Source: an uncultured Oscillospiraceae bacterium | GTDB taxonomy: Bacteria; Bacillota; Clostridia; Christensenellales; Aristaeellaceae | Direction of reading: 5' to 3' | Length of the DNA: 64,000 nucleotides | NCBI GenBank assembly: GCA_964408185.1 | Contig: CAYOYK010000007.1 | Span: 4,232 to 68,231, forward strand | In this document: positions 1 through 64,000 of the stretch, piece after piece | How the letters are laid out: each line of letters opens with the position of its first letter | Position numbering within the stretch: position 1 is the stretch's first letter | Translations under genes and position numbers: made by a program | The notes under the pieces: generated by a model | What the model saw: the letters and a program-made list of their open reading frames with translations, nothing else | Told to the model about the DNA's origin: nothing | The model's database searches: none

Positions 1-336
1 CGGCTGCTGGACGTCGCCTCCGATGCGGCGGCGGGGCAGCGGGGCGTGGTGACAAGCGTAACCGTGATCGTTGGGGAGCTGTCCGGCGTGCTGCCGGGCA
101 TGCTGGCCAGCGCGTTTGATATACTCAAGCAGGGCACGCTTTTGGAGCGGGCCGAGCTTCGCGTGCAGACGCAGCGGGCGGTTGCCCGCTGTCAGGACTG
201 CGGCGAGGCCTACCGCGCCGAGGGCTTTCCGTGCGCGTGCCCGGCCTGCGGCAGCTATGCCTTCCGGCTGGAGCAGGGCGAGGAGCTGTTTGTCAAGGAG
301 CTGGAGCTTCGAGCCGAGCGAGGAGAGCAAGCATGA
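1..336 (+). CDS. hypA: hydrogenase nickel-insertion metallochaperone HypA (5' end outside window)
   Basis: Frame 1 is open from base 1, and the listed ORF 46-336 is its tail. It has a C-terminal zinc ribbon CQDC...CPAC typical of HypA. The TGA at 334-336 overlaps the next ATG (ATGA). hypF-C-D-E follow directly. Confidence 0.8.
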   Translation, partial: RLLDVASDAAAGQRGVVTSVTVIVGELSGVLPGMLASAFDILKQGTLLERAELRVQTQRAVARCQDCGEAYRAEGFPCACPACGSYAFRLEQGEELFVKELELRAERGEQA

Positions 337-2618
337 GAACCAGATGGACGATGGAGGTGCGCGGCATTGTGCAGGGGGTGGGCTTTCGCCCCTTTGTGCT
401 GCGAGAGGCGAACGCGCTGGGCCTGAGCGGCTCTGTGGCGAACACCGCCTACGGCGTGCGCGCTGTCTGCGAGGGTGAGGCGGCCGACTGTCGGCGGCTC
501 CGCGAGCGCATATTGCATGCCGCGCCGCCCGGCAGCGTGATCTTCTCGCTGGATACGGCCGAGGAGCCGCCGCGGGGCGAGCGCGGCTTTGCCATCCTTT
601 CGTCCTGCGCGGGCGCGCCGCAGGCCGCGATCTCTCCCGATTTGGGCGTCTGCGACGAGTGCGCGCGCGAGCTGCTCGATCCGTCCGACCGACGCTACCG
701 CTATCCGTTCCTCAATTGCACGGCTTGCGGGCCGCGCTTTACCATTGTGCGCCGCGTGCCCTACGACCGCGCCAACACAAGCATGGACGCGTTTACGATG
801 TGCGACCGCTGCGCCGCCGAGTACGCCGATCCCGCCAACCGACGCTTCCACGCCCAGCCGAACGCCTGCGCCGCCTGCGGCCCGCGCTTGACGTGGCTGG
901 AGAACGGTCGGGCGCTGGAGGGCGATCCGCTCGCGCGCTTCGCCGAGGCCATCCGCGCGGGCAAGCTGGTGGGGGTGCGCGGGCTGGGCGGCTATCACCT
1001 AGCCTGCGACGCGACCAACGAAGCCGCCGTGGCTCGCCTGCGCGAGCGCAAGCGCCGCTATGCCAAGCCGCTGGCCGTGATGGTTGCCGATATCGCGGCC
1101 GCGGAGACGCTGTGCCGGCTTGACGAGCGGGAGCGCGCCGCGCTGCTCTCGCCGCGCAAGCCGATCATGCTTCTTCGCCGCAGGCCGGGCGATTCCCTTG
1201 CACCCAGCGTCGCGCCGGGTCAGCGCCACCTTGGGCTGATGCTGCCCTACACGCCGCTCCATCTGCTGCTGATGCAGGGCTCGCCGCCGCTGGTGCTCAC
1301 CAGCGCCAATGTGAGCGACGCGCCCATGCCCTTCCGCGCGGAGGACGCGGCGCGCGTCGCAGCGCTGTGCGACGCGGTGCTCACGCATGACCGCCCCATC
1401 CTGCGCCGCATGGACGATTCCGTCTGCCAGCTTGCGGGCGGCGCGGTGCGGCCCATCCGCCGAGCGCGCGGCTATGCGCCCGAACCGATCCCGCTGCCCG
1501 GCGACGCGCAGACGCTGGCCCTCGGCGCGCAGCAGAAGAATACGTTCTGCCTTACCAAGGAGGGCCGAGCGTACCTGAGCGGCCACATCGGCGATTTGGA
1601 TAACGCGGAGACCCTCGACTTCGCGCGGAACGAGATGGAGGAATACCTGAGCCTGTTTGACGGACATCCGCAGGCAATCGCCTGCGATATGCACCCGGAC
1701 TATGCCTCCACCCGCTTGGCGGATGAGCTCGCGGAACGCTTTCCGCAGGCGCGGCGCGTTGCGGTGCAGCATCACCGCGCGCATTTTGCCTCCGTGCTGG
1801 CCGAGCATCGCCTGCCCGCCGCGCTGGGCTTCATTTGGGACGGCACGGGCTACGGCGACGACGGCACGATTTGGGGCGGCGAGCTGCTGCTGGGAGGGAT
1901 TGCGCAAAGCGAGCGCGTCGGTCGGCTTCGTCCGCTGGTTTTGCCCGGCGGCGAGGCCGCGGTGCGCGAGCCGTGGCGCGTGGCTCTGGCGGCCGTGACC
2001 GAGGCCTGCGACGCGGAGACCGCCGCGCGGCTGTTTGCCGACATGCCCGATCTTGCGATGGTTCGGGAGATTGCGGCTCGCCCGTCGCTCTCGCCGCAAG
2101 CGTCCAGCATGGGGCGGCTGTTTGACGCGGTGGCGGCGGTTGCCGGGCTGGAGACGCACGCGCGGTACGAGGGGCAGGCGGCGGCCTCGCTGGAGCAGCG
2201 CTTGGACGAGGACGCCGTCGGCGCATATACATTTACCATTGATATTGCCTCATCAAAAATGGTAGAATGGGACTGGCGCGCGGTGCTGCGCGCCGCCGTG
2301 CGGGATCGGCTGGCCGGCGAAAGCGCGGGGGCGATCAGCGCGCGGTTCCATCGGGCGCTGGTACGGCTGGCGCTGCAAACCGTCAAGCGCTACCCGGACG
2401 TTCCCGTGGCGCTGTCCGGCGGCGTGTTCCAAAACGCTTGGCTGCTCGGCCATATGATAGACGGGCTTGCGGCGGCGGGCCGACAGGTCTGCGCCAACGA
2501 ACGCGTGCCCGCCAACGACGGCGGCATCTGCTATGGGCAGGCGGCGGTGGCGGCGGCCCTTCTGGAAGGAGACGAGCGGCATGTGTCTGGCGACGCCGGG
2601 GATTGTTCGGCGGATTGA
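333..2618 (+). CDS. hypF: [NiFe]-hydrogenase maturation carbamoyltransferase HypF
   Basis: Within ORF 231-2618 I chose the ATG at 333. Acylphosphatase-like N-terminus (VRGIVQGVGFRPFV). Two zinc-finger pairs (CDECARELLDPSDRRYRYPFLNCTACGPRFT; CDRCAAEYADPANRRFHAQPNACAACGP). YrdC-like block (GVRGLGGYHLACDA) and a Kae1-like C-terminal half. Confidence 0.95.
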   Translation: MRTRWTMEVRGIVQGVGFRPFVLREANALGLSGSVANTAYGVRAVCEGEAADCRRLRERILHAAPPGSVIFSLDTAEEPPRGERGFAILSSCAGAPQAAISPDLGVCDECARELLDPSDRRYRYPFLNCTACGPRFTIVRRVPYDRANTSMDAFTMCDRCAAEYADPANRRFHAQPNACAACGPRLTWLENGRALEGDPLARFAEAIRAGKLVGVRGLGGYHLACDATNEAAVARLRERKRRYAKPLAVMVADIAAAETLCRLDERERAALLSPRKPIMLLRRRPGDSLAPSVAPGQRHLGLMLPYTPLHLLLMQGSPPLVLTSANVSDAPMPFRAEDAARVAALCDAVLTHDRPILRRMDDSVCQLAGGAVRPIRRARGYAPEPIPLPGDAQTLALGAQQKNTFCLTKEGRAYLSGHIGDLDNAETLDFARNEMEEYLSLFDGHPQAIACDMHPDYASTRLADELAERFPQARRVAVQHHRAHFASVLAEHRLPAALGFIWDGTGYGDDGTIWGGELLLGGIAQSERVGRLRPLVLPGGEAAVREPWRVALAAVTEACDAETAARLFADMPDLAMVREIAARPSLSPQASSMGRLFDAVAAVAGLETHARYEGQAAASLEQRLDEDAVGAYTFTIDIASSKMVEWDWRAVLRAAVRDRLAGESAGAISARFHRALVRLALQTVKRYPDVPVALSGGVFQNAWLLGHMIDGLAAAGRQVCANERVPANDGGICYGQAAVAAALLEGDERHVSGDAGDCSAD

Positions 2619-2799
2619 GAACGGTGAGGCCGTGGTGGATTACGACGGCGTATCGCGCCGCGCCGAGCTGACGCTGCTTCCCGACGCGAAGGTCGGCGAC
2701 CGGGTGCTGGTGCACGCGGGTTTTGCCATTGCGGTCATGAGCGAGCGCGAGGGCGACGAGCTCATCCGCCTCAACCGGGAGGTCACCTTTCATGGCTGA
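2581..2799 (+). CDS. hypC: hydrogenase assembly chaperone HypC
   Basis: Internal ATG of ORF 2467-2799 gives the N-terminus MCLATPG (essential Cys2) and a 72-aa protein with VGDRVLVHAGFAI. It overlaps the hypF 3' end by 38 nt. Confidence 0.9.
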   Translation: MCLATPGIVRRIENGEAVVDYDGVSRRAELTLLPDAKVGDRVLVHAGFAIAVMSEREGDELIRLNREVTFHG

Positions 2800-3862
2800 C
2801 GCGAGGGCGCTGGCGGAGGCGCTGTGCCGCGTGGAAACGCCGCCCACCACCGTCATGGAGGTCTGCGGCACGCACACGCAAAGCGTGGCGCGGTATGCGC
2901 TGCGGCAGCTCCTGCCGGAACGGATGACGCTGGTGTCTGGCCCCGGCTGCCCCGTCTGCGTGACGGACGACGCGGAAATTGAGCGCGCGCTGCATCTGGC
3001 GCGGCAGCCCGGCGTAACGCTGTTCAGCTTTGGCGATATGCTCCGCGTGCCGCTCTCTGGCGGGCGGGACAGCCTGCTCCGCGCCCGCGAGCAGGGCGCG
3101 GACGTGCGGCTAGCCACCTCGCCGATGGACGCGTTGCGGGCGGCGCTGGTGGAGCCGAACCGACAGATCGTCTGGTTCGCCGTCGGCTTTGAGACCACCG
3201 CGCCGCTTACCGCCGCGCTTGTGCGCCGCGCGCGGGAGCTGGACGCGCCCAACCTGACCGTCCTTTGCGCGCACAAGACCATGCCGTCGGCACTCCGCGC
3301 GCTGCTGGGCGACACCAACCGCGTGCAGGCGCTCCTTTGCCCCGGCCATGTGGCGGTTGTTACCGGCGCGGAGGCGTTCCGCTTCGTCCCGGACGAGTTG
3401 GGCCTCCCGGCGGCGGTATCTGGCTTTGCTCCCGCCGAGATCCTCACGGCGCTGTTGGACATCGCGCGCATGCGTGCCGATGGCAAAGCGGCGCTGCACA
3501 ACGATTATCCGTCGGCGGTTTCGGCGCGGGGCAACCGGACGGCGCTCGCGCTGATGGACGAGGTGCTCGCGCCGTGCGACGCGCGCTGGCGCGGGCTGGG
3601 GCGCATCCCCGGCAGCGGGCTGGCGCTTCGGCCGGAGTACGCGGCGTTTGACGCGCTGGCGCGCTTTGACCTGCCCGATCAGGCGGAGCAGACCGCCGAT
3701 TCGGCTCGCGGCTGCCGCTGCGCGGAGATCCTGCGCGGCGAGTGCCGCCCGACCGATTGCCCGCTGTTTGGCAAGGCCTGCACGCCGGATTGTCCCTCCG
3801 GGCCGTGCATGGTATCGTCCGAGGGCGCGTGCGCGGCGGCGTATCAGTATGGAGGCGTGTAA
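2792..3862 (+). CDS. hypD: hydrogenase maturation protein HypD
   Basis: 356 aa with the CGTHT and GPGCPVCVT motifs characteristic of HypD. It overlaps hypC by 8 nt. Confidence 0.95.
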   Translation: MADARALAEALCRVETPPTTVMEVCGTHTQSVARYALRQLLPERMTLVSGPGCPVCVTDDAEIERALHLARQPGVTLFSFGDMLRVPLSGGRDSLLRAREQGADVRLATSPMDALRAALVEPNRQIVWFAVGFETTAPLTAALVRRARELDAPNLTVLCAHKTMPSALRALLGDTNRVQALLCPGHVAVVTGAEAFRFVPDELGLPAAVSGFAPAEILTALLDIARMRADGKAALHNDYPSAVSARGNRTALALMDEVLAPCDARWRGLGRIPGSGLALRPEYAAFDALARFDLPDQAEQTADSARGCRCAEILRGECRPTDCPLFGKACTPDCPSGPCMVSSEGACAAAYQYGGV

Positions 3863-4866
3863 TGGAAAGGGAGATCACATTGGCCCACGGCGCGGGAGGG
3901 CAGGCGTATCGAGAGCTGGTGCGGGACGTGTTTGTTCCCGCTTACGGCTCGCGGGAGCTGCGCGAGCTGGGCGACGCGGCCCTGTGTCGGCTTGACGAGC
4001 AAACCGGCCTTGCGTTTACGACGGACGGCTTCGTGGTAAGGCCGCTGTTCTTTCCGGGCGGGGATATCGGCAGCCTGTGCGTATCCGGCACGGTGAACGA
4101 TTTGGCCGTATCGGGCGCGGTGCCTCGCTTTTTAAGCGTGTCCATGATCGTGGAGGCAGGCTTTTCCGTGGAGGAGCTCAGGCGCGTGTCGCAATCCATC
4201 GCGCGGACGGCGGAGGCCGCTCAGGTGCGCGTGGTGACGGGCGATACCAAGGTGGTGGAGCGCGGCATGGCCGACGGTCTGTATGTGACCACGGCGGGCG
4301 TGGGCTCGCTGGACGGCGGCTGGGCGCTGCCGGGCCAGCGCCCGGAGGTCGGCGACGCGCTGATCGTGTCCGGGCCGATTGCCAGCCACGGCATGGCGGT
4401 GATGGCCGCGCGCGAGGCCCTGCGGTTTGAGCCGCCGATTCAAAGCGACGCGAGGCCGCTGGCCGGGCTGGCGCGCGCGGTCTATCAGACGGGCGTGCCC
4501 GTGCACGCCATGCGCGACCCGACGCGCGGCGGCGTGGGCGCGACGCTCTGCGAGTGGACGAACCCCGGTGTAGACCTGCTCATTGACGAGCCGGACTTGC
4601 CCATCCGCGCGGATGTGCGGTCTGCCTGCGCGCTGCTGGGCATGGAGCCGCTCTTTGTCGCCAACGAGGGCGTTTTCCTGCTGGCCGTGCCAAGCGACCG
4701 GGCCGACGAGGCGCTTGCCGCGCTGCGCGGCCATCCCGACGGCCGGGACGCGACCGTCATCGGGCGCGCGACGGCGGGCGAGGGCCGCGTGCTGGCCCAA
4801 ACGGAGCTTGGCACGAGGCGCCCAATCCTCATGCCGAGGGGCGAGCTGCTGCCCCGCATCTGCTAA
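3862..4866 (+). CDS. hypE: hydrogenase maturation protein HypE (carbamoyl dehydratase)
   Basis: Internal ATG at 3862 (TAATG overlap with the hypD stop). N-terminus ITLAHGAGG, PurM/AIR-synthase-like body, and the conserved C-terminal PRIC. Confidence 0.95.
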   Translation: MEREITLAHGAGGQAYRELVRDVFVPAYGSRELRELGDAALCRLDEQTGLAFTTDGFVVRPLFFPGGDIGSLCVSGTVNDLAVSGAVPRFLSVSMIVEAGFSVEELRRVSQSIARTAEAAQVRVVTGDTKVVERGMADGLYVTTAGVGSLDGGWALPGQRPEVGDALIVSGPIASHGMAVMAAREALRFEPPIQSDARPLAGLARAVYQTGVPVHAMRDPTRGGVGATLCEWTNPGVDLLIDEPDLPIRADVRSACALLGMEPLFVANEGVFLLAVPSDRADEALAALRGHPDGRDATVIGRATAGEGRVLAQTELGTRRPILMPRGELLPRIC

Positions 4867-4892
4867 ACGCGCATACGGAAGGAGTTGCCGGA

Positions 4893-6302
4893 ATGATCCT
4901 GTTGGTTTGCGTAGGCGCGCCGCTGCTGGGAGCGTTTTTGCTCCCGCTGATTGGCCGCCGCTCGGAAAAGGCGCGCAACGCCGCGTCGCTGGGGCTGATC
5001 CTTACGGCGCTGGTCTGCGCGACGGTTGCGCTGATCGGCGTGCTGCAAGGGCGCGCGCCCGGCGTGCGCGCAGAGCTGCCGCTGGGGCTGTCCATGGGCT
5101 TTCAGGCCGATGCGCTGGCGGTGTTTATGGCGCTGACGGCCTGCGCGGTGGCGGCGGCGATTGTGGTGTATTCCTTTGGCTACATGAAAGAATACACGCA
5201 CCTCAACGAGTACTACATGATGGTCACGTTCTTCATCGGCGCGATGATGGGCTTTGTGTTTTCCACCAATCTGGTGGAGGTCTACCTCTTTTGGGAGTGC
5301 TCGTCGCTGTGCTGCTGGCGGCTGATCGGCTTTTACCGGGACGATGTGTCCATCAAGCGCGCCAATAAGGCGTTCATGGTCACGGTGTTCGGCGCGCTGC
5401 TGATGCTGCTGGGCTTTCTGGGCATCTACGGGCAGACCGGCACGATGGAGCTGTCCGCGCTGCGCGGCGTGCAAATCCCCACATGGTCGGCTGTGCTGAT
5501 CCTTTGCGGCATACTGTCCAAGTCGGCTACATTCCCGCTGCACAACTGGCTGCCGGACGCGGGCGTGGCGCCCTCGCCGGTTACGTCGCTGCTGCACGCG
5601 GCGGTGCTGGTGAAAATTGGCGTGTACTTCTACGCGAGGCTGTTCGGGCTTACGGTGCTGGTCGATCCGGCGTTTACGGCCATCGTGCCGATCATCGCGG
5701 CGGTATCGGCGCTGATATCCGCCGGGTGCGCATTGGTAGCCAACGACCTCAAGCGCGTGGTGGCGTACTCGACCATCAGCCAGCTTGCGTTTATTCTGCT
5801 GGGTTTGAGCTGCGGCTCCGAGACCGGGCTTGTGGGCGGCCTGCTGTATATCTTGGCGCACAGCGTGGCCAAGGCCGGGCTGTTCCTCTGCTGCGGCATT
5901 GTGGAGCACAACGTCCATACCAAGGATCTATCCAAGATCGGCGGCCTTGGCCGCTCCATGCCGCGCACGGCGGCGGCGTTTGCGCTGTGCGCGCTGTCGG
6001 TGATGGGCCTGCCGCCGTTCAGCGGCTTTTTTGCCAAGTATTTGGTTATCTCCGGTGCGGTGGAGGCAAACCAACCGTGGATCGCGGTTGTGTTTATTCT
6101 CGGCGCGGTGATGACGGTGCTGTATCTGCTGCGCCTGTTCGTTAAGGTATTCCTTGGCAAGCCGACCTTTCCGGACGCGCGCGAGGGCACCGGCACGATG
6201 GTCGGCGCGGCCGTCGGGCTTGCGGCGCTCGCGCTTGCGCTGGGCTTTGTGATGGCGTGGCCGTCCGGGCTGGCCGCGTTGGTAGGGGGTGCGATGCTAT
6301 GA
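4893..6302 (+). CDS. antiporter-like membrane subunit of group-4 hydrogenase (NuoM/N / MnhD / HyfB family)
   Basis: 469 aa, polytopic. Family block HNWLPDAGVAPSPVTSLLHAAVLVKIGVYFYARL. RBS GGAG lies upstream. Confidence 0.85.
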   Translation: MILLVCVGAPLLGAFLLPLIGRRSEKARNAASLGLILTALVCATVALIGVLQGRAPGVRAELPLGLSMGFQADALAVFMALTACAVAAAIVVYSFGYMKEYTHLNEYYMMVTFFIGAMMGFVFSTNLVEVYLFWECSSLCCWRLIGFYRDDVSIKRANKAFMVTVFGALLMLLGFLGIYGQTGTMELSALRGVQIPTWSAVLILCGILSKSATFPLHNWLPDAGVAPSPVTSLLHAAVLVKIGVYFYARLFGLTVLVDPAFTAIVPIIAAVSALISAGCALVANDLKRVVAYSTISQLAFILLGLSCGSETGLVGGLLYILAHSVAKAGLFLCCGIVEHNVHTKDLSKIGGLGRSMPRTAAAFALCALSVMGLPPFSGFFAKYLVISGAVEANQPWIAVVFILGAVMTVLYLLRLFVKVFLGKPTFPDAREGTGTMVGAAVGLAALALALGFVMAWPSGLAALVGGAML

Positions 6303-8110
6303 TGGGAGCGCTTTTGCTGCTGCCGCTGATTGCGGGCTGCCTGCTGTGGCTGCTGCGCAAAAACAAGGCCGCAAGCCTCGCGGTCACGCTGATCTGCTCG
6401 CTGGGGCATCTGGCGCTGGCGGGTTACGCCTGCCAGCCGGGCGCGAGCCTGACGTTTGGCTTCGTGCCGTATGGCTTCGAGGGCGTTTTTGCGGCGGACA
6501 GCCTCACGCGGCTGTATTTGCTCATGGCGGCGGGGATGTTCCCCGTGCTGGCGGTATTCTCGTGGGACGCGTGCAAAAACAGGCCGTGGGGCGGCGCGTA
6601 TCTGTTCTGCCTGTATGTGAGCCTTGCGATGATCGACGGCGCGATTTTGAGCGATCATCTGGCGCTGACGCTGTTCTTCTGGGAGGGTCTGCTGTGCACG
6701 ATGCTGGGCATGCTGCTCCTGCGCAACGCGGAGAATCCCCACACGGCGCAAAAGGCGCTGATCGTCGATGGCACGGGCGACCTGCTGCTGATGCTGGGCA
6801 TTGCGCTTACCATCCACGCGGCGGGCACGGGGCGCATCAGCGAGATGCGCGCGCTGCCTGTCAGCGGTTGGGGCGCGGTCGGGTGCGCGTGCCTGCTGGC
6901 CGGATCGCTTGGCAAGGCGGGTTGCATGCCGTTCCATTCTTGGATCCCCGAAGCCGCCAAGGACGCTCCCACGCCCTTTTTAGCGGCATTCCCCGGCTCG
7001 CTGGAAAAAATCCTCGGCGTGTACCTCGCCTCGCGGGTGATCACGCAGATGTATGATTTTCAGCCCGGCTCGCCGATGAGCGTCGCGGTTTGCGCCGTGG
7101 GCGCGGTTACGCTGTTTGGCGGCGTGGCGATGGCGCTCATCCAAAAGGATATGAAGCGACTGCTGGCCTATCACGCCATCTCGCAGGTCGGGTACATCGT
7201 GCTGGGGCTTGGCACGGGGCTTCCCGTGGGCGTCATCGGCGCGGCGTATCACCTGCTGAACAACGCGATCTACAAATCGGGCCTGTTCATGGCGGCGGGC
7301 ATGGTGGAGACGCAGGCGGGCACGACCGATCTGCACCAGCTGGGCGGCTTGCGGCGCAAAATGCCGATCACGGCGGTTTGCACGGTGATCTTCGCGCTGT
7401 CCATCGCGGGCTTTCCGCTTACCAACGGCTTTACGTCCAAGGAGCTGATCTTCGACGCGGCGCTGGAGACCAACATCGTGTTCTACATTGTCGCTGTCGC
7501 GGGCGCGTTTATGACGGCGGCGTCCTTCCTCAAGCTGACGCGGGCGGCGTTCTTTGGCAAGGAGAGGGCCCCGGTCGATCGGGTGCGCGAGGCGGGGCCT
7601 GCCAGCCTGATCCCCACGGCGCTGCTGGCGCTGGCCTGCCTGCTGTGCGCGGCGTGGCCCGCGCTGCCGCTGGACACATGGCTGGGCGCTGGCTACGGCT
7701 ATGCGCAGAGCTTTGCGGCCATCCCCAAATCCCCCGTTCTGGTTGCGATTTCCTGCGGGATGCTTGCGCTGGCGGCGCTTGACCACTGGTATGGGAGCCG
7801 CAGGACGGGCTCGGCCCTACAGGCGGCCGATCACCTGCACAACCTGCCGGGCGTGAAGCAGCTCTACGCGCTTGCCGAGAAGGGAGTCTTCGATCCCTAC
7901 AACTGGTTTATGGCCATCGCCAACGGCTTCTCGCTGGCCTGCGCAAAGGTGGAGCAGGGCGTTACGTGGCTGTACGACGCGGGCATTCCCGGCGCGCAGA
8001 AGGCGGTGGGCGGCCTGCTGTCCCGGCTGGATAACGGAAGCCTGCCGCGGTATCTGCTGCTTGCGATGGCGGGCGTGGCCGCGGTGGCGCTCATCTTCCT
8101 GCTGGCTTAA
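6299..8110 (+). CDS. antiporter-like membrane subunit, NuoL-like (long C-terminal extension)
   Basis: Within ORF 6257-8110 the ATG at 6299 overlaps the previous stop (ATGA). Block HSWIPEAAKDAPTPFLAAFPG. About 150 aa of extra C-terminal amphipathic sequence ends in a terminal TM (LLLAMAGVAAVALIFLLA), as in NuoL/MnhA. Confidence 0.85.
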   Translation: MMGALLLLPLIAGCLLWLLRKNKAASLAVTLICSLGHLALAGYACQPGASLTFGFVPYGFEGVFAADSLTRLYLLMAAGMFPVLAVFSWDACKNRPWGGAYLFCLYVSLAMIDGAILSDHLALTLFFWEGLLCTMLGMLLLRNAENPHTAQKALIVDGTGDLLLMLGIALTIHAAGTGRISEMRALPVSGWGAVGCACLLAGSLGKAGCMPFHSWIPEAAKDAPTPFLAAFPGSLEKILGVYLASRVITQMYDFQPGSPMSVAVCAVGAVTLFGGVAMALIQKDMKRLLAYHAISQVGYIVLGLGTGLPVGVIGAAYHLLNNAIYKSGLFMAAGMVETQAGTTDLHQLGGLRRKMPITAVCTVIFALSIAGFPLTNGFTSKELIFDAALETNIVFYIVAVAGAFMTAASFLKLTRAAFFGKERAPVDRVREAGPASLIPTALLALACLLCAAWPALPLDTWLGAGYGYAQSFAAIPKSPVLVAISCGMLALAALDHWYGSRRTGSALQAADHLHNLPGVKQLYALAEKGVFDPYNWFMAIANGFSLACAKVEQGVTWLYDAGIPGAQKAVGGLLSRLDNGSLPRYLLLAMAGVAAVALIFLLA

Positions 8111-8130
8111 CGGAAAGGAGAGATACAGAT

Positions 8131-9588
8131 ATGGTAAGCGTATGCGCGCATGGGTTTGTATTGGCTCCGATCCTTGTGGTGCTGGTATACAACCTGTTTC
8201 AGCACGACTTTGCCCGGAAGCATTTTGTTTGGTTTGCCGGCGCGGGCGCAATGTGGCAAATGGTCTCGGCGCTGGCCTGCGTGTTCTTCCTGCGCACGGA
8301 AGGGCTGACGAGCTATCCGTTCTCCATCCTGTGGACGCGCGCGGCGGGCACGGGCTACTTTGAGCTGAGCGTGCTCAAGCTGTTCCTGCTGTTTGTAATC
8401 GGGCTGGTTTCGTTTATCTCGGTGCTGATCGCCAAAAGGACGATCGACCAAAACCGCTCGTCCTACACCAATCTGCTGATGATCCTCATGCTTGGCATGA
8501 ACGGCATGCTGCTGGTGACGGACTTGTTCTCGCTGTATGTATTCTTGGAGGTCACGGGCATCTGCTGCTTTGTCATGATCGCAATGTTTCGCACGCGCGT
8601 GGACTTGGAGGGCTCGTTCAAGTACTTGGTCATGAGCGAGCTGGCCAGCATTTTTCTGCTCACGGGCATGGCCTTCCTGTTTATGAAAACGGGCTCTCTG
8701 CGCTATAACGATCTGCGCGGGCTGATGAACGCGCTGAACATGAGCCACCTGCAAGACAGGCTTGTGCGCGTGGGGTTGGTGCTGCTGCTGTCCGGGTTTG
8801 CGCTGAAGGCGGGGGTGGTGCCGTTCCACAGTTGGCTCCCGGACGCGCACCAGAGCGCGGATACCTCCGTGTCTGTGCTGCTGAGCGGCATCGTAATCAA
8901 AATTGCGGGCGTGTACGGGCTGATGACCATCAGCCGTCTCTTCGGGAGCGATCCCGCCGTGCGCGTCACGCTGGCCGCGCTGGGCGTGCTGACCATTCTG
9001 GTGGGCGCGCTGCTGGCGTATCGGCAGGGGCACTTCAAGCGGGTGATCGCTTACTCCAGCGTATCGCAGATGGGCTACATTATGCTGGCGCTCTCCACGG
9101 ATACCACGCTGGGGCTGGTGGCCGCGCTGGCGCACATGTTCAGCCACGCGGTGTTCAAGTCCACGCTGTTTGCCAACGCCGCCGCCATTCACGAGCAGAC
9201 GGGCAGCTTGGAGCTGAAGGATCTGGGCGGCTTGGAGGAACGCATGCCCAAGACCGCGTTTACATCGGTCATCGCGTTCCTGTCCACGGCGGGCATTCCG
9301 CCGATGATGGGCTTCTGGTCCAAACTGCTGATTTTGATGGCGCTGTGGACGTGCGGGCAGCCCGTGCTGGCAGGCATCGCGCTGATTGCCAGCATCCTCA
9401 CGGCGGCGTATCTGGTTCGCCTGCAAACGCGCGTGTTCTTTGGCAAGATCAAGGATTCGCTCACGCAGGTCAAGGAGATCCGCGGCACGGTGCTGTCCGC
9501 CGAGGTGCTGCTCACCGTCGTCAATATCGGCGTGGGCGTGCTGTATCCGGCGATTCTGGTTTTCCTGCGCGCGCAGGGCATTCTGTAA
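8131..9588 (+). CDS. antiporter-like membrane subunit (NuoN/M / MnhD family)
   Basis: 485 aa, polytopic. Block HSWLPDAHQSADTSVSVLLSGIVIKIAGVYG. RBS GGAGAG lies upstream. Confidence 0.85.
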   Translation: MVSVCAHGFVLAPILVVLVYNLFQHDFARKHFVWFAGAGAMWQMVSALACVFFLRTEGLTSYPFSILWTRAAGTGYFELSVLKLFLLFVIGLVSFISVLIAKRTIDQNRSSYTNLLMILMLGMNGMLLVTDLFSLYVFLEVTGICCFVMIAMFRTRVDLEGSFKYLVMSELASIFLLTGMAFLFMKTGSLRYNDLRGLMNALNMSHLQDRLVRVGLVLLLSGFALKAGVVPFHSWLPDAHQSADTSVSVLLSGIVIKIAGVYGLMTISRLFGSDPAVRVTLAALGVLTILVGALLAYRQGHFKRVIAYSSVSQMGYIMLALSTDTTLGLVAALAHMFSHAVFKSTLFANAAAIHEQTGSLELKDLGGLEERMPKTAFTSVIAFLSTAGIPPMMGFWSKLLILMALWTCGQPVLAGIALIASILTAAYLVRLQTRVFFGKIKDSLTQVKEIRGTVLSAEVLLTVVNIGVGVLYPAILVFLRAQGIL

Positions 9589-9595
9589 GGAGGCG

Positions 9596-10093
9596 ATGGG
9601 CATGGCGATGGAAATGATTTGCGCGGTGCTGATGCTGACATTCGGCGTGTACGCCGTGATCAGCCGCAGCATTCTGCGCTCGGCCATCGGGCTGGCGCTG
9701 GCGAGCGCCGCGTTGGCCTCGCTGTTCTATCTCATGGGCGCGGAGCTGACGGCGATGTTTGAGCTGTCGGTCTGCTCCGGGCTGGTGACGGTGATCTTTA
9801 TCGCGGGCGTGAGCTTATCGCACTCGCCGAAGATGGACCTGCAAACCGAGTACCGGGATAACGAGCGCAATCGGTTTTTGCCGGCGCTGCTCATCGCCGT
9901 GGGCGCGGTGATGATCGTTTTGGCGCTGGTGGTGGGCGGCGAGCCCCTCGCGTTTGCCCTGCCGGACGGCAAAAACGTGAAGGATGTGCTCTGGCACGAG
10001 CGGCAGGCGGATGTATGGGGACAGATCGCGGCGATACTGTGCGGCGGCGTGGCGGTGGCTGTGCTCTTTCGCGAGGAAAGGCGGGATCAGTAA
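9596..10093 (+). CDS. small membrane subunit, NuoJ / MbhD-E-like
   Basis: Internal ATG of ORF 9386-10093 sits just after RBS AGGAGG. 165 aa, about 5 TM. The stretch ELSVCSGLVTVIFIAGVSL resembles the NuoJ core helix. Confidence 0.55.
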   Translation: MGMAMEMICAVLMLTFGVYAVISRSILRSAIGLALASAALASLFYLMGAELTAMFELSVCSGLVTVIFIAGVSLSHSPKMDLQTEYRDNERNRFLPALLIAVGAVMIVLALVVGGEPLAFALPDGKNVKDVLWHERQADVWGQIAAILCGGVAVAVLFREERRDQ

Positions 10094-10401
10094 TGCTGAA
10101 CGGAGCGTATTTGCTGCTGACCATCGGCGTGCTGATGGTGCTGGCCGGGTGCTGGTGCTTGATCCGCACCTACCATATGCTCAAGATCACCATCGGGGTG
10201 GAGATCGCCATGAAGGGCGTCACGCTGTTTTTGGTGCTGGCGGGCAATGTAACGGGCAAGGTCGCGCTTTCGGAAACGTTTGTTATAACCATCATTGTCA
10301 TGGAGGTCGTCACGGCTGTCGTGGGCACGGGCACGGCCGTCGGGCTGTTCCGCAAATATGGCAGCATGGACGTGCGCAACCTGAGCCGCTTGAAGGGGTG
10401 A
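10093..10401 (+). CDS. small membrane subunit, NuoK / MnhC / MbhG-like
   Basis: Internal ATG at 10093 (TAATG overlap). 102 aa, 3 TM, with a mid-membrane Glu (GVEIAMKG) as in NuoK-type subunits. Confidence 0.7.
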   Translation: MLNGAYLLLTIGVLMVLAGCWCLIRTYHMLKITIGVEIAMKGVTLFLVLAGNVTGKVALSETFVITIIVMEVVTAVVGTGTAVGLFRKYGSMDVRNLSRLKG

Positions 10402-10405
10402 TTGG

Positions 10406-10729
10406 ATGAACGCATTGGTGCTGCTCTCTCCGGCGGTGGTGTTCACGCTGTTTTTGCTCTTGTTCTGGCTGGGCATGCGGCGCGCGCGGAGCTACGCCGC
10501 CAAAACCGAGGCGGGAGAACGCGAGCTGGAGCCCTATGCCTGCGGGCAGCGGGATTATGAGAGCTATGTCAACCCGGACTACACGCAGTTTTTTCGGTAC
10601 GCGTTTGTGTTCTCGGTGCTGCATGTGCTGGCGCTGGTGGTCGCCACCGCGCCGTGGGAGGCCATGGGGCTGCCGCTGGCCTATGTGGCGGCCGGCATCC
10701 TGACGCTGAGCATCATCTTCCGGAAATGA
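10406..10729 (+). CDS. small membrane subunit, NuoA-like
   Basis: 107 aa, 3 TM, with loop motif EPYACGQ (compare YECG of NuoA). It sits immediately upstream of the NuoB-like gene. Confidence 0.5.
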   Translation: MNALVLLSPAVVFTLFLLLFWLGMRRARSYAAKTEAGERELEPYACGQRDYESYVNPDYTQFFRYAFVFSVLHVLALVVATAPWEAMGLPLAYVAAGILTLSIIFRK

Positions 10730-10739
10730 GGCGCATTTT

Positions 10740-11228
10740 ATGAAGCTATTCCAAAAGGCCGTGGAGTGGGGCGCGCGCAAATCCCCATGGATTATCCATT
10801 TTAACGCGGGCGCGTGCAACGGCTGCGACATTGAGGTTGTGGACGCGCTCACGCCGCGCTTTGATTTGGAGCGCGCCGGGGTAACCAAGCAGGGCAGCCC
10901 CCGGCACGCGGATGTGCTGGTGTGCACCGGCGCGGTGACGCTGCAGGTGCGCGACCGTCTGCTGCAAATCTATGAGCAGATGCCCGATCCCAAGGTGGTG
11001 GTGGCGGTGGGCGCGTGCGCCTGCTCCGGCGGCGTGTTCAAGGGCTGCTACTGCGTGATGGGCGGCGTGGATACCGTGATTCCCGTGGACATCTACGTGC
11101 CGGGCTGCGCCGTGCGCCCGGAGGCTCTCATCGGGGCGATTACCCGGCTGCTGGAGCCTCGTCCGAAAGGCGCGGCCAAGCCGGAGCCTATCGTGCTTGC
11201 CGAGGCGAACGAAAGCGAGGCGAACTGA
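10740..11228 (+). CDS. group-4 [NiFe]-hydrogenase small subunit (NuoB / HycG / MbhJ-like)
   Basis: 162 aa. Cys ligands for one [4Fe-4S] cluster: GACNGCD, GACACSGG, PGCAVRP. Confidence 0.9.
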   Translation: MKLFQKAVEWGARKSPWIIHFNAGACNGCDIEVVDALTPRFDLERAGVTKQGSPRHADVLVCTGAVTLQVRDRLLQIYEQMPDPKVVVAVGACACSGGVFKGCYCVMGGVDTVIPVDIYVPGCAVRPEALIGAITRLLEPRPKGAAKPEPIVLAEANESEAN

Positions 11229-11229
11229 C

Positions 11230-12930
11230 ATGGAAAACGAGATCATTCAAGCGCTGGTCGCCCGTTTCCCGGAGCTGGAGGGGAAGCTGCGCGCGGAACG
11301 GCCGATGCGCATCGCGTGCGACTGGCTGGACAAGGAGACATTCGACCGCGTGATCCGCTATTGCCATGATGAAATGGGTCTTACGCAGGGCCACAACATC
11401 ATCGGCACCGACGAGGGCGATCAGATCGGCTTTCTGTATGTGATCTCCGGGGAGAGGCATGTGCTGGTGACGCTGCGCACCGCCGTGTCCAAGACCAACC
11501 CGCGCCTATCCAGCCTGAGCGCGCTGTATCCGTCGTTTGTGCTCTTTGAGCGCGAGCTGGTGGATCTGTTCGGCGCCGTGGTGGAGGGCCTGCCCGCCGG
11601 GCCGCACTATCCGCTGCCCGACCGCTGGCCCAAGGATCAATGGCCCATGCGCAAGGAGTGGGATCCGGCGGCGCTGCAAACCGCCATGGCAGCGGAGGAG
11701 GAGCCGGAGGAGCGTCTCAAGGAGGCGGCGGACGGCGGCTTGGTCACGGTGCCCATCGGCCCGCAGCACCCTTCGCTGGACGAGCCGGGCAGCTTTGTCA
11801 TCACGCTGGAGGGGGAGCGCGTGCGCGGCGCGGAAATCGAAATCGGCTACAACCATCGCGGCCTTGAGAAGGCCTGCGAGAGCCGCACCTATGTGCAGGA
11901 TCTGTATATCATCGAGCGCGTATGCGGTATCTGCTCGCACGCGCACACCACCGCCTATTGCATGGCCGTGGAGGAGCTCGCTCAGGTGGAGGCCCCTCCG
12001 CGCGCCCAGTACATCCGTTTGATCGCCGCCGAGCTGGAGCGCCTGCACAGCCATTTGCTTTGGCTGGGCGTCGCGGGCCACGAGGTCGGCTTTGATACGC
12101 TGTTCATGCTGTCGTGGCGCGACCGCGAGAGCGTGCTGGATTTGATGGCCGTGCTCGGTGGAAACCGCATCAACTATGGCATCAACTGCTTGGGCGGCGT
12201 GCGCCGGGATATCGACGAGGCGCTCAAGGGCGATATCCTCAGCACGATGGATATGCTGGAGCGGGAGATCCGCAACTTTATCAGCATTGCCACCACGGAG
12301 TCCACGCTGCGCGCGCGCCTGAAGGGCGTGGGCCGCATGTCCCGCGAGGAGTGCCTGCTGTACGGGGCCAAGGGGCCCGTCTGCCGCGCCGCCGGAGTGG
12401 TGGACGACATCCGCGTCATCGAGCCCTACGGCGCGTACCGGCAGATTGCCGTGCAGGCCGTCACCGACGAGCATGCCGATGTGTACGGCCGCACCAAGGT
12501 ACGCCTGAAGGAGATGCTCGAATCCATCCGGCTGATCCGCGAGGCGCTGGGCAAGCTGCCGCAGGGGGGGCTGACCGTACGCGTGCCGCGCAAAATCCCG
12601 GCAGGGGAGGCCCTCGTGCGCGTGGAAGCGCCGCGCGGCGAGGATATGCACTATGTTCGCTCCAACGGCACCGATATGCCCGACCGCATCCGCGTCCGTG
12701 CGCCGTCGGAGTGCAACTGGCACGGCATGCAGCACATGCTGGAGGGCGGCTACTTGTCGGATGTGCCCATCACCATCGCGGCCATTGATCCCTGCTACTC
12801 GTGTACCGACCGCGCCATCCGGCTCGACCGGGACGGCCGGACGCGGGTAACGGATTGGAAGGCGCTGCGGGAATACGGCATTGCGTGGTACGCCGCCCGC
12901 AACGTGGATTGTACGAGGTTGAAGCTATGA
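11230..12930 (+). CDS. group-4 [NiFe]-hydrogenase large subunit, NuoC-NuoD fusion (HycE/HyfG-like)
   Basis: Internal ATG at 11230 of ORF 11197-12930. NuoC-like N-terminal third. NiFe ligand motifs RVCGICSHAH and DPCYSCTDR. A 38-aa tail follows the second motif. Confidence 0.95.
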   Translation: MENEIIQALVARFPELEGKLRAERPMRIACDWLDKETFDRVIRYCHDEMGLTQGHNIIGTDEGDQIGFLYVISGERHVLVTLRTAVSKTNPRLSSLSALYPSFVLFERELVDLFGAVVEGLPAGPHYPLPDRWPKDQWPMRKEWDPAALQTAMAAEEEPEERLKEAADGGLVTVPIGPQHPSLDEPGSFVITLEGERVRGAEIEIGYNHRGLEKACESRTYVQDLYIIERVCGICSHAHTTAYCMAVEELAQVEAPPRAQYIRLIAAELERLHSHLLWLGVAGHEVGFDTLFMLSWRDRESVLDLMAVLGGNRINYGINCLGGVRRDIDEALKGDILSTMDMLEREIRNFISIATTESTLRARLKGVGRMSREECLLYGAKGPVCRAAGVVDDIRVIEPYGAYRQIAVQAVTDEHADVYGRTKVRLKEMLESIRLIREALGKLPQGGLTVRVPRKIPAGEALVRVEAPRGEDMHYVRSNGTDMPDRIRVRAPSECNWHGMQHMLEGGYLSDVPITIAAIDPCYSCTDRAIRLDRDGRTRVTDWKALREYGIAWYAARNVDCTRLKL

Positions 12931-13871
12931 CGATCTTGTGGATGCTGGTCAAGCTGTTTATCTTCCCCGGTTTTCTGTTCCTTGCGGTCTATTCGCTCGC
13001 GCTGGCGTTTATGGACCGCAAGCTGTACGCGCGCCTACAAAGCCGTCAGGGCCCGCCGTGGTATCAGCCGCTGGCGGACTACCTCAAGCTGATCGGCAAG
13101 GAGACCGTGGTGCCCGCCGAGGCCAACCAGCGGATGTTCCGCTCGCTGCCCGTGTTCGCGCTTGCTGCGATGGCGACGGCGTTCATCTACGTGCCGGTGT
13201 GGGGCAATCAGGCGATCCTCTCGTTTGAGGGCGATCTGATCGTGACCATCTACCTGCTCACCATCCCAACGCTGGTAACGTTTCTGGCGGGCTGGTACTC
13301 GCGCAGCCTGTTTGCCACGATGGGCGCGACCCGCGTGCTCACGCAGATGTTCAGCTACGAGGTGCCGCTGTTCCTCGCGCTGCTCGCGCCGACGCTGCTC
13401 TCCGGCACATGGTCGCTGAGCGCCAACGAGGCCTTCTTTGCCGCGCATCCCGCGCTGATGCTGCTCAACATCCCGGCGGCGCTGGTCACGCTGGTGGCCT
13501 CGCAATGCAAAATGGAGCGCACGCCCTTCGATGCGCCGGAGGCCGAGACGGAGATCGTATCGGGCCCGCTGGTGGAGTACGGCGGGCGGTACTTGGCGTG
13601 CATCAGCTTTGCCAAGGATTGCGAGCTGACGATCATCCTCTCGGTGTTCTGCGCGATGTTCCTCCCGTTTTCCACGGGCATGGCGTGGCTGGACTTTGCG
13701 CTCTATCTTGCCGAGACGGGGGCTGTGCTGGCGCTGATGTGCCTTGCGCGCGCGGTCACGGCGCGGCTGCGCATCAACCAGATCGTGACGTTCTGCTGGC
13801 TCGGGCTGCTGCCCGTGGCGCTGTTTCAGGTCGTTTTGAATCTGCTGGCGAGAGGATGGATTGTGCCATGA
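12927..13871 (+). CDS. membrane subunit NuoH / HycD / MbhM-like
   Basis: Internal ATG at 12927 (ATGA overlap). 314 aa, polytopic. N-terminal block DRKLYARLQSRQGPPWYQPLADYLKL is typical of the NuoH family. Confidence 0.85.
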   Translation: MTILWMLVKLFIFPGFLFLAVYSLALAFMDRKLYARLQSRQGPPWYQPLADYLKLIGKETVVPAEANQRMFRSLPVFALAAMATAFIYVPVWGNQAILSFEGDLIVTIYLLTIPTLVTFLAGWYSRSLFATMGATRVLTQMFSYEVPLFLALLAPTLLSGTWSLSANEAFFAAHPALMLLNIPAALVTLVASQCKMERTPFDAPEAETEIVSGPLVEYGGRYLACISFAKDCELTIILSVFCAMFLPFSTGMAWLDFALYLAETGAVLALMCLARAVTARLRINQIVTFCWLGLLPVALFQVVLNLLARGWIVP

Positions 13872-14236
13872 AGCATTTACTTCGCGGCGAGGTTCGCATG
13901 TCCCAAACGGTGTTTCGCACGCTGTTCCACAAGCCCGCCACCATCCGCTATCTGGGAGGGCGGCTCAAGCTGGACGCGCGCTGCCGCGGACTGCTGGCCT
14001 ACGCGCCGCAGAACTGCGTGGCGTGCGGCCTGTGCATGAGGGACTGTCCCACCGGCGCGCTGCGCGTGGAAAACCACGGCACAAAGGAAGCCAAGGATAT
14101 GCACGCCTTTTTGGATACGGGCCGATGCATTTTTTGCGCTCAATGTGTGGATTCCTGCGCAAAGCATTGCCTGTCCGTCACGCCGGAGGCCAACCTCGCC
14201 CAGTTTGAACGAAAGGATTTGACCCGCGAGCTGTGA
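13868..14236 (+). CDS. 2x[4Fe-4S] ferredoxin subunit NuoI / HycF / MbhN-like
   Basis: Internal ATG at 13868 (ATGA overlap). 122 aa. Two cluster motifs, CVACGLCMRDCP and CIFCAQCVDSC. Confidence 0.85.
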   Translation: MKHLLRGEVRMSQTVFRTLFHKPATIRYLGGRLKLDARCRGLLAYAPQNCVACGLCMRDCPTGALRVENHGTKEAKDMHAFLDTGRCIFCAQCVDSCAKHCLSVTPEANLAQFERKDLTREL

Positions 14237-14739
14237 GTGAGAAGCAACGCGCGCTGGCGCGGCTTGCGTCCCTGCTGGCGGCGTGCGGCCGCGTCGCGGT
14301 GCTGGGCGTAGGCTCGGAACTGCGTCAGGACGACTATGCCGGCATGGCGGCCGCCGAGGCGCTCCTGCCCCTTGCCGATGGCCGCTCGGTGCTGGTCGCG
14401 CTGGGCGGAGCCGCGCCGGAAAACTGCACGGGCCCGATCCGGCGCTTCCGCCCGGATGTCGTGCTGGTGCTGGACGCGGCGCACATGGGCCTTGAGCCGG
14501 GCGCGTATGCCATCCTGGATCCCAAGCAGATCACGGGCGCGACGTTCAGCACGCACATGCTGCCGCTGCCCGTAACGCTTTCCTATTTGGAGACGACTTG
14601 CGGCTGCCGCGCCGCGTATATCGGCATTCAGCCCGCTTGCGTCGATCAGGGCGTGGGCATGTGCCCGGCGGTTCAGGCCGGGGTAAAGCGCCTGACGGAC
14701 GAGCTGCGCGGCCTGCTGCATCCGGCAGCCGGAAAATAG
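14233..14739 (+). CDS. hycI: hydrogenase maturation endopeptidase (HycI/HybD family)
   Basis: GTG at 14233 overlaps the previous stop (GTGA). LGVGSELRQDDYAG, then DAAHMG, then FSTHMLP, which is the metal-binding Asp/Asp/His pattern of the family. Confidence 0.85.
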   Translation: MSEKQRALARLASLLAACGRVAVLGVGSELRQDDYAGMAAAEALLPLADGRSVLVALGGAAPENCTGPIRRFRPDVVLVLDAAHMGLEPGAYAILDPKQITGATFSTHMLPLPVTLSYLETTCGCRAAYIGIQPACVDQGVGMCPAVQAGVKRLTDELRGLLHPAAGK

Positions 14740-14839
14740 CACGCGGACGAGCCTGCGCCTGCCGCCGCCTGCGCCCCGCGGGCCGATGGCGGCTGCGCGC
14801 TCTGATCGGCGCGGGATGCGTCCTGAGCAAGGCGCAAAG

Positions 14840-14877
14840 GGCCTGCCGTGCGCAAGAAGGCGCGGCAAGCCTTTTTT
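14840..14877 (+). terminator. intrinsic terminator ending the hyp-hydrogenase operon
   Basis: Stem GGCCTGCCGTGC / GCGCGGCAAGCC (one mismatch), 8-nt loop, followed by TTTTTT. Confidence 0.65.
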
Positions 14878-14909
14878 GTCGTTGCGGCGCGCTGATCGTC
14901 CTCTCGCGC

Positions 14910-14938
14910 TTGTGTTTGCGGCGCGAATATGGTATTCT
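14910..14938 (+). promoter_or_regulatory. sigma-A-type promoter candidate
   Basis: TTGTGT, a 17-nt spacer, then TATTCT preceded by TGg (extended -10). It lies about 50 nt upstream of the ATG at 14991. Confidence 0.4.
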
Positions 14939-14990
14939 ATATCAGAGTATGCAGGCTGGTCGGCCGCCTGTCCGGGGGAGAGGATTCGGA

Positions 14991-16388
14991 ATGCGAAATA
15001 TCGAACGCGTGCTGCGGAAGGGCTTCCTTTGGGTGCTGCTGTTCAGCCTGATCGTATCGGCGTTGGTCGGGGCCTACCTGTATCTCGTCGTGCCGGACGA
15101 GTATACCGCGCGCGCCACGCTGATGGTCACTTTGCGAACGGGCAACGGCGGAGAGCAGGTATACGACGCGAGCGCCTACAACCTGTTTGTTCACGATTGC
15201 AAGGAGATCATTCGCTATCGCTGGCTGCGCGAGGACGCCGCGACCTACCTGCCGGAGGGGCAGACGCTTGGCGGCGTTGCCTTCGCCGTGGAGGGCGCGG
15301 AGGACTCCCAACTGCTGATGCTGTCCGCCGTCGCGCATGAGCCGCAGCAGGCTGTGGACGGCGCGGAGGCGATGACGCAGGCGTTCGGCGTCTATGTGTC
15401 CACGCTTTCGCAGGTAGACCAGATCTACGAGATCGAGAAGGCCGAGCTGCCCACCTCGCCCACAGGGCCCAACCGCAAGCAAAGCATCGCGGCGGCGTTT
15501 GCGCTGTGCATGGTGCTGGGCGGCGTGGTATGCATCCTGATCGGGCTGCTTCGCCGCCGCGTGAACTATGGCGATCCCATCGAGGCGCAGTACGGCGTGC
15601 CCGTGCTGGGCAGCGTACAGGGCTTTACCAAGGAATACAAGGCATTCGCCAAAGCGCCCAAGGACAGGGCGCTGCTGGATGCGATGACCCGCTCCGTACG
15701 CGAGCAGCTTGGCGCGCTCTGCGCCAATTTGCAGGTTGCGGCCCAGCGCGACGGGCTGCGCACGCTTGCGATCACCTCCTCCTGCGCCGCCGAGGGCAAG
15801 AGCTGCCTCACGGTGCTGCTGGGCATGACGTTGGCGCGGCAGGGTATGCGCGTATTGCTTGTGGATATGGATTGTTACTCGCCCTCGCTGCGCGGCCTGC
15901 TGTCCGTGCAGGGCGACAGAAACTGGCTGGATTGTGCCGAGGGCCGCGCCACGCTGGACGAGGCGATCGTGCCGACGGGCTTTCAGGGCCTTTCGCTGCT
16001 GGACAATCGCCGCAGCAAGCCCGCCACCGTCACGCTCATGTCCTCGGCCGCGGCGCTTGCGCTGCGCGAGGAGATGCTGGAGCGCTTTGATTACGTGCTG
16101 TACGATACGCCGCCCGCCAGCGTTTTTGCGGACGCAATGGCCATCGGCCACGCTCAGGACGCGACGCTGCTGGCGCTGGCCAACGGCCGCGTAAAAAAGC
16201 GGAATTTCGTTCGCGCGGTGGATCGCCTGCAAAAGAGCGACGCGCATCTCCTCGGAATGGTCTATACCTACGCGCGCGCCAATCGCGTGGACTACGCGCA
16301 TCTGTACGAGGACTACGAGGACCGCGAGGACGCCAAGCCAAGCGCGCAACAAGCCGTGAAGCGCCGCAAGCGGGTGGATACGCACTAA
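14991..16388 (+). CDS. fused Wzz-type chain-length-determinant / BY-kinase (Wzc-like tyrosine autokinase)
   Basis: Internal ATG at 14991 (RBS GGGGAGAGG) of ORF 14598-16388. N-terminal TM, extracytoplasmic segment and second TM. Walker A TSSCAAEGKS, Walker A' VLLVDMD, Walker B YVLYDTPP. Tyr-rich tail YTYARANRVDYAHLYEDYEDRED. Confidence 0.8.
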   Translation: MRNIERVLRKGFLWVLLFSLIVSALVGAYLYLVVPDEYTARATLMVTLRTGNGGEQVYDASAYNLFVHDCKEIIRYRWLREDAATYLPEGQTLGGVAFAVEGAEDSQLLMLSAVAHEPQQAVDGAEAMTQAFGVYVSTLSQVDQIYEIEKAELPTSPTGPNRKQSIAAAFALCMVLGGVVCILIGLLRRRVNYGDPIEAQYGVPVLGSVQGFTKEYKAFAKAPKDRALLDAMTRSVREQLGALCANLQVAAQRDGLRTLAITSSCAAEGKSCLTVLLGMTLARQGMRVLLVDMDCYSPSLRGLLSVQGDRNWLDCAEGRATLDEAIVPTGFQGLSLLDNRRSKPATVTLMSSAAALALREEMLERFDYVLYDTPPASVFADAMAIGHAQDATLLALANGRVKKRNFVRAVDRLQKSDAHLLGMVYTYARANRVDYAHLYEDYEDREDAKPSAQQAVKRRKRVDTH

Positions 16389-16423
16389 GTCGGCTGCCAA
16401 TCGATCAATGGGGAGGGACGCGG

Positions 16424-17512
16424 ATGGATCTGCTCAAAACCATACTGCTCTATTTGTCGCTGGTGTTTGTCGCCTCGGTGCAGAGCGCGCCGGCGCCTGT
16501 GGCAACGGTTGCGCCGGAGGTTTCGACGTCGCCCGCGGCGGAGGTTTCCGTATCGGCCACGCCCTCCTTTACCCCGGTGCCCACGCCCGATATCACCCCC
16601 AACCCCGCCTACAAGACATTGCAGGTCGGCGATCGGGGAAACGCCGTAACCGATATGCAGCGCCGCTTGCAGGAGCTTGGCTACTATTCCGGCGATCTGG
16701 ACGGCGCGTTTGGCAACCAAACGCGGCAAGCGGTGGAGCTGTTCCAGTATTATCACGGCCTTTCGGTGGATGGCATCGCGGGTCGGCGCACGCTGACGGT
16801 GCTCTATGAGAGCGAAACCGTGCTTGTGCTGCCCACGACGCAAGGCCCCACGGCGGTGCCCACGCGCACCCCGATGCCCACGCGCACGCCGATTCCCACC
16901 TACACGCCAAGCGCCTCGCCCACGCCGGATGTCCCCGCGCAGACGACTGCCCCCGCCCCGGACGCGACAGCCTCGCCGGATGCCGCCGCCGATGCGGACG
17001 CGCCTGCCGATCAGGTGGGCGTGCCGATGACGGTCGTTTCCGTGGAGCCTCTCACGGGCTTTGCCCTTCAGGAGGAGGACGTGATCCGCGTGGGGGACAG
17101 CGAGGCGGACTTGACCTACTCCCTGACCGGAGAAAGCGACGCGCTGGTCATTCGCCCCGGCTTGGACGAGGCCGGCCTGTGGTATGCCCCGGCGATGCTG
17201 GTGCTGCAAAGCGCGGGCCTTACCGTCGTCCCGGACATGGTGGATGACAAGCTGGAATACGGCTTTGCCTATGGGGACGGCGTGTACCGCCTGTCCATCC
17301 AAATCGGCGAGGACGGCCAGCCGACGGCGGTGTACGCCTATCGCAACGAGGCCCCCATCGAGCTGACCTGCGCCGTGGCGCGCATCGAGAACGGCCTGCC
17401 TTATCTTCCCATGCAGACATTCGCCGAGATCCTCGGCTTCCAGTCCGAATACAGCGAGGAGACGCGCTGCCTGCGCGTCACGCTCCCGGCCGCGGAGCCG
17501 CAAGCCGAGTAA
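16424..17512 (+). CDS. secreted peptidoglycan-binding-domain protein
   Basis: Signal peptide. PG_binding_1-like block (GDRGNAVTDMQRRLQELGYYSGDLDGAFGNQTRQAVELFQ...GIAGRRTL). Pro/Thr/Ala linker. C-terminal copper-amine-oxidase-N-like stalk motif (LPYLPMQTFAEILGF). Confidence 0.75.
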   Translation: MDLLKTILLYLSLVFVASVQSAPAPVATVAPEVSTSPAAEVSVSATPSFTPVPTPDITPNPAYKTLQVGDRGNAVTDMQRRLQELGYYSGDLDGAFGNQTRQAVELFQYYHGLSVDGIAGRRTLTVLYESETVLVLPTTQGPTAVPTRTPMPTRTPIPTYTPSASPTPDVPAQTTAPAPDATASPDAAADADAPADQVGVPMTVVSVEPLTGFALQEEDVIRVGDSEADLTYSLTGESDALVIRPGLDEAGLWYAPAMLVLQSAGLTVVPDMVDDKLEYGFAYGDGVYRLSIQIGEDGQPTAVYAYRNEAPIELTCAVARIENGLPYLPMQTFAEILGFQSEYSEETRCLRVTLPAAEPQAE

Positions 17513-17560
17513 ACCAAACAAAAAACACCCGGCAAGGAAAGAATTGTCGGCAGGAAAGCC

Positions 17561-17588
17561 TTGACAGCGCTCCGCTTGTGACTATAAT
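17561..17588 (+). promoter_or_regulatory. sigma-A-type promoter candidate for ilvE
   Basis: TTGACA, a 16-nt spacer, then TATAAT, about 75 nt upstream of the ATG at 17664. Confidence 0.5.
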
Positions 17589-17663
17589 AGACACAAGTGC
17601 TTTATTGCACGCAATAACAGGTTTGCTTTCAGCACTGGCAGGCTTGATGATGGAGGATGGAAT

Positions 17664-18731
17664 ATGTATACAATACAAATGACGAAGGCAGCAAATCTCA
17701 AGCAAAAACCGACGGATGAAAGCAAACTGGGCTTTGGCAAAATTTTTACCGATCATATGCTGTTGATCGATTACGACGAGGGCATGGGCTGGCACGACGC
17801 TCGCGTAGTGCCCTACGGCAACCTCTCGCTCGACCCTGCCAGCATGGTGCTGCACTACGGGCAGGAGATCTTCGAGGGCACCAAGTGCTACCGCAACGCC
17901 GAGGGCGGCTATCAGCTGTTCCGCCCCCGTGATAACTTTGCGCGCATGAACCGCTCTGCCGAGCGGATGGGCATGCCGCAGATCGACGTAGAGCTCTGCA
18001 TGGACGGCCTGATGGCCCTCCTCAGTGTGGATAAGGACTGGACGCCCCAAGCCGAGGGCACGTCGCTCTACATCCGTCCCACCATGATCGCCACCGATCC
18101 CTTCTTGGGGGTGGCGGCCAGCAAGAAGTACCTGTTCTACATTCTGCTCAGCCCTGTGGGCGCGTATTACGCCAGCGGGCTGGCTCCCGTGGGCATCTAT
18201 GTGGAGGATAAGCTCGTGCGCGCCGTGCGCGGCGGCGTGGGCTTTGCCAAGACGGGCGGCAACTACGCGGCGAGCATCCTTGCGGGCAGCAAGGCCAAGC
18301 ACGAGGGCTACGCGCAGGTGCTTTGGCTTGACGGCGTGGAGCAGAAGTATATCGAGGAAGTCGGCTCCATGAACATGATGTTTGTCTTTGGCGACAAGGT
18401 GGTTACGCCCGCGCTCAACGGCAGCATTCTGCCCGGCATCACGCGCGACAGCGTGCTCAAGCTCGCCAAGGGCATGGGCCTGCACGTGGAAGAAAAGCGC
18501 ATCTCCATTGACGAAGTCATGGAGGGCGCGCGCAGCGGCAAGCTGACCGAAGCCTTCGGCACCGGTACCGCCGCGGTGGTCAGCCCGGTCAATCTCATCA
18601 GCTATCAGGGCGACGACGAGAAGATCGGCGATGGCAACATCGGTACGCTGACGCAAAAGCTCTACGACACCCTTACCGGGATGCAGACCGGCAAGGTGGC
18701 CGATACCATGGGTTGGATCACAAAGCTCTGA
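17664..18731 (+). CDS. ilvE: branched-chain amino acid aminotransferase
   Basis: 355 aa. Class-IV aminotransferase pattern: GFGKIFTDHML, HYGQEIFEGTKCYR, GGVGFAKTGGNYAAS, LPGITRDSV. Confidence 0.95.
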   Translation: MYTIQMTKAANLKQKPTDESKLGFGKIFTDHMLLIDYDEGMGWHDARVVPYGNLSLDPASMVLHYGQEIFEGTKCYRNAEGGYQLFRPRDNFARMNRSAERMGMPQIDVELCMDGLMALLSVDKDWTPQAEGTSLYIRPTMIATDPFLGVAASKKYLFYILLSPVGAYYASGLAPVGIYVEDKLVRAVRGGVGFAKTGGNYAASILAGSKAKHEGYAQVLWLDGVEQKYIEEVGSMNMMFVFGDKVVTPALNGSILPGITRDSVLKLAKGMGLHVEEKRISIDEVMEGARSGKLTEAFGTGTAAVVSPVNLISYQGDDEKIGDGNIGTLTQKLYDTLTGMQTGKVADTMGWITKL

Positions 18732-18765
18732 GATCAAACTGTTCCGAGGGAGGGAGGCGAGCCAC

Positions 18766-19809
18766 ATGCTCCGGGTAGCCACTGCGCACCCCATGGATTG
18801 GTGTGAATCGACCATGAGCGTTCTCCGCGAGCGACAGCTTGAGGCATGCGAAAAGCGGCTGGCCAACCATCCCGGCATTGGGTTGTTTGCCTCCAACGCG
18901 ACGGACCGGAACGCCCAAGCGCTCTACGATAATTCCTACTATGCCGCCGAGGACGACGCGTGCTCGCTGGTCACGCTGGACGCTTTGCGTACCCGCGTGC
19001 TGGCGCTGCTGCCGCAGGAGGTCTGCGCGCTCTCCATTGGCGAGGGAGGCCTGCTGGAGCGGCTGATGCTCGCCAATGGCCGCCTGCTCCTCACCGAGTG
19101 GGAGGACGTCGCCTCCGCCGAGGCCCTTGCGTCGCGGCTGTGGTGCCGCTTTGAGCAGGAGGACGATCAGCTGACGGCCGTGCTGGACGAGCCGCTGATG
19201 GACAAGCTGCTGGAGGGCATGAACGCCGAGCGCTATCAGCGCACACAGGAGCTCCTCTTTCGCTTCGACGCAACCATTCACGGACTGCTGTACATCGCCG
19301 GTTTTTTGCACTCGTCGCAGCCGATGGGCTGCTTCCTGCAAGATGTGCTGGGCGAGGATACGCTCGATTCGCACCGTCTGGCCCTGCGGTATCTCAAGGC
19401 GTCCTACGAGTACATCCCCGAAAACAGGCGGGAGCTGATCCTGCTGCATCCGGGGCTTGCGGACCCCAACCGGCTGGTTGGGCAATATTCGGCCGATGAG
19501 CCGATGACGCTGGAACTCTCCGCCGAGATGGTCGCGGGCGGCATGAACGGTCTCTTCCCGGAGGAAGAGGCGCTCCATGCCGATATGGTCGCCGCACTGC
19601 AAGGCTCGCTGCGCCCGGAGCTGGACGCACACGAGGCCGCCGAGGATCTGCGCATGCTGGCCAAGCAGGGCGTCGCCCTGTGGCAGATGGAGGAGGTTCT
19701 CTCGTCAATGCTCTGCGTGCTGCCCACCCCGCGCATGCAGGAGACGCTCAAGCAGCTTTACCTGCGAACGCCGCATTGGGTCGGCCTGCAAGCGACGCTG
19801 TGTAACTGA
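18766..19809 (+). CDS. hypothetical protein (no recognisable motif)
   Basis: 347-aa ORF with coding-like, acidic, soluble composition that fills the gap between ilvE and the rluA-like gene. The start is uncertain (alternative ATG at 18814). Confidence 0.55.
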   Translation: MLRVATAHPMDWCESTMSVLRERQLEACEKRLANHPGIGLFASNATDRNAQALYDNSYYAAEDDACSLVTLDALRTRVLALLPQEVCALSIGEGGLLERLMLANGRLLLTEWEDVASAEALASRLWCRFEQEDDQLTAVLDEPLMDKLLEGMNAERYQRTQELLFRFDATIHGLLYIAGFLHSSQPMGCFLQDVLGEDTLDSHRLALRYLKASYEYIPENRRELILLHPGLADPNRLVGQYSADEPMTLELSAEMVAGGMNGLFPEEEALHADMVAALQGSLRPELDAHEAAEDLRMLAKQGVALWQMEEVLSSMLCVLPTPRMQETLKQLYLRTPHWVGLQATLCN

Positions 19810-19828
19810 CCAACGAAAGGCCAAGCCG

Positions 19829-20695
19829 GTGAAAGCGTATACTTTTACCATTCCCTCAAGCATGGAAGGGCGCAGGATGGAAGCCGTTGCCGCGCGCATG
19901 CTGCCCACCCTCAAGCCCTATATCATACGCAACGCATTCCAAAATAAGGATGTCAAGGCGGACGGCAGGCGGCTGCATCGTGAGGACAGCGCTGTATCCG
20001 GCCTGCAAGTGACGCTCTATGCCCCGGAACCTTCCGCCGAGCTGTCGGTATGCTACGAGGACAGCCGCCTGCTTGTTGTGCGCAAGCCCGCGGGCGTAAG
20101 CAGCGAGCCGGACGATACCAACGCCGAGACCCTTGCGGAGATCGCGTGGCGATACCTCCGCGGGACAAACGAGAACGCGCCCTGCCCGCTGCCCTGCCAT
20201 CGGCTGGACAACCAGACCGACGGCCTGCTGCTGCTCGCCAAGGACGAGTCGGCGCGCGCGGCGATGGAAAGCGCCTTCCGCGCGCGAGAAATACACAAGC
20301 GCTACGTATGCCTCGTCCGGGGAACGCCGGAGCCCGCACAGGCCGTGCGCACCGCGTTTCTGCTCAAGGATGCGGCGCGCGCGCATGTGCGCGTGTATGA
20401 CGAGCCGAGACCCGGCGCGCTGACCATCCGCACAGGCTACCGCGTGCTGGTGTCCGGCGAGGTCAGTCGGCTGGAAATTGATCTCTACACGGGCCGGACG
20501 CACCAAATCCGCGCCCACATGGCGCATCTGGGCTATCCGTTGCTGGGCGACGACGCGTACGGCGACCGAGCCTTCAACCGGGCGCACGGGGCGCGGCGAC
20601 TCGCGCTCTGCGCCTGCTCGCTGACGTTTGCGCTGACCGACCCGGAATACGCCTACCTCAATGAGCTGCAACTGCACATCACCCCTCGCTTCTAG
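19829..20695 (+). CDS. RluA-family pseudouridine synthase
   Basis: Tail of ORF 19577-20695. I chose the in-frame GTG at 19829 (alternative ATG at 19862). S4-like N-terminus, catalytic HRLDNQTDGLLLLAK, and TGRTHQIRAHMAHLGYPLLGD. Confidence 0.85.
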   Translation: MKAYTFTIPSSMEGRRMEAVAARMLPTLKPYIIRNAFQNKDVKADGRRLHREDSAVSGLQVTLYAPEPSAELSVCYEDSRLLVVRKPAGVSSEPDDTNAETLAEIAWRYLRGTNENAPCPLPCHRLDNQTDGLLLLAKDESARAAMESAFRAREIHKRYVCLVRGTPEPAQAVRTAFLLKDAARAHVRVYDEPRPGALTIRTGYRVLVSGEVSRLEIDLYTGRTHQIRAHMAHLGYPLLGDDAYGDRAFNRAHGARRLALCACSLTFALTDPEYAYLNELQLHITPRF

Positions 20696-20705
20696 GAGTA
20701 ATGCA

Positions 20706-21533
20706 ATGAACGGAATACAACTGATTGCTATGGATATGGACGGCACGCTGCTGGACGACCGTCAACAGATCTCTGCCGCCAACCTCCTTGCGCTCCATCG
20801 CGCGGCGGAGGCGGGCCTGCACATTGCGTTTTGCAGCGGCCGCATGGCGGGCGACGCAAGCGCATACGCCGTGGACGCCAACCTGCCCGCGTGTCACATT
20901 CTCGCCATCAACGGGGCCTGCGCGCTGGAGCGCCCCAACGGGCCGCTGCTCTGGAAGGACTGCCTCACGACCGCCGCGCTGGACGCGATTGTGCGCGTGC
21001 TGCTGGACGAGGGCGTGCTGTTCGCCTGCTTTGAGCCGAACCGCGTGGCCGCGCTGCCCTGCGAGGCGCTTTCCGAGCAGGAATACCGCGTGCTGGGCAC
21101 CCCGCGCCGCACGCCCGGCGCGCCGATCTTTGAGGCGGGCATGGCGGCCTACCGCGCCGCGCGGGAACGCGGCGTGTGCAAGGTGGTCTGTATCGAGGAG
21201 AACGAAACCCTGCTGCAACGCGTGGGCGAGCGGCTTGCCGCTATTCCCGATATCGATCGAACGGCTTCGTGGCGCAACAACTGGGAGCTGATGCCCGTTG
21301 GCGTAAGCAAGGGCGCGGCTGTGCGCCGCTTGGCCGAGACACTTGGCTTGAAGGCCGATCAGGTAATGACCATCGGCGATTACAGCAACGACCTGAGCAT
21401 GATACAGTACGCGGGGCACGGCGTGGCCATGGGCAACGCCTGCGACGAGGTGAAGCGCGCCGCGCGATATATCACCGATACCAACCTCAACAGCGGCGTG
21501 GCCAAGGCCATCGAGCGCTATGCCTTGCAATAG
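20706..21533 (+). CDS. Cof-type HAD-IIB phosphatase
   Basis: Internal ATG at 20706. IAMDMDGTLL (DxDGT nucleophile motif), FCSGR, GDYSNDLSM. Confidence 0.9.
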   Translation: MNGIQLIAMDMDGTLLDDRQQISAANLLALHRAAEAGLHIAFCSGRMAGDASAYAVDANLPACHILAINGACALERPNGPLLWKDCLTTAALDAIVRVLLDEGVLFACFEPNRVAALPCEALSEQEYRVLGTPRRTPGAPIFEAGMAAYRAARERGVCKVVCIEENETLLQRVGERLAAIPDIDRTASWRNNWELMPVGVSKGAAVRRLAETLGLKADQVMTIGDYSNDLSMIQYAGHGVAMGNACDEVKRAARYITDTNLNSGVAKAIERYALQ

Positions 21534-21576
21534 CATACCCGATACGACCGAACCCTTCGACCAAACGGGAGGAACC

Positions 21577-23406
21577 ATGAAGAAAAAAGCAACCTTCCGC
21601 GAGCTTTTTCAGCTTGCGGGCGAATACAAGGGCGAGTTCACTCGCGCCCTGATTTGTACTGTGTTTACCGTGCTCATCGGCTACATCACCCCGCTGATCT
21701 TCTCGGAGACCATCGACGTGGTGCTGAGCGACGGCGTGTCCTATATGCCGGAATTCATCAAGGCGCCCATCCGCGCGCTGGGCGGGCGCGCCTTCCTGCG
21801 CCAGCAGTTCTGGTGGATCGGCGTGGCGCTGGTGGTGCTGAACGTCGTAAACGGCGTGTTCTCGTACTACCGGGCCAAAAGCACGGCCGTGGCGGGCGAG
21901 GAGATCGCCAAGGATCTGCGCGAGCACCTGTACAAGCAGCTCAGCTACCTGAGCTTCGGCTATCACACCCATGCCGAGACCGGAGACCTGATCCAGCGCT
22001 GCACCAGCGACGTGGATACCGTGCGCCGCTTTATGTCCCAGCAGCTGGTGGAGGCCTTCCGCTCCATTCTGATGGCGGTCATCGCGTTTGTGATATTGTT
22101 TGAGCGCAATGTAGAGATATCGCTGTTCAGCATCATCCTGATACCGCCGATGATCGCCGGCTCGTACTACTTCTTCCAAAAGATCACCAAGAGCTTTGCC
22201 GCCAGCGACGAGAGCGAGGGCAAAATGAGCGCCGTGCTGCAAGAAAACCTGACCGGCGTGCGCGTGGTGCGCGCCTTTGGCAAGCAGCAGCGCGAGGTGG
22301 AAAAGTTCGACAAGGCGAGCGACGATTATCAAAGCAAGTCCTTCCATCTGCTCAAGCAGCTTTCGGTATTCTGGAGCAGCATGGACGGCATCACAATGCT
22401 CCAGATCATGATCACGCTGGTGGTGTGCATCCTGAAAGCCGTCCGTGGCGAGATCAGCGTGGGTACGCTGATCGTGTTTACCAGCTACATCTCCATGCTC
22501 ATCTACCCCGTGCGCGGCTTGGGCCGCATCATGAGCGACGCGGGCAAGAGCCTCGTGTCGCTGGGCCGCATCAACGAGGTGCTTGGGGAGAACGCCGAGG
22601 GCGAGGAGGCCGGCAGCCTCACCCCGCCGCTTGGCGGCGATATCGTGTTCGATCATGTCAGCTTCGCCTATGAAGAGGGCAACAAGGTGCTCGACGATAT
22701 CTCCTTTACCATTCCAGCGGGCAAAACGGTGGCCCTGCTGGGCAACACGGGCAGCGGCAAGAGCACCATTGTGCATCTGCTCCAGCGGCTGATTGCGCCC
22801 ACGGCGGGCGTTATCCGCATCGGCGGCGTGGACATCCAGCAGATCGACCGCAAGTACCTGCGCGCCCATGTGGGCCTGATGCTGCAAGAGCCCTTCCTCT
22901 ATGGGCGCAGCATCATGGGCAACTTGGGCATCGCCGCGCCCGGCACGTCCGAGACGCGCATCAAGGAGATGGCGCGCGTCGCCATGGCGGACGGGTTTAT
23001 CCAGCAGTTTGATAAGGGCTACGATACCATGCTGGGCGAGCGCGGGGTAACGCTCTCCGGCGGGCAGCGGCAGCGCATCGCCATTGCGCGCACGCTGCTC
23101 AAGGAGAACGATATCCTCATCTTTGACGATTCGCTCTCCGCCGTGGATATGCAAACCGACCAGCGCATCCGGGCCGAGCTGAAAAAGCGCGACGCGGGCG
23201 TGACCACCATCATCATCAGCCACCGTGTGAGCACCCTCAGCGAAGCCGAGCGCATTTACGTAATCGAAAACGGCAAGCTCAGCGCCGAGGGCACGCACGC
23301 GGAGCTGGTGGAGCAGGGCGGCCTGTACAGCCAGATTTATGACATTCAATCGGCTCTGGAGGACGACCTCCGGCAGAGCCGCGACGCCGTTGCAAAGGAG
23401 GAGTAA
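21577..23406 (+). CDS. ABC exporter, fused permease/ATPase (heterodimer partner 1)
   Basis: Internal ATG at 21577 (RBS GGGAGG). 6-TM domain. Walker A GNTGSGKST, signature LSGGQRQRIAIAR, Walker B ILIFDDSLS. Confidence 0.9.
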   Translation: MKKKATFRELFQLAGEYKGEFTRALICTVFTVLIGYITPLIFSETIDVVLSDGVSYMPEFIKAPIRALGGRAFLRQQFWWIGVALVVLNVVNGVFSYYRAKSTAVAGEEIAKDLREHLYKQLSYLSFGYHTHAETGDLIQRCTSDVDTVRRFMSQQLVEAFRSILMAVIAFVILFERNVEISLFSIILIPPMIAGSYYFFQKITKSFAASDESEGKMSAVLQENLTGVRVVRAFGKQQREVEKFDKASDDYQSKSFHLLKQLSVFWSSMDGITMLQIMITLVVCILKAVRGEISVGTLIVFTSYISMLIYPVRGLGRIMSDAGKSLVSLGRINEVLGENAEGEEAGSLTPPLGGDIVFDHVSFAYEEGNKVLDDISFTIPAGKTVALLGNTGSGKSTIVHLLQRLIAPTAGVIRIGGVDIQQIDRKYLRAHVGLMLQEPFLYGRSIMGNLGIAAPGTSETRIKEMARVAMADGFIQQFDKGYDTMLGERGVTLSGGQRQRIAIARTLLKENDILIFDDSLSAVDMQTDQRIRAELKKRDAGVTTIIISHRVSTLSEAERIYVIENGKLSAEGTHAELVEQGGLYSQIYDIQSALEDDLRQSRDAVAKEE

Positions 23407-23407
23407 G

Positions 23408-25246
23408 ATGCAAGGCCAAGAGGAAATTGACTATTCCAAGAAATTGGATCTGTCGCTGTGGAAAAAGCTGCTGCACATTGCAAAGCCTTACCACAAGCAC
23501 CTGTACGGCATCATGATCGCAATGGCTGTGTGCGCCGTGGCCGATGTGGTGTTTCCGCGCCTTACGGGCTATGCCATCGACGTGTTTATCGCCAACAAGA
23601 CCACCGAGGGGCTGGGCGGCTTTATCGCCGTGTATGCCGTGACCATGGTGCTGCAGTTCCTGTCCATCTTCGTGTTTACGCGGCTGGGCGGGCGCATTGA
23701 GACCGGCGTGTGCTACACCATCCGCAAGCTGGGCTTCCAAAAGCTGCAAGAGCTGCCCTTTAGCTACTACGACCGCATGCCCGTGGGCTACCTGCTCTCC
23801 CGCATGACCAACGATACGCAGCGCTTGGCGGATACCATCGGCTGGTCGCTGCTGGACTTGGTATGGGGCTTCATTTATCTTGTGATGTGCAGCATCCAGA
23901 TGTTCCTGCTGCGCTGGCAGCTTGCGCTGATGGTGATTCTGGTCGTGCCGCCGCTGGCGATCATCAGCGTGTACTTTCAAAAGCGCATCCTCAAGGCGTA
24001 CCGCGATGTCCGCAAGACCAACAGCAAGATCACCGGCGCGTTTAACGAGGGCATCATGGGCGCCAAGACCACCAAAACGCTTGTGCGCGAGGAAAAGAAC
24101 ATCGAGGAGTTTGGCGAGCTGACCGCGCGGATGAAAAAGTCCTCCGTCAAGGCCGCCACGCTGAGCGCGCTGTTCCTGCCCATTGTGGTTTCGCTTGGCT
24201 CGGTAGCGACCGCGTATGTGCTGTTCCGCGGCGGCAGCGAGGTGATGGCCGTGCCGCAAATCATCACCATCGGCACGCTGCAGGTGTTTGTCAATTACAC
24301 GCTGGGCTTCTTTGAGCCCATCCGCAACATCGCCGCGATCTTCTCCGAGCTGCAAAGCTCTCAGGCCGCTGCCGAGCGCGTGCTCACGCTGCTGGGCACC
24401 GAGCCGGACATCAAGGATACCCCGGAGGTTGCGGAAAAGTTTGGCGATAACTTCCACCCCAAAAAGGAAAACTGGCCCACGCTCCATGGCGACATTGAGT
24501 TCCGGGATGTGTCCTTCCAGTACGTGGACGGCGAAAAGGTGCTGGAGCACTTCAATCTCAAGGTCAAGGCCGGGCAGAGCATCGCGCTGGTAGGCGAGAC
24601 CGGCAGCGGCAAGAGCACCATCGTCAACCTGCTGTGTCGCTTTTATGAGCCGACCGAGGGGCAGGTGCTCATTGACGGCGTGGACTACCGCGAGCGCAGC
24701 CTGCTGTGGCTGCAAAGCAATCTGGGCTATGTGCTGCAACAGGCGCATATGTTCAGCGGCACCATCCGCGAGAACATCTGCTACGGCAAGCCGGACGCGA
24801 CGGACGAGGAGGTCGTGCGCGCCGCGCAGCTGGCCAACGCGCATCCGTTTATCAGCAAGCTGCCCAAGCGCTACGATACGCAGGTGGGCGAGGGCGGCAG
24901 CCTGCTCAGCTCCGGCGAAAAGCAGCTGGTCAGCTTCGCGCGCGCCATTCTGGTAGACCCGGCGCTGTTCATCTTGGATGAGGCGACCTCGTCCGTGGAC
25001 ACTCACTCCGAGCACCTGATCCAACAGGCCATCACCGGCATATTGGAGGGGCGCACCAGCTTTATGATCGCGCACCGTCTGTCTACCGTGCGGCAGGCCG
25101 ACCGCATCCTCGTCATCAGCAACGGCAAAATTATCGAGGAAGGCACGCACCACCAGCTCATCGTCAAGAAGGGCTATTACTACGATTTGTACACCAGTCA
25201 GTTTCAGGACGAGCAGGGCCAGCGCGTGCTGGACGCAAAAGCATAA
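23408..25246 (+). CDS. ABC exporter, fused permease/ATPase (heterodimer partner 2)
   Basis: Internal ATG at 23408, 2 nt after the previous stop. Walker A GETGSGKST, signature SSGEKQLVSFAR, Walker B LFILDEATS. Confidence 0.9.
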   Translation: MQGQEEIDYSKKLDLSLWKKLLHIAKPYHKHLYGIMIAMAVCAVADVVFPRLTGYAIDVFIANKTTEGLGGFIAVYAVTMVLQFLSIFVFTRLGGRIETGVCYTIRKLGFQKLQELPFSYYDRMPVGYLLSRMTNDTQRLADTIGWSLLDLVWGFIYLVMCSIQMFLLRWQLALMVILVVPPLAIISVYFQKRILKAYRDVRKTNSKITGAFNEGIMGAKTTKTLVREEKNIEEFGELTARMKKSSVKAATLSALFLPIVVSLGSVATAYVLFRGGSEVMAVPQIITIGTLQVFVNYTLGFFEPIRNIAAIFSELQSSQAAAERVLTLLGTEPDIKDTPEVAEKFGDNFHPKKENWPTLHGDIEFRDVSFQYVDGEKVLEHFNLKVKAGQSIALVGETGSGKSTIVNLLCRFYEPTEGQVLIDGVDYRERSLLWLQSNLGYVLQQAHMFSGTIRENICYGKPDATDEEVVRAAQLANAHPFISKLPKRYDTQVGEGGSLLSSGEKQLVSFARAILVDPALFILDEATSSVDTHSEHLIQQAITGILEGRTSFMIAHRLSTVRQADRILVISNGKIIEEGTHHQLIVKKGYYYDLYTSQFQDEQGQRVLDAKA

Positions 25247-25250
25247 GGCC

Positions 25251-25284
25251 AAACGCGGGCGCGCCATGGGCTGCGCCCGCGTTT
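25251..25284 (+). terminator. hairpin terminator candidate after ABC exporter pair
   Basis: 12-bp perfect stem AAACGCGGGCGC / GCGCCCGCGTTT. The T-tract is weak. Confidence 0.45.
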
Positions 25285-25314
25285 GCCGCCTCAAAGAACA
25301 GGAGGAATGCCATC

Positions 25315-26022
25315 ATGACCAGTCAAGCCGTCAAGGAACGCATGCGAGCGCTGGGGGCCGACTTGTGTGGGATCGCGCCCGTGGATCGCTTTACCGATGC
25401 CCCGGAGGGCTTCCATCCCCGCGACGTGCTGCCGGGCTGCCGCAGCGTGATCGCGTTTGCGGTGGAGTTTCCGGCGGCAACGCTGGCAAGCCCCAGCCCC
25501 GTGCCCTACACCATTGTGCGCAACAAGCTCAGCGAGCGGGTGGACGACATCAGCGTCGCCTTTTGCGAGCAGATGGCGAAGGAGCATATTCTGGCCGTGC
25601 CCACCGGCGCGGTAGGTCCCACCGTGCTGGATGAGCGCACGGGCCGATTCCGCAACGCCATCTCCGCCAAGCACGCGGCGCAGGCGGCGGGACTGGGCGT
25701 GATCGGCCGCAACACGCTGCTGGTCACCCCGGAGTATGGCAACATGGTGTGGCTGGGCGCGATCGTCTGCGAGGCGGAGCTGGAGCCCGACCCGCTGCTT
25801 GAGGAAAGCTGCTGCGCCAATTGCCGTCTGTGCGTTAACGCCTGTCCCGTGAAGGCGGTGGGGGAGCCGAAGCTGAAGCAGCCGGAGTGCGCCGGACATG
25901 CGTTTCACGGCGGAAACGGCGAGGACTTTCTGATCTGCTGCCACCGCTGCCGCAGCGTGTGCCCGCATTGCCTTGGCACGCGCAACGCGTGGGCCAAGGA
26001 CAGAATCATTCGGGAGGGATGA
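25315..26022 (+). CDS. 4Fe-4S cluster protein, QueG/reductive-dehalogenase-like ferredoxin domain
   Basis: 235 aa. The N-terminal region resembles the epoxyqueuosine-reductase family (DLCGIAPVDRF). Motif CANCRLCVNACP plus a second Cys cluster CCHRCRSVCPHC. Confidence 0.55.
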   Translation: MTSQAVKERMRALGADLCGIAPVDRFTDAPEGFHPRDVLPGCRSVIAFAVEFPAATLASPSPVPYTIVRNKLSERVDDISVAFCEQMAKEHILAVPTGAVGPTVLDERTGRFRNAISAKHAAQAAGLGVIGRNTLLVTPEYGNMVWLGAIVCEAELEPDPLLEESCCANCRLCVNACPVKAVGEPKLKQPECAGHAFHGGNGEDFLICCHRCRSVCPHCLGTRNAWAKDRIIREG

Positions 26023-26633
26023 CCGTGGATGTGATGCAGGCCATCGAGGCGCGGCGCTCCGTGCGCGCCTATACGGACGAGCCGATCTCGGATGAGATCG
26101 TTCAGGAGTTGCTGCGGGCGGCCCAGCTGGCCCCCAGCGGGGGAAACGGGCAGGCGCATGTGTTCGGCGTGGTGCGCGACCCGTTGCTCAAGCGCGCGCT
26201 GGCGCAGGCCGCGGGCGGACAGATGTGGATCGCCACCGCGCCGGTGGTATTCGCCTGCTGCGCGCGGCTCGATCCACCGCCCCAGACACTGCCGGAGGAC
26301 GATTTCGGCTGGCGGGTCAACTGCCTGCGCTTTGGGGAGGAATTTATGAATCTGCTCAAGAACCATCAGCCGTGGGAGCAGCCCGCGCGCCTCATGGCGG
26401 ACGCGGTCGACCTGATCCCCATGGAGAACATCCTGCTGGCGGCTACGGCCCGCGGCCTCGGCGGCTGCATGGTCGGTTGGCTGGACGTGAAAAAAGCCGG
26501 CGAGATTCTTCGTCTGCCGGACGGTCTGGCCTGCATGTACCTGCTGCCCATCGGCAGGCCCGCCCGGCAGCCGGGCAGCAAAAAGCTAAAGACCCTCGAC
26601 GAAATCAGCTTTACGGATACCTACAAGGCCTGA
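26019..26633 (+). CDS. nitroreductase-family flavoprotein
   Basis: Internal ATG at 26019 (ATGA overlap). IEARRSVRAYTDEPI and LLRAAQLAPSGGNGQ are typical of the family. Confidence 0.85.
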   Translation: MTVDVMQAIEARRSVRAYTDEPISDEIVQELLRAAQLAPSGGNGQAHVFGVVRDPLLKRALAQAAGGQMWIATAPVVFACCARLDPPPQTLPEDDFGWRVNCLRFGEEFMNLLKNHQPWEQPARLMADAVDLIPMENILLAATARGLGGCMVGWLDVKKAGEILRLPDGLACMYLLPIGRPARQPGSKKLKTLDEISFTDTYKA

Positions 26634-26872
26634 TGGCGAAAGGAAGCGGTTTGATGCGGTGCGGATGCCCCCATTGCGGCGCGTTTATGATCCAGTCCGA
26701 GGATGGCAGCGTGTGCAACTGCCCGGATTGCAAGTATCAATGCAATGCCTGCCTTGGCACGGGCACGGCGATTTCCCGCGGCGACGCGCAGGCCATCCGC
26801 GATGACCCGCGCCTGCAAACGATGATGGAAAAGCTGCTTGTCCCCGATGAATCGGAGGACGGGCGGGAATAG
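26633..26872 (+). CDS. small Cys-rich zinc-ribbon protein (candidate)
   Basis: 79-aa tail of ORF 26225-26872. The ATG at 26633 overlaps the nitroreductase stop (ATGA). Motifs CGCPHCG, CNCPDC, CNAC. Confidence 0.45.
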   Translation: MAKGSGLMRCGCPHCGAFMIQSEDGSVCNCPDCKYQCNACLGTGTAISRGDAQAIRDDPRLQTMMEKLLVPDESEDGRE

Positions 26873-27016
26873 CGGCGACGAATGAACCCGGAGGCGCTGC
26901 CTCCCGCAGGGCGCAGGGCGAAACCCCGCGTTCCGCGCGGCGGCACGTCCGATGGGCGAGCCAGCAAAGCGCGGTTCGCGGCGGCTGCGCGCAGAAAAGG
27001 GCTTGCCAACCTATCA

Positions 27017-27047
27017 AACGGCCCTCTCCCATGCGGAGAGGGCCGTT
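27017..27047. terminator. hairpin between convergent genes
   Basis: 13-bp perfect stem AACGGCCCTCTCC / GGAGAGGGCCGTT with a 5-nt loop. It lies 8 nt downstream of the histidine-kinase stop. Confidence 0.45.
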
Positions 27048-27054
27048 AGGACGA

Positions 27055-28509
27055 TCAGACTTCCGTTTCCTCCTCGGCGGGAGGCAGCTCCTCGCGGCTG
27101 AGCGGAAGCAGCACGGAGAACGTGGTGCCCGCGCCCAGCTTGCTGCGCACCTTCATGTGCCCGCCGTGCGCCACCACAATGATGCGCGCGATGGACAGCC
27201 CCAGCCCGTGTCCGCTGGCCTGCGATTTGCGGGCCTCGTCCGAGCGGTAGAAGCGGTCGAAGATGCGCGGCAGCTCCTCGGCGCTGATGCCGTTGCCCGT
27301 ATCGGTCACAGTGAGGATCGCGTTTACGCCGTCGTTGCGCTGGCTCAGCAGGATCCGGCCGCCTGCGGGCGTGTATTTGGTGGCGTTGTCAATGAGGATG
27401 CGCAGCAGCTGCTTGATCATGCTCTTGTCGCCGCGGACGGTAGCGGGCTGCAGCTCGGTCAGCTCAAACTCGTGGGCGGGGGAGAGCAGCTTGGCGTCCC
27501 GGTGTACGGCGCTCAGCACCTCGGCGGGGTCGAAGTCCTCCATTTCAAGCATCAGCGTCTTTTTATCGTGCCGGGCGAGGAAGAGCAGCCGCTCCACCAG
27601 CTCCTTCATGGAGGCGGTCTCCTGCGAGATGGCGGTGATGCCCTCGTCCAGCACCTCCTTGTCGGTTTTCCCCCAGCGCTCCAGCATGCTGGCGTAGCCC
27701 TGAATCACCGCGATGGGCGTGCGCAGCTCGTGGGACGCGTCGCTGACAAACTGCTTTTGGCTGTTGTAGCTCAGTTCGATGCGGTCCAGCATGCCGTTGA
27801 TGACCGTCGCCAGATCCTTCAGCTCGTTTTTTGTGCCCGCAATGTTGATGCGGTCGCTCAGGTTGCTTGCGCTCAGGGCGGCAGCGGCCGCCGTCATATC
27901 CTCGATGGGGCGCAGCACCTTTTTGTTCAGGCGATTTCGTCTGCGCAGGAAGCTCCACACGCGCAGCAGGTCGCAGCACAGCAGCGTGCAGACGAGCATG
28001 GAGTATACGTAAACGACATATTGCAGATCAAACACGGCCACCAGACCGCCCGTCGCGGTGGTCTCGTACAGGCTGATCTGGGGGTGGGTGCTCAGCCGCA
28101 TATCGGAAAGCGCCAGCTTGACGCGGGCAATCCAGCCGCCCGTATCGTTGGGATAGGGCGCGTCCAGATAGTACGCGGCGCGCAGCGGCAGCCGGGCCAG
28201 CTGCTCCTCCGCAAACGCGCCGTCCTGTCCGGGTTGCATCTCCTCCAGCGCGGCAAACGCGCTGTGGATGGTCGGCTGCTGGGCGACTGCGTATACCACG
28301 GTTACGATGGTCAGCACCAGCAGGGTGGTGCGCAAAAGCTGGCCCACATAGTGCAGCGCAATGCGCAGCGTCAGCGAGAAGCGCAGGTTGCTCAGTATCT
28401 TGCTGGCGCGGTGGTTGACCGAGGCGGACAGCCGATTGATGCCGCTCTCGCCCGTCGTGTTCTTTACCCTTCCCTTGAGGGTGGAGACGCGCTTGGCTTT
28501 TTTACTCAT
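27055..28509 (-). CDS. sensor histidine kinase (HAMP-HisKA-HATPase)
   Basis: 484 aa. Two TM segments. H-box SHELRTPIAVIQGY, N-box LLRILIDNATKYT, G-boxes DTGNGI and GHGLGLSI. Confidence 0.9.
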   Translation of the reverse strand: MSKKAKRVSTLKGRVKNTTGESGINRLSASVNHRASKILSNLRFSLTLRIALHYVGQLLRTTLLVLTIVTVVYAVAQQPTIHSAFAALEEMQPGQDGAFAEEQLARLPLRAAYYLDAPYPNDTGGWIARVKLALSDMRLSTHPQISLYETTATGGLVAVFDLQYVVYVYSMLVCTLLCCDLLRVWSFLRRRNRLNKKVLRPIEDMTAAAAALSASNLSDRINIAGTKNELKDLATVINGMLDRIELSYNSQKQFVSDASHELRTPIAVIQGYASMLERWGKTDKEVLDEGITAISQETASMKELVERLLFLARHDKKTLMLEMEDFDPAEVLSAVHRDAKLLSPAHEFELTELQPATVRGDKSMIKQLLRILIDNATKYTPAGGRILLSQRNDGVNAILTVTDTGNGISAEELPRIFDRFYRSDEARKSQASGHGLGLSIARIIVVAHGGHMKVRSKLGAGTTFSVLLPLSREELPPAEEETEV

Positions 28510-29182
28510 ACTTAAACATATATCCCACGGCCCTGATGGTGTGGATGGTTTTGATTTGGAAGCGATCGTCCACCTTTTGGCGCAGGTAGCGGATGTACAC
28601 GTCCACGATGTTGGTATCGCCCGCGAATTCGTAGCCCCATACGTTGTTGAGCAGCTCGTCGCGGGATACGGCGGCGTGCTCGTGCTGCATCAGGTAGTGG
28701 AGCAGATCAAACTCCTTTTTGGTAAGCTGGATGGGCGTATCGCCGTAGGAGGCGCTGTAACTGGCCGGCTCCAAGCGGAGCAGCCCGGCCGTCATGGCGG
28801 CCGCGCCGTCGTCGGTATCCAAGCGGTGCTTCTTCAGGCTTACGCGGATGCGCGCCAGAAGCTCCTCAATGGCGAAGGGTTTGGTCATATAGTCGTCCGC
28901 GCCCATATCAAGGCCCATTACCTTATCGCTTACGTCGTCCTTGGCGGTGAGCATGATGATGGGCAGATCGCTGGTCTGCCGAATGCGGCGGCAGACCTCG
29001 ATGCCGCTCAGCTCCGGCAGCATCAGGTCAAGGATCATCAGGTCGGGCTTCCAGCTTTCGCAGGCGGCAAGGCCGCTGCGGCCATCGTATACGGCCTTCA
29101 CCTCATAGCCCTCATGCTCCAGCTCCAGCGTCAAAAACCGGGCGATTTTGGCTTCATCTTCCACAATCAGGATCTTGTACAT
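28502..29182 (-). CDS. OmpR-family response regulator
   Basis: 226 aa. Receiver domain (ILIVEDE, DLMILDLMLP, TAKD) and a winged-helix C-terminus (RLEP...LTKKEFDLL...IRYLRQKV). It overlaps the kinase gene by 8 nt. Confidence 0.95.
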   Translation of the reverse strand: MYKILIVEDEAKIARFLTLELEHEGYEVKAVYDGRSGLAACESWKPDLMILDLMLPELSGIEVCRRIRQTSDLPIIMLTAKDDVSDKVMGLDMGADDYMTKPFAIEELLARIRVSLKKHRLDTDDGAAAMTAGLLRLEPASYSASYGDTPIQLTKKEFDLLHYLMQHEHAAVSRDELLNNVWGYEFAGDTNIVDVYIRYLRQKVDDRFQIKTIHTIRAVGYMFKYE

Positions 29183-29211
29183 GGGAGACTCCTTTACCTA
29201 GGATTTGGCTC

Positions 29212-29240
29212 AGTATACCACTTGCGTCTACGCCCCGCAA
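29212..29240 (-). promoter_or_regulatory. sigma-A-type promoter candidate for the RR/HK operon
   Basis: Minus strand: TTGCGG, a 17-nt spacer, then TATACT preceded by TGg. Confidence 0.4.
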
Positions 29241-29250
29241 GACGGAGAAA

Positions 29251-29281
29251 GGCCTTTCGGGCCCATGTGTCCCGAAAGGCC
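29251..29281 (-). terminator. intrinsic terminator
   Basis: 11-bp stem GGCCTTTCGGG / CCCGAAAGGCC, followed on the minus strand by TTTCTC. It lies 10 nt after the stop of gene 29291-29932. Confidence 0.6.
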
Positions 29282-29290
29282 GTGGCGCGG

Positions 29291-29932
29291 TCAGTGGATG
29301 TCCGCCTCGTGGTAGCCGTCGCTGTCGTTGGTCACCTTTACATTGCCGTCGCCGGGGAACTGCACGTTCACGGGCGTGGTGCCGGTCGGGGCGCTCTCGG
29401 CGCGGGGGGGCTCCTCGTGACGCCGATAATAGCTGTCCTTGGCGGAATCCTTCTTCTCGCCGCCAAACTCGGAGGTGAAGCTCGCCACCGTGCGCTTGAC
29501 ATTGCTGCCCGCGTTGCGGATCACATCGTCAAAGCTGTCAAACTCGGTGCTGCTACGATCCACGTGGATGCGGTAGCCCAGCAGCAGCGAGGCGATCAGC
29601 GACAGAATGGCGACCCACGGCGCGAACACCGTAACAAGGATCAGGTAAATGGCCGAAAGATTCACAATGCCGACCTCGCCCTTGCTTACCTTGATGCGGA
29701 AGCGGTACAGCGTGGTCAGCACGCCCTTGGAGCGACGGCCGAAGCTGCTGCCCTTGTGGGCGGATGTGCTCGCGGTGGAGCCGTCCTTTTTGATGCGGCC
29801 GTTCTTTTCCATATCCACAAGCGCGCGGGCCAGACTGCCGTTGTGATACTCCAGCAGGTTGACGGCCTCCTCGTAGGAGATGCCGCTCTTTTGCCGCAGG
29901 ATTTCGATGTCCTCGATCGTATATTGTGCCAT
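29291..29932 (-). CDS. DUF4342-like membrane protein with UBA/TS-N-like N-terminal domain
   Basis: Internal ATG at 29932 preceded by AAGGAGG at 8 nt. The N-terminus (IEILRQKSGISYEEAVNLLEYHNGSLARAL) resembles UBA/EF-Ts-N domains. A central hydrophobic hairpin is present. Confidence 0.6.
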   Translation of the reverse strand: MAQYTIEDIEILRQKSGISYEEAVNLLEYHNGSLARALVDMEKNGRIKKDGSTASTSAHKGSSFGRRSKGVLTTLYRFRIKVSKGEVGIVNLSAIYLILVTVFAPWVAILSLIASLLLGYRIHVDRSSTEFDSFDDVIRNAGSNVKRTVASFTSEFGGEKKDSAKDSYYRRHEEPPRAESAPTGTTPVNVQFPGDGNVKVTNDSDGYHEADIH

Positions 29933-30133
29933 GGCGTTGTCCTCCTTCATGGTTGGTTCCCTGTTGACGTGGATAGCATAGCACCGATTCGGCCCGCTTG
30001 CTTGAGGGTTTGCTGAAACCAAGATGAGAAAACCATGAGAAAAGAGCAAAGCAATGCTGAAAACGGGTCTGACGGCCTGCGAAGGGACGCTCGCTCCACT
30101 TTTACGATCAAATGGGACGCTTTTGGACGACTC

Positions 30134-30162
30134 TTTACCACTTGACGCGTCTGTGCTATAAT
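30134..30162 (+). promoter_or_regulatory. sigma-A-type promoter candidate
   Basis: TTTACC, a 17-nt spacer, then TATAAT with TGc (extended -10). Confidence 0.4.
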
Positions 30163-30195
30163 GCAAGCAGACAGCCAACCATCCGACAGGAGGAA

Positions 30196-30675
30196 ATGAC
30201 GATGTACCGTTACTCCGGACAAAGCCGCTTTAACAGCGTAATGAAGTCCAACCGATATCGCCCGATTCTGGTTATTCTGGCCATTGCGGCCGTGTTCCTG
30301 ATCGGCTTTTTGGTTGGAAAGGGCGCCATTGTGGATAGTAACTTTGTGAGCCAGCGCAACTCCCGCCTGCGCAGCGAGGTTCAGCACGCCGTTAGCGAGA
30401 CAAGCAAGCTCTCCGCCAATGGCAGCAGCAGCAACTCCGCCACGCTGGGGAACATCCGCTCCTATATCCACGGCGTGGAAACGCTCAATGAGATGAGCGT
30501 CTCCATGTACGGCGAGACCGGGCGGATGTATACGCAGGCGGAGATCGACGAGCTGTACGCGATCATCGATTCCTTCCACGCGAAGCTCCAAAGCGGGCAG
30601 AAGTTCAGCGACGTCCTTACCACGCTCAACGCGGCCATCACAGCCCTGCAGGACAAAACCAACCTGCTGCAATAA
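30196..30675 (+). CDS. hypothetical membrane-anchored protein
   Basis: Tail of ORF 30112-30675, starting at ATG 30196 or 30202 after AGGAGG. One N-terminal TM (ILVILAIAAVFLIGFLV), then a helical soluble region. Confidence 0.55.
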   Translation: MTMYRYSGQSRFNSVMKSNRYRPILVILAIAAVFLIGFLVGKGAIVDSNFVSQRNSRLRSEVQHAVSETSKLSANGSSSNSATLGNIRSYIHGVETLNEMSVSMYGETGRMYTQAEIDELYAIIDSFHAKLQSGQKFSDVLTTLNAAITALQDKTNLLQ

Positions 30676-30690
30676 CGCCGGCAGCCGCCG

Positions 30691-30730
30691 CAAAGCGCCG
30701 CCGCCCCCTACTGGGAGCGGCGGCGCTTTG
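30691..30730. terminator. hairpin between convergent genes
   Basis: 14-bp perfect stem CAAAGCGCCGCCGC / GCGGCGGCGCTTTG. Flanking T-tracts are weak. Confidence 0.45.
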
Positions 30731-30738
30731 GCGTGCGG

Positions 30739-32142
30739 TCAGACGCGCTTGTAGGTCGTCGTGCCGCAGGGAATGCCGATGCCCGTCACCGTGTCGATCA
30801 AACCATCCGCTGTCGGGACGATTTCATCCACGCGGAAGGCCGGATCCTCCACGACGTTCACGCGCGCGGTCAGCTTGCCGTCCTTTACGCAATATGTCGC
30901 CTGATAATCGGCCGGGAGGCCGTACGGGTCGAAAAGCGTGCAGGTTTGGTACTGTTGGCCCCGCATGTTGTAGCAAAAGCCGAAGGGCGGCGTAAACGGC
31001 TCGCCGTGGAATTGAAGCACAAGACCGCTGCCGGGACGCAGCACGGTGAGCGAACGGCCATCCTCACTCCTGTACAGGCCCTCCGCCAGCGATACGCTGC
31101 CGTCGTCGCCCTCAAGGGTGGGCAGCGCCAGCGCGCGGATGCGCTCCTGCAAGGCTTCGGTATCGGCGGTGCGCTCGCAGGGCTCGTCGTCGTTCAGCAG
31201 CGCGGGGATCAGCGTTTCGTGGATCAGCGTCATCTCCTGCTGCATGTCCTCCAAGCACGCGTTCACGCTGATGACCGCGTCCTTTTGCGGAATGACCAGC
31301 ATCAGCTGTCCGTACATGCCGTCACCGCGGTAGAAGCCGTCTACGCAGCGCCAGAACTGATAGCCGTAGCCTTGGTTCCAATCGCTCTTGGGATCGGGCT
31401 CGCCGTCCCAGTTGTTGATGTGCTTGGCCGTGGCGGTCTTTACAAAGAAGTCGGGCAGCACGCGCTCACCCTCCCACATGCCGTCCTGCAACAGGAGCTG
31501 GCCGACCTTGGCGAGATCCGCCGTGCCGAGGTAGAGGCCCCAGCCGCCAAAATCAACGCCCTCCGGGCTGACGTTCCAGTGCGGGTGGCGGATGCCCAGC
31601 TTGTCAAATAGGCGAGGCGCGAGATAATCCACAATCGGCATGCCGATCACGCGCTGCAAAATGTAGCTGACGAGGTACGTGCCCAGACTGTTATAATGAA
31701 AGTGCGTGCCGGGCTCGTGGTCGATGGGGAAGCGCAGGGCGGCCTGCGCCCAATGCGTTTCGCCAAAGTCCAGCTTGTCCGCGTCGTAATCAAGGCCGGA
31801 GCCCATCGTGAGCAGGTGCTCGACGGTCACCTTTTTCAGCCGCTCGCTTGGGTTCTCCGGCGCGATGTCGCCAAGGTATTTGAGGATGGGGTCGTCGTAG
31901 CGGAGCAAGCCCTCCTGCACCGCAAAGCCCGCCGCAATGGACGTAAAGCTCTTGCTCAGCGAAAACAGCATATGGGGCAGCTCGGCTTTGTAGGGCTTCC
32001 ACTCCAGCGTGCAGGCGATTTTGCCGTGCCGCAGGATGCGCACGCCGTGGAAACAGAGTCCTTCCTTTTCCGCGCGGTTCAGGAACGCCAGTATGCCGGA
32101 GGAGGAGACGCGCAGCTCCTCAGGGATGGTTGCATGGTACAT
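30739..32142 (-). CDS. serine hydrolase, beta-lactamase/transpeptidase-like (class C family)
   Basis: Internal ATG at 32142 preceded by GAGGAGG at 8 nt. SxxK motif in FSLSKSFTS. 467 aa. Confidence 0.85.
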   Translation of the reverse strand: MYHATIPEELRVSSSGILAFLNRAEKEGLCFHGVRILRHGKIACTLEWKPYKAELPHMLFSLSKSFTSIAAGFAVQEGLLRYDDPILKYLGDIAPENPSERLKKVTVEHLLTMGSGLDYDADKLDFGETHWAQAALRFPIDHEPGTHFHYNSLGTYLVSYILQRVIGMPIVDYLAPRLFDKLGIRHPHWNVSPEGVDFGGWGLYLGTADLAKVGQLLLQDGMWEGERVLPDFFVKTATAKHINNWDGEPDPKSDWNQGYGYQFWRCVDGFYRGDGMYGQLMLVIPQKDAVISVNACLEDMQQEMTLIHETLIPALLNDDEPCERTADTEALQERIRALALPTLEGDDGSVSLAEGLYRSEDGRSLTVLRPGSGLVLQFHGEPFTPPFGFCYNMRGQQYQTCTLFDPYGLPADYQATYCVKDGKLTARVNVVEDPAFRVDEIVPTADGLIDTVTGIGIPCGTTTYKRV

Positions 32143-32212
32143 CAAGGGTACCTCCTCGCTTGTAAATATCATATGCTCATTATAGCACAATCCGCGCCGT
32201 GCGCACAACGGT

Positions 32213-32647
32213 TTACGCCAGCTTGAAGGTCAGCACTCCCGCCAGCATCAGCGCGACGCCCGCGTACTGCCACAGCCCCAGCGTCGCTTTCTCCTGCCCA
32301 AAGAGCCCCAGCGCGTCGATGAGCGCCGCCACCAAAAGCTGCGCGATCAGGATCACGGAGATGGCCACCGTGGTGTCCAGCTTTTGCAGCGACAGCATCA
32401 CCGTAACGGTGATCACCGGGGCCAGCACGCCGCCCAGCCAATACAGCCAGTGCGTCTGCGTCAGCGCGCGCAGGTTGCCCCTGCCAAAGAGCAGCATGAC
32501 CGCAAGCGCCAGCACAAAGCCCACGCACTGCACCAGCGCGTTGCCCTCCCACAGGCCGATTTTGTCGCCGAGCCTTGTGTTCCACACGCCCTGCACGCTC
32601 ATGGCCGCGCCCGCGATCACGGCAAATACAAACGAAAGCATGTCCAT
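32213..32647 (-). CDS. small DMT-superfamily membrane protein (YdcZ/DUF606-like)
   Basis: Internal ATG at 32647. 144 aa, 5 TM, with a QGVWNTRLG block typical of DUF606. Confidence 0.65.
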   Translation of the reverse strand: MDMLSFVFAVIAGAAMSVQGVWNTRLGDKIGLWEGNALVQCVGFVLALAVMLLFGRGNLRALTQTHWLYWLGGVLAPVITVTVMLSLQKLDTTVAISVILIAQLLVAALIDALGLFGQEKATLGLWQYAGVALMLAGVLTFKLA

Positions 32648-32814
32648 CGCCTCCGCCGTTAGCTTGCGCGGCGGACGCAAGGATTATCCAGCTCAGGCGC
32701 GGACAGGCAGGCATGGAAGAATAACACAAAACCTTCACACAACGGTCATGCCGCGATAAGCTTGCGGCGGTATGCTCCCACCGTACACAGCAAATCGGTA
32801 AGGAGTGGAAAACC

Positions 32815-34425
32815 ATGAAGAAGGTCATCAAGTGGCTGCTGATTCTGGTCGTGCTCGGCGCGGCGGGTTATTTTGGCTATCAGTTCTATCTGTCCCGCAC
32901 GCAGACGTCGGCGGAGGCAAGCACCACTGCGTATACGCAGGTAGCGGTTGCGACGGGCGATTTGGAAAAATCCGTCACCGGCACGGGCTCCCTGAGCATC
33001 TCTCAGACGCAGAATGTTACGCTGGAGTTCCCCGTCACCATCAGCGAGGCGCTTGTGGTCGCGGGCGACAGCGTCGCCGAGGGACAGGAGATGTACCGGA
33101 TCGATCCGGACGCGCTCCAAACCACGATTGACAGCCTGCAAACCGAGCTGGAGACCGCCGAGTCCGAGATCGTTACCTTGAGCAGCGATTACTCCTCGGC
33201 CGAGGTCATCAAGTACGGCATCAAGGGCCGTGTGAAGCTCTCGTATTTGGAGGCCGGCAGGCAGATCGAGGACATCATGGCGGAGTATGGCAAGCTGCTG
33301 CTGCTCTCGCTGGATGGCACCATGCGGGTGGAGATTCCCGCGGGCGACCTTGCCATTGACGACGTGGTAAAGGTACGCGCGGCCGCCGGGACCACGGCGG
33401 GCGTCGTGGCGGAGGTCAACGGCGACACAGCCGTAATTTCCTTCACGGATACCTACGCCCTGCAGGACGAGGAGGTGCAGGTGCTGACCAACGACCTCAA
33501 GCCGCTGGGCAGCGCGGCGGCGCAAATCCATATGCCGTACTGGGTCACCTCCACAGCCAAGGGCTATGTCAGCATCGCCTATGTGGAGATCAACGCTAAG
33601 GTCTACAAGGCCTCGCGTATGGTCTATTTGACCAACGTGCCCACCTCCGACGAGTATGCCGCGCAGGTGAAGGAGCGCGAGCGCCTGACCAATTTGATTC
33701 AGAGCGCCAAGGCGCTTCAGGCCGGCGGCGTGATCTGCGCGCCTGTGGCGGGCATCGTCAACTCGGCGCTGACCGCCTCCACCGTTGAGCAGGCCGAGAA
33801 TACCGTGCTTGCCTCGCTGTACGTAGGCGACGCCAAGCAGATGATCGTCAGCGTGGACGAGCTGGATATCATCAACGTGGCCGTGGGCCAGAACGTGGAC
33901 ATCGTCATGGACGCGATCTCGGATAAGACCTACTCCGCGACCGTCTCGTACGTATCGCAGATCGGCACAACCTCCAGCGGCGTGACCGTGTACGACGTCA
34001 CGCTGGATATCGCCGGTGACGATCAGCTTCGCATCGGCATGAACGGCACCGCGACCATCAAGATCGAGCAGGTGACGGGCGTGCTGCTGGTGCCGATCAC
34101 GGCGCTCAACAGCTCCCGCGACGGCCAGTATGTGTGGCTGTACGACGCGAGCATCACCGCGGAGAGCGGCGACGATCCGGGCGTTAAGACATTTGTGACC
34201 ACGGGCCTTTCCGATGAGACGTATGCCGAGGTTACGTCCGGGCTCAGCGAGGGCGACGTCGTGCTGGTGACGCGCGAGGCTTCCACCAGCAGCACCAGCA
34301 GCACGGACTTCGGCGGCGGCATGATGGATTTTGCCAACATGGGCGGCGGCGATATGCCCAGCATGCCCTCCGGCGGCGGCAGCGCGCCTTCGGGCGGCGG
34401 CAATGGCGGCGGCAGGCAGCAATAG
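32815..34425 (+). CDS. efflux periplasmic adaptor (HlyD/MacA family)
   Basis: N-terminal TM, coiled-coil hairpin and barrel-sandwich repeats. Gly-rich C-terminal tail. It is followed by MacB-type ATPase and permease genes. Confidence 0.8.
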   Translation: MKKVIKWLLILVVLGAAGYFGYQFYLSRTQTSAEASTTAYTQVAVATGDLEKSVTGTGSLSISQTQNVTLEFPVTISEALVVAGDSVAEGQEMYRIDPDALQTTIDSLQTELETAESEIVTLSSDYSSAEVIKYGIKGRVKLSYLEAGRQIEDIMAEYGKLLLLSLDGTMRVEIPAGDLAIDDVVKVRAAAGTTAGVVAEVNGDTAVISFTDTYALQDEEVQVLTNDLKPLGSAAAQIHMPYWVTSTAKGYVSIAYVEINAKVYKASRMVYLTNVPTSDEYAAQVKERERLTNLIQSAKALQAGGVICAPVAGIVNSALTASTVEQAENTVLASLYVGDAKQMIVSVDELDIINVAVGQNVDIVMDAISDKTYSATVSYVSQIGTTSSGVTVYDVTLDIAGDDQLRIGMNGTATIKIEQVTGVLLVPITALNSSRDGQYVWLYDASITAESGDDPGVKTFVTTGLSDETYAEVTSGLSEGDVVLVTREASTSSTSSTDFGGGMMDFANMGGGDMPSMPSGGGSAPSGGGNGGGRQQ

Positions 34426-34442
34426 GATAGGAGGGGCGAACC

Positions 34443-35141
34443 ATGATTGAAATGACGGACGTGGTGAAGCGCTACTCGCTGGGCGGCGAGACCATCTACG
34501 CGCTGAACCATATCTCCCTCCATGTGGACGCGGGTGAGTACGTCGCCATCATCGGCCCCAGCGGAAGCGGCAAGAGCACGCTGATGAACATCATCGGCTG
34601 CTTGGATACGGCGGACGAGGGCACCTATCTGCTCAACGACAAGCCCATCGAGAAGTACCGCGAGCGGCAGCTTGCGCGCATCCGCAACGAGCAGATCGGC
34701 TTTATCTTTCAGGGCTTCAACCTGCTCAGCAAGCTCACCGCGCTGGAGAACGTGGAGCTGCCCATGATCTACAAGGGCACGCGGGCGGGCGAGCGCAAGC
34801 GCATGGCGCAGGAGGCGCTCTCGCGCGTAGGGCTTGGCGAACGCATGAAGCACCGGCCCAACCAGCTCTCCGGTGGACAGCAGCAGCGCGCGGCCATCGC
34901 GCGGGCCATCGCGGTCAAGCCTGCGCTGATTCTGGCGGACGAACCCACCGGCAATCTGGATAAAAAGACCGGGCGGGAGATCTTGGATATCTTTGACGAG
35001 CTGCACGCGTCGGGCAATACCATCGTGCTCATCACGCACGACCCAAACGTTGCCAAGCGCGCGCAGCGGGTCATCCGCATAGAAGACGGCAAACTATTTG
35101 AGGGAGAGGAGGCGGCCTCGGATGCTGTTCCAGTCGTTTAA
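34443..35141 (+). CDS. ABC transporter ATP-binding protein (MacB/LolD/FtsE type)
   Basis: Walker [10 protein letters not shown], signature [14 protein letters not shown], Walker [13 protein letters not shown]. Confidence 0.92.
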
Positions 35142-36309
35142 AATGGCCATCAAGGCCATTGCGGGCAACAAAATGCGCTCCTTCCTGACCATACTGGGCG
35201 TCGTCATCGGCGTGGTGGCCATTGTGGTGCTGGTTTCCATCGCGCAGGGCGCTAATTCGTCGGTCGTCAGCAGCATCGAGGGGATGGGCACCAACCTCAT
35301 CAACGTGTCCATCCGCGCGCGGCGCACCAACCCCGTGACCATGGAGGGCTTGCAGGAGCTGGCCGAAAGCGAGTACATCGCGTTCGTCGCGCCTACGGTC
35401 ACGCTGTCCGGCACGGTGAAGGCGGGCGTGACCACCTACGACGATGGCAGCCTGATGGGTACGACGCCGGGCTATGAGTCGATCCGTAATTGGTCGCTGC
35501 AGGAGGGGCGCTTCCTCAAGGACCCGGATATCGACAACCGCAGCTTTGTGGCCGTAATCGGCGCCGAGGCCGCCACGGAGATGTACGGCACCACGCATGT
35601 GGTGGGCGAGACGTTTACCATCAACGGCTACACGTTTACCGTGGTGGGCGTGCTGGCCGAAAACGGCTCGTCCGCCTCCGGCAGCAACGATAACCAGATC
35701 ATCCTTCCGTTTACGCTGGCGGAGCGTATCTTCAGCCAGCGCGGCATCAGCACGTTCTATGTGTCCGCCACGTCCAGCGAAATGGTTACGCTGGCGCAGG
35801 CCGATGTAGAGGCGTACCTCAAAAAGACATTTGAGAACTACAACACCAGCAGCTCCGGCACGCAGTATACCGTATACAACCAGACCGAGATGCTGGATAC
35901 CCTCAGCGAGACCACCCAGACGCTCACCCTGATGCTGGGCGGTATCGCGGCCATCAGCCTGCTGGTGGGCGGCATCGGGATCATGAACATCATGCTGGTC
36001 AGCGTGAGCGAGCGCACGAGGGAAATCGGCATCCGCAAGGCCATCGGGGCCGCGCGGAGCAACATCCTGATGCAGTTTCTCATCGAGTCGCTTGTTGTCA
36101 GCCTGATGGGCGGGTTGATCGGGCTGCTGGTCTCCGTGGGGCTGGTGTACATACTCGGCCCCGTGCTCGATATGACGCTGACCGTGCCGACGTTTGTGGC
36201 GTGGATCGCCATCGGCTTCAGCGTGTTCATCGGCGTGGTGTTCGGCATGTACCCGGCCAACAAGGCCTCCAAGCTGCGCCCCATCGAGGCGCTCCATTAC
36301 GAGGGCTGA
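35122..36309 (+). CDS. ABC transporter permease (MacB/FtsX type)
   Basis: Internal ATG at 35122. MacB_PCD-like periplasmic domain between TM1 and TM2. FtsX C-terminal block ([14 protein letters not shown]...P..A...PIEAL). Confidence 0.9.
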
Positions 36310-36311
36310 CC

Positions 36312-36341
36312 GTATCAAAACCAGCTTTGCCGCGCATGATA
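36312..36341 (+). promoter_or_regulatory. forespore-type (sigma-F/G-like) promoter candidate upstream of gpr
   Basis: GTATC, an 18-nt spacer, then CATGATA. Compare the sigma-G consensus GHATR-N18-CATxHTA; the -35 has one mismatch. Confidence 0.35.
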
Positions 36342-36365
36342 GCCCCGCGAAAGGAAGGGGTCGTC

Positions 36366-37289
36366 ATGCGCGGTTTTCGTACCGATCTGGCCATGGAATC
36401 CGCCCTTGGGCAGGACAGTCTGCCTGAGGGCGTTCGCATGGATACCGAGCATACCGAGGACGCGACCGTAACGACGATCTGTGTGGATACCGAGGCGGGC
36501 GCGCGCCTGCTGGAGCATGCCGTCGGCCGCTATGTCACCATCGATTGCCCGGAGCTTGCCGCCTGCGATGCGGATAGGCAGGCGCGCGTCGCCGCGCTGG
36601 TGCGGGACGCGCTGACCGAGCTGCTTCCGCCGGAGGGCGAGCTGCTGGTGCTGGGGCTTGGCAACCGCAACGTCACGGCGGACGCACTGGGCACGCGCGT
36701 CGTGGAGCGCATGCTAGTAACGCGGCACATGCTGCGCAGCATGGAGGGCGATCTGTCGCGCAGGCTGCGCGGGATCAGCGCCATCGCGCCCGGCGTGCTG
36801 GGCGTAACGGGCATAGAGACCGCCGAGCTTTGCAAGGGGCTGGTGGCGCACGTGCGGCCTGCGGCCGTCATCGTCATCGACGCGCTGGCCGCGCTGGACA
36901 GCGATCGCATCTGCACCACCATACAAATCACCGATACGGGCATTGAACCCGGCAGCGGCGTGGGCAACCATCGCCTTGGGCTGAACCGGAGGACGCTGGG
37001 CGTGCCGGTCGTCGCCATCGGCGTACCGATGGTCGTTTACGCGTCCACCATTGCACGGGACGCGCTGCAGCGCCTCATGACGCGCTATCGCCTGATGGAC
37101 GAGGACGACCCGGCGGCGCAGGCGATTTTACGGGATGTGGCGGACGGCCCGTTGGGCAAGATGGTCGTCACCCCGCGCGAGATCGACGAGCTTGTGCTCC
37201 ATGTGGCGGAGCTGCTGGGCGACGGAATGAATCAGGCATTTCACCCGCTGCTGGACGGGCCGACGCTGCAAATGCTCATGCACCAGTAA
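36366..37289 (+). CDS. gpr: germination protease (GPR endopeptidase)
   Basis: Internal ATG at 36366 (RBS GAAAGGAAGGGG). N-terminus RTDLAMES, then LGLGNRNVTADALG, IDALAA and ITDTGIEPGSGVGN. Confidence 0.9.
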   Translation: MRGFRTDLAMESALGQDSLPEGVRMDTEHTEDATVTTICVDTEAGARLLEHAVGRYVTIDCPELAACDADRQARVAALVRDALTELLPPEGELLVLGLGNRNVTADALGTRVVERMLVTRHMLRSMEGDLSRRLRGISAIAPGVLGVTGIETAELCKGLVAHVRPAAVIVIDALAALDSDRICTTIQITDTGIEPGSGVGNHRLGLNRRTLGVPVVAIGVPMVVYASTIARDALQRLMTRYRLMDEDDPAAQAILRDVADGPLGKMVVTPREIDELVLHVAELLGDGMNQAFHPLLDGPTLQMLMHQ

Positions 37290-37316
37290 GGTTGCGCATA
37301 TACATGGGTAACGCGT

Positions 37317-38321
37317 ATGGGCGGGGGTGATACCATGGAGCGATCGGACGGGCACCGCTTGCTGTGGCTGGCGGCGCTTTGCTTTTTGCTGGCGGTAACG
37401 GTCGGCGTGATTCTGCTGCTGCAGCCCGCGCCCGCGCGGGTGGACGAGCCGCCGGAGGATGCGGCGGCGGTGTTTGCGGCCGACGACAGCCTTTTTTTTG
37501 CGCCGCCGGAAACCGCGGACGAATCGGGCCAGTCCACGTCCGCGCCCCCAACGCCGGACATGTCCGTGTCCGCATCCCCAACGGCGGGCACGCCCGCGTC
37601 CGCGTCCCCAACGCCGGACTCGGCCGCGCCTGCCGACGGCTTTACGCTCACGGTCATTGCGCCCGCATCGTCGGAGCGGCCCGTGCGAATCTTGATTTAT
37701 CACACGCACACCTACGAGGCGTATACGCCTGAGGCGGACGCGGCCTACACCGAGACGGAAGCGTGGCGCACCGCCGACGAGCGCTACAACGTGGTGCGCG
37801 TCGGCGAGGAGCTGGCCGCGCTGCTGACCAGCATGGGCTATTCCGTTACGCACGACGCGGACGCATACGAGCCGCCCGATTTGGCAAGCTCCTACGCGCG
37901 CTCGCTGGAGATGCTTCTGCGGCGGCAGGCGGCGGGGGAGACGTATGACCTGTATATCGACCTGCACCGGGACGCGTACATGGACGGCCAGACGGGACCC
38001 AACGCGCTGTCGATCGGCGGTGTGCCGACGGCGCGGCTGATGGCGCTGGTCGGCAAGGGCGAGGGGCAGACCAGCGAGGGCTTTGACCAGCGGCCGGACT
38101 GGGAGAAAAACCTTGCCCTCGCCCAGCGGATCACGGATTCGCTCAACGGGCAGTGCGAGGGCCTTTGCAAGCCCGTGCGCGTGCGCAGCGGGCGGTACAA
38201 CCAGCATGTCGCGCCCAACTGCGTGCTGGTGGAGGTCGGCAACAACCGCAACACGCTGTCGGAGGCGCTTGCCGTTATGCCGTACTTGGCGGACGCCATC
38301 CGGGATGCGCTGACGGAGTAG
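37317..38321 (+). CDS. spoIIP: stage II sporulation protein P
   Basis: N-terminal TM, Pro/Ala/Ser linker, then the SpoIIP amidase-like core (ILIYHTHTYEAY ... IDLHRDA ... FYVEVG-like VLVEVGN). An alternative start lies at 37335. The gpr-spoIIP pairing is conserved in endospore formers. Confidence 0.85.
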   Translation: MGGGDTMERSDGHRLLWLAALCFLLAVTVGVILLLQPAPARVDEPPEDAAAVFAADDSLFFAPPETADESGQSTSAPPTPDMSVSASPTAGTPASASPTPDSAAPADGFTLTVIAPASSERPVRILIYHTHTYEAYTPEADAAYTETEAWRTADERYNVVRVGEELAALLTSMGYSVTHDADAYEPPDLASSYARSLEMLLRRQAAGETYDLYIDLHRDAYMDGQTGPNALSIGGVPTARLMALVGKGEGQTSEGFDQRPDWEKNLALAQRITDSLNGQCEGLCKPVRVRSGRYNQHVAPNCVLVEVGNNRNTLSEALAVMPYLADAIRDALTE

Positions 38322-38349
38322 AATAAACAAGACAAAATCCGCAAAAGGC

Positions 38350-38379
38350 TTGCAAGGCGAATGGCGATTCTTGTATAAT
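38350..38379 (+). promoter_or_regulatory. sigma-A-type promoter candidate for the kinase module
   Basis: TTGCAA, an 18-nt spacer, then TATAAT, about 30 nt upstream of the ATG at 38412. Confidence 0.5.
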
Positions 38380-38411
38380 CATACCAAAGATTGTCCAAAG
38401 GAGAACCCGCC

Positions 38412-39512
38412 ATGCCGCAGGAGAAGCTTACCGTTCTGTCCAGAAAGGGGATTGAGGCGATCCCGCTCAGCAGGCAGAACGCCGCCTTTGTAAAGCAATA
38501 CATCACCGAGGATATCTGCCAGCGTAAGTTTTCCGAAACGCTTGGCAAGTATGCTCCCGTTGCCGATCCCGACGGACTGCGCACGCTCCTTGTGGACGAG
38601 CTGACGCGCATGAACCCCGGCGCGCAGCGGGATTCCATAAGGCGCAAGGTCGCCCTCTGGCTTGGCGATAAGAACGCGCCGGAGGATCGAACGACGCTGA
38701 TACAGCTCTGCTTTGCCATGCGCCTGAACGAGCTGGACGCGCAAAACTTTTTGGCCTCGGCCGGGGGCGGCTGCCTGCACCGCCGCAACCCGGAGGAGCT
38801 TACCTACCTGTACGCGCTGCGCATGGGGCTGGACTACGAGCAGAGCCAGCGCATGCTGGCGCGCGTGCGGCAGATCATGGCGCGCGCGGGCGGCCCTGCC
38901 GAGGATTGCCTGACGCATTCCATTTCCCAGCGGTTTGATCTGGTGCGCACCGAGGAGGACTTCTACCGCTTTATCGAGCAAAACCGCATGAGCCTTGGCA
39001 TGCTGCACAACACCGCGTATGCCTACTATTGCCGATATATGCGCGTGCTCACCAACCCGACGGGCGCGCTGGATACCGTGACGGAGGAAGCCTATACCGT
39101 GCGCGACGTGGTGGATATGTACCTGCGCGTCGCGCCCGGCGAGCCTGCGCAGGAGATGGGACGCGACATGCTGCGCAAGACGCTGCTCAAGCATTGGCCT
39201 AACGAATCCAGCCTGTCCCGCATTGCCGGCCGCCAGATGGACGTGCCGCGCAAGGTGCTCACGCTGCTGTTCCTCATCACGGACGGTGCGGAGGACGAGC
39301 CGGAGGACGAGCTGATCGACGAGAATCGAGGCCCTCGGCGCATGTTTATCGACCGCTATCAGCGTGTCAACGCCATGCTGGACGCGTGCGGATACAGCGC
39401 GCTGGATCCGCGCAACCCCTTTGACTGGCTCGCGCTCTACTGCATGTACGTCGGCGAGGACGGAGATGTGAGCGAGCGCATGCGCAGCGTGCTGGCCGAT
39501 ATCTTTGCCTGA
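38412..39512 (+). CDS. hypothetical cytoplasmic protein, first gene of the kinase module
   Basis: Within ORF 38391-39512 the ATG at 38412 is preceded by AAAGGAG. 366 aa, no TM and no motif I recognise. Confidence 0.6.
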   Translation: MPQEKLTVLSRKGIEAIPLSRQNAAFVKQYITEDICQRKFSETLGKYAPVADPDGLRTLLVDELTRMNPGAQRDSIRRKVALWLGDKNAPEDRTTLIQLCFAMRLNELDAQNFLASAGGGCLHRRNPEELTYLYALRMGLDYEQSQRMLARVRQIMARAGGPAEDCLTHSISQRFDLVRTEEDFYRFIEQNRMSLGMLHNTAYAYYCRYMRVLTNPTGALDTVTEEAYTVRDVVDMYLRVAPGEPAQEMGRDMLRKTLLKHWPNESSLSRIAGRQMDVPRKVLTLLFLITDGAEDEPEDELIDENRGPRRMFIDRYQRVNAMLDACGYSALDPRNPFDWLALYCMYVGEDGDVSERMRSVLADIFA

Positions 39513-39566
39513 CGGGCCGCTCGGCGGCAAGTACCAAAGCGCCCTGTGGCGGAAGGAGTCCTTGGA

Positions 39567-42044
39567 ATGCACGATCAACGATGTATGCGCTGCATGGAGC
39601 TGCTTTCGGCGGACGGAAGCTGCCCAAACTGCCATTTTGACGCGGCCTCCTATCGGGCCAAGCCGCACCAGCTTCCGCTTGCGTCCATCCTGAACGGCAA
39701 GTATCTGGTAGGCTGCGTTCTGGGCGAGGGCGGCTTTGGGATAACGTATGTCGCTTGGGACCTTGTGCTGGATATGATGGTCGCCGTAAAGGAGTACTAT
39801 CCCGTCGGGTTTGTCAGCCGCGATCACAGCGCGACCAACGCCGTGCTGCCCGTCGGCGGCGACAGCGAGGAGTTTTTCAGCAAGGGACGCGAGCGCTTTC
39901 TGGCCGAGGCAAAAAAGCTCGCTCGCTTCTTCGCCAATCCGGGCGTTGTTACCGTGAAGGACTACTTTACGGAGAACGGCACCGGCTACATTGTAATGGA
40001 GTACATCAAGGGCTGCAACTTGGGCGCGTACCTTGAGCGCTGCGGCAACCGCATGGAACTGAACGCCTTGCTGGAGCTGCTCGTCATTCCCATGCGCTCT
40101 CTGGAGGAGGTGCATGCCGTCGGCATCATCCACAGGGACATCAGTCCGGAGAACCTCATGGTGGCGGATAACGGCTATGTGAAGCTGATCGATTTCGGCG
40201 CGTCCAAGATACTGGAAGATCCCCAGCGCAGCACCGAGCTGATGCTTCGGCCCGGCTACGCGCCGGAGGAAATGTACCGCACAAACGGGAAGCTGGGCCC
40301 GTGGACCGATGTGTACGAGCTCTGCGCCACCGTCTACCGCGCGATCACCGGCGTTACGCCGCCCGAAGCGCCCGAACGCCTGCGCCGGGACGAGCTGATC
40401 CCGCCCTCCAAGCTGGGCGCGGTCATCACGCCCGCACAGGAGCGCGCGCTGCTCAAGGGCTTAGCGGTGCTGGCAAAGGATCGCTACGCCACCATGCAGG
40501 AGCTCCGCGAGGCGCTGGTGATTGAAAAGCCGATAAAGACGGCTCAATGGACGCACAGGCAGGCAAAGCCTACCCCGGATTTAGCCGCGCAGGCAGGCGA
40601 CACGCCGCTTCAGCCCAAGCTCAGCGCCTCCGCGCCCCAAGCGGGTTCGCCGCTTTCCGGCAAGCGCAAGCTGCTGATTGCCGGCGCGGCGGCGCTGCTC
40701 TGCGTAATTATTGCGCTGGTTCTGCTGCTGCCCAAGGGGTCGCCTCCCCTCGCGTTTGCGGATGCGGACTTCGAGCGCCTGCTGCATACCGCGCTTGGCA
40801 GGGCGGACGGCGACGCGATCCGTGCGGCCGATCTTGCCGCGGTGGACACGCTGTCCTTTACAAACGGCGGGCTGGCGTTTGCGTGGGCGGAGGAGCCCGG
40901 CGCGGACGAGGCCCCCTGTCCCGTGCGGAACTTTTACGATCTGGAGTTTTTCCCCGCGCTGACGCGCCTGCAAATCAGGGGCGCGACGGATGTGGAGCTG
41001 ACCGCGCTGCCGACCTCGCTCACGCAGCTTGAGCTTCGCGATTGCGGCCTTATGGAGCTGGACGGGCTTGTCGGGCTGACGGGCCTGACAACGCTGAACG
41101 TCAGCGCGAACCTGATCAGATCGCTTCAGCCGCTGGAGGGCATGAGCGCGCTGACCGAGCTTTCCATCGCCGACACGTTGGTTGACGATTTGCGGCCGCT
41201 GAGCAAGCTCGCCGCGCTGACGACACTCGACGCCCGGAATACCGGCGTGACTGACTGGTCGCCTGTCGCCGGGCTGAGCGTGATGCTCGGCAGCCCTGCG
41301 CCTACGGTGGAGCCGTCCGCAGCGCCATCCGTAGCGCCGACCGCAGCGCCGACCACAGCGCCGACGGAGCCGTCTGTATCCCCGATGCCCACCCCTACGG
41401 TCGACGCGCAGAGCGATTATTTTCCCCGTTTCCAAGACATCGGATTCTACAACATGCTCTGGACCGCGCTTGGGAAGGAATCCGGCGAGTATATCAGCCG
41501 CGACGAAATGATGCGGATCACGCAGATCACGATCTCCGGCGGCGCAATGACCCTCGATTATGACGAGAACGCCGAGTACGACGAGCAGAGCGAAAGCTGG
41601 GGCAGCCTGTCGCTGAGCGACCTGCAATTCTTCCCCAACCTGCGCAGACTGCATGTTTCCGATGTGGAGCTGAGCGGCGCGGACACGCTGCAACAGCTCC
41701 GGAGCCTGCGCACGTTATGGCTGACGAACTGCGGCCTCACGGATTGCAGCGCCTTTGCCCATATGCCCATGCTGACGCGGCTTTATCTGTACGATAATCC
41801 CATTGGCGATATTTCCGCGCTGGAGGGGATGCCGCTGATCGAGCTGGGTCTGAGCGATACGGACGTAAGCTCGCTTGAGCCGCTGCGCTCGATGGACACG
41901 CTGTGCGCGCTGTCCATCAACCACACGGGCGTGACTGATCTGTCGCCTCTGAGCGGCCTTGCCAAGCTGGAAACGCTGTACGCCCGATACACGAGCATCA
42001 AGGTCTGGCTGCCCGTCAAGGATGTGGAGAACGTGTATCGGTAA
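39567..42044 (+). CDS. Ser/Thr protein kinase with N-terminal zinc ribbon, TM and extracellular leucine-rich repeats
   Basis: ATG at 39567 after GGAAGGAG. CMRC...CPNC ribbon. Kinase motifs GEGGFGITY, VAVKEY, HRDISPENLM, DFGAS, GYAPEE. TM LLIAGAAALLCVIIALVLLL. Two LRR blocks (LxxLxLxxNxI-type, e.g. LTTLNVSANLIRSLQPL) separated by a Pro/Ala/Thr linker. Confidence 0.9.
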   Translation: MHDQRCMRCMELLSADGSCPNCHFDAASYRAKPHQLPLASILNGKYLVGCVLGEGGFGITYVAWDLVLDMMVAVKEYYPVGFVSRDHSATNAVLPVGGDSEEFFSKGRERFLAEAKKLARFFANPGVVTVKDYFTENGTGYIVMEYIKGCNLGAYLERCGNRMELNALLELLVIPMRSLEEVHAVGIIHRDISPENLMVADNGYVKLIDFGASKILEDPQRSTELMLRPGYAPEEMYRTNGKLGPWTDVYELCATVYRAITGVTPPEAPERLRRDELIPPSKLGAVITPAQERALLKGLAVLAKDRYATMQELREALVIEKPIKTAQWTHRQAKPTPDLAAQAGDTPLQPKLSASAPQAGSPLSGKRKLLIAGAAALLCVIIALVLLLPKGSPPLAFADADFERLLHTALGRADGDAIRAADLAAVDTLSFTNGGLAFAWAEEPGADEAPCPVRNFYDLEFFPALTRLQIRGATDVELTALPTSLTQLELRDCGLMELDGLVGLTGLTTLNVSANLIRSLQPLEGMSALTELSIADTLVDDLRPLSKLAALTTLDARNTGVTDWSPVAGLSVMLGSPAPTVEPSAAPSVAPTAAPTTAPTEPSVSPMPTPTVDAQSDYFPRFQDIGFYNMLWTALGKESGEYISRDEMMRITQITISGGAMTLDYDENAEYDEQSESWGSLSLSDLQFFPNLRRLHVSDVELSGADTLQQLRSLRTLWLTNCGLTDCSAFAHMPMLTRLYLYDNPIGDISALEGMPLIELGLSDTDVSSLEPLRSMDTLCALSINHTGVTDLSPLSGLAKLETLYARYTSIKVWLPVKDVENVYR

Positions 42045-42119
42045 TCAACCGCAAAAAGCGATGGATCAATTTGCTATACTAAGCCGCTCGCAAAGAGTGA
42101 TAAACGAGGAGGGTTTCTC

Positions 42120-42641
42120 ATGGATATGAAGCAATGCGCCGCCGGACACTTTTATGACGCCGAAAAAAACGCGACCTGCCCCTATTGCGCGCCCGCTGTC
42201 TCCGCATCTGTTGGTACCACGGTGCCCGTGGGCGGGGAGCCGGAGGCCGCGCCCGTCATCGGTCAAACCGTGGCGCTCAGCCGCGGGTTCAACCCGGTTG
42301 TCGGCTGGCTGGTGTGCGTTTCCGGGCCGGATCGCGGCAAGGACTATGTCATCCGCGACCAGAACAACTACATCGGCCGGGACGTGACCATGGATATTCG
42401 CATCGCCGAGGATCCGACCGTCTCCCGCGAGAGCGCAACGCTCACATATGACAGGCGGACAAAGGCGTTCCTGTGTACGCCGGAGAAGGGCCACGCCGTT
42501 GTCCGCGTCAACGATGAGATCCTGCACGATACCCTCGGCATGAAGGCGAACGACCGCATCGAAATCGGGCACACCGTGCTGATGCTGGTTCCGCTTTGCA
42601 ATGACGGCTTCGATTGGGACTGGGAGCCGGATGACGAGTGA
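42120..42641 (+). CDS. zinc-ribbon + FHA domain protein
   Basis: N-terminus C..GH...CPYC. FHA core IGRDVTMDIRIAEDPTVSRESATLTYD...VRVND. RBS GAGGAGGG upstream. Confidence 0.8.
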   Translation: MDMKQCAAGHFYDAEKNATCPYCAPAVSASVGTTVPVGGEPEAAPVIGQTVALSRGFNPVVGWLVCVSGPDRGKDYVIRDQNNYIGRDVTMDIRIAEDPTVSRESATLTYDRRTKAFLCTPEKGHAVVRVNDEILHDTLGMKANDRIEIGHTVLMLVPLCNDGFDWDWEPDDE

Positions 42642-42696
42642 CGGCCCGGAACGCCCGTTCGGATTCCTTAACCAATATGCGAAAGAAGGCCCCGTC

Positions 42697-43905
42697 ATGA
42701 GAAGGATTCATCGCCTCGCCGCGCTGCTGCTGATTCTGTTGCTGGCAATGTGCATACCGGCGCTCGCGGATAACGACACGCATTTTTCCACTCCGACGGC
42801 CGACGAGACGCCCGCGGTCGCGTCCGGCAGCGGCACGGCTGATTACCGGGAGGCCATCACCTTCTTTGCGGGCTATGGCAAGGACGAAAACGTGCTGGGC
42901 TCCGGCATTGCGTACCCGGTCGGCGTCGCGGGGGACGGCTCCACCCTCTATGTAACGGATCGCGCCACGCTGGCGGGAATTGTAAAGCAGGATGACAGCC
43001 GCACGGTCTACGTGTATGCGAACCGCAACCCGGACGAGCGCTACGAGGTCGAGCGCGCTATCTCGCCCGATAACGCCCCGCTTGTGCTGCTGGTCGTATC
43101 GCAGACCGTCGCGGGGGTTGAACCCATCCGCCTTGCGCGCGATTTTGAGGCAAAGGATGCGCCCTGCACCATCCTGTTCATGGACGATCAGTTTGCCGCG
43201 CAGACCATGTCCGCCACGCTCAACGGCGGCAGCGCGGCGGGCACGGGCTGCATCTACTCGTTGGAAGACGTCAGCCTCAAGGACGGCAATCCCGTTTTTG
43301 ACGCCTCCGGCGCGCTGCTGGGTATCGTGTATCAGAATCGCTCCGTCGCCAGCGCCGGCTATTTGGCGGCCATGATGACCGCCGAGGGCTATGCGTTTGA
43401 AGCGGCCGATTATGTCGCGGGCGGCGTTCCTCTCCCGCTGATCATCGCGGGCGGCGGGCTGCTGCTGATCGTCGCGGCGCTGTTGATTGTGCGTTCGCGC
43501 CGGAAAAAAGGCGCGGCCAAGCCGAAGCGTGGTGCCTCGCCGCAAGCCGGGACGGAGCCCGCACAGAAGGAGACGCTGGCCATCCGCTGCCTCAGCGGCG
43601 AGCTGGAGGGCCGTTTGCAGGCGGTAACAGATCCTGTGACCATCGGTCGGAATCCTCAGGGCTGTACGCTTGTGTATTCCAACACCGCGCCCGGCGTAAG
43701 CGCGGAGCATTGCGTGCTCAAGCCCGCGGAGGCCGGCGCGCTGGAGCTGACGGATCTGGGCTCCACCTACGGCACGTTTGTCGGCACGCTTCAGCTCACG
43801 GCAAACATGGCCAAAGCGCTGCACAAGGGCGATCAATTCTGCTTGGGTGACGGCCGCAATACCTACGAGGTCTGCGCCGCGGCAACGCAGGACGGAACGC
43901 GCTGA
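42697..43905 (+). CDS. membrane protein: signal peptide, ectodomain, TM and cytoplasmic FHA domain
   Basis: Internal ATG at 42697. Signal peptide LLLILLLAMCIPALA. TM LIIAGGGLLLIVAALLIV followed by RSRRKKG. C-terminal FHA (TIGRNPQGCTLVYSNTAPGVSAEHCVL...GSTYGTFV). Confidence 0.75.
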   Translation: MRRIHRLAALLLILLLAMCIPALADNDTHFSTPTADETPAVASGSGTADYREAITFFAGYGKDENVLGSGIAYPVGVAGDGSTLYVTDRATLAGIVKQDDSRTVYVYANRNPDERYEVERAISPDNAPLVLLVVSQTVAGVEPIRLARDFEAKDAPCTILFMDDQFAAQTMSATLNGGSAAGTGCIYSLEDVSLKDGNPVFDASGALLGIVYQNRSVASAGYLAAMMTAEGYAFEAADYVAGGVPLPLIIAGGGLLLIVAALLIVRSRRKKGAAKPKRGASPQAGTEPAQKETLAIRCLSGELEGRLQAVTDPVTIGRNPQGCTLVYSNTAPGVSAEHCVLKPAEAGALELTDLGSTYGTFVGTLQLTANMAKALHKGDQFCLGDGRNTYEVCAAATQDGTR

Positions 43906-43922
43906 ACGGAGGTTGCCAAGCA

Positions 43923-44645
43923 TTGGGCTTTACGTTTCAATTTGCGTCGTTTACCCATCCGGGCGCGCGCTTGCACAATGAGGACAGCATGCGCATCCTT
44001 TGCCATGAGGACCGCGCGGTGCTGCTGGTAGCGGATGGCCTTGGCGGGCAGACGAACGGCGAGATCGCCGCGCGAATCGCAACCGACACGGTGGGCGATC
44101 AGGCCGGCGGCTGCGCCTCGTGGCTGCCGCGCGACGCGCGGGCGTTCTTTCGGCAGGCGGATCAAGCCGTTGCGGGCGCGCAGGCGCGTTTGGGCAACCG
44201 GATGATGACCACGCTGTCGGCGCTTTTCTTGGACGGTCTGGATGCGACGCTCGCGCATGTGGGCGATACGCGCATCTACTGGTTCCGGGAGGGGCAAATC
44301 TATCATCAAACCGAGGATCACAGCGTCTCGCAGGCGGCTGTTCGAGCCGGGGAGATCACCCCGGCGCAGATTCGCTTCCACGAGGATCGCAACCGCATCC
44401 TGTGCGCGCTGGGCGGCAGCCATGGCGCGGAGCCGGAATGCCATGCGGACGCCGCGCGTCCCGGCGACGCGTTTCTGCTTTGCACGGATGGCTTTTGGGA
44501 GCTGATTGTGGAGGAGGAAATGCTTGCCGACCTGCGCGAGCATTCCGCCGCCGAGCCATGGCTCCGCGCGATGCAGCAGCGCGTGCTTCGGCGCATGGGG
44601 CCGCAGGCGGACAATGCGACCGCCGTGGCTGTGATCGTTCAATAG
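43923..44645 (+). CDS. PP2C-family Ser/Thr phosphatase
   Basis: 240 aa with a non-ATG start (TTG). Motifs NEDS, VADGLGGQTNGEIAA, GDTRIY, LLCTDGFWE. Confidence 0.85.
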   Translation: MGFTFQFASFTHPGARLHNEDSMRILCHEDRAVLLVADGLGGQTNGEIAARIATDTVGDQAGGCASWLPRDARAFFRQADQAVAGAQARLGNRMMTTLSALFLDGLDATLAHVGDTRIYWFREGQIYHQTEDHSVSQAAVRAGEITPAQIRFHEDRNRILCALGGSHGAEPECHADAARPGDAFLLCTDGFWELIVEEEMLADLREHSAAEPWLRAMQQRVLRRMGPQADNATAVAVIVQ

Positions 44646-44648
44646 CAA

Positions 44649-44682
44649 GCGGCCCGCGTAGATAGATACGCGGGCCGCTTTT
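44649..44682 (+). terminator. intrinsic terminator of the kinase/phosphatase operon
   Basis: Stem GCGGCCCGCG / CGCGGGCCGC, 10-nt loop, then TTTTG. It begins 4 nt after the PP2C stop. Confidence 0.7.
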
Positions 44683-44704
44683 GCGCTCTGCCGCCGCAAG
44701 CTGC

Positions 44705-45026
44705 GCTTGGCTGGGTCGTTTGCTTGGCTGGCTTGTTCGCTTGGCTGGCTTGTTTGCTTGCTGGCTTGTTCGCTTCACTGGGTCGTTCGCTTCACTGGGT
44801 CGTTCGCTTGGCTGGTTCGTTCGTTTCACTGGTTCGCTCGCTTGGCAGGGTCGTTCGCTTCGCTGGTTCGCTCGCTTGGCAGGGTCGTTCGCTTCGCTGG
44901 TTCGCTCGTTTGGCTGGCTTGTTCACTTGGCTGGCACGTTTGCTTGGCTGGTTCGTACGTTTCACTGGTTCGTATGCTTGGCTGGTTCGTACGCTTCACA
45001 GGTTCGCTCGCTTCACTGGTTCGTTC
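44705..45026. repeat. tandem array of 19 imperfect copies of a 17-bp unit (consensus GCTTGGCTGGTTCGTTC); one copy is 16 bp
   Basis: I counted the units directly, from 44705-44721 onward. The 16-bp copy is at 44756-44771. A 34-bp higher-order duplicate lies at 44840-44907. A degenerate 20th copy follows at 45027-45043. The array lies between the convergent PP2C and cotH genes. Confidence 0.95.
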
Positions 45027-45095
45027 GCGTGGCTTGCCGCTGCGCGGAATGGCGGGGCGCGGCCCCACGCCTTCGGGCTTTGGGGCGCAGCCCGG

Positions 45096-47477
45096 TTACT
45101 CCCGCTCCTGCGCCGCCGTCCACAGCTCGCCAAAATACGTCTGCATTTCCTCGTCCGTCAGGCCGAATGTGCGCTTTGCGTCCAGCACCATTGTGGATAC
45201 GCGGTCGCCCTTGTCGCTGCGCACAAAGTCGCGCAGGTATTGCACATGCTCCTCCCAGCGCTCCATGGAGTAGCCCCATCGGGCTTGGTTGTAGGGCATA
45301 TCCGGCAGGATCTCGCTCACCATCTCGTCCAGATGCGCCAGCACCCGGTCCGGGTCGTAGGTTGTGCGCAGGTGATACGCCAGCCGCTCGATCATCTGCT
45401 TGCGGAAGCCCTCGTTTTCCAGCAGCGCGTTGATGATCACCGTGTTCAGGCTGGACTTGTCGGTCGGCTTGCTCATCATGGCGTACAGGCCGGCGGGATC
45501 GGAGCCAAAGCCCCAGTCCAGATCAAAGTTGACGAGATGCCACAGGCCGTCGCCGCCTGCGCTGCGGCAATGCCGGATGTTGGGGTAGTCTCTGTCCCCG
45601 GTATAGGCCCGCGCGATGTAGTAATCCATAAAGCTGTTTATGTCGATCTGAGCCGCGACGTACTGGTAGTTGGCCTCGACCGACAGATCCTTTTTGCGGC
45701 AGAAGCTCAGCAGCGCGTACCAATCGTCGTCGCTGCCGTGCTCCAGCACGCTCCAGCCCTTTATCATGTCCACGTCGGAGGCCGTTCCGCCCAGATGCGC
45801 GGCCGCAAAATCGTCGTTGATGCGCTCGCGGATGTAGTAGATGCCGTAGTATTCGCCGTCGATCAACAGGTTTACGGGACGGTACGCCTGACAGAGCACC
45901 TCCGGCATAGCGTCGGCCGTGAGCGAGGTAAGGAACTCGTCCCGCAAAAAGGAGCGGTTGCTGTCCTCCGAGCCGCTGCGCAGGGTCAGCGCGTCAAACT
46001 CGGTGATATCCAGATCGTCAAACACCTGATATTTTAGCGTGGACGCGCCGTATTTGCCGCGAAAGCGCACCTGAAAGCTCTTTTTCTTGAGCGCGCGGCT
46101 GCCCTGCCCGTGCATCTTCAGCCCGCAGTCGATGCTGAACATCTCCTGCCCGCTCTCGATCAGGGCGAGGTTGATGGCGGCCTCACGACTCTTGCTCTCC
46201 CATTTTTCGTAGATGCCGTTGCGCCCCGTTACGGAGCCCGGCTCGGAGGAGATGCACAGCAGCGGCAGCGTATACTGCTCCGCGCCAAACACGTAATGAT
46301 AGGTGCGGATGTCGGACGGCAGCTTGTTTTCCGCAATGGCGCAAATCCGCAGGGCCGTGCTGGCCTCCATCAGGATCGGGGTGCCGTCGTATCGGGCGCT
46401 TTCGGCCGTGGGCGCGGCGCCGTCCGTGGTGTAGTAGATCGCGCCCTCGCCTTGCAGCGTCACGGTGAAGGGCTCGCTGAACAGCCCGGTGCCGACGCTG
46501 GCCGTCGGGGTGTCCGTCAGGCCGCTCATGCCCTGCGGATTGGCCGAGCCGATGGTCGGCGTGTCAAAATAGCACAGGGCATCGCCGCTGCGCCCGTAGC
46601 CCATCTCCGGCTGGAGCGCGGGGAAGGCGAGCGCATCCGCGCACTCGCCTGCGGCGTTGGACAGGTACAGCGTTTCGCCGTCCGAGGACAGCTTGAAGCT
46701 CGCCTCGTCGCCGCCGTTGCCGGAGGCGTAGACCACGTAGTATTCGCCGGGCGCAAGGGAATCGGCGGGGAGCCGCCAGAGCAGCAGATCCTTCTTTTTG
46801 TCGCTCAGGTAGTAATCGCTCAGCTCTACAGGCTCGGTCCCGGCGTTATAGAGCTCGATCAGGTCGTAGTATTCCTCCTCGCGCGGCAGGAGCGTACTGT
46901 TGGAGGCGACCACCTCGTTGATGAGCAGCGTCTGCTTCAGGCTCGCGCGATAGTCCGCCGCGCCCTGCGCGGTGTTGGCGTAGCCGGGGGAGGGGAGCGT
47001 GGTCAGGCCGTGCTCGCGCTGCCATACGGTATCCTCCATGGCGGGGATATCCGCCTCGTCGCTCAGCGCGCCGTCCGCGCGGGTCAGCCAGAGGTAGCAG
47101 CCCTCCTTGGGCAGGTTGAAGCTGATGCTCGTGCCGTCGCAGTAAATGGCAAGGTAGCCGTCGGGGGGCAGCTCCACGTCGGGCAAGCGGCACTGGTAGG
47201 GATCGTACGCGACCTTGGAGAGATAGTAGTCCGAGAGCCGAAGCGTCGTGTCTCCGCCGTTGTACAGCTCCACATAGTCCAAAAAGCCGGTTGCCCACAG
47301 CAAATCGTTGTTGCTCATGACCTCGCTGAGGTACAGTGCGTCCGAGGCTTCGGCGTCTGGCGCGGCCGTCGGCGCAGGCGTTACGGTGGGGGATACGGAG
47401 GGCAGAATCTCCTGCGCCGTGGCGGATGAAAACAGCAACACCAGAATCAGCGCCAAGCATGTGAACGCGCGCAGCAT
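45096..47477 (-). CDS. cotH: CotH-family spore-coat kinase-like protein with two lamin-tail (LTD) domains
   Basis: Internal ATG at 47477 (RBS GGGAGG at 8 nt) of ORF 45096-47579. Signal peptide. Two LTD-like modules (LYLSEVMSNN...YVELYNGGDTTLRLSDYYLS; LLINEVVASN...LIELYNAGTEPVELSDYYLSD). CotH-like C-terminal half (SFMDYYIARAYTGDRDYPNIR...WHLVNFDLDWGF). Confidence 0.85.
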   Translation of the reverse strand: MLRAFTCLALILVLLFSSATAQEILPSVSPTVTPAPTAAPDAEASDALYLSEVMSNNDLLWATGFLDYVELYNGGDTTLRLSDYYLSKVAYDPYQCRLPDVELPPDGYLAIYCDGTSISFNLPKEGCYLWLTRADGALSDEADIPAMEDTVWQREHGLTTLPSPGYANTAQGAADYRASLKQTLLINEVVASNSTLLPREEEYYDLIELYNAGTEPVELSDYYLSDKKKDLLLWRLPADSLAPGEYYVVYASGNGGDEASFKLSSDGETLYLSNAAGECADALAFPALQPEMGYGRSGDALCYFDTPTIGSANPQGMSGLTDTPTASVGTGLFSEPFTVTLQGEGAIYYTTDGAAPTAESARYDGTPILMEASTALRICAIAENKLPSDIRTYHYVFGAEQYTLPLLCISSEPGSVTGRNGIYEKWESKSREAAINLALIESGQEMFSIDCGLKMHGQGSRALKKKSFQVRFRGKYGASTLKYQVFDDLDITEFDALTLRSGSEDSNRSFLRDEFLTSLTADAMPEVLCQAYRPVNLLIDGEYYGIYYIRERINDDFAAAHLGGTASDVDMIKGWSVLEHGSDDDWYALLSFCRKKDLSVEANYQYVAAQIDINSFMDYYIARAYTGDRDYPNIRHCRSAGGDGLWHLVNFDLDWGFGSDPAGLYAMMSKPTDKSSLNTVIINALLENEGFRKQMIERLAYHLRTTYDPDRVLAHLDEMVSEILPDMPYNQARWGYSMERWEEHVQYLRDFVRSDKGDRVSTMVLDAKRTFGLTDEEMQTYFGELWTAAQERE

Positions 47478-47508
47478 GGACAAGACCTCCCGCACCGGAT
47501 TTGCTAGG

Positions 47509-47537
47509 ATTTTACCACAGTTGGCAGCCCATGACAA
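47509..47537 (-). promoter_or_regulatory. sigma-A-like promoter candidate for cotH
   Basis: Minus strand: TTGTCA, a 17-nt spacer, then TAAAAT preceded by TGg. Confidence 0.45.
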
Positions 47538-47564
47538 GCGCGCCGCGTACCCGCCGACGCAAAA

Positions 47565-47597
47565 CCCCCGCCTCCCCATCGGGCGGGGAGGCGGGGG
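47565..47597 (-). terminator. intrinsic terminator of htpG
   Basis: 13-bp stem CCCCCGCCTCCCC / GGGGAGGCGGGGG, followed on the minus strand by TTTT. It lies 20 nt after the htpG stop. Confidence 0.65.
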
Positions 47598-47617
47598 CGT
47601 GCGGTAACGGCAGTCGG

Positions 47618-49507
47618 TCAGTCCACCATGCTCAGCAGCTTGGCGCTGCGCGTCAGGAACGCGCCGATCTCGTCTTTTTCCAGCGGACGCGTGCTCATGC
47701 GCGCCAAATCGTACAGCTGGGAGGCGATCAGCTCCCTGCGCTCGCCGTCCTCGCGCACGATCAGCTTGCTAACCACGGGGCTCTGGCTGTTGAGCACCAG
47801 CGTGTGGTGCTCCGGCATGGAGAAATCCTGCCCGTAGATCTTGCCCATCTCGCTGAAGCGGCGGCCCTGCTCGTCCTGCGTGAGCAGCGCGGCGGGCGCG
47901 TCCGGGGCCAGCTCGCGCAGCTGCACGGTCAGCTCCTTTTCGCCGGTCACGTTCTCAAACAGGGTTTTGAGCGCGGCTTCGGTATCCTCGTGCGCCTTTT
48001 TCTCGTCGTCGGTCTGCTCCGGGCTCTCGCTAAAGGCGCTCGCGTCCGCGTCCACGCGGGCGAATTGCAGGCCCTCCACCCCGGCGGAGTATTCCATAAA
48101 GCTCATGAAATTCAGGTCGATGATCGCGTCCAGCACGGCCACGTCGATGCCCTTCTGCTCGTAAAGCGCAACGGAGGCTGCCTGCCGGGTAGGATCGCTG
48201 GTGTAGTAGAGCTTTTTGCCGCAAGCGCCCTCGTTCTTGCTCAGGTACTCGTTCAGCGTAAGGTAGTCGCCCTTGGTGGTCTTAAACAGCAGGGTGTCCT
48301 TTACGGCCTCAAAGAACTTGCCGTCGCGCATGCAGCCGTACTTGACAAACGGGTGGATATCGTCCCAATAGGTTTGATACTGCTCGCGGCTCTCGTTAAA
48401 CAGCGAGGTCAGGCGATCGGCCACCTTGCGCGTGATATACGCGGACAGCTTTTTGACATAGCCGTCGTTTTGCAGGAAGGAGCGGCTCACGTTCAGCGGC
48501 AGGTCGGGGCAGTCGATCACGCCCTTGAGCAGCATCAGGAATTCGGGAATGACCTCCTTGATGTTATCGGCCACGAACACCTGACCGCTGAACAGCTTGA
48601 TCTCGCCCTCGCGGGTGCCAAAATCGTTGCTCAGCTTGGGGAAGTACAGAATGCCTTTGAGGTTGAAGGGATAGTCCACGTTCAGATGCACGTAGAACAG
48701 CGGGTCCTCGTACACATGGAACATGTGCTTGTAGAAGGACTTGTACTCCTCGTCGGTGCATTCCTTGGGGTCCTTGAGCCAGAGGGCGGGCGTATCGTTG
48801 ATGCGCTCAGGCTCGTTCACCTTTTCCTCGGCGGCTTCAGCCTCCGGAGCCTCGTCGGCCTTCGGCTCGTCGCTTGGCGCGACGGGCTTGGGTTCGTTGA
48901 TCACGTCCAAGTAGACGGGCGTGTTCATGTAGCCGCAGTAGCGCGTCAGGACCTCGCGCACGCGGTATTCCTGCAAAAACTCCTTTTCCTCCTCCGCGAT
49001 ATGCAGGATGATGTCCGTGCCGCGCTCGGCGCGCGTGCCGTCGGCCATCTCGAAGGTCATGCCGTCGGGGCTTTCCCAATGCACGGCGGTCGCGCCCTCG
49101 CTGCCGGAGAGCGTCTCGATGGTCACGTTGTCCGCGACCATGAACGCGGAGTAGAAGCCAAGGCCAAAATGGCCGATGATGCCGCTCTTGTCGCTGCCCT
49201 CGTAGCTTTTGAGGAATTCCTCCGCGCCGGAGAAGGCCACCTGATTGATGTACTTTTGCACTTCCTCGGCGGTCATGCCGATGCCGTTATCGGCAAAGCG
49301 CAGCTCGCCGTTCTTCGCGTCGATGGTCACGGTAACGCGGTACTCGTCGGCGGAGTCGGGGGCAAGCATGCGCTGCTTTTGCACGGCGTCGCAGCCGTTG
49401 CTCACCAGCTCGCGGATAAAAATATCCTTGTCGGAGTACAGCCAGCGCTTGATGATGGGCATGATGTTTTGCGCGTGGATGGAAAGGTTGCCGGATTGAG
49501 TCGCCAT
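47618..49507 (-). CDS. htpG: molecular chaperone HtpG (Hsp90)
   Basis: 629 aa. N-terminal GHKL ATPase block (IFIRELVSNGCDA, DNGIGMT, IGHFGLGFYSAF) and full-length Hsp90 architecture. RBS GGAGG. Confidence 0.97.
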   Translation of the reverse strand: MATQSGNLSIHAQNIMPIIKRWLYSDKDIFIRELVSNGCDAVQKQRMLAPDSADEYRVTVTIDAKNGELRFADNGIGMTAEEVQKYINQVAFSGAEEFLKSYEGSDKSGIIGHFGLGFYSAFMVADNVTIETLSGSEGATAVHWESPDGMTFEMADGTRAERGTDIILHIAEEEKEFLQEYRVREVLTRYCGYMNTPVYLDVINEPKPVAPSDEPKADEAPEAEAAEEKVNEPERINDTPALWLKDPKECTDEEYKSFYKHMFHVYEDPLFYVHLNVDYPFNLKGILYFPKLSNDFGTREGEIKLFSGQVFVADNIKEVIPEFLMLLKGVIDCPDLPLNVSRSFLQNDGYVKKLSAYITRKVADRLTSLFNESREQYQTYWDDIHPFVKYGCMRDGKFFEAVKDTLLFKTTKGDYLTLNEYLSKNEGACGKKLYYTSDPTRQAASVALYEQKGIDVAVLDAIIDLNFMSFMEYSAGVEGLQFARVDADASAFSESPEQTDDEKKAHEDTEAALKTLFENVTGEKELTVQLRELAPDAPAALLTQDEQGRRFSEMGKIYGQDFSMPEHHTLVLNSQSPVVSKLIVREDGERRELIASQLYDLARMSTRPLEKDEIGAFLTRSAKLLSMVD

Positions 49508-49574
49508 AAGGATCTACCTCCTGAAAAACGCTAAAAATACGGATCGTCGGAAGAGCGTTTGCGGTTCCATGCGT

Positions 49575-49603
49575 ATTGTATCAGAGCTGGAAGCGTTTTG
49601 CAA
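49575..49603 (-). promoter_or_regulatory. sigma-A-type promoter candidate for htpG
   Basis: Minus strand: TTGCAA, a 17-nt spacer, then TACAAT, about 60 nt upstream of the ATG. Confidence 0.5.
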
Positions 49604-49610
49604 TCACAAA

Positions 49611-49637
49611 TTAGCACTCAGCGGAGCGGAGTGCTAA
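49611..49637. promoter_or_regulatory. CIRCE operator (HrcA binding site), perfect consensus
   Basis: TTAGCACTC-AGCGGAGCG-GAGTGCTAA matches TTAGCACTC-N9-GAGTGCTAA exactly. It lies 7 nt upstream of the htpG -35 candidate. Confidence 0.85.
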
Positions 49638-49692
49638 CAAAGCGAGAATCCACAACAAAAAATAATGCGAATCGGGTGTGCGCGGTGCGCAA

Positions 49693-49998
49693 CCGACGGA
49701 CGGCGCGTGGCCGACAGACGGCACTCAACCGACAGGCGGCGCATGACCGATAGGCAGCGTATATCCGACAGGCAACATATGGCCGACAGGCAACATATGG
49801 CCGATAGGCAGCGTATATCCGACAGGCAGCGTATCGCCGATAGGCGGCGTATGGCCGATAGGCAACGTATATCCGACAGGCAACATATGACCGATAGACG
49901 GCGTATGGCCGATAGGCAACGTATATCCGACAGGCAACATATGGCCGATAGGCAACGTATATCCGACAGACAACATATCGCCGATAGGCGGCGCGTCC
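49693..49998. repeat. tandem array of 17 copies of an 18-bp unit (two alternating variants, CCGATAGGCARCGTATAT and CCGACAGGCAACATATGG)
   Basis: I counted the units directly. The phase is exact at 49747, 49801 and 49981. The array lies between the 3' end of the GT2 gene and the htpG control region. Confidence 0.95.
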
Positions 49999-50065
49999 GC
50001 GCCGGGCGCGCGCAAATCACCCGCGCCCCATTCGGCAGCAGCGCAGGCCGCGCAATCCCTCCCGC

Positions 50066-51058
50066 CTATCGCAAGAGCCTCCGCGCGGTCCGATACACGC
50101 CGCGGTAGGCTGCCCGATAAACCGGCCAGCCCAGCCGTAAACAGCGGTACAGCGCTCGCTGGCTGGCGGTAAAGCCCGCGCGGTGCAGCGAGCAGCCCGG
50201 ATCGGCCAACAGTGTTTGCCGAGCCTCGATGCGCGCCTCGCGCGCCCATGCCGCGTTCCGCTCGCCTGCGGGAGCCTCCGCGATGCGCTGGCACACCATC
50301 AGCGCGTCCATCAGCCGGAAGCGTCGGGCGGCCTCCTCGGCCTCCGGGCAGAACGCCCGCGCCAGCGTCTGCATGCGCTGGCAGGCCGCCAGAGACGAGC
50401 ATTTTTTCGCGGTCAGCCGCCCAAGCATCGCGCTGCCCGGCTGGACGGTGTAGCGGTGCAGCGGCGCGGGAAAGAACGAGGTTTCCCCCGGCGCTTGCAG
50501 ATATCGCAGCAAAAACAGCATGTCCTCGTAAATGTGCACATCCTCATCGAAGCGCGTGTCGCTTTTGCGCAGCAGCTTGGCGTGCAGCGTGCCGTCAAAG
50601 GGCGCGCCCCGCAGCATGGCAAGCGCGGCCTGATCGTGCGGGTAGGCTTGCGCTTGAGGGATGGCGGGCCGGCTCATCAGGCGGTCGTTCTCATCCACGC
50701 GCTGATCTGTGCCCACCGTCATGCGCACGCCGGGCCCGGTCATACGCGCAAGCAGCTCCGCCATGGCAGTTGGCTCCAGCGCGTCGTCTGCGTCGAGGAA
50801 CAGCCAGTACTCGCCCTGCGCTTGCTCCAGCGCCAGATTGCGGGCGCGGCTCACGCCGCCGTTCTCCGTGTGGATGGGCCTGACGCGCGGGTCGGCGGCC
50901 GCGTACCGCTCCAGCACCGCGAGTGTGCCGTCGGTCGAGCCGTCGTCCGTCGCGAGCAGCTCAAAGTCGGCGTAGGTCTGCGCCAGCGCGCTCTCGATGC
51001 AGCGGGGAAGGGTTCTCTCGGCGTTATAGGCCGGAACGATCAGGCTGATGGTCGGCAT
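50066..51058 (-). CDS. family-2 glycosyltransferase
   Basis: Internal ATG at 51058 (RBS AAAGGAG). ISLIVPAYNAERTLPRCIESALAQTYADFELLATDDGSTDGT, and a DAD (DxD) motif in LFLDADDAL. Confidence 0.9.
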   Translation of the reverse strand: MPTISLIVPAYNAERTLPRCIESALAQTYADFELLATDDGSTDGTLAVLERYAAADPRVRPIHTENGGVSRARNLALEQAQGEYWLFLDADDALEPTAMAELLARMTGPGVRMTVGTDQRVDENDRLMSRPAIPQAQAYPHDQAALAMLRGAPFDGTLHAKLLRKSDTRFDEDVHIYEDMLFLLRYLQAPGETSFFPAPLHRYTVQPGSAMLGRLTAKKCSSLAACQRMQTLARAFCPEAEEAARRFRLMDALMVCQRIAEAPAGERNAAWAREARIEARQTLLADPGCSLHRAGFTASQRALYRCLRLGWPVYRAAYRGVYRTARRLLR

Positions 51059-51193
51059 AGGCGCTCCTTTCGGTTGTGCTTGCGGGTTCAGTATAGCGCA
51101 AAACCGCGCGTTTTTCAACGGTGCATAGGCGGCTTGAAAACCGCGCCCGATTCTGGTACACTAGAGCAAATTCTGCAAGGGGGGCTTATCGGG

Positions 51194-51931
51194 ATGCAAG
51201 CGATGATTTTGGCCGCGGGGCTTGGCAAGCGCCTGCGTCCGCTCACCGATACCATGCCCAAGGCGCTGGTGCCGGTAAACGGCGTTCCGCTTCTTTTACA
51301 CGCGTTGGACTGCCTGAGCTGCTTTGAGATCAGCGACGTGATTCTGGTGGTCGGCCACCGCAAGGGCGATATCATCGGCGTGGTGGGTCACGAGTATAAC
51401 GGCATGAAGATCACCTACGTCGAGAATCCCGATTACGAGACCACCAACAACGTCTACTCGCTCTATCTGGCGCGGGATTATGTCAAGGATGACTGCCTGA
51501 TGCTGGAATGCGATATCTACTATACGACCGATTTGATTGAGCGTCTGCTATCCGGCAAGGCGGCCTGCAACATTCTGGTCAGCCCCTTCCGCGCCGAAAC
51601 CATGAACGGCTCGGTCGTTTTTTGCGATGCGGGGGATCGCGTCACGTCCCTCGTCATCAAGCGCGATCAGGGCGAGGATTTCGACTATTCGCACGCGCTC
51701 AAGACGGTCAATGCCTACCTGTTTAAAGACGGCTGGATGCGGCGCGTGCTGATGCCCAACCTGGAGACCTATGTGCGCACGCAGGGGGTCAACAGCTACT
51801 ATGAGCTGGTGATCGGCGGGCTGATTTACTATGGCAACAGCGATATACAGGTCGTCCGCATCCCGGATGACCGCTGGTACGAGATCGACGATCAGGACGA
51901 CCTGCGCAAGGCCGAGGAGGCCAAGCTGTGA
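51194..51931 (+). CDS. sugar/alcohol-phosphate nucleotidyltransferase (LicC/ispD-like NTP-transferase)
   Basis: 245-aa tail of ORF 50183-51931. N-terminus MILAAGLGKRLRPLTDTMPKALVPV. Confidence 0.85.
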   Translation: MQAMILAAGLGKRLRPLTDTMPKALVPVNGVPLLLHALDCLSCFEISDVILVVGHRKGDIIGVVGHEYNGMKITYVENPDYETTNNVYSLYLARDYVKDDCLMLECDIYYTTDLIERLLSGKAACNILVSPFRAETMNGSVVFCDAGDRVTSLVIKRDQGEDFDYSHALKTVNAYLFKDGWMRRVLMPNLETYVRTQGVNSYYELVIGGLIYYGNSDIQVVRIPDDRWYEIDDQDDLRKAEEAKL

Positions 51932-52659
51932 AGGCTGGGGCCATCGGGGTGCTGGGCGGAATGGGCTCGCTGGCGACCGCTGATTTCTTCACGCGGCTGG
52001 TGCGCGCCTTCCCTGCCGAAAAGGAGTGGGATCGCCCCCGCATCGTGGTGGATAACGCCTGCCAGATGCCCAGCCGCGTTCGGGCCATCCTGTACGGCGA
52101 GCGCCGCGAGGAGCTGATAGCCGCGCTGGCGGGCGGCCTCGCGGGCCTTGCCGCGCAAGGCTGTACGGATATCGTGCTTGCGTGCAACACCAGCCATGTC
52201 TTTCTGCCGGAGGTTCTCCCGCTTGCCGAGGAGCAGTCCGGCGGCCGTCCGTTCCGGGTCTGGCACATCCTTGAGCTGCTGGGCGAGGAGCTGCGCCGGG
52301 ACGGCGTTCGCCGCGTCAGCCTGATCGCCACGGAGGGCACCATCCTGTCGGGGATTTATCCGCGGGTGCTGGCTAAATACGGCGTGCAGGTGGATTGCGA
52401 GGGCGAGGCCGCCTTTGCCGAGCTTCGTTTCCTCATCGAGGCCGTCAAGTGCGACCGAATCGACGCGGAGGCGCTGCGGCGGTTCTGCGCGCTGCTGGAG
52501 CGCCAGCCCTGCGCCGACGTGGTGCTGGGCTGCACGGAGTTTCCCATTCTGCGCGGCGCGCTGGGCGACCGCGAGGCGACGCTGACCAAGCGTCTGCGCG
52601 ATCCGCTGGCCTCCGCTCTCGACGCGCTGAAGGCCGAATATCTGGGGGCGAACGCATGA
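51928..52659 (+). CDS. Asp/Glu/hydantoin-racemase family protein (aspartate racemase-like)
   Basis: GTG at 51928 overlaps the previous stop. GVLGGMGSLATADFF, and two catalytic-Cys blocks, ACNTSH and LGCTEFP. Confidence 0.85.
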   Translation: MKAGAIGVLGGMGSLATADFFTRLVRAFPAEKEWDRPRIVVDNACQMPSRVRAILYGERREELIAALAGGLAGLAAQGCTDIVLACNTSHVFLPEVLPLAEEQSGGRPFRVWHILELLGEELRRDGVRRVSLIATEGTILSGIYPRVLAKYGVQVDCEGEAAFAELRFLIEAVKCDRIDAEALRRFCALLERQPCADVVLGCTEFPILRGALGDREATLTKRLRDPLASALDALKAEYLGANA

Positions 52660-53840
52660 GCTTGCTCGGCGCGGTCAAGGCGCCGCTTCGCGCCGCGCGC
52701 AACGCCTACTATCGGCGCTGGCCCGCGCTGCGCCGCGCCCTGACCGGACGGCGGCGTATATTGCTGTACGTCAACAACCAAGCCATGTCGTCGCATATCT
52801 GGCGGTACTATGAGTGCGTGCAGGATGAGCGCGGCCTCGATTTTTCCTTGTACGAGCCGGAGGGCGCGCTGACCAACGCCGCCGCCGACGTGTTTGAGCA
52901 AAACGTCGCCGCGAGCCGCATCCGCCGCTGCAAGCATCCGGGCTTCGTCGCGTGGGATCTGATCGTCTGCGCGGATATGCGAACCCCCGCCAGCTTTACG
53001 CGGGAGATGACGCCCCTGCTGTACGTCAACCATGGCCTGCACATCGTCTCCATGGATGGCGGCGCGCGCCTGTACTGCTATGGGGACAGCGCGCTGGATG
53101 AGCGCGGGCAGCCCAAGTTTACGCGCATGCTGGAAAGCAACCGGCACATCGTCCGGGAAATGGCGACATTCGATCCTCGCTTCGCGCCGCGCATCGTGTG
53201 GTCGGGCTTCAAGTTTGCGGGCAGCATCGCGGACGCGGTCGCCGCCCGCGCGGAAATCCGCCGCCGGATGGGCGTGCCGGAAAACGTCTGCCTCGTAGGC
53301 TTTTTTGGCACGTGGCGGGAGCACAGCCTGTTCCACGCGCTGGGCCCCGGCTTGTTTGACGCGTGCGAGGCGCTGCGGCCGGAGGGCTATCAATTCCTGT
53401 TTTCCATCCATCCCAAGGAGTATGGTCGGTACGCCCCGGATATCGAGCCGATGGGCGAGTTGGTGGAGAGCCAGCGCGCGCGCGGCATGCTGGTGCGCAG
53501 CCCCGGCGAGCCCTTCGAGCCCGCCATGGCCGCCTGCGATATCGTCGTGTCCGATTACAGCTCCATGGCCGAGAGCGCGATCATCGCCGGGCGAAAGCTG
53601 GTCTTCAGCCCGTACCCGGACGGCATGGTTTGGAAGCGCAGCCTCACCGCCGAGGCGCGGCGCGCGCTGCCCACGCTGCCGGACGTATCGCGCCTGCGCG
53701 AGGTGCTGGACGCGGTACGCGCCGCGCCGCTTGATCCGTTCATCGCAGACGCTCGGCTTCAGCTCGTCCGCGCCGATCACGACCAAGTCGTCCGCGACGT
53801 GACGCGCGAGCTGCTGCAAAAGGAGGCGCGCCGTGCCTGA
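52656..53840 (+). CDS. CDP-glycerol glycerophosphotransferase-like (TagB/TagF family) protein
   Basis: Internal ATG at 52656 (ATGA overlap). The C-terminal block CDIVVSDYSSMAESAI resembles the TagF-family ITDYSS motif. The assignment is tentative. Confidence 0.55.
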   Translation: MSLLGAVKAPLRAARNAYYRRWPALRRALTGRRRILLYVNNQAMSSHIWRYYECVQDERGLDFSLYEPEGALTNAAADVFEQNVAASRIRRCKHPGFVAWDLIVCADMRTPASFTREMTPLLYVNHGLHIVSMDGGARLYCYGDSALDERGQPKFTRMLESNRHIVREMATFDPRFAPRIVWSGFKFAGSIADAVAARAEIRRRMGVPENVCLVGFFGTWREHSLFHALGPGLFDACEALRPEGYQFLFSIHPKEYGRYAPDIEPMGELVESQRARGMLVRSPGEPFEPAMAACDIVVSDYSSMAESAIIAGRKLVFSPYPDGMVWKRSLTAEARRALPTLPDVSRLREVLDAVRAAPLDPFIADARLQLVRADHDQVVRDVTRELLQKEARRA

Positions 53841-55434
53841 CGCTTCCCGCACGCGCAACAGCGCGCGCAACGCCACCATGAGCCTGCTCACGCAGGCGCT
53901 CGGCCTGCTGCTCTCCTTTGCGGGGCGGCTTGTATTCGTGCGCACGCTGGGCGAGGAATACTTGGGCATCTCCGGCTGGTTCAGCAACATCCTCAGCATC
54001 CTCAGCATCAGCGAGCTTGGCATCGGCACGGCCATTGTGGTCAGCCTGTACAAGCCGCTTGCCTCCGGCAACGAGGGCCGCATCCGCGCGAGCATCCGGC
54101 TGCTCCGACGCGCGTACTACTGTGTGGGCGCGGCGGTGCTGACGCTTGGCCTGTGCCTGCTGCCCTTCTTGGACGTGCTGGTCAACAAGCAGACCGAGCT
54201 GGTCGATCTGCGCGTCTGCTATTTGCTGTTCCTGAGCCAATCCGTGTTCAGCTATCTGTTTTGCGGCTACAAGACGGCCATCTTCACCGCCGATCAGCGC
54301 CAGAGCCGCGTCAACCTGATCCAGTGCGTCGTCAACGCGGCGGTCACGCTCTGCCAGATCGTGACGCTGCTGCTGTGGCGCAACTACTACCTGTACGTCG
54401 TCTATTTGGTGGCGGGAGCCGCGCTCAAAAACCTGCTCGTCGCCGCCAGCGCCAACCGGGAGTATCCCTACCTGCGCCATGTCACGCGCCTGCGCCCGGA
54501 GGAGGACGATAGGGCGTTGCTGCCCACGGCGGAGCGAAAGGGCATCTTTCACAACCTGTTTGGGCTAAGCCTCTACCGCTTGAGCGGCACGGTGCTCAAC
54601 GCCACGGACAACTTGGTGCTGGGCAAATGGATCGGCTTTGCGATCATAGGCGTGTACAGCAACTATCTGCTGGTCATTACCGCGCTGACCACCATGTTCC
54701 AGCTCGTGTTCCAGAGCTTTACGGCCAGCGTGGGCAACCTCAACGTCACGGAATCCTCGGAGCGCAAGGCGTTTGTGTTCCGCTGCCTGAACCAGCTGGA
54801 CGGCTGGCTGTACGGCTTTGCGGCGGTTTGCCTTTTGGTGCTCATCGATCCGTTTATTACGCTGGTTTTTGGCCCCGAATGGGTCTTTGCCGACGCGTGG
54901 GTAACGCCGATCATCGCGCTCAACTTCCTGACCAGCGGCCTGCTGGAAACCACCATCATGTACAAGGACGCGTGCGGGCTGTTCTGGCAGGGCCGCTTTC
55001 GGCCTGTGTTCTCCGCAGGGCTGAACATCGTGCTGTCCATCTGGTGGGTGGGGCCGTGGGGGATCGCGGGCGTGCTGGCCGCCACCATCGTCAGTCGGCT
55101 GCTCACCACATGGTGGTTTGACCCGTGGATGGTGCATCATTACGCGCTGAAAACAAGCTGCAAGGGGTACTTCCTGCGCACGCTCGCCGTTGTGGGCGTA
55201 TTTGCCGCGCTGGGCGCGGGCCTGACGCTTCTGCGCAACGCCCTCTTCCCGATGGATTCCCTTCCCGGCTTTTTGGCAATGATGTTGCTTTGCGCCACGA
55301 TCCCCAACGCGGCGTTCTACCTGATGTATCGGCGCACGCCGGAGTTTGCCTACACGCTGCGCACGGCCAAGGGACTGCTGGGCCGCGTGCTGCATAAGGC
55401 CAAGCGTCCGGACGAAGCCGACCAAGACGCCTGA
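53833..55434 (+). CDS. polysaccharide/teichoic-acid flippase (Wzx/MOP superfamily)
   Basis: 533 aa, about 14 TM. The N-terminus (ARNATMSLLTQALGLLLSF..R..FVRTLG.EYLG) is typical of polysaccharide biosynthesis exporters. It overlaps the previous gene by 8 nt. Confidence 0.8.
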   Translation: MPDASRTRNSARNATMSLLTQALGLLLSFAGRLVFVRTLGEEYLGISGWFSNILSILSISELGIGTAIVVSLYKPLASGNEGRIRASIRLLRRAYYCVGAAVLTLGLCLLPFLDVLVNKQTELVDLRVCYLLFLSQSVFSYLFCGYKTAIFTADQRQSRVNLIQCVVNAAVTLCQIVTLLLWRNYYLYVVYLVAGAALKNLLVAASANREYPYLRHVTRLRPEEDDRALLPTAERKGIFHNLFGLSLYRLSGTVLNATDNLVLGKWIGFAIIGVYSNYLLVITALTTMFQLVFQSFTASVGNLNVTESSERKAFVFRCLNQLDGWLYGFAAVCLLVLIDPFITLVFGPEWVFADAWVTPIIALNFLTSGLLETTIMYKDACGLFWQGRFRPVFSAGLNIVLSIWWVGPWGIAGVLAATIVSRLLTTWWFDPWMVHHYALKTSCKGYFLRTLAVVGVFAALGAGLTLLRNALFPMDSLPGFLAMMLLCATIPNAAFYLMYRRTPEFAYTLRTAKGLLGRVLHKAKRPDEADQDA

Positions 55435-55445
55435 AACCGACAAAA

Positions 55446-55475
55446 AGCCCTCCGGCGTGTCCGGAGGGCTTTTTT
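55446..55475. terminator. bidirectional intrinsic terminator
   Basis: Stem AGCCCTCCGG / CCGGAGGGCT, 5-nt loop. A-tract on the 5' side and TTTTT on the 3' side. It lies between convergent genes. Confidence 0.75.
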
Positions 55476-55510
55476 GTCAGCGCGGCGCTTGCGTGCCTGC
55501 GACGCTCCTG

Positions 55511-56041
55511 TCAGCGCGGCGTTTGTATGCCGCGGGCGGCTCTTCTTGTCAGCTTGACCAGCGGCCCGCCCAGCAGCAGCGCCAGCACGAAGTTGCCCGC
55601 GCAATGCACCAGATCAAACGGAATGCCGCTGATAAAGTAGCTTGCCGCCAGCCCCGGCCCGCCGACAAACAGGTAGGGGATCGCGCACAGCAGCCCAAAC
55701 AGCAGCCCAAACGCGCCTGATATCACCGCCCAGAGAACCGGGCTGTCCAGCGCGCGCAGCGCGTACACAACGACGCAAAGGACGGCCCACACATACAGGT
55801 AGTTGATCGTCCAAAGGGACAGCCCGTACAGCAGCACCTCCAGCAGCACAAACACATAGGCGATCAGCAGCGCCTTGAGGCCGAACACGCGGGTAAAGAC
55901 CATCAGCAGCAGACTGACAGGCTCAATGTTGGGAAGCTGTGCCATGGCGACCTGCAGCGCGAAGGTCAGCGCGGCCAGCAGCGCAAAGAGCACCAGCTCG
56001 TAGGTAGTCAAAACCGGGCGACGTCTGGGCCGGCTGGTCAT
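55511..56041 (-). CDS. ECF-transporter S-component-like membrane protein (CbrT-like by context)
   Basis: 176-aa tail of ORF 55511-56617, 5-6 TM. It starts 6 nt after the DUF4430-like gene and lies downstream of a cobalamin riboswitch. Confidence 0.55.
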   Translation of the reverse strand: MTSRPRRRPVLTTYELVLFALLAALTFALQVAMAQLPNIEPVSLLLMVFTRVFGLKALLIAYVFVLLEVLLYGLSLWTINYLYVWAVLCVVVYALRALDSPVLWAVISGAFGLLFGLLCAIPYLFVGGPGLAASYFISGIPFDLVHCAGNFVLALLLGGPLVKLTRRAARGIQTPR

Positions 56042-56046
56042 GGCGC

Positions 56047-56598
56047 TCACCAGCCCGTCGTCAGAACAAGCTCGTAATGCTCGCCGTCCGCAATGGGCGT
56101 GGCGTCCGCGCCCGTGGTGAGCATCTCCCCGCTCCGGGTGACGCACCACCATTGCTGCAACGCGGTATCGGCGGTAACGCCGTTCACCGTTTGGATAAAC
56201 AGGCCGTAGGTCGAGCTTTCCCCCTGCGCAAGCCCTGTGTTTACCAGCAGCGCCCCCAGCGTCTCCTCGTCGGTGCGGTACACAAACTCCTTCGGGTCGC
56301 TCTGGCCGTCGTCCACGCTGATGGTCACGGCCTTGCTCCCGACCTGCGTCTGCGGCTTCAAAGCCAGCCACAGCCCTCCAAAGGCGAACACCAGCGCGCA
56401 CAGGATGCACAGCGCCGCGATGACGGCTCGCTTGCCGCCCGATTGACGCTTGGGGGCCTCGGCCTCCGCCGCTTTGTTTTCCGCCGCCGCGTCGGTTACG
56501 ATGGGCTCGTCCGCCTGCTTGCGTTCCGCAGGGTTGTTCTCCGTGGTGCTGTTCTCCGCAGGGTTGTTTTCCGTGTGCTTGTTCTCCATGCTCATCAT
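56047..56598 (-). CDS. DUF4430-like (transcobalamin-like) membrane-anchored binding protein
   Basis: 183 aa. Low-complexity N-terminus, one TM, then a beta-rich domain ending WWCVTRSGEML..GADATPIADGEHYELV, which is typical of DUF4430. Confidence 0.65.
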   Translation of the reverse strand: MMSMENKHTENNPAENSTTENNPAERKQADEPIVTDAAAENKAAEAEAPKRQSGGKRAVIAALCILCALVFAFGGLWLALKPQTQVGSKAVTISVDDGQSDPKEFVYRTDEETLGALLVNTGLAQGESSTYGLFIQTVNGVTADTALQQWWCVTRSGEMLTTGADATPIADGEHYELVLTTGW

Positions 56599-56619
56599 CC
56601 CTTCTCTTTGCTCGCATCA

Positions 56620-56890
56620 GAGTAAGAGAAACGCCCTCCCGCTAACGCAGGGGGGCGACGCGAAGCAGGGCCGCCGTATGGGCGAGCCTGCTGCCGGGCC
56701 TAGCCAAATCCTCGTGGCGGCCCCGCGGTTCTCCGGGTAAGTCTTCTGGCTTGCGGATCGACGCGCGCTCCCGCCTTCCCATGCCGGTGGCACAGTGGCG
56801 GCCAGTTGCCTGTTGGAGCGCGCTCCCCGCTGACAGCGACGGGTTCGCGCAGGTCTTGCACCTGCTTCCTTATTGAGCCCTTGCGGGCGC
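56620..56890 (-). promoter_or_regulatory. cobalamin (B12) riboswitch
   Basis: The minus-strand leader reads AAGGAAGCAGGTGCAAGACCTGCGCGAACCCGTCGCTGTCAGCGGGGAGCG ... GCCGCCACTGTGCC ... AAGCCAGAAGACTTACCC. These match the conserved GGAAGC-GGTG-AA-CC core, the CCCGCCACTGT-like segment and the B12 box (AGCCAGGAGACCTGCC-like). The genes downstream are of B12-uptake type. Confidence 0.6.
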
Positions 56891-56918
56891 CCGGAGCCCT
56901 TCCTTTGATTGCGGCGCA

Positions 56919-56947
56919 AGTATAGCACAGTGCGCGGCTTTTTGCAA
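56919..56947 (-). promoter_or_regulatory. sigma-A-type promoter candidate driving the riboswitch leader
   Basis: Minus strand: TTGCAA, a 17-nt spacer, then TATACT preceded by TGc. Confidence 0.5.
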
Positions 56948-57027
56948 CGGCGGCGAGGCAGGCAGGAAAAAAGGGTTCGCGGTCGAATATCAATAAATAC
57001 CCCTTTATGCGAATGAGGTGATCGTCC

Positions 57028-59169
57028 ATGATCCGACGCGGTGCGCATACCGGCAAACGCCTGACGCTTGCGCTTTTGCTGTGCCTTTGTGCGGCGCTGC
57101 TTTGCGGCTGCGCCGTTTGGGAGCTGGAGGGGGAGACGACCTCGTCCGTGCCCAACCTGTCCCTGCTCCGGCCGGGCGCGTATATCGATCAGGACGACGG
57201 CCGAGGGGACGTCGCGTCCGAGGGCGCGTACTACCGCGTGGATCTGTGGCTGGACGCGTCCCAGAACATGGGCGGCGTAAACCCAAGCGACGTATCCATT
57301 TACCCGCACCGCAACCGCAACTACCGGGAGGGCGGCTTCCACTATCAGGATGAGAAGCAAAAGCCGTGGTATGAGTCCGTGCTGATGGATTTGACGATGG
57401 CGACGGGCGATAAGCAGGTGCGCGTCCTCCGCTATGGCAACGAGGTGCTTGCGGATGATTATCTGCTGGGCGCGGGCCTTGCGGATCCGGGCGCAACGGA
57501 GGAAAAGCTGGCCTCGCTCCGCCGGGACTTGATGACCTACGCGCTTTCGCCCACGGCAGACGATTTTGCCGCGATGTCCTGCGAGGATATGTCCGTCAGC
57601 TTTTACGGGCTGGGCACGCCGATGCTCAATCAAATGGCCCGCTTTGCCGATACCGACGGCGCCGCGCTGGAAAACCCCGGCATGGTGGGGGCCATGTCCG
57701 ACGCGCTGGACGCGCAGATATCGGCGATAGCGGCGGACGAGGGTCTTCGGCGCGGCTTTTTGATCGATCACGACAGCGATGCGTATTCGTGCCCGCTGAT
57801 GTACGCCCTTCAGCAGATGGACTTTGGCCGCCTCAACATCGTGGTGGCGGACACGGCCTCTATCCGCCGCCTGAGCGGCATGGACGATCAGGGGCAAGGG
57901 ATCGCTTACTACGAGGAGCTCTTCCGCGACGCGGGGCTGATGACCGATCGCGGCCTGTCCGTGGGGCTGATGGCGCTCCGGCTGGACTACATGGGGCAGA
58001 TCAGCTCCATCTGCTCGGCGGATCTGGCCGAGCCGCTCGTTTGGGGAAAGCCGCAGCCGGATAATAGCAGCAATACCATTCAGCTTGGCGTGATGCCGCG
58101 GGAGTTGCTGGTGCTTGTCATCGGCCCGCAGGCGGACGTGGAGGCCTACATGGGCGACCTGAGCCATCGGCTTGATACGGACGAGAGTCTGCAGGGCGAG
58201 CGCGGCCCGGAGGAGAAAAAGCGCCTCGTCTACGCCCGCGACGGCCAGACGCTGTACAGCGAGCGCTTCACATTCGATTATGAAACGGCGATTCTTACCC
58301 CGCCTACGCTGGGCTACTATACGCAAAACACCCCGGACGTCGTGCTGGCCGCCTCCGACGAAAGCGAGTGGACGCGCCGCAACGGCTTGGATACCGTGGT
58401 GCTTGCGCCCGACGCGGACGGGAAGCAGGCCGACCGCACGCTGACCGTCACGCTGCCCATCCGCGCCGAGAGCTACATGCGCCTCGCGGAGCTGACCGCC
58501 GCGCAAAACGGCGATATTACCGTGCGCAGCTCGCTTACGCTGGTCGACAGCCTAGCCAACACGCCCGATAGCGCTTACCAGCCGTCGGACGACGAGCAAT
58601 GCGTCACCCTGCGGGATACCGTCTACGTCTATCGCCATGAGGAGCTGCCCTTTGAGGATTCGCCGTCCAAGTCGCCCTTTACGCTGGTCGGCCTATCGGT
58701 GGACGAGCTTGAAACGCAGCTGACGCTTACCGTTCGGGTGGACGGCGACAAGCTGGCCGAGGGCTACTATCGCCTGCAGCTCGCGGTGGATGTGCCCGGC
58801 GTGGTGACGCGCTGGCCGTCCATTCCGTGGATTGACGGCTATCTGAACAGCGATGCGGGCCTGACGGACGACGGGAGCCTCAACGCCGATGTGACCGCGG
58901 ACGACGTATATCGCTGGGAGACCTTTGCGGAGGCTGTCGCGCGCACCGAGCGCCAGCGCACCTATATTGTGGAACAGTTCCGGCACGCGTGGGGCAAGTA
59001 TAACGAGCGCCCCTACGACGGCATGGCCATCCCGGACTGCCCGCCCGTAGAGAAGCTCCTGCAGGCGCGCGATCTCATCAATCAGCTTCGCGCGGCCGCT
59101 ACGCAGGAGACGCAGCCCTATGTGCGCTTTACGCTGGATGTGTTCGCGGATAACCGCACCGAGCCGTAA
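57028..59169 (+). CDS. large extracytoplasmic lipoprotein, possible degenerate vWA-like N-terminal domain (function unknown)
   Basis: 713 aa. RBS GAGGTG. The signal peptide ends in LLCGC (lipobox-like). The strand YRVDLWLDASQNMGG resembles a vWA beta1/MIDAS segment with the last Ser replaced. I recognise no other motif. Confidence 0.7.
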   Translation: MIRRGAHTGKRLTLALLLCLCAALLCGCAVWELEGETTSSVPNLSLLRPGAYIDQDDGRGDVASEGAYYRVDLWLDASQNMGGVNPSDVSIYPHRNRNYREGGFHYQDEKQKPWYESVLMDLTMATGDKQVRVLRYGNEVLADDYLLGAGLADPGATEEKLASLRRDLMTYALSPTADDFAAMSCEDMSVSFYGLGTPMLNQMARFADTDGAALENPGMVGAMSDALDAQISAIAADEGLRRGFLIDHDSDAYSCPLMYALQQMDFGRLNIVVADTASIRRLSGMDDQGQGIAYYEELFRDAGLMTDRGLSVGLMALRLDYMGQISSICSADLAEPLVWGKPQPDNSSNTIQLGVMPRELLVLVIGPQADVEAYMGDLSHRLDTDESLQGERGPEEKKRLVYARDGQTLYSERFTFDYETAILTPPTLGYYTQNTPDVVLAASDESEWTRRNGLDTVVLAPDADGKQADRTLTVTLPIRAESYMRLAELTAAQNGDITVRSSLTLVDSLANTPDSAYQPSDDEQCVTLRDTVYVYRHEELPFEDSPSKSPFTLVGLSVDELETQLTLTVRVDGDKLAEGYYRLQLAVDVPGVVTRWPSIPWIDGYLNSDAGLTDDGSLNADVTADDVYRWETFAEAVARTERQRTYIVEQFRHAWGKYNERPYDGMAIPDCPPVEKLLQARDLINQLRAAATQETQPYVRFTLDVFADNRTEP

Positions 59170-59187
59170 GGCGGAAAGGAGCCCGCA

Positions 59188-59841
59188 TTGAGCCAGATTT
59201 CCATCAACCGTTCGTCCGACCTGCCGCAAAGGCCGAGGATCAAGTATCACAGCCGCCTGAAGGTGCTGCTGTGCTATCTGCTGTGCTGGGGGACGGCCGC
59301 GCTGCTTGTTTACGCGGCCCTGCGGTGGGTGTTTCCCTATAAGCTGGTGGGCACGTCGCCGGATATCCTGAGCAACCTGACGCAGGCGTTTCCTTTCCTG
59401 CGCAAGCCGCTGGCAGAGGCTGCCGCGACGCTGCAAACCGGGGCGCAGGCAAGCGCGGCGGCGATCGCGCGCGCCATGGCCCTGCGGGATCTGTACTGGC
59501 GGCAGTTTGTCGGCGGCTGTGTCGGCGTGGCCATGACGGTGAGCCTGCTCATCCAACTGGGCTGGCGCATGTCGTTTGTGCGCGTTCGTCACCCCAGCCG
59601 CGCCGCGCGCCGGGCGGTACGCTCGTACCATCTGCTCATGACCGTGATCGTGCTTTTGAACGCGGGCGTTGCGCTGTTTTTGTTCCTGACGGGCGTGCGG
59701 TTCATTGCGGACAGGAATGTCTGGGATTACGCGGTGTACTTTGGCGGCTTTGCGCTCACCGTCGCCGCCTCGGCCCTGTGCTTCCGGCTGGCCGCGCCGC
59801 CCACGCTGTCGGGATATCGGGCGTTCTTCAGGCGGCTGTAA
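59188..59841 (+). CDS. 4-TM membrane protein (function unknown)
   Basis: 217 aa. TTG start 6 nt after AAAGGAG and 18 nt after the lipoprotein stop. Four hydrophobic segments. Confidence 0.6.
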   Translation: MSQISINRSSDLPQRPRIKYHSRLKVLLCYLLCWGTAALLVYAALRWVFPYKLVGTSPDILSNLTQAFPFLRKPLAEAAATLQTGAQASAAAIARAMALRDLYWRQFVGGCVGVAMTVSLLIQLGWRMSFVRVRHPSRAARRAVRSYHLLMTVIVLLNAGVALFLFLTGVRFIADRNVWDYAVYFGGFALTVAASALCFRLAAPPTLSGYRAFFRRL

Positions 59842-59867
59842 TCATCCATCAGAAAGGGGGCCGCGCC

Positions 59868-61970
59868 ATGGGCTGCTATGTGATCGCCGTCGGCGGCACG
59901 GGCAACAAGGTCATGGAGAGCATCGTGTACGGCGCTTGCGCCGATGCTTTTTATTCCATGGACGAGGAGGGCCGCCGCGTGCCCGTGCCGGAGATCCACC
60001 TGCTGGCGGTGGATGTGGACGCGGCCTGCGGCAACACCACGCGCGCGCGGCAGGCCTGCGAGCAGTACGAGGCCGTTCGCGCGGCGCTCCGACGTGCGGA
60101 GGCGGACGCGCAGGGCTTCCATACCCGCCTGATCGTGGATAAATGGAACATGAACCTCTCCCGCCGCGCCACCAGCGTGGAGCAGCAGGTTCGCAATCAC
60201 AAGAAGGATCAGCTCCTCGCGCGCACGCTCTTTAACAAGACCGAGGCGTCGCTGGAATACTCCGAGGGCTTTCGGGGGCATCCCGACCTCGGCATATTGT
60301 TCTTTTCCGAGCTGCTTAACGGCGTGGACGCCGCCGCGGCCGCCGGTCAGCCCGATGAAATGGCGGACTTTATGGCGCGCATCGAGCGGGATATGGAGCG
60401 CGGCGAGACAGCGTCCGTCGTGCTGTGCGGGTCGATTTTTGGCGGCACGGGCGCGAGCGGCATCCCGGCCATCTCGCAGTTCCTGCGCGAGCGCTTTCGT
60501 TCCTACGGGCCCAAGCTCGTGCTTGCCGCAACGCTGATGCTGCCCTACTACAAGGTGCCGCCCTCCGCGCAGAACGAGGAGCTGGAGATCGTCGTCAAGA
60601 GCTCTGCGTTCCTTGATAAAGCGCGCACCGCCCTTTCGTACTATGGCATGGAGGGCATGATCCGTCAGGACGAGAACGATCAGAACGGCGTGTATGACGC
60701 GATCTACCTCTTGGGCATGCCGCAGGAGGCCTTTGTGACCACGCGCCTGTACTCCACCGGCTCGCAAAGTCAGGAGAACGACGCGCATATTCTGGAGTGG
60801 CTGGCAATGCGCTGCGTGGCCCGGTTTTTCCGCACGGGCTTTCGCGGCGCGCAGAGCCATCAGATCGATTGCTACTACTACCAAATGCACGAGCGCGCGT
60901 TTTCGTGGGACAGCTTTGACGACGAGGCGGAGCTGTACCGCACGGGCTTTGGCGGCCTGATGAAGGCCGGGGCGACCTACGTGAGCGAGTGCTACCCCTA
61001 CCTGCGCGGTCGCATCAAGGGCGATGTGCGGGGCCGCCGCAATTTGGTCAACTACGATACCGCGTATTTCAGCTGCCTGCGCAGCCTCACCGTCGCGCAG
61101 CGCGCCACCCTCGAAAAGAGCATGGATTCCCTCTACCGCCTGCTCGTGTTCTATTGCAACTGGATGTGCCAGATCCTGCGGACGCTGCCGCCCAACCTGC
61201 GCAAGGTCAGCCCGGCCGAGCAGCGCCGGCAGGAGGCTGTGGAGAACTACGCACGCCTTTGCGAGCAAGCCGCCGCCTGCGCTCTGGCCGATCCGGCCGA
61301 TCGTCTGGCCGCCGCGCAGGGCGAGCTGGTTCTGCGCGCGCTGGAAAGCAAGCAGGAGGCCTACGCGCGCGAGCTGGGCGGCCTTGCCCAGCTGGAGATC
61401 CTTCAGAACGCGCGCACGCGGCTGGAGGGCCGGGCAGTCCAGCAGCGCATGGCCATCGAGGCGCTGCAACGCCGGATCGAGCAGGGCTTGGACGAGGACG
61501 GTGGCGCGCTGGACGAGCAGTCGCTTGTAATGGAAAACCGCCGCTTGGACGGCATGCGGGACGCGCTTGCCCGCGTGGCCAAGCAGGCCGAGCGCGTCGC
61601 CGAGGATGTCCGCGCCGCCGTTACGGACGATATTGCCGCCCGCTATCCCGCGCCCAAGCAGGAGAAAGCCGCGCTGCTGCCGGAGAACGAGCTGTTTGAC
61701 GCGCGGCTCGCATCCCAGCTTTACGAGTTGCTGCGCATCAGCGGCCAGCCGCGCGAGGAGCGCAACCTGCGCCGCTACGAGCTGCTGTGCGATTCCATCC
61801 AGGCGGGCATGGGCCGGCTGATTGTCCACCGCGTGCCGGATACGGTCGCAATGTCGCAAATTGTCGCCGGGCTGGGCGGCGGGCGCTATCAGGGCGCGGA
61901 CCCGCAGGCGGCGGTCGGCACATTCTTCGCGCAGCTTTTGGGCGCGGTGCTGGAGGAGGATTCCCTATGA
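59868..61970 (+). CDS. divergent tubulin/FtsZ-superfamily-like GTPase with C-terminal coiled coil
   Basis: Internal ATG at 59868 (RBS AGAAAGGGGG) of ORF 59778-61970. YVIAVGGTGNKV at the N-terminus. GFRGHPDLGILFF. VVLCGSIFGGTGASGIP (nt 60441-60461 encode GGTGASG; compare the tubulin/FtsZ signature GGGTG[ST]G). About 150 aa of Ala/Arg/Glu/Gln/Leu-rich helical sequence near the C-terminus. Confidence 0.7.
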   Translation: MGCYVIAVGGTGNKVMESIVYGACADAFYSMDEEGRRVPVPEIHLLAVDVDAACGNTTRARQACEQYEAVRAALRRAEADAQGFHTRLIVDKWNMNLSRRATSVEQQVRNHKKDQLLARTLFNKTEASLEYSEGFRGHPDLGILFFSELLNGVDAAAAAGQPDEMADFMARIERDMERGETASVVLCGSIFGGTGASGIPAISQFLRERFRSYGPKLVLAATLMLPYYKVPPSAQNEELEIVVKSSAFLDKARTALSYYGMEGMIRQDENDQNGVYDAIYLLGMPQEAFVTTRLYSTGSQSQENDAHILEWLAMRCVARFFRTGFRGAQSHQIDCYYYQMHERAFSWDSFDDEAELYRTGFGGLMKAGATYVSECYPYLRGRIKGDVRGRRNLVNYDTAYFSCLRSLTVAQRATLEKSMDSLYRLLVFYCNWMCQILRTLPPNLRKVSPAEQRRQEAVENYARLCEQAAACALADPADRLAAAQGELVLRALESKQEAYARELGGLAQLEILQNARTRLEGRAVQQRMAIEALQRRIEQGLDEDGGALDEQSLVMENRRLDGMRDALARVAKQAERVAEDVRAAVTDDIAARYPAPKQEKAALLPENELFDARLASQLYELLRISGQPREERNLRRYELLCDSIQAGMGRLIVHRVPDTVAMSQIVAGLGGGRYQGADPQAAVGTFFAQLLGAVLEEDSL

Positions 61971-64000
61971 AACGAAAGGCAAACCGCCGCGCGCCGGGCG
62001 TAAACAGCCCGCAGGGCAAGCAGGAGCTGGATCGGCAGACCTCCTACCAAACGCTGCTGCCCGCCATGGGCGAGGGCTTCCATCTGGGCTATCACACGCT
62101 GCCCGGCATTGTGAGCGATCAGAACCAAAAGCCCCACGAATGGCTGGAAAACGTGGCGCGCTTTATGCTTACGCAGGGCGAGGAGGTCGGCTATTCCATC
62201 CCGGACGTGCTGGCCGGAGAGCAGCAGATGAAGCGCCTGATTCGCTTGCCCTACGAGGACGCCATGCGCCATCAGGAAATGCTGGATTGGCGCGGCATTC
62301 TGGCTGTGCTTCTGCTTTGGGACAGCTGGGAGCAGGACGAAACTTGGCCGATCCTCTCCTACGAGGATTTTCTTACGCCGGAGAGCATGACCACTGCCAT
62401 GGCCTTTCAGCGCGCGGTGGCGATGTCGCTCACCCCGGAGCGCGCGGCGGACGGCCTCAAGGTGTTCTCGCTGGTCAGCCAGCGCGAGCAGGTGCCCGAT
62501 AAACGCCCGCTTTGCATGGCGTCGCGCAGCGTGGTCATCATGCCCGCCGCCAACCCCGGCGATTTGGACGATGTGCTGCCCGATCGCATCCGCTGGTATA
62601 ATCGCGCGCGCAAGCGCTTTGAGGATCCCTGCGATTTTTTGGAGGAGGAGGATCGCGCGCGGCTGGTGGCGCAGCTCCGGCTGCTTCAGCGCCTCAACGA
62701 GGAGGAGAGCTACCACAGCGCGATCTATGCCAAGGACGCGCCGCTCATCAGCCTGCTGGACCGTTTCATCGACGATCTGCTCGGCTTCCGCATGAGCTGG
62801 CGCGAGCGCATCGAGGGCGGAGACCCGCAGGCGGAGCGCGAGCTGCGCGGCCGCGTGCTGGCGGTTTACGGAGGCATGGCGGAGCGCGATGAGCGCGCCA
62901 TCGCCGCAATCGCCTGCGAGGAGCAGCTTTTGGACGCGCGGGAGCTATCCGCCAATCCGCTCATCGCCGCGCTGCTCACCCAGCCGCTGCCTGCCGACGG
63001 CGTGCTCACGGATACACGGCACACGGTGTACACCTATCAGGGCGCGCCCTTTGCGCGCTCCTCAGGCGCGTATTTGCTGGAGCCCGCCAACCATCCCGAT
63101 GAGGATCGCACGTTTGCGCTTGTGGAGCAGGAGGTAGCCGTCTTTCAGGGCTATTCCTGCGCGTGGAACCAGCGCACGGCCGCGCGCCTCAACGCGCTGG
63201 CGGCGGAGCTTGCCCCGCGCGTGGGCGCGAGCCATCGCGTATGCGACCTGCTGCGGCGCTGGAGTCGGGAGTTGGCCGCGTATCCGACCTCGTGCGACCA
63301 GCGCATCGAGCTGAGCTACCCGATCGAGGGCCCCACCGGGTCGCTGACGCGCCTAATGGAGGACACGCTGGGGTTGCCCTGCGCGGAGGACGCTTTTTCG
63401 GACTGTCTGCTGACGGTTGACTGCCCGGAAGCCCCGCCGTTTGAGGATCCCTCGCTTAGCACGCACTGCCGCGTGGAGGGGATGGACGATGGATGCTACG
63501 CCGTGCCGCCGCTTTCCGCGGCCATGGCGCAATGGCTGCTGACGGAATGCGATCAGGGCGGCGAGAACGCCGCGTGGCTTGAGCCGGATTCCTTCCGTTT
63601 TACGCGCGTTGATACGGAGCGAGGCCCCGCGATCCGCGCCGAGTTTGAGGTCAAGCGTCAAACGCCGGCCGAGGACGCGCTGATCACCAACACGGTGGTT
63701 TTCCGCCGCGAGTATCTGCTGCCCGCGCCGGACGCGCGTCTCACGGCGGCCGGCATGGTCATGCGCGTCTCCGGGGAGGCGCTGCCTTACGTGGTCTCGT
63801 GGCCCAACGTGCATATTGCGCCGGAGCTTTGGCGGCGCTACTACGTGTACGCGCATCGGCCGCAGAATCTCGACGTGTGGGTCTACCGCGACGGCGCGTG
63901 GCAGCAGGGCCTGTATCGCCGCGTGTCCGAGCTGGACGAGGCCCTCGGCACGGAAAGAACGCGCGTGTGGCGCACCGCCGTCACCGAGACGTATCCGGCG
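61967..64000 (+). CDS. large hypothetical cytoplasmic protein (3' end outside window)
   Basis: This gene is not in the ORF track because it has no stop in the window. I translated from ATG 61967 (ATGA overlap with the previous stop) and found 678 codons open to base 64000, with coding-like composition (MKRKANRRAPGVNSPQGKQELDRQTSYQTLL...). No TM and no motif I recognise. Confidence 0.75.
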   Translation, partial: MKRKANRRAPGVNSPQGKQELDRQTSYQTLLPAMGEGFHLGYHTLPGIVSDQNQKPHEWLENVARFMLTQGEEVGYSIPDVLAGEQQMKRLIRLPYEDAMRHQEMLDWRGILAVLLLWDSWEQDETWPILSYEDFLTPESMTTAMAFQRAVAMSLTPERAADGLKVFSLVSQREQVPDKRPLCMASRSVVIMPAANPGDLDDVLPDRIRWYNRARKRFEDPCDFLEEEDRARLVAQLRLLQRLNEEESYHSAIYAKDAPLISLLDRFIDDLLGFRMSWRERIEGGDPQAERELRGRVLAVYGGMAERDERAIAAIACEEQLLDARELSANPLIAALLTQPLPADGVLTDTRHTVYTYQGAPFARSSGAYLLEPANHPDEDRTFALVEQEVAVFQGYSCAWNQRTAARLNALAAELAPRVGASHRVCDLLRRWSRELAAYPTSCDQRIELSYPIEGPTGSLTRLMEDTLGLPCAEDAFSDCLLTVDCPEAPPFEDPSLSTHCRVEGMDDGCYAVPPLSAAMAQWLLTECDQGGENAAWLEPDSFRFTRVDTERGPAIRAEFEVKRQTPAEDALITNTVVFRREYLLPAPDARLTAAGMVMRVSGEALPYVVSWPNVHIAPELWRRYYVYAHRPQNLDVWVYRDGAWQQGLYRRVSELDEALGTERTRVWRTAVTETYPA

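Follow-up and report, generated by a model that had tools for sequence, protein, structure and literature searches.

The four genes that close the window (i.e., the whole 64,000-nucleotide stretch analyzed here) raise the question of whether their tubulin-like product acts alone or as part of a larger, membrane-anchored machinery. ORF calling placed these genes, hereafter g1 to g4, on the same strand and at the coordinates that the preliminary description had assigned to them (Table 1), each preceded by a purine-rich RBS. The gaps of 18 nt between g1 and g2 (59170–59187) and 26 nt between g2 and g3 (59842–59867), together with the ATGA at 61967–61970 in which the g3 stop overlaps the g4 start, bear out the single translationally coupled unit proposed earlier. 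The + frames of the four genes exhibited coding-type composition (GC3 82–85%, GC2 44–50%), and long antisense ORFs (e.g., 59727–61859, 710 aa) were dismissed as shadows with a mirror-image GC pattern. Conserved homologs exist for g1, g2, g3, and g4, and the exact sequences of all four proteins (g2 as the TTG-started 217-aa form) were found in a public protein collection.

Upstream of g1, a cobalamin riboswitch (96.6 bits) was detected on the minus strand, which confirms the divergent arrangement relative to the B12-riboswitch operon. A longer contig with identical DNA (L001) was used to read past the window end, where g4 reaches its full length of 1,241 aa at window-equivalent position 65692. 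At 15 nt past its stop lies a terminator with an 11-bp stem and T-run, followed by a promoter matching the sigma-70 consensus at 12/12 positions and by purE/C/F/M/N. Because g4 is followed by this strong terminator and, further on, by the pur operon, the unit comprises exactly four genes. The window flanks harbor polysaccharide, B12, and purine genes but no defence genes, and, as previously noted, neither an FtsA, ZapA, SepF, or TubR partner nor division or partition genes occur nearby. A real, tightly coupled four-gene operon is thereby confirmed.

Table 1. Features of the four-gene operon and its upstream boundary, in window coordinates.
Feature	Position	Strand	Description
Cobalamin riboswitch	56719..56909	-	upstream of g1
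g1 RBS		+	GAGGTGA, upstream of ATG at 57028
g1	57028..59169	+	713-aa lipoprotein with signal peptide, extracytoplasmic partner (ORF and RBS)
g1 motif DLWLDASQNMGG	57241..57276	+	residues 72-83; MIDAS-like motif (acidic/hydroxyl) where the first beta strand ends
g2 RBS		+	AAAGGAG, upstream of TTG at 59188
g2	59188..59841	+	217-aa polytopic membrane protein, TTG start (ORF, RBS, hydropathy)
g3 RBS		+	GAAAGGGGG, upstream of ATG at 59868
g3	59868..61970	+	700-aa cytoplasmic protein, predicted tubulin/FtsZ superfamily, Pfam Tubulin_2 (FtsZl1-like) type
g3 T1-type glycine loop GGTGNK	59892..59909	+	residues 9-14
g3 T3-like loop GFRGHPDLG	60267..60293	+	residues 134-142; G-x-x-G-x-P-x-x-G
g3 T4 tubulin/FtsZ signature loop GSIFGGTGASG	60429..60461	+	residues 188-198
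g3 alpha-helical/coiled-coil insertion	61230..61802	+	residues ~455-645, between the conserved core and the conserved C-terminal ~50
g4 RBS		+	GGAGGAGG, upstream of ATG at 61967
g4	61967..64000	+	first 678 of 1,241 residues; open to the window end

Judging from its sequence, g3 is a divergent member of Pfam Tubulin_2, i.e., of the FtsZl1 superfamily of Makarova and Koonin (2010), as had been suspected; no TM segments were predicted, in keeping with the proposed cytoplasmic location. The query itself matched PF13809 (E 3.4e-4, residues 6–306) and PF00091 (E 1.1e-4, residues 166–211) under the gathering scores. Across the family, PF13809 was matched by all 31 members tested (best 1.8e-8) and PF00091 by 15 of the 31 (best 1e-6), and some homologs are named "tubulin-like domain-containing protein" in their source records. 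Alignment with FtsZ by hhalign was colinear and not significant (probability 0.7%), and among PDB profiles FtsZ was matched only at E 9. In this statistically non-significant alignment, GGTGNK lines up with the FtsZ T1 loop and the T3-like loop with FtsZ "GAGANPEVG", the latter likewise not significant alone. The GGTGNK and GGTGASG loops pointed out beforehand are indeed present, with glycines invariant or nearly so family-wide. The T1-type loop matches the "GLGGTG" form of FtsZl1 (supplementary alignment, PMC2875224). Invariant residues in the cross-phylum alignment are G9, G10, and G12 of this loop and G134, F135, G137, and G142 of the T3-like loop; K14 and P139 are almost invariant. The T4 loop, where Pfam Tubulin PF00091 finds its match, was invariant from G188 to A196 in 16 sequences from at least five lineages; searching GTDB species genomes with it as an exact peptide pattern retrieved 443 related genes. 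The long coiled coil described earlier holds for the ~700-aa forms but not as a family trait, the insertion being a gap in 530–550-aa forms of the same clade and missing from all ~500-aa distant orthologs of other phyla; its only matches to PDB profiles were designed helical bundles and ATP-synthase b stalks (E 0.5–10).

The view of g4 as a cytoplasmic protein devoid of domains proved half correct: no credible TM segment was found, but an actin-fold ATPase is predicted past the window end. In the AF2 model of residues 42–1241 (pLDDT 86.9, pTM 0.77), the C-terminal ~540 aa (~700–1241) are predicted to fold as an actin/MreB/Hsp70-type ATPase. The top 50 Foldseek matches in the PDB (E ~1e-6, probability 1.0, TM (target) 0.39–0.58) were without exception ATPases of the actin fold (ASKHA), chiefly MreB, nucleotide-binding domains of Hsp70, and actins, and 306 matches were obtained at E≤1e-3. 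Residues of phosphate 1 (D712-F-G714...T718), connect 1 (E906...A909), phosphate 2 (D930-x-G932...D937), and the adenosine motif (G1082) are invariant across phyla. The query gave no Pfam match; among its orthologs, MreB_Mbl was matched in 11 of 19 (best 29.7 bits vs. a gathering score of 27) and FtsA in six. The actin fold extends to the end of the protein, which leaves no downstream Hsp70 substrate-binding domain. With such an ATPase domain in g4, the unit would comprise a tubulin-like plus actin-like pair.

The remaining two proteins are associated with the membrane, as previously described. In g1, a single N-terminal hydrophobic segment (residues 12–30) and a lipobox L-x-G-C with invariant Cys28 support the lipoprotein assignment. 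Just 64 representatives of the family were found in a set of 1.84 billion proteins, and no Pfam domain was detected among 73 homologs. A confident AF2 model (pLDDT 89.8, pTM 0.85) predicts an alpha/beta N-terminal half and a beta-sandwich-rich C-terminal half with no significant structural relative: Foldseek searches against PDB and BFVD returned nothing at E≤1e-3, the best weak matches being ClfA/ClfB/SdrG-type adhesins (probability ≤0.25, not significant). Within the MIDAS-like motif, D72, W74, G82, and G83 are invariant and D76, Q79, and M81 almost invariant. The upstream 430–660-aa gene of other phyla is homologous to g1 (hhalign 98.4%, E 9e-15), and these distant orthologs carry D-x-T-x-S-M-x-G at the same site, with D, S, M, and G invariant across phyla, as well as a later "hhhhTDL" strand, the counterpart of g1 D275. 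A vWA domain, for which a search of all four proteins had been suggested, was not detected for g1, with no Pfam VWA in 16 distant members and no vWA among the Foldseek matches shown. Hydropathy predicted four TM segments in g2 (26–44, 107–125, 149–167, and 181–199), the number originally counted, and no resemblance to a known transporter was found with Pfam. The gene sits between g1 and g3 in 55 of 55 close loci; in 18 of 19 loci from other lineages, the tubulin-like gene is directly preceded by one for a 156–209-aa multi-TM protein, homology to these small proteins of other phyla not being demonstrated (hhalign only 3–52%).

Gene-neighborhood analysis revealed that the four families co-occur, g1-g2-g3-g4 forming a colinear series, wherever the contig reaches far enough, at every one of the 55 close species-level loci (L002–L056), which represent about 55 Christensenellales-type species. 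Among 24 distant loci, a g4 ortholog follows the tubulin-like gene in 19, the other five being contigs that end within ~3 kb downstream. A member of the g1 family occurs in 16 of the 24; several cyanobacterial loci lack one beside the core. This core (small membrane protein, tubulin-like protein, and actin-fold giant) also occurs in Negativicutes, Cyanobacteria, Acidobacteriota, and Chlorobiaceae. Some of the cyanobacterial copies lie on plasmids, five in all, two of them mobilizable; one MAG carries two paralogous loci (L035 and L039), and flanking genes differ among relatives and are not conserved. Downstream of the core, four loci from Acidobacteriota carry a ZorA-like gene (E 1e-7, match including the tail) and a ZorB-like gene (E 1e-17), a linkage limited to this one phylum. 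MotA/OmpA-type stator genes adjoin the core in Acidobacteriota; they are absent from the window operon and from all monoderm loci. The most populous 90%-identity clusters are similar in size (1,795 member sequences for g1, 1,578 for g3, and 1,467 for g4). No PADLOC or PHROG/phage-family match was obtained for any of the four proteins, and the partner genes examined in other phyla, mostly encoding coiled-coil proteins, contained no enzymatic effector domain. In the window and in L164, a glycosyltransferase/polysaccharide-cluster gene lies just 5' of g1, and three other loci have GT2-like genes nearby, an adjacency that is not general.

We tentatively favor, at somewhat below even odds, a membrane-anchored complex with a tubulin-like plus actin-like NTPase engine, resembling FtsZ/FtsA rather than a lone tubulin. 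The cytoplasmic engine would be a pair of cytoskeletal-superfamily NTPases, in which g3 is a putative GTP-binding protein of Tubulin_2/FtsZl1 type and g4, translationally coupled to it, a predicted MreB/FtsA/Hsp70-like ATPase with an intact nucleotide site. The four-TM g2 may tether this pair to the membrane and connect it with g1, which would expose its alpha/beta domain and adhesin-like beta-sandwich domains on the outer face. At the membrane, g3 would self-assemble or switch in a GTP-dependent manner, ATP-driven g4 would nucleate, anchor, or remodel the g3 assembly, and coupling to wall-side g1 through g2 could coordinate inside and outside events. Like the preliminary description, we infer a "trans-envelope and GTP-driven" system, and with it the physical complex of the four proteins, their polymerization, the coupling direction, and the biological role. 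The cluster sizes, the metabolic flanks, and the lack of PADLOC/PHROG matches and of effector domains argue for stable rather than island-like behavior; the patchy distribution among phyla, plasmid copies, paralogous loci, and ZorA/ZorB-like link are no less compatible with an accessory or conflict system. For the Christensenellales-type clade, we give a conserved envelope or cell-organization role (membrane/wall remodeling, positioning) a slight edge over immunity.

An envelope-surveillance conflict or anti-phage system, in which g1 and g2 would sense a surface insult and an NTP-thresholded assembly of g3 with g4 would be the effector or recruit one, is rather unlikely, if still a serious contender. 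Kaur et al. advanced such assemblies for the tubulin and HSP70 proteins that belong to DO-GTPase systems, reinterpreting related Tubulin_2 operons as NTP-dependent conflict systems with both proteins in multimeric assemblies (PMC7159879), and the Zor-like genes, patchy distribution, mobilizable and other plasmids, paralogs, and variable flanks also point in this direction. Nevertheless, the four-gene operon lacks the DO-GTPase/GAP1/FNIII core of those systems; neither it nor the neighbors examined elsewhere revealed an effector of nuclease, protease, NADase, or pore type, and the defence and phage-family searches were negative. The confinement of ZorAB-like genes to one phylum, the metabolic neighborhood in the window, and the colinearity in ~55 species with clusters alike in size, which looks like stable inheritance, weigh against it as well.

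T6-H7-T7 and the C-terminal domain were not found in FtsZl1 by Makarova and Koonin (PMC2875224), which makes polymerization uncertain. The lack of recognizable T7 and C-terminal elements, which FtsZ-type filaments require, would suit a switch-and-chaperone device, where g3 is a non-polymerizing GTP switch and g4, by means of its Hsp70/actin-fold ATPase, remodels or translocates a client, for example by assembling or secreting g1 or a surface polymer through g2. The Hsp70 nucleotide-binding domains among the best structural matches of g4, the glycosyltransferase and GT2-like neighbors, and a 1,626-aa "DnaK (HSP70)" protein in one FtsZl1 operon of the literature are consistent with this device, which we nonetheless consider improbable: g4 has neither the Hsp70 substrate-binding domain nor a J-domain or GrpE partner, the Pfam matches of its orthologs are MreB_Mbl and FtsA instead of HSP70, g2 has only four TM segments and is unlike any known transporter, and the glycosyltransferase adjacency is not general. 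In the Agl-Glt focal-adhesion motor of Myxococcus, the actin MreB and a small GTPase work with a MotAB-like stator and a lipoprotein adhesin at the surface; the operon has analogous types of component in its actin-fold g4, its putative GTPase g3, and the outer lipoprotein g1, the only structural neighbors of which, all weak, are Gram-positive adhesins. By analogy, a trans-envelope adhesion or force-transmission apparatus could be envisaged, in line also with the MotA/OmpA-type stator genes adjoining both the acidobacterial core and canonical FtsZl1 in Deinococcus and cyanobacteria; it is very improbable, as the adhesin similarity is not significant, stators are absent from the window and all monoderm loci, and the searches run gave no Agl/Glt homology for any of the four proteins. 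To our knowledge, gliding is not known in Christensenellales-type gut anaerobes, which also counts against this apparatus.

The favored membrane-anchored complex can be set against the Tubulin_2/FtsZl1 systems discussed in two comparative-genomics papers (PMC2875224, PMC7159879). In agreement with the preliminary description, the searchable literature yielded no experimental function for the four-gene module, yet its depiction of an uncharacterized divergent family stands only as regards tested function, the family and its envelope-linked operons having been discussed in both papers. None of the FtsZl1 operon types listed there has this four-gene architecture; for related FtsZl1 operons, Makarova and Koonin predicted envelope-associated membrane-remodeling complexes (PMC2875224).

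The four co-directional reading frames of the operon, designated g1 to g4, were recovered on the forward strand at the coordinates where the preliminary description had placed them. Each start was preceded by a purine-rich ribosome-binding site, with gaps of 18 and 26 nt at the first two junctions and the expected ATGA overlap at the third, where the ATG of g4 (61967) shares bases with the TGA of g3 (61968-61970). The g4 frame runs for 678 codons without a stop up to the end of the window, and the rest of the gene was obtained from a public Logan contig identical to the window, giving a protein of 1241 aa; the exact sequences of all four proteins were also found in a public protein collection. 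Because the window has a G+C content of 64%, it contains long spurious ORFs, two of which (629 aa and 710 aa) run antisense to g1 and g3. The forward frames of g1 to g4 exhibited a GC3 of 82-85% and a GC2 of 44-50%, the antisense ORFs exhibited the mirror pattern, and on this base composition the latter were rejected as genes and regarded as shadows of the high-GC coding strand.

Both boundaries of the unit could be placed. Downstream, a T-tailed intrinsic terminator with an 11-bp stem lies 15 bases past the g4 stop, and it is followed by a promoter with a perfect TTGACA-17-TATAAT (12/12 of the sigma-70 consensus) and then by purE, purC, purF, purM and purN. Upstream, a minus-strand cobalamin riboswitch bears out the described divergence of g1 to g4 from a B12-riboswitch operon. 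Given the riboswitch-controlled divergent operon on one side and the terminator on the other, the operon consists of g1 to g4 and nothing more. The riboswitch operon, a separate unit, includes two small minus-strand genes, the second encoding a 176-aa protein with no Pfam match. Just upstream of it lies a polysaccharide-biosynthesis cluster, whose products include a glycosyltransferase, a nucleotidyl-transferase, a racemase and a multi-TM protein of 533 aa without a Pfam match. In another locus (L164), a GT4/GT1 glycosyltransferase gene stops 38 nt before the g1 orthologue, a weak recurrence. Among related loci no flanking genes were conserved, with just pur genes recurring near the operon in 6 of them in varying orientation; being uninformative, the flanking genes were dropped as a functional clue.

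Coordinates and conserved positions of the features considered (window positions unless a locus is named; L001 is the longer contig identical to the window, other L numbers are further loci)
Feature	Location	Strand	Remarks
g1, predicted lipoprotein	57028-59169	+	713 aa
g2, predicted 4-TM protein	59188-59841	+	217 aa
g3, Tubulin_2-type protein	59868-61970	+	700 aa
g4, predicted actin-fold protein	61967 onward	+	actin-fold part beyond window end
Conserved C-terminal segment of g3	61839-61967 (residues ~658-700)		D658, 'AGLGGG' around G671, F686, L690
g4 phosphate-1, AIDFGSIATTV	D712, G714, T718		invariant in 19 orthologues, several phyla
g4 connect-1, ENQADG	E906, A909		invariant in 19 orthologues, several phyla
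g4 phosphate-2, LDIGGSTTD	D930, G932, D937		invariant in 19 orthologues, several phyla
g4 adenosine motif, AGNGGQ	G1082		invariant in 19 orthologues, several phyla
Shadow ORFs antisense to g1-g4	56617-58506, 58693-59631, 59727-61859, 61889-62716	-	up to 710 aa; GC1 78-84%, GC3 65-70%
Cobalamin riboswitch (Rfam RF00174)	56719-56909	-	96.6 bits
First gene of riboswitch operon	~56047-56595	-	weak DUF4430 match
Polysaccharide-biosynthesis cluster	53833-55434 and upstream	+	
Intrinsic terminator and promoter	L001 15794-15921 (window-equivalent ~65707-65834)		beyond window end
Acidobacteriota Zorya-type stator pair	L070 15620-18131		also L072, L078, L079
Plasmid copy, Gloeothece verrucosa PCC 7822	L082, plasmid NC_014503, 37627-47534		g1-family gene inverted relative to core
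Spyradocola loci with downstream extension	L057 16430-20476; L058 16434-20534		
Glycosyltransferase gene before g1 orthologue	L164 118-1458		

The fourth gene had been described as devoid of recognisable domains, a view that did not survive the combination of an AlphaFold2 model with structure search, orthologue Pfam matches and motifs, all of which point to an actin fold in residues ~700-1241. The full-length query produced no Pfam match even at E 10, and its 68 homologues are all unannotated. Actin/Hsp70-type motifs were first noticed by eye in the part beyond the window, and a g4 family profile touched the structure of a Ppx exopolyphosphatase at its phosphate-2 motif when run against the PDB (E 0.05). 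Among 19 orthologues from several phyla, Pfam returned MreB_Mbl for 11, FtsA for 6, EutA for 2 and Ppx-GppA for 1, all of them ASKHA families, and an Anaerovibrio orthologue reached 29.7 bits for MreB_Mbl against a gathering threshold of 27. The structure search that had been suggested, performed with a model of residues 42-1241 (pLDDT 86.9, pTM 0.77), gave 306 PDB matches at E<=1e-3. Actin-fold ATPases made up the whole of the best 50, with MreB, Hsp70 nucleotide-binding domains and actins predominating, at E ~1e-6 and probability 1.0 and with a TM (target) of up to 0.58 over 450-510 aligned columns. Residues ~700-1241 are hence predicted to adopt the two RNase-H-like lobes characteristic of the ASKHA superfamily, and the ATPase site appears intact, judging by the invariant phosphate-1, connect-1, phosphate-2 and adenosine motifs. 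With hhalign, E. coli FtsA could be aligned at the phosphate-2 motif alone (probability 34%). The N-terminal ~650 residues were modelled as a mixed alpha/beta part and, after it, a large region rich in beta strands; conservation between phyla covers residues ~25-270, and matches to the actin domain crowded the structure-search list. The chain terminates in the actin fold, leaving no Hsp70 substrate-binding domain behind it; this feature of the model and the lack of any HSP70, DnaJ or GrpE Pfam match in the operon speak against an Hsp70 chaperone.

The third gene had been proposed to encode a divergent tubulin/FtsZ-like protein, and the HMM searches recommended at that time were favorable to this proposal. 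The query itself fell just short of the cut-offs, both for PF13809 (Tubulin_2) over residues 6-306 (E 3.4e-4, 20.4 bits where 27 are required) and for PF00091 (Tubulin) in the T4 region (E 1.1e-4, 22.9 bits where 33 are required). When 31 diverse family members were scanned singly, every one matched PF13809 (best E 1.8e-8) and 15 matched PF00091 (best 1e-6). The detectable homologues, 166 in number, are mainly proteins of Clostridia MAGs, e.g., Candidatus Limiplasma; most carry a precomputed PF13809 match, and a few are named 'tubulin-like domain-containing protein'. Both glycine loops noted earlier are present, GGTGNK at residues 9-14 for T1 (GxGxxG type) and GSIFGGTGASG at 188-198 for the T4 signature GGGTG[ST]G, and in an alignment of 16 sequences from several phyla G9, G10 and G12 of T1 as well as the whole stretch G188-A196 of T4 (GSIFGGTGA) were invariant. 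Between them, in the order found in FtsZ, lies a T3-like GFRGHPxxG with invariant G134, F135, G137 and G142. An additional invariant pattern, G298-x3-Q302-x-N304-x2-H307, occurs ~105 residues past T4, where hhalign gave no alignment with the FtsZ T7, the NxDxxD/E 'synergy' loop by which one filament subunit completes the GTPase site of the next. The T1, T3 and T4 loops were colinear in hhalign comparisons with E. coli FtsZ or with a 41-sequence FtsZ alignment taken from a metagenome scan, at probabilities of 0.7-4% (0.7% for the latter), and PDB profile searches yielded coiled-coil noise or FtsZ at E 9. Proof by direct similarity to FtsZ was given up on these non-significant results; therefore, the predicted membership of g3 in the tubulin/FtsZ superfamily rests on curated Pfam models and motifs.

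The long coiled coil attributed to g3 exists (~455-645), and it proved to be an insertion confined to the ~700-aa forms, being absent from ~530-aa forms of the same clade and from all ~500-aa orthologues elsewhere. The C-terminal ~50 residues are conserved in all forms, with or without the coiled coil. This segment comes after the variable or coiled-coil linker, a layout that recalls the core, linker and C-terminal peptide of FtsZ. Its AGLGGG stretch was spuriously paired with the FtsZ T4 loop by hhalign.

The first gene product fits the lipoprotein assignment it had received. Its N-terminus is positively charged and is followed by a hydrophobic segment (residues 12-30) and a lipobox (L25-x-G-C28) whose Cys is invariant in 56 sequences, and it is predicted to be a bacterial lipoprotein with a signal peptide. 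None of its 73 homologues carries a Pfam domain, and 64 relatives were all that could be recovered when 1.84 billion representatives were searched exhaustively with a profile. The ~430-660-aa gene upstream of the core in other phyla is homologous to g1 (hhalign 98.4%, E 9e-15), and a profile built from these distant members recovers g1 in 27 close loci. In the wider family alignment we observed a MIDAS-like D-x-T-x-S-M-x-G and, later, an 'hhhhTDL' (TD) strand; g1 itself has D76-A-S78-Q-N80 and a later 'VVAD275' strand, a suggestive resemblance, seen by eye alone, to the DxSxS...T...D of MIDAS. As this motif had been seen and the FtsZl1 literature had raised the idea of a vWA domain, the vWA check proposed in the preliminary description was carried out, and neither HMM nor structure searches turned up such a domain. 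VWA models at E<=5 had no match in 16 distant orthologues, and Pfam gave no VWA match in g1 or its 73 homologues. At E<=1e-3, neither PDB nor BFVD contained a match to the AlphaFold2 model (pLDDT 89.8, pTM 0.85), and the 50 Foldseek matches listed included neither a vWA nor an integrin I-domain, the nearest, non-significant neighbours being staphylococcal adhesin domains of the ClfA/ClfB/SdrG type. A vWA protein was rejected given the empty profile searches and the lack of a vWA neighbour of a confident model. On that model, g1 is a predicted extracytoplasmic lipoprotein with a fold that has no close solved relative and no demonstrable vWA, and a confident model without a significant match among solved or predicted viral structures is of interest in itself. 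The small second protein is polytopic as described, with four hydrophobic segments. At its position, 18 of 19 loci of other lineages have a multi-TM gene of 156-209 aa. Homology to these small TM proteins of other phyla was not demonstrable (hhalign 3-52%), and positional equivalence was retained.

When one genome per GTDB species was scanned for a sequence pattern, 443 relatives of g3 were recovered, the best 80 of which were examined as loci. The neighbourhood comparison proposed earlier revealed g1-g2-g3-g4 to be colinear, wherever the contig allows, in the close loci L002-L056, which represent ~55 species under names such as Limiplasma, Egerieenecus, Eubacteriales and Christensenellaceae. 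Distant loci were found in Spyradocola, Christensenella, Catabacter, Anaerovibrio and Selenomonadaceae as well as in Gloeobacterales, Nostoc, Thermosynechococcus, Arthrospira, Chlorobiaceae and Acidobacteriota. A g4 orthologue follows the tubulin-like gene in 19 of 24 of these, that is, in every locus with enough downstream sequence, and a g1-family gene adjoins the core (small-TM gene, tubulin-like gene and actin-fold giant) in 16 of the 24. The four genes comprise a conserved, translationally coupled set, the products of which are a lipoprotein on the outside, a protein with four TM segments, a GTP-loop protein of the Tubulin_2 type and a predicted actin-fold ATPase whose active site is intact.

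Add-on genes vary by lineage and include downstream coiled-coil proteins. In two Spyradocola loci, a coiled-coil protein of 344-349 aa comes next after the module, and behind it lies a protein of ~1350 aa that carries Sel1 repeats and, at its C-terminus, an NPCBM/NEW2 domain. Four Acidobacteriota loci, the only ones with such genes, have a ZorA-like (E 1e-7) and ZorB-like (E 1e-17) pair after the core, in the order core, ~300-aa TM/coiled-coil protein, ZorA-like and ZorB-like (OmpA/MotB), with the ZorA-like product combining MotA_ExbB with a long helical tail. Copies of the module are carried by five cyanobacterial plasmids, and none was found in 50,697 phage records. On the Gloeothece plasmid, RefSeq names the tubulin-like protein alone, its partners being 'hypothetical'. 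A chromosomal copy in Arthrospira platensis (L080) has its g1-family gene inverted relative to the core, and three further cyanobacterial loci (L066, L074 and L077) have no adjacent g1-family gene. One MAG, JAZKYW01 (Candidatus Limiplasma sp.), harbors two paralogous module copies (L035 and L039), whose g3 proteins share 57% and 43% identity with the query.

As to mechanism, the four proteins would form one membrane complex working like an FtsZ/FtsA pair, in which the tubulin-like g3 would assemble or switch with GTP, the actin-fold g4 would anchor or remodel it using ATP, and g2 would link this pair to g1 outside. As the biological role in this clade, a stable function in the envelope or in cell organisation seems to us slightly more likely, because the gene order is colinear across ~55 species, because the most populous clusters of g1, g3 and g4 are similar in size (1795, 1578 and 1467 member sequences), and because the operon has metabolic flanks and the searches turned up no effector domain. 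The same observations count against a role in conflict or defence, which we nevertheless consider nearly as likely in view of the patchy distribution across phyla, the plasmid copies in cyanobacteria, the paralogous copies inside one MAG and the Zorya-like linkage in Acidobacteriota. A defence or phage origin pursued through databases was abandoned, PADLOC, PHROGs and NCBIfam being empty for g1 to g4 and phage genomes giving no match.

The module of small-TM protein, short Tubulin_2 GTPase and giant actin-fold ATPase, usually with a g1-family protein, is common to Clostridia, Negativicutes, Cyanobacteria, Acidobacteriota and Chlorobiaceae, and it is conceivable, though we would give this less than even chances, that it comprises an ancient, undescribed machine and a second, non-divisome tubulin-actin partnership. 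If true, both cytoskeletal superfamilies would co-assemble on the membrane, wired to the cell surface, and the module may do what no known FtsZ/FtsA, MreB, TubZ or ParM system does. The paradigm of a bacterial tubulin-actin pair is FtsZ-FtsA, and to our knowledge few obligate pairs of tubulin- and actin-superfamily NTPases exist in bacteria; the operon fixes such a pair alongside a membrane protein and a lipoprotein of the cell surface, an arrangement kept from gut Clostridia to cyanobacteria. Tubulin_2/FtsZl1 has been an unexplained tubulin branch since 2010, with membrane remodelling and a conflict system as competing predictions. Because this version is compact, with four genes and neither kinases nor additional GTPases nor vWA proteins, it offers a simple entry point for testing both, making approachable the questions of polymerisation, of a possible tethering or regulation of the tubulin-like protein by its actin-fold partner, and of the role in abundant gut anaerobes.

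Makarova and Koonin (2010) described FtsZl1 in operons that also encode vWA and OmpA-like proteins, kinases and novel GTPases, proposed a role in membrane remodelling, and likewise did not find T6-H7-T7 in this family (PMC2875224). Their FtsZl1, ~1000 aa long, starts with an FtsZ-like domain, continues as an extended coiled coil and ends in an alpha-helical domain, and the proteins in the accessible part of their neighbourhood table are all 760-1200 aa (PMC2875224). Like these proteins, g3 scores for PF13809, has T1 'GGTG', T4 'GGTGxSG' and family-specific inserts between the loops, and is encoded beside membrane and extracytoplasmic proteins outside division or partition loci; diderm relatives are also tied to MotA/ExbB-like and OmpA-like genes. 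In contrast, the g3 subfamily has a core of ~500 aa in which the coiled coil is an insertion in some members only, and the usual FtsZl1 partner is a recognisable vWA protein (COG2304), whereas g1 has no detectable vWA. The invariable partner here is an actin-fold protein of ~1100-1250 aa, absent from that same part of the table, where no short tubulin is followed by a ~1100-aa partner (PMC2875224). A strict assignment to FtsZl1 sensu Makarova and Koonin was discarded, as neither the ~1000-aa architecture nor a vWA partner was found. The idea that long FtsZl1 might be g3 fused to g4 was also rejected: the g4 profile did not match Deinococcus deserti FtsZl1, including its C-terminal part, the g1-family profile matched neither this protein nor the gene upstream of it, and the g3 profile matched its N-terminal core weakly (E 0.0015).

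Kaur, Burroughs, Iyer and Aravind (2020) reread operons of this kind as conflict systems of the DO-GTPase/GAP1 type, in which a tubulin/vWA theme and an HSP70/GrpE theme are described as non-overlapping (PMC7159879). Such systems are marked by one or two TRAFAC-clade DO-GTPase genes together with GAP1, and by FNIII or GASH components. Both those systems and the present operon combine tubulin- and Hsp70/actin-superfamily proteins with membrane and extracellular parts in predicted NTP-dependent assemblies, whereas here the two superfamilies are obligate neighbours. DO-GTPase, GAP1 and FNIII-repeat genes are absent from the four-gene operon, GAP1 having no model in the libraries searched, and Pfam and NCBIfam gave no P-loop GTPase or FNIII match in g1 to g4. 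FtsZ-FtsA resembles the operon in its adjacent genes for a tubulin-superfamily GTPase and an actin-superfamily ATPase expected at the membrane, in the weak FtsA matches of g4 orthologues and in the arrangement of g3 as conserved core, variable linker and conserved C-terminal segment, for which a functional parallel may be presumed. Beyond the nucleotide loops, however, neither FtsZ nor FtsA shows significant sequence similarity, the two genes stand in the opposite order and lack a dcw-cluster context, and g4 is three times the size of FtsA, with an N-terminal region of ~650 aa. Zorya shares its ZorA-like and ZorB-like genes with the Acidobacteriota loci, where they lie behind the same core module, whereas neither the window operon nor any Clostridia locus has ZorA/ZorB, and PADLOC models, ZorC-G among them, did not match g1 to g4. 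TubZ/TubR/tubC and PhuZ are likewise built on a divergent bacterial tubulin-superfamily GTPase outside the division machinery, and some relatives of g3 are plasmid-borne; the present operon differs in having no TubR-like DNA-binding gene, in partners that are envelope proteins and an actin-fold giant, and in the location of the window copy among metabolic genes with no mobile-element genes seen. The searchable literature yielded no description of this four-gene module. In view of this, of the empty databases and of the differences from the FtsZl1 and DO-GTPase/GAP1 operons, the operon is a new architectural variant inside a known family, Tubulin_2/FtsZl1.

Follow-up and report, generated by a model that had tools for sequence, protein, structure and literature searches.

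Among described families, the protein analyzed here is closest to Pfam Tubulin_2 and to FtsZl1, which Makarova & Koonin described in 2010. In FtsZl1, neither a recognizable T6-H7/T7 region nor an FtsZ-type C-terminal domain is present, and a coiled coil is followed by an alpha-helical C-terminus. The loss of T7 and of the C-terminal domain, the coiled coil and the helical C-terminus have thus been known for this family since 2010 (PMC2875224). FtsZl1-type tubulins with coiled-coil tails were later described, together with vWA proteins, in GTPase-centric conflict systems, and it was proposed that the tubulins and HSP70 of DO-GTPase/GAP1 systems act as NTP-dependent threshold switches or effectors (Kaur, Burroughs, Iyer & Aravind 2020; PMC7159879). 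Our literature search turned up neither experiments on FtsZl1/Tubulin_2 proteins nor an account of a cassette combining tubulin-like and actin-like genes. Other members of the superfamily, TubZ, PhuZ and BtubAB, form filaments and have both an activation domain at the C-terminus and a catalytic T7 loop. To our knowledge, GTP hydrolysis in all well-studied tubulin-superfamily proteins is driven by a T7 acid from the neighbouring subunit and is coupled to polymerization.

We analyzed a window of 64,000 nucleotides from an uncultured Oscillospiraceae bacterium (contig CAYOYK010000007.1), in which genes 1 to 4 follow one another (Table 1). The gene 3 product is a highly divergent member of the tubulin/FtsZ superfamily, in which the GTP-binding half is kept and the usual activation half is gone. 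A longer ORF starting with GTG at 59778 was rejected as the start of gene 3; it runs into the upstream gene. The full-length gene 4 was taken from locus L001, since the window ends before the ATPase domain of gene 4 is reached.

Table 1. Features of the four-gene cassette, in positions of the window.
Feature	Coordinates	Strand	Basis
Gene 1, 713-aa predicted lipoprotein with signal peptide and Cys lipobox LLCGC	57028..59169	+	ORF, one N-terminal hydrophobic segment
Gene 2, 217-aa integral membrane protein, four predicted transmembrane segments	59188..59841	+	hydropathy scan
Shine-Dalgarno of gene 3, AAAGGGGG, 7 nt upstream of ATG 59868	59853..59860	+	read from sequence
Gene 3, tubulin-like protein, 700 aa, ATG start	59868..61970	+	ORF list, Pfam, AlphaFold, Foldseek, alignments
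Gene 3 residues 1-345, predicted tubulin/FtsZ-type GTP-binding domain	59868..60902	+	Pfam, Foldseek, hhalign, conservation
T1 loop, GGTGNK within VIAVGGTGNKV (residues 5-15)	59880-59912	+	sequence, hhalign
T2 loop, VDVDAACGN (VDVD..GN)	60009-60044	+	sequence, hhalign
T3 loop, GFRGHPDLG (residues 134-142)	60267-60293	+	sequence, hhalign
T4 loop/G-box, GGTGASG (FGGTGASG; residues 192-198)	60441-60461	+	sequence, hhalign
T5 loop, LMLPYY (LPYY)	60534-60551	+	sequence, hhalign
T6/H7, STGSQSQENDAH, with Q302, N304, H307	60753-60788	+	sequence, hhalign
Gene 3 residues 346-454, first part of predicted all-alpha domain	60903..61229	+	AlphaFold helices 347-383, 409-438
T7-like element SWDSFDD, start of predicted all-alpha domain	60903-60923	+	AlphaFold, conservation
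Gene 3 residues 455-610, Ala/Arg/Glu/Gln-rich helical coiled-coil-like insert	61230..61697	+	alignments, composition, AlphaFold
Gene 3 residues 611-700, conserved helical C-terminal segment, end F..LL.AV.EE	61698..61967	+	alignments
Shine-Dalgarno of gene 4, GGAGGAGG, within codons for the acidic gene 3 C-terminus	61952..61959	+	read from sequence
Gene 4, first 678 of 1241 residues in the window; ATG overlaps gene 3 stop (ATGA)	61967..64000, runs off end	+	translation

The assignment of gene 3 to the superfamily was analyzed using family profiles and structure prediction. In Pfam, Tubulin_2 (PF13809) matched residues 6-306 of the gene 3 product with 20.4 bits against a gathering cut-off of 27, and Tubulin (PF00091) matched residues 166-211. 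All 25 close homologues matched Tubulin_2 at E<=0.01 (best E 1.8e-8), 13 of the 25 also matched PF00091, and 27 of 61 distant family representatives matched Tubulin_2 at E<=4e-6. An AlphaFold model of the gene 3 product was obtained with a pLDDT of 79, in which confidence was low exactly at conserved loops (114-137, 227-245 and 272-304). When this model was compared with the PDB by Foldseek, tubulins (gamma, alpha, beta and Asgard) accounted for 50 of the top 50 matches, with a probability of 0.85-1.0 over about 285 aligned columns and E-values of only 0.009-0.03. These results bear out the first-pass annotation, which had described a tubulin-like protein with variant signature loops. Sequence searches of the PDB with the gene 3 product, by single sequence and by profile, gave no significant match and only spurious coiled-coil or GFP-like ones, and BFVD viral structures, phage tubulins included, also gave no significant match. 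None of the four cassette proteins matched NCBIfam.

Profile-profile comparison was then employed with an FtsZ profile built from a nine-sequence FtsZ alignment taken from plasmid-collection records. The gene 3 family aligned with this profile over T3-T5 (P 0.017, not significant alone), and a permissive run placed T1-T7 all in order (P 0.078, not significant). Against the single E. coli FtsZ, the T4 loop alone was aligned. The order of the loops suggests a relationship with FtsZ, as far as can be read from the alignments. The same glycine loops could instead belong to a GxGxxG dinucleotide-binding oxidoreductase or to a P-loop NTPase, the outcome that the first-pass annotation had set against its own proposal and for which we looked. 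An N-terminal beta-strand, Gly-rich loop and helix are indeed generic to Rossmann-like folds, and the Foldseek E-values to tubulin are modest. However, no such family appeared in the Pfam, NCBIfam or PDB searches, Tubulin_2 and Tubulin were the only Pfam families matched, and the top structural matches were tubulins without exception. Furthermore, five more tubulin-type loops follow in the correct order, and a motif scan of genes 1, 3 and 4 detected no Walker A sequence. An oxidoreductase or P-loop fold is therefore effectively refuted.

Conservation of the loops was analyzed in 131 representatives of 50%-identity clusters, which are 19-35% identical to the gene 3 product. In T1, G9, G10 and G12 were conserved in 98%, 95% and 98% of these representatives, and in T3, G134, F135 and G137 in 99%, 91% and 90%. 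Similarly, T4 showed G192, G193 and G195 at 96% each and T194 at 94%, followed by A196 at 96%, Ala or Ser at position 197 at 93% and G198 at 80%. Across loops T1-T6, residue conservation ranged from 80 to 99%. Given this conservation, the glycine-rich motifs of gene 3 are not due to chance. Loops T1-T6 are collinear with those of FtsZ by hhalign, in an alignment that is itself not significant. The G-box departs from the GGGTG[ST]G pattern in that F replaces the first G and the last G is displaced by one residue. VIAVGGTGNKV and GGTGASG were found exactly where they had been reported (residues 5-15, and residues 192-198 at nt 60441-60461), whereas GFRGHPDLG, correctly recognized, had been placed one residue too early, at about 133-141.

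The region following the GTP-binding domain differs from that of FtsZ and tubulin. Neither FtsZ_C nor Tubulin_C was matched by Pfam in the gene 3 product or in 24 homologues, and the AlphaFold model is purely helical from residue 347 to the end. This agrees with the earlier claim that no FtsZ/tubulin C-terminal domain follows residue 330 or so, and an all-alpha domain stands in its place in the predicted structure. The same annotation had reported that the T7 loop is missing. A canonical T7 synergy loop with a conserved catalytic Asp/Glu was indeed not found in the gene 3 product or its family, but a T7-like element is present, since the helix after H7 opens with W347-D-S-F-D351. Among the 131 representatives, W347 is kept in 91%, W432 in 88% and a hydrophobic residue at W+3 in 94%. 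The acidic W+2 position is poorly conserved, with D in only 53% of the representatives and Ser349 in the gene 3 product and its clade.

This element bears on whether the gene 3 product could be a classical cytomotive filament of the FtsZ/TubZ/PhuZ type, in which the W347 element would be a true T7 acting from the next subunit and the actin-fold product of gene 4 a mere FtsA-like membrane tether. The conservation of W347 and of W+3 is in its favor, as is the permissive hhalign run, which sets the W-x-[D/S]-[FLI] helix start on F210-A-D212 of FtsZ; a tubulin-like gene lying next to an actin-like one also recalls ftsA-ftsZ. However, that alignment to FtsZ is not significant, the acid at W+2 is conserved in only about half of the family and is Ser in the gene 3 product and clade, no TubR-like or centromere element was found, and the gene 3 product is without the C-terminal beta-domain, which in FtsZ and tubulin contributes one half of the longitudinal interface. 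We consider a classical filament quite unlikely. TubZ, PhuZ and BtubAB share the superfamily and the GTP-binding fold with the gene 3 product, and a TubZ-type role in plasmid segregation was rejected, as there is no TubR or centromere and the site is chromosomal.

The all-alpha domain contains a region rich in Ala, Arg, Glu and Gln, which the first-pass annotation had described as heptad-like at residues 480-640 or so. Its composition and helices were confirmed, but its extent is closer to residues 455-610, where A, R, E and Q account for 20.5%, 10.9%, 12.2% and 8.3% of residues and where RLEGRAVQQRMAIEALQRRIEQGLDE is found at 518-543. A crude a/d heptad score for residues 455-610 was equalled by 9 of 500 shuffles for the mean and by 1 of 500 for the maximum, and AlphaFold predicted four long helices (449-473, 479-503, 505-539 and 550-586). 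The coiled coil had also been taken as a tail that replaces the C-terminal domain. This view did not hold; it is an internal insert, and residues 611-700 follow it and are kept in homologues that have no insert. The insert is specific to forms of about 700 aa and is missing from close homologues of about 530 aa and from all distant ones of about 500 aa, while residues 611-700 align in long and short forms alike, with L690 nearly invariant across phyla. In a neighbour-joining tree built on the N-terminal domain, the long forms do not group apart from the short ones but are mixed with them. By these alignments and this tree, the coiled coil of about 155 aa is an optional, dispensable insert inside the all-alpha domain that was gained or lost repeatedly. 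No gene 4 indels of note were found that co-vary with it.

The gene 3 product and FtsZl1/Tubulin_2 have in common a GTP-binding domain at the N-terminus that resembles FtsZ and in which T1 and the G-box are of the GGTG type, and both lack a confidently alignable T6-H7/T7 region and an FtsZ/tubulin C-terminal domain. Both also contain a coiled coil and, after it, an alpha-helical C-terminal domain, although most of the wider gene 3 family is without the coiled coil, and in both cases the operons include membrane-associated and secreted proteins. In contrast, the G-box variant GGTGAS occurs nowhere in the 2010 alignments (PMC2875224), and the family core is about 500 aa, whereas cyanobacterial FtsZl1 is about 1100 aa. 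Unlike FtsZl1 operons, the cassette has neither a TRAFAC GTPase nor a kinase gene and no vWA gene that could be confirmed, and the constant neighbour of gene 3 is an actin/Hsp70-fold protein, which is not listed in PMC2875224.

This neighbour is encoded by gene 4, which the first-pass annotation had put forward as a candidate partner; the conservation of the pair supports that choice. The overlap between genes 3 and 4 is 4 nt, the ATGA overlap is kept in 36 of 51 loci, and a gene 4 homologue lies directly 3' of the gene 3 homologue in 19 of 24 distant loci, the lineages of these pairs being Christensenellales relatives, Selenomonadaceae, Cyanobacteria and Acidobacteriota. The C-terminal half of the gene 4 product is a predicted actin/Hsp70-fold (ASKHA) ATPase domain. 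The phosphate-1, phosphate-2 and adenosine motifs of this domain (DFGS712, DIGGSTTD930 and AGNGG1081) do not vary among 23 homologues. In distant gene 4 homologues, the Pfam match to MreB_Mbl reached 29.7 bits against a gathering score of 27, and FtsA, EutA, Ppx-GppA and Hydantoinase_A were also matched. The AlphaFold model of the homologue P0146 gave 476 Foldseek matches at E<=1e-3, the best being Hsp70 nucleotide-binding domains (E 8.7e-7, TM 0.51), with MreB and actin also matched. The pairing of a tubulin-like with an actin-fold gene, conserved across several phyla, among them Bacillota, Cyanobacteria and Acidobacteriota, is undescribed as far as we found.

As in FtsZ-FtsA, a gene for a tubulin-superfamily GTPase adjoins one for an actin-superfamily ATPase, and both products would act at the membrane. 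By analogy with FtsZ-FtsA, the conserved extreme C-terminal helix of the gene 3 product could be used as a docking peptide. However, the gene order is reversed, no dcw cluster is present, and the gene 4 product, at 1241 aa, carries a 650-aa N-terminal extension that distinguishes it from FtsA. Against FtsZ, the gene 3 product lacks the C-terminal domain and the conserved T7 acid, and sequence similarity is marginal. The likeness would thus be one of functional analogy only.

Genes 1 and 2 encode the predicted envelope-associated members of the cassette. Gene 1 lies upstream in all 59 close loci (27-45% identity), with lipoboxes conserved among its homologues, and contains at residues 71-83 VDLWLDASQNMGG, a vWA MIDAS-like motif. 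Distant loci encode lipoproteins of 430-495 aa with VDxYxDAT.SMQG (DxSxS-like) and hhhhTD motifs that can be aligned to gene 1. Pfam and PDB profile searches with two different alignments gave no match to a vWA fold for gene 1. Gene 2 is kept in all close loci (28-50% identity), and its position in distant loci is occupied by a protein of 156-171 aa with 3-5 transmembrane segments. Genes 1, 2 and 4 of the window matched no Pfam family. The order 1-2-3-4 was observed in all 59 close loci across differing chromosomal neighbourhoods, and distant loci also have lipoprotein and small multi-pass membrane-protein genes upstream. The four genes are a cassette that moves as a unit. The source organisms are uncultured Clostridia of gut and digester. 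The family counts about 1,500 clusters at 50% identity; it is rare and patchy, and a set of about 185,000 species representatives yielded 443 loci.

The surroundings and distribution of the cassette bear on a role in conflict or anti-phage defence, in which gene 3 and gene 4 products would form NTP-dependent assemblies acting as threshold switches or effectors, and the products of genes 1 and 2 would detect disturbances of the envelope. FtsZl1-type tubulins have been placed in conflict systems (PMC7159879), and the patchy phyletic distribution and the presence of two divergent cassettes within one MAG (L038, L042) are consistent with such a role. Acidobacterial cassettes also resemble Zorya in carrying two further proteins, one MotA/ExbB-like (603-637 aa) and the other OmpA/MotB-like. 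The DO-GTPase/GAP1-N2 systems resemble the cassette in that divergent proteins with a tubulin domain, whose C-termini are helical or coiled coils, and Hsp70-fold proteins are employed in a membrane-proximal, multi-gene setting. However, genes for a DO-GTPase, GAP1 and an FNIII-repeat protein are missing from the cassette, and the tubulin and HSP70 themes, which are separate in those systems (PMC7159879), form an obligate adjacent pair here. Membership of the DO-GTPase/GAP1 systems was rejected because the defining TRAFAC DO-GTPase and GAP1 genes are missing: genes 1, 3 and 4 lack a Walker A motif, genes 1, 2 and 4 match no Pfam family, and housekeeping genes bound the cassette.

Several results also argue against defence more generally. 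The cassette showed no effector domain, be it nuclease, protease, TIR or another, and PADLOC-DB 2.0 gave no match at E<=1 for any of the four proteins. The flanks consist of housekeeping genes (purine, DAP and polysaccharide) and are not defence-island genes, with no integrases or defence genes found beside cassette loci. Throughout the Limiplasma/Christensenellales clade the full set of four genes is retained, and no variable effector module accompanies it. The housekeeping neighbours, the lack of integrases and defence genes and the lack of a PADLOC match support a housekeeping role, and a defence system is a possible but improbable reading.

We instead propose, with a probability of roughly one in two, that the gene 3 product is the GTP-regulated subunit of a membrane-associated two-NTPase machine. 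In this proposal, the gene 3 product would bind GTP and would serve as a nucleotide-regulated assembly or switch subunit, in a stoichiometric complex with its actin-fold partner from gene 4 at the cytoplasmic face of the membrane. Gene 2 would anchor this complex, and the lipoprotein outside would be linked to it. The complex may function like the FtsZ-FtsA pair, yet would not be cell-division machinery. Since the family does not conserve the T7 acid that usually acts in trans, any GTP hydrolysis by the gene 3 product would need a non-canonical interface or a partner; that the gene 4 product is this activator is purely our inference. More tentatively, and with low confidence, the cassette as a whole may be an ancient, undescribed machine of the envelope whose core is a tubulin-fold GTPase obligately paired with an actin-fold ATPase, a second FtsZ/FtsA-like duo that evolved independently of division. 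In it, the actin/Hsp70-fold partner or the helical domain would supply the GTPase activation for which all studied tubulins use the T7 loop and C-terminal domain, and the products of genes 1 and 2 would connect the pair to the envelope.

A GTP pocket that is kept while the activating half is replaced would show another mode of switching for the tubulin fold, or a switch that does not polymerize. The translationally coupled actin/Hsp70-fold neighbour provides a specific candidate activator that can be tested, and homologous cassettes occur in genetically tractable cyanobacteria; the question is therefore directly testable. The gene 3-gene 4 pair would offer a second natural example of cooperation between a tubulin-fold and an actin-fold protein at the membrane.

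The gene 3 product, read as tubulin-like in the first-pass annotation, showed sub-threshold Pfam matches to Tubulin_2 over residues 6-306 (E 3.4e-4) and to Tubulin/FtsZ (PF00091) in the region of the T4 loop, or G-box (E 1.1e-4). Among the aligned close homologues, Tubulin_2 was matched by 25/25 (best E 1.8e-8) and PF00091 by 13/25 (best E 9.8e-7). Further, 27 of the 61 distant representatives matched Tubulin_2 at E<=4e-6, and none of the 61 matched another family. The tubulin/FtsZ signal in these profile searches can be regarded as solid at the family level. As for structure, the 50 best PDB neighbours of an alignment-based AlphaFold model (pLDDT 79, pTM 0.77) were all tubulins (gamma, alpha/beta, Asgard) at probability 0.85-1.0, with E only about 1e-2 and poor RMSD. 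An oxidoreductase or P-loop identity, against which the assignment was to be checked, was ruled out because no such family was matched anywhere and no Walker A motif was present; the tubulin-like assignment thereby held. Some homologues are labelled "tubulin-like doman-containing protein" by NCBI.

The ATG start, preceded by AAAGGGGG and giving a product of 700 aa, was used in all homologues, confirming the start assumed earlier. A GTG at 59778 from a mechanical ORF list (+30 codons) was rejected, since the extension is unconserved and overlaps the end of gene 2 (59841). Of the peptides listed in the first-pass annotation, VIAVGGTGNKV and the heptad example (residues 518-543) were located in the product, GGTGASG matched its positions exactly, and GFRGHPDLG was present but off by one from "about 133-141". 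Queried exhaustively with residues 1-450, phmmer gave 1472 matches at E<=1e-3, of which 811 reached E<=1e-10; 131 representatives of 50%-identity clusters from this search formed the conservation sample. The glycines of the three loops were 90-99% conserved across these representatives, indicating that the motifs are, as sequence features, far from chance; the G-box consensus was G-S-x-F-G-G-T-G-A-[AS]-G. Five more conserved blocks keep the FtsZ loop order. With hhalign against nine diverse FtsZ sequences, T3-T5 were in register (P 0.017), and a permissive run placed T1 to T7 in register (P 0.078), which is consistent with the tubulin/FtsZ assignment and by itself no proof. The family's most conserved loops, around T3, T5 and T6, had pLDDT <50, which suggests that they may become ordered only upon nucleotide or partner binding.

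Features of the cassette and its surroundings (nucleotide positions in the window unless a contig is named; residues are those of the gene 3 product)
Feature	Position	Detail
Upstream genes	51928-56598	Asp/Glu racemase, 533-aa multi-pass (flippase-like) protein, DUF4430 protein on minus strand
Gene 1	57028-59169	713-aa lipoprotein
Gene 1 motif	57238-57276	VDLWLDASQNMGG
Gene 3	59868-61970, + strand	ATG start
VIAVGGTGNKV	residues 5-15
T2 equivalent		VDVD..GN; D49 89%, D51 94% conserved
T3 equivalent		EGFRGHPDLG (GFRGHPDLG at residues 134-142)
T4 equivalent		GSIFGGTGASGIP
GGTGASG	60441-60461	residues 192-198
T5 equivalent		LMLPY[YF]; P226 99% conserved
T6 and H7 start equivalent		G298..Q302-x-N304..H307
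Low-confidence loops	about 60207-60779	residues 114-137, 227-245, 272-304
Gene 4 Shine-Dalgarno sequence	within 61952-61970	GGAGGAGG, inside codons for the gene 3 acidic C-terminus (LEEE..)
Gene 4	61967-64000	residues 1-678 only; full length L001 12054-15779, 1241 aa
Downstream genes	L001 16104-21111	purE-purC-purF-purM-purN-IMP cyclohydrolase operon
Extra genes, Acidobacteriota	L081 16022-18636; L073 15620-18131	two further genes beyond the homologous cassette

The helix equated with H7 (residues 307-323) is followed by a 23-residue loop and a long helix beginning W347-D-S-F-D351-D. Across the family, W347 is kept in 91% of the representatives, and 94% have a hydrophobic residue at W+3. Distant members have W-x-D-[FLI]-P at this position, which the permissive hhalign run puts on FtsZ F210-A-D212. 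W+2 is acidic in only 53% of the representatives and is Ser in the gene 3 product and nearly its whole clade. T7 (the synergy loop) has a topological counterpart from which the conserved catalytic acid is absent. The earlier claim that no T7 loop exists was thus borne out for the acid, but not for the element itself, which persists in degenerate form at W347; the suggestion that GTPase activation would require another mechanism seems reasonable. The FtsZ/tubulin C-terminal domain, also reported missing, is absent from the gene 3 product: the model has helices alone between residue 347 and the C-terminus, and no member matched FtsZ_C or Tubulin_C (Pfam, 25 aligned homologues).

Close homologues fell into two length classes in the alignment, about 700 and about 530 aa, differing exactly by the Ala/Arg/Glu/Gln-rich stretch at about residues 455-610, and the final 90 residues were conserved in both. 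This stretch is likewise missing from more distant relatives in Selenomonadaceae, Cyanobacteria, Acidobacteriota and Chlorobiaceae, whose lengths are 485-520 aa. The two length classes are intermixed in a neighbour-joining tree built from the N-terminal domain, indicating that the insert has been lost or gained several times. AlphaFold modelled it as four long helices (pLDDT about 90), and its crude a/d heptad score was reached by 9/500 shuffles for the mean and 1/500 for the maximum; its predicted helical, heptad-like character is moderately supported. The coiled coil is therefore not a tail replacing the C-terminal domain, as had been proposed, but an optional insert inside an all-alpha domain.

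Similar traits were described for FtsZl1 by Makarova & Koonin (2010, PMC2875224): T6-H7 was not alignable, similarity to known C-terminal domains was lacking, an extended coiled coil preceded a helical C-terminal domain, and the operons contained vWA, GTPase, OmpA and membrane proteins; the authors suggested that filaments form by a new mechanism or not at all. The first-pass observation in essence found these traits again in a relative. However, the cyanobacterial FtsZl1 members are about 1100 aa, compared with 485-520 aa for the distant relatives of gene 3, and the FtsZl1-associated families include no actin-like protein, whereas the present cassette has the actin/Hsp70-fold gene 4. The string GGTGAS does not occur in that paper's alignments, from which the gene 3 family is absent. 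The gene 3 protein represents a new subfamily within a known, experimentally unstudied kind.

Contig L001, identical to the window, gave the full operon, encoding proteins of 713, 217, 700 (tubulin-like) and 1241 aa, then purE/C/F/M/N. Gene 1 has a predicted lipoprotein signal peptide and gene 2 four predicted transmembrane segments. The gene 4 ATG overlaps the gene 3 stop codon (ATGA), and its Shine-Dalgarno sequence lies within the acidic-tail codons, so that part of the "conserved acidic tail" of gene 3 may reflect nucleotide-level constraint instead of protein function. In a scan that took a single genome for each species, 443 loci were identified. The same four genes occurred in the same order in 59/59 close loci (Candidatus Limiplasma and other Christensenellales-like Clostridia), the 4-nt overlap was identical in 36/51 loci, and the cassette neighbours varied among close-clade genomes (purine operon, DAP epimerase or glycosyltransferases). 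A homologue of the gene 4 C-terminal half lay immediately downstream of the tubulin-like gene in 19/24 distant loci; upstream, the distant loci encode a lipoprotein of 430-495 aa and a membrane protein of about 160 aa. The flanking genes are housekeeping, and neither tabulated flank showed mobile-element or defence genes. One Candidatus Limiplasma sp. MAG (JAZKYW01) carries two divergent cassette copies (contigs L038 and L042), whose tubulin-like genes share 57% and 43% identity with gene 3; these could be paralogous systems or bin contamination.

Gene 1 counterparts in other phyla carry VDxYxDAT.SMQG and an hhhhTD strand; together with the gene 1 motif, they resemble a degenerate vWA MIDAS, with the vWA fold itself confirmed by no HMM or PDB profile search. 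For gene 4, neither the protein nor its close homologues had a Pfam hit. DFGS, DIGGxTTD and AGNGG were invariant in the family alignment, and gene 4's own copies (DFGS712, DIGGSTTD930, AGNGG1081) all lie past the window end. Distant homologues matched MreB_Mbl (29.7 bits, over the gathering score), FtsA, EutA, Ppx-GppA and Hydantoinase_A, all in the actin-ATPase clan. P0146, a homologue of 1185 aa, was modelled with AlphaFold (pLDDT 83), and the model had 476 PDB matches at E<=1e-3, MreB and actin among them, the best being Hsp70 nucleotide-binding domains (8.7e-7, TM about 0.51). These results indicate that gene 4 encodes a giant protein whose C-terminal half contains an apparently active actin/Hsp70-fold ATPase domain.

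A role of the cassette in a conflict system is a serious alternative, since FtsZl1-type tubulins were reassigned to DO-GTPase/GAP1-N2 conflict systems by Kaur et al. (2020, PMC7159879). However, the cassette has no DO-GTPase, GAP1 or effector domain, its proteins had no match in PADLOC, and in the systems of that study tubulin and HSP70 are non-overlapping themes. The extra Acidobacteriota genes encode a MotA/ExbB-like protein (603-637 aa, long C-terminal extension) and an OmpA/MotB-like protein (about 233 aa), a pair reminiscent of ZorA/ZorB in Zorya defence systems. Our preferred mechanism, drawn solely from anatomy and gene context, is a membrane-associated complex with two NTPases, in which the gene 3 product would be the GTP-regulated subunit. 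The first-pass observation was real and, apart from the coiled coil and T7, its interpretation was largely right. We found no description in the literature of a tubulin-like protein paired with an actin/Hsp70-fold ATPase in such a cassette; this conserved pairing, set among a lipoprotein and a membrane protein, is what the present analysis adds.
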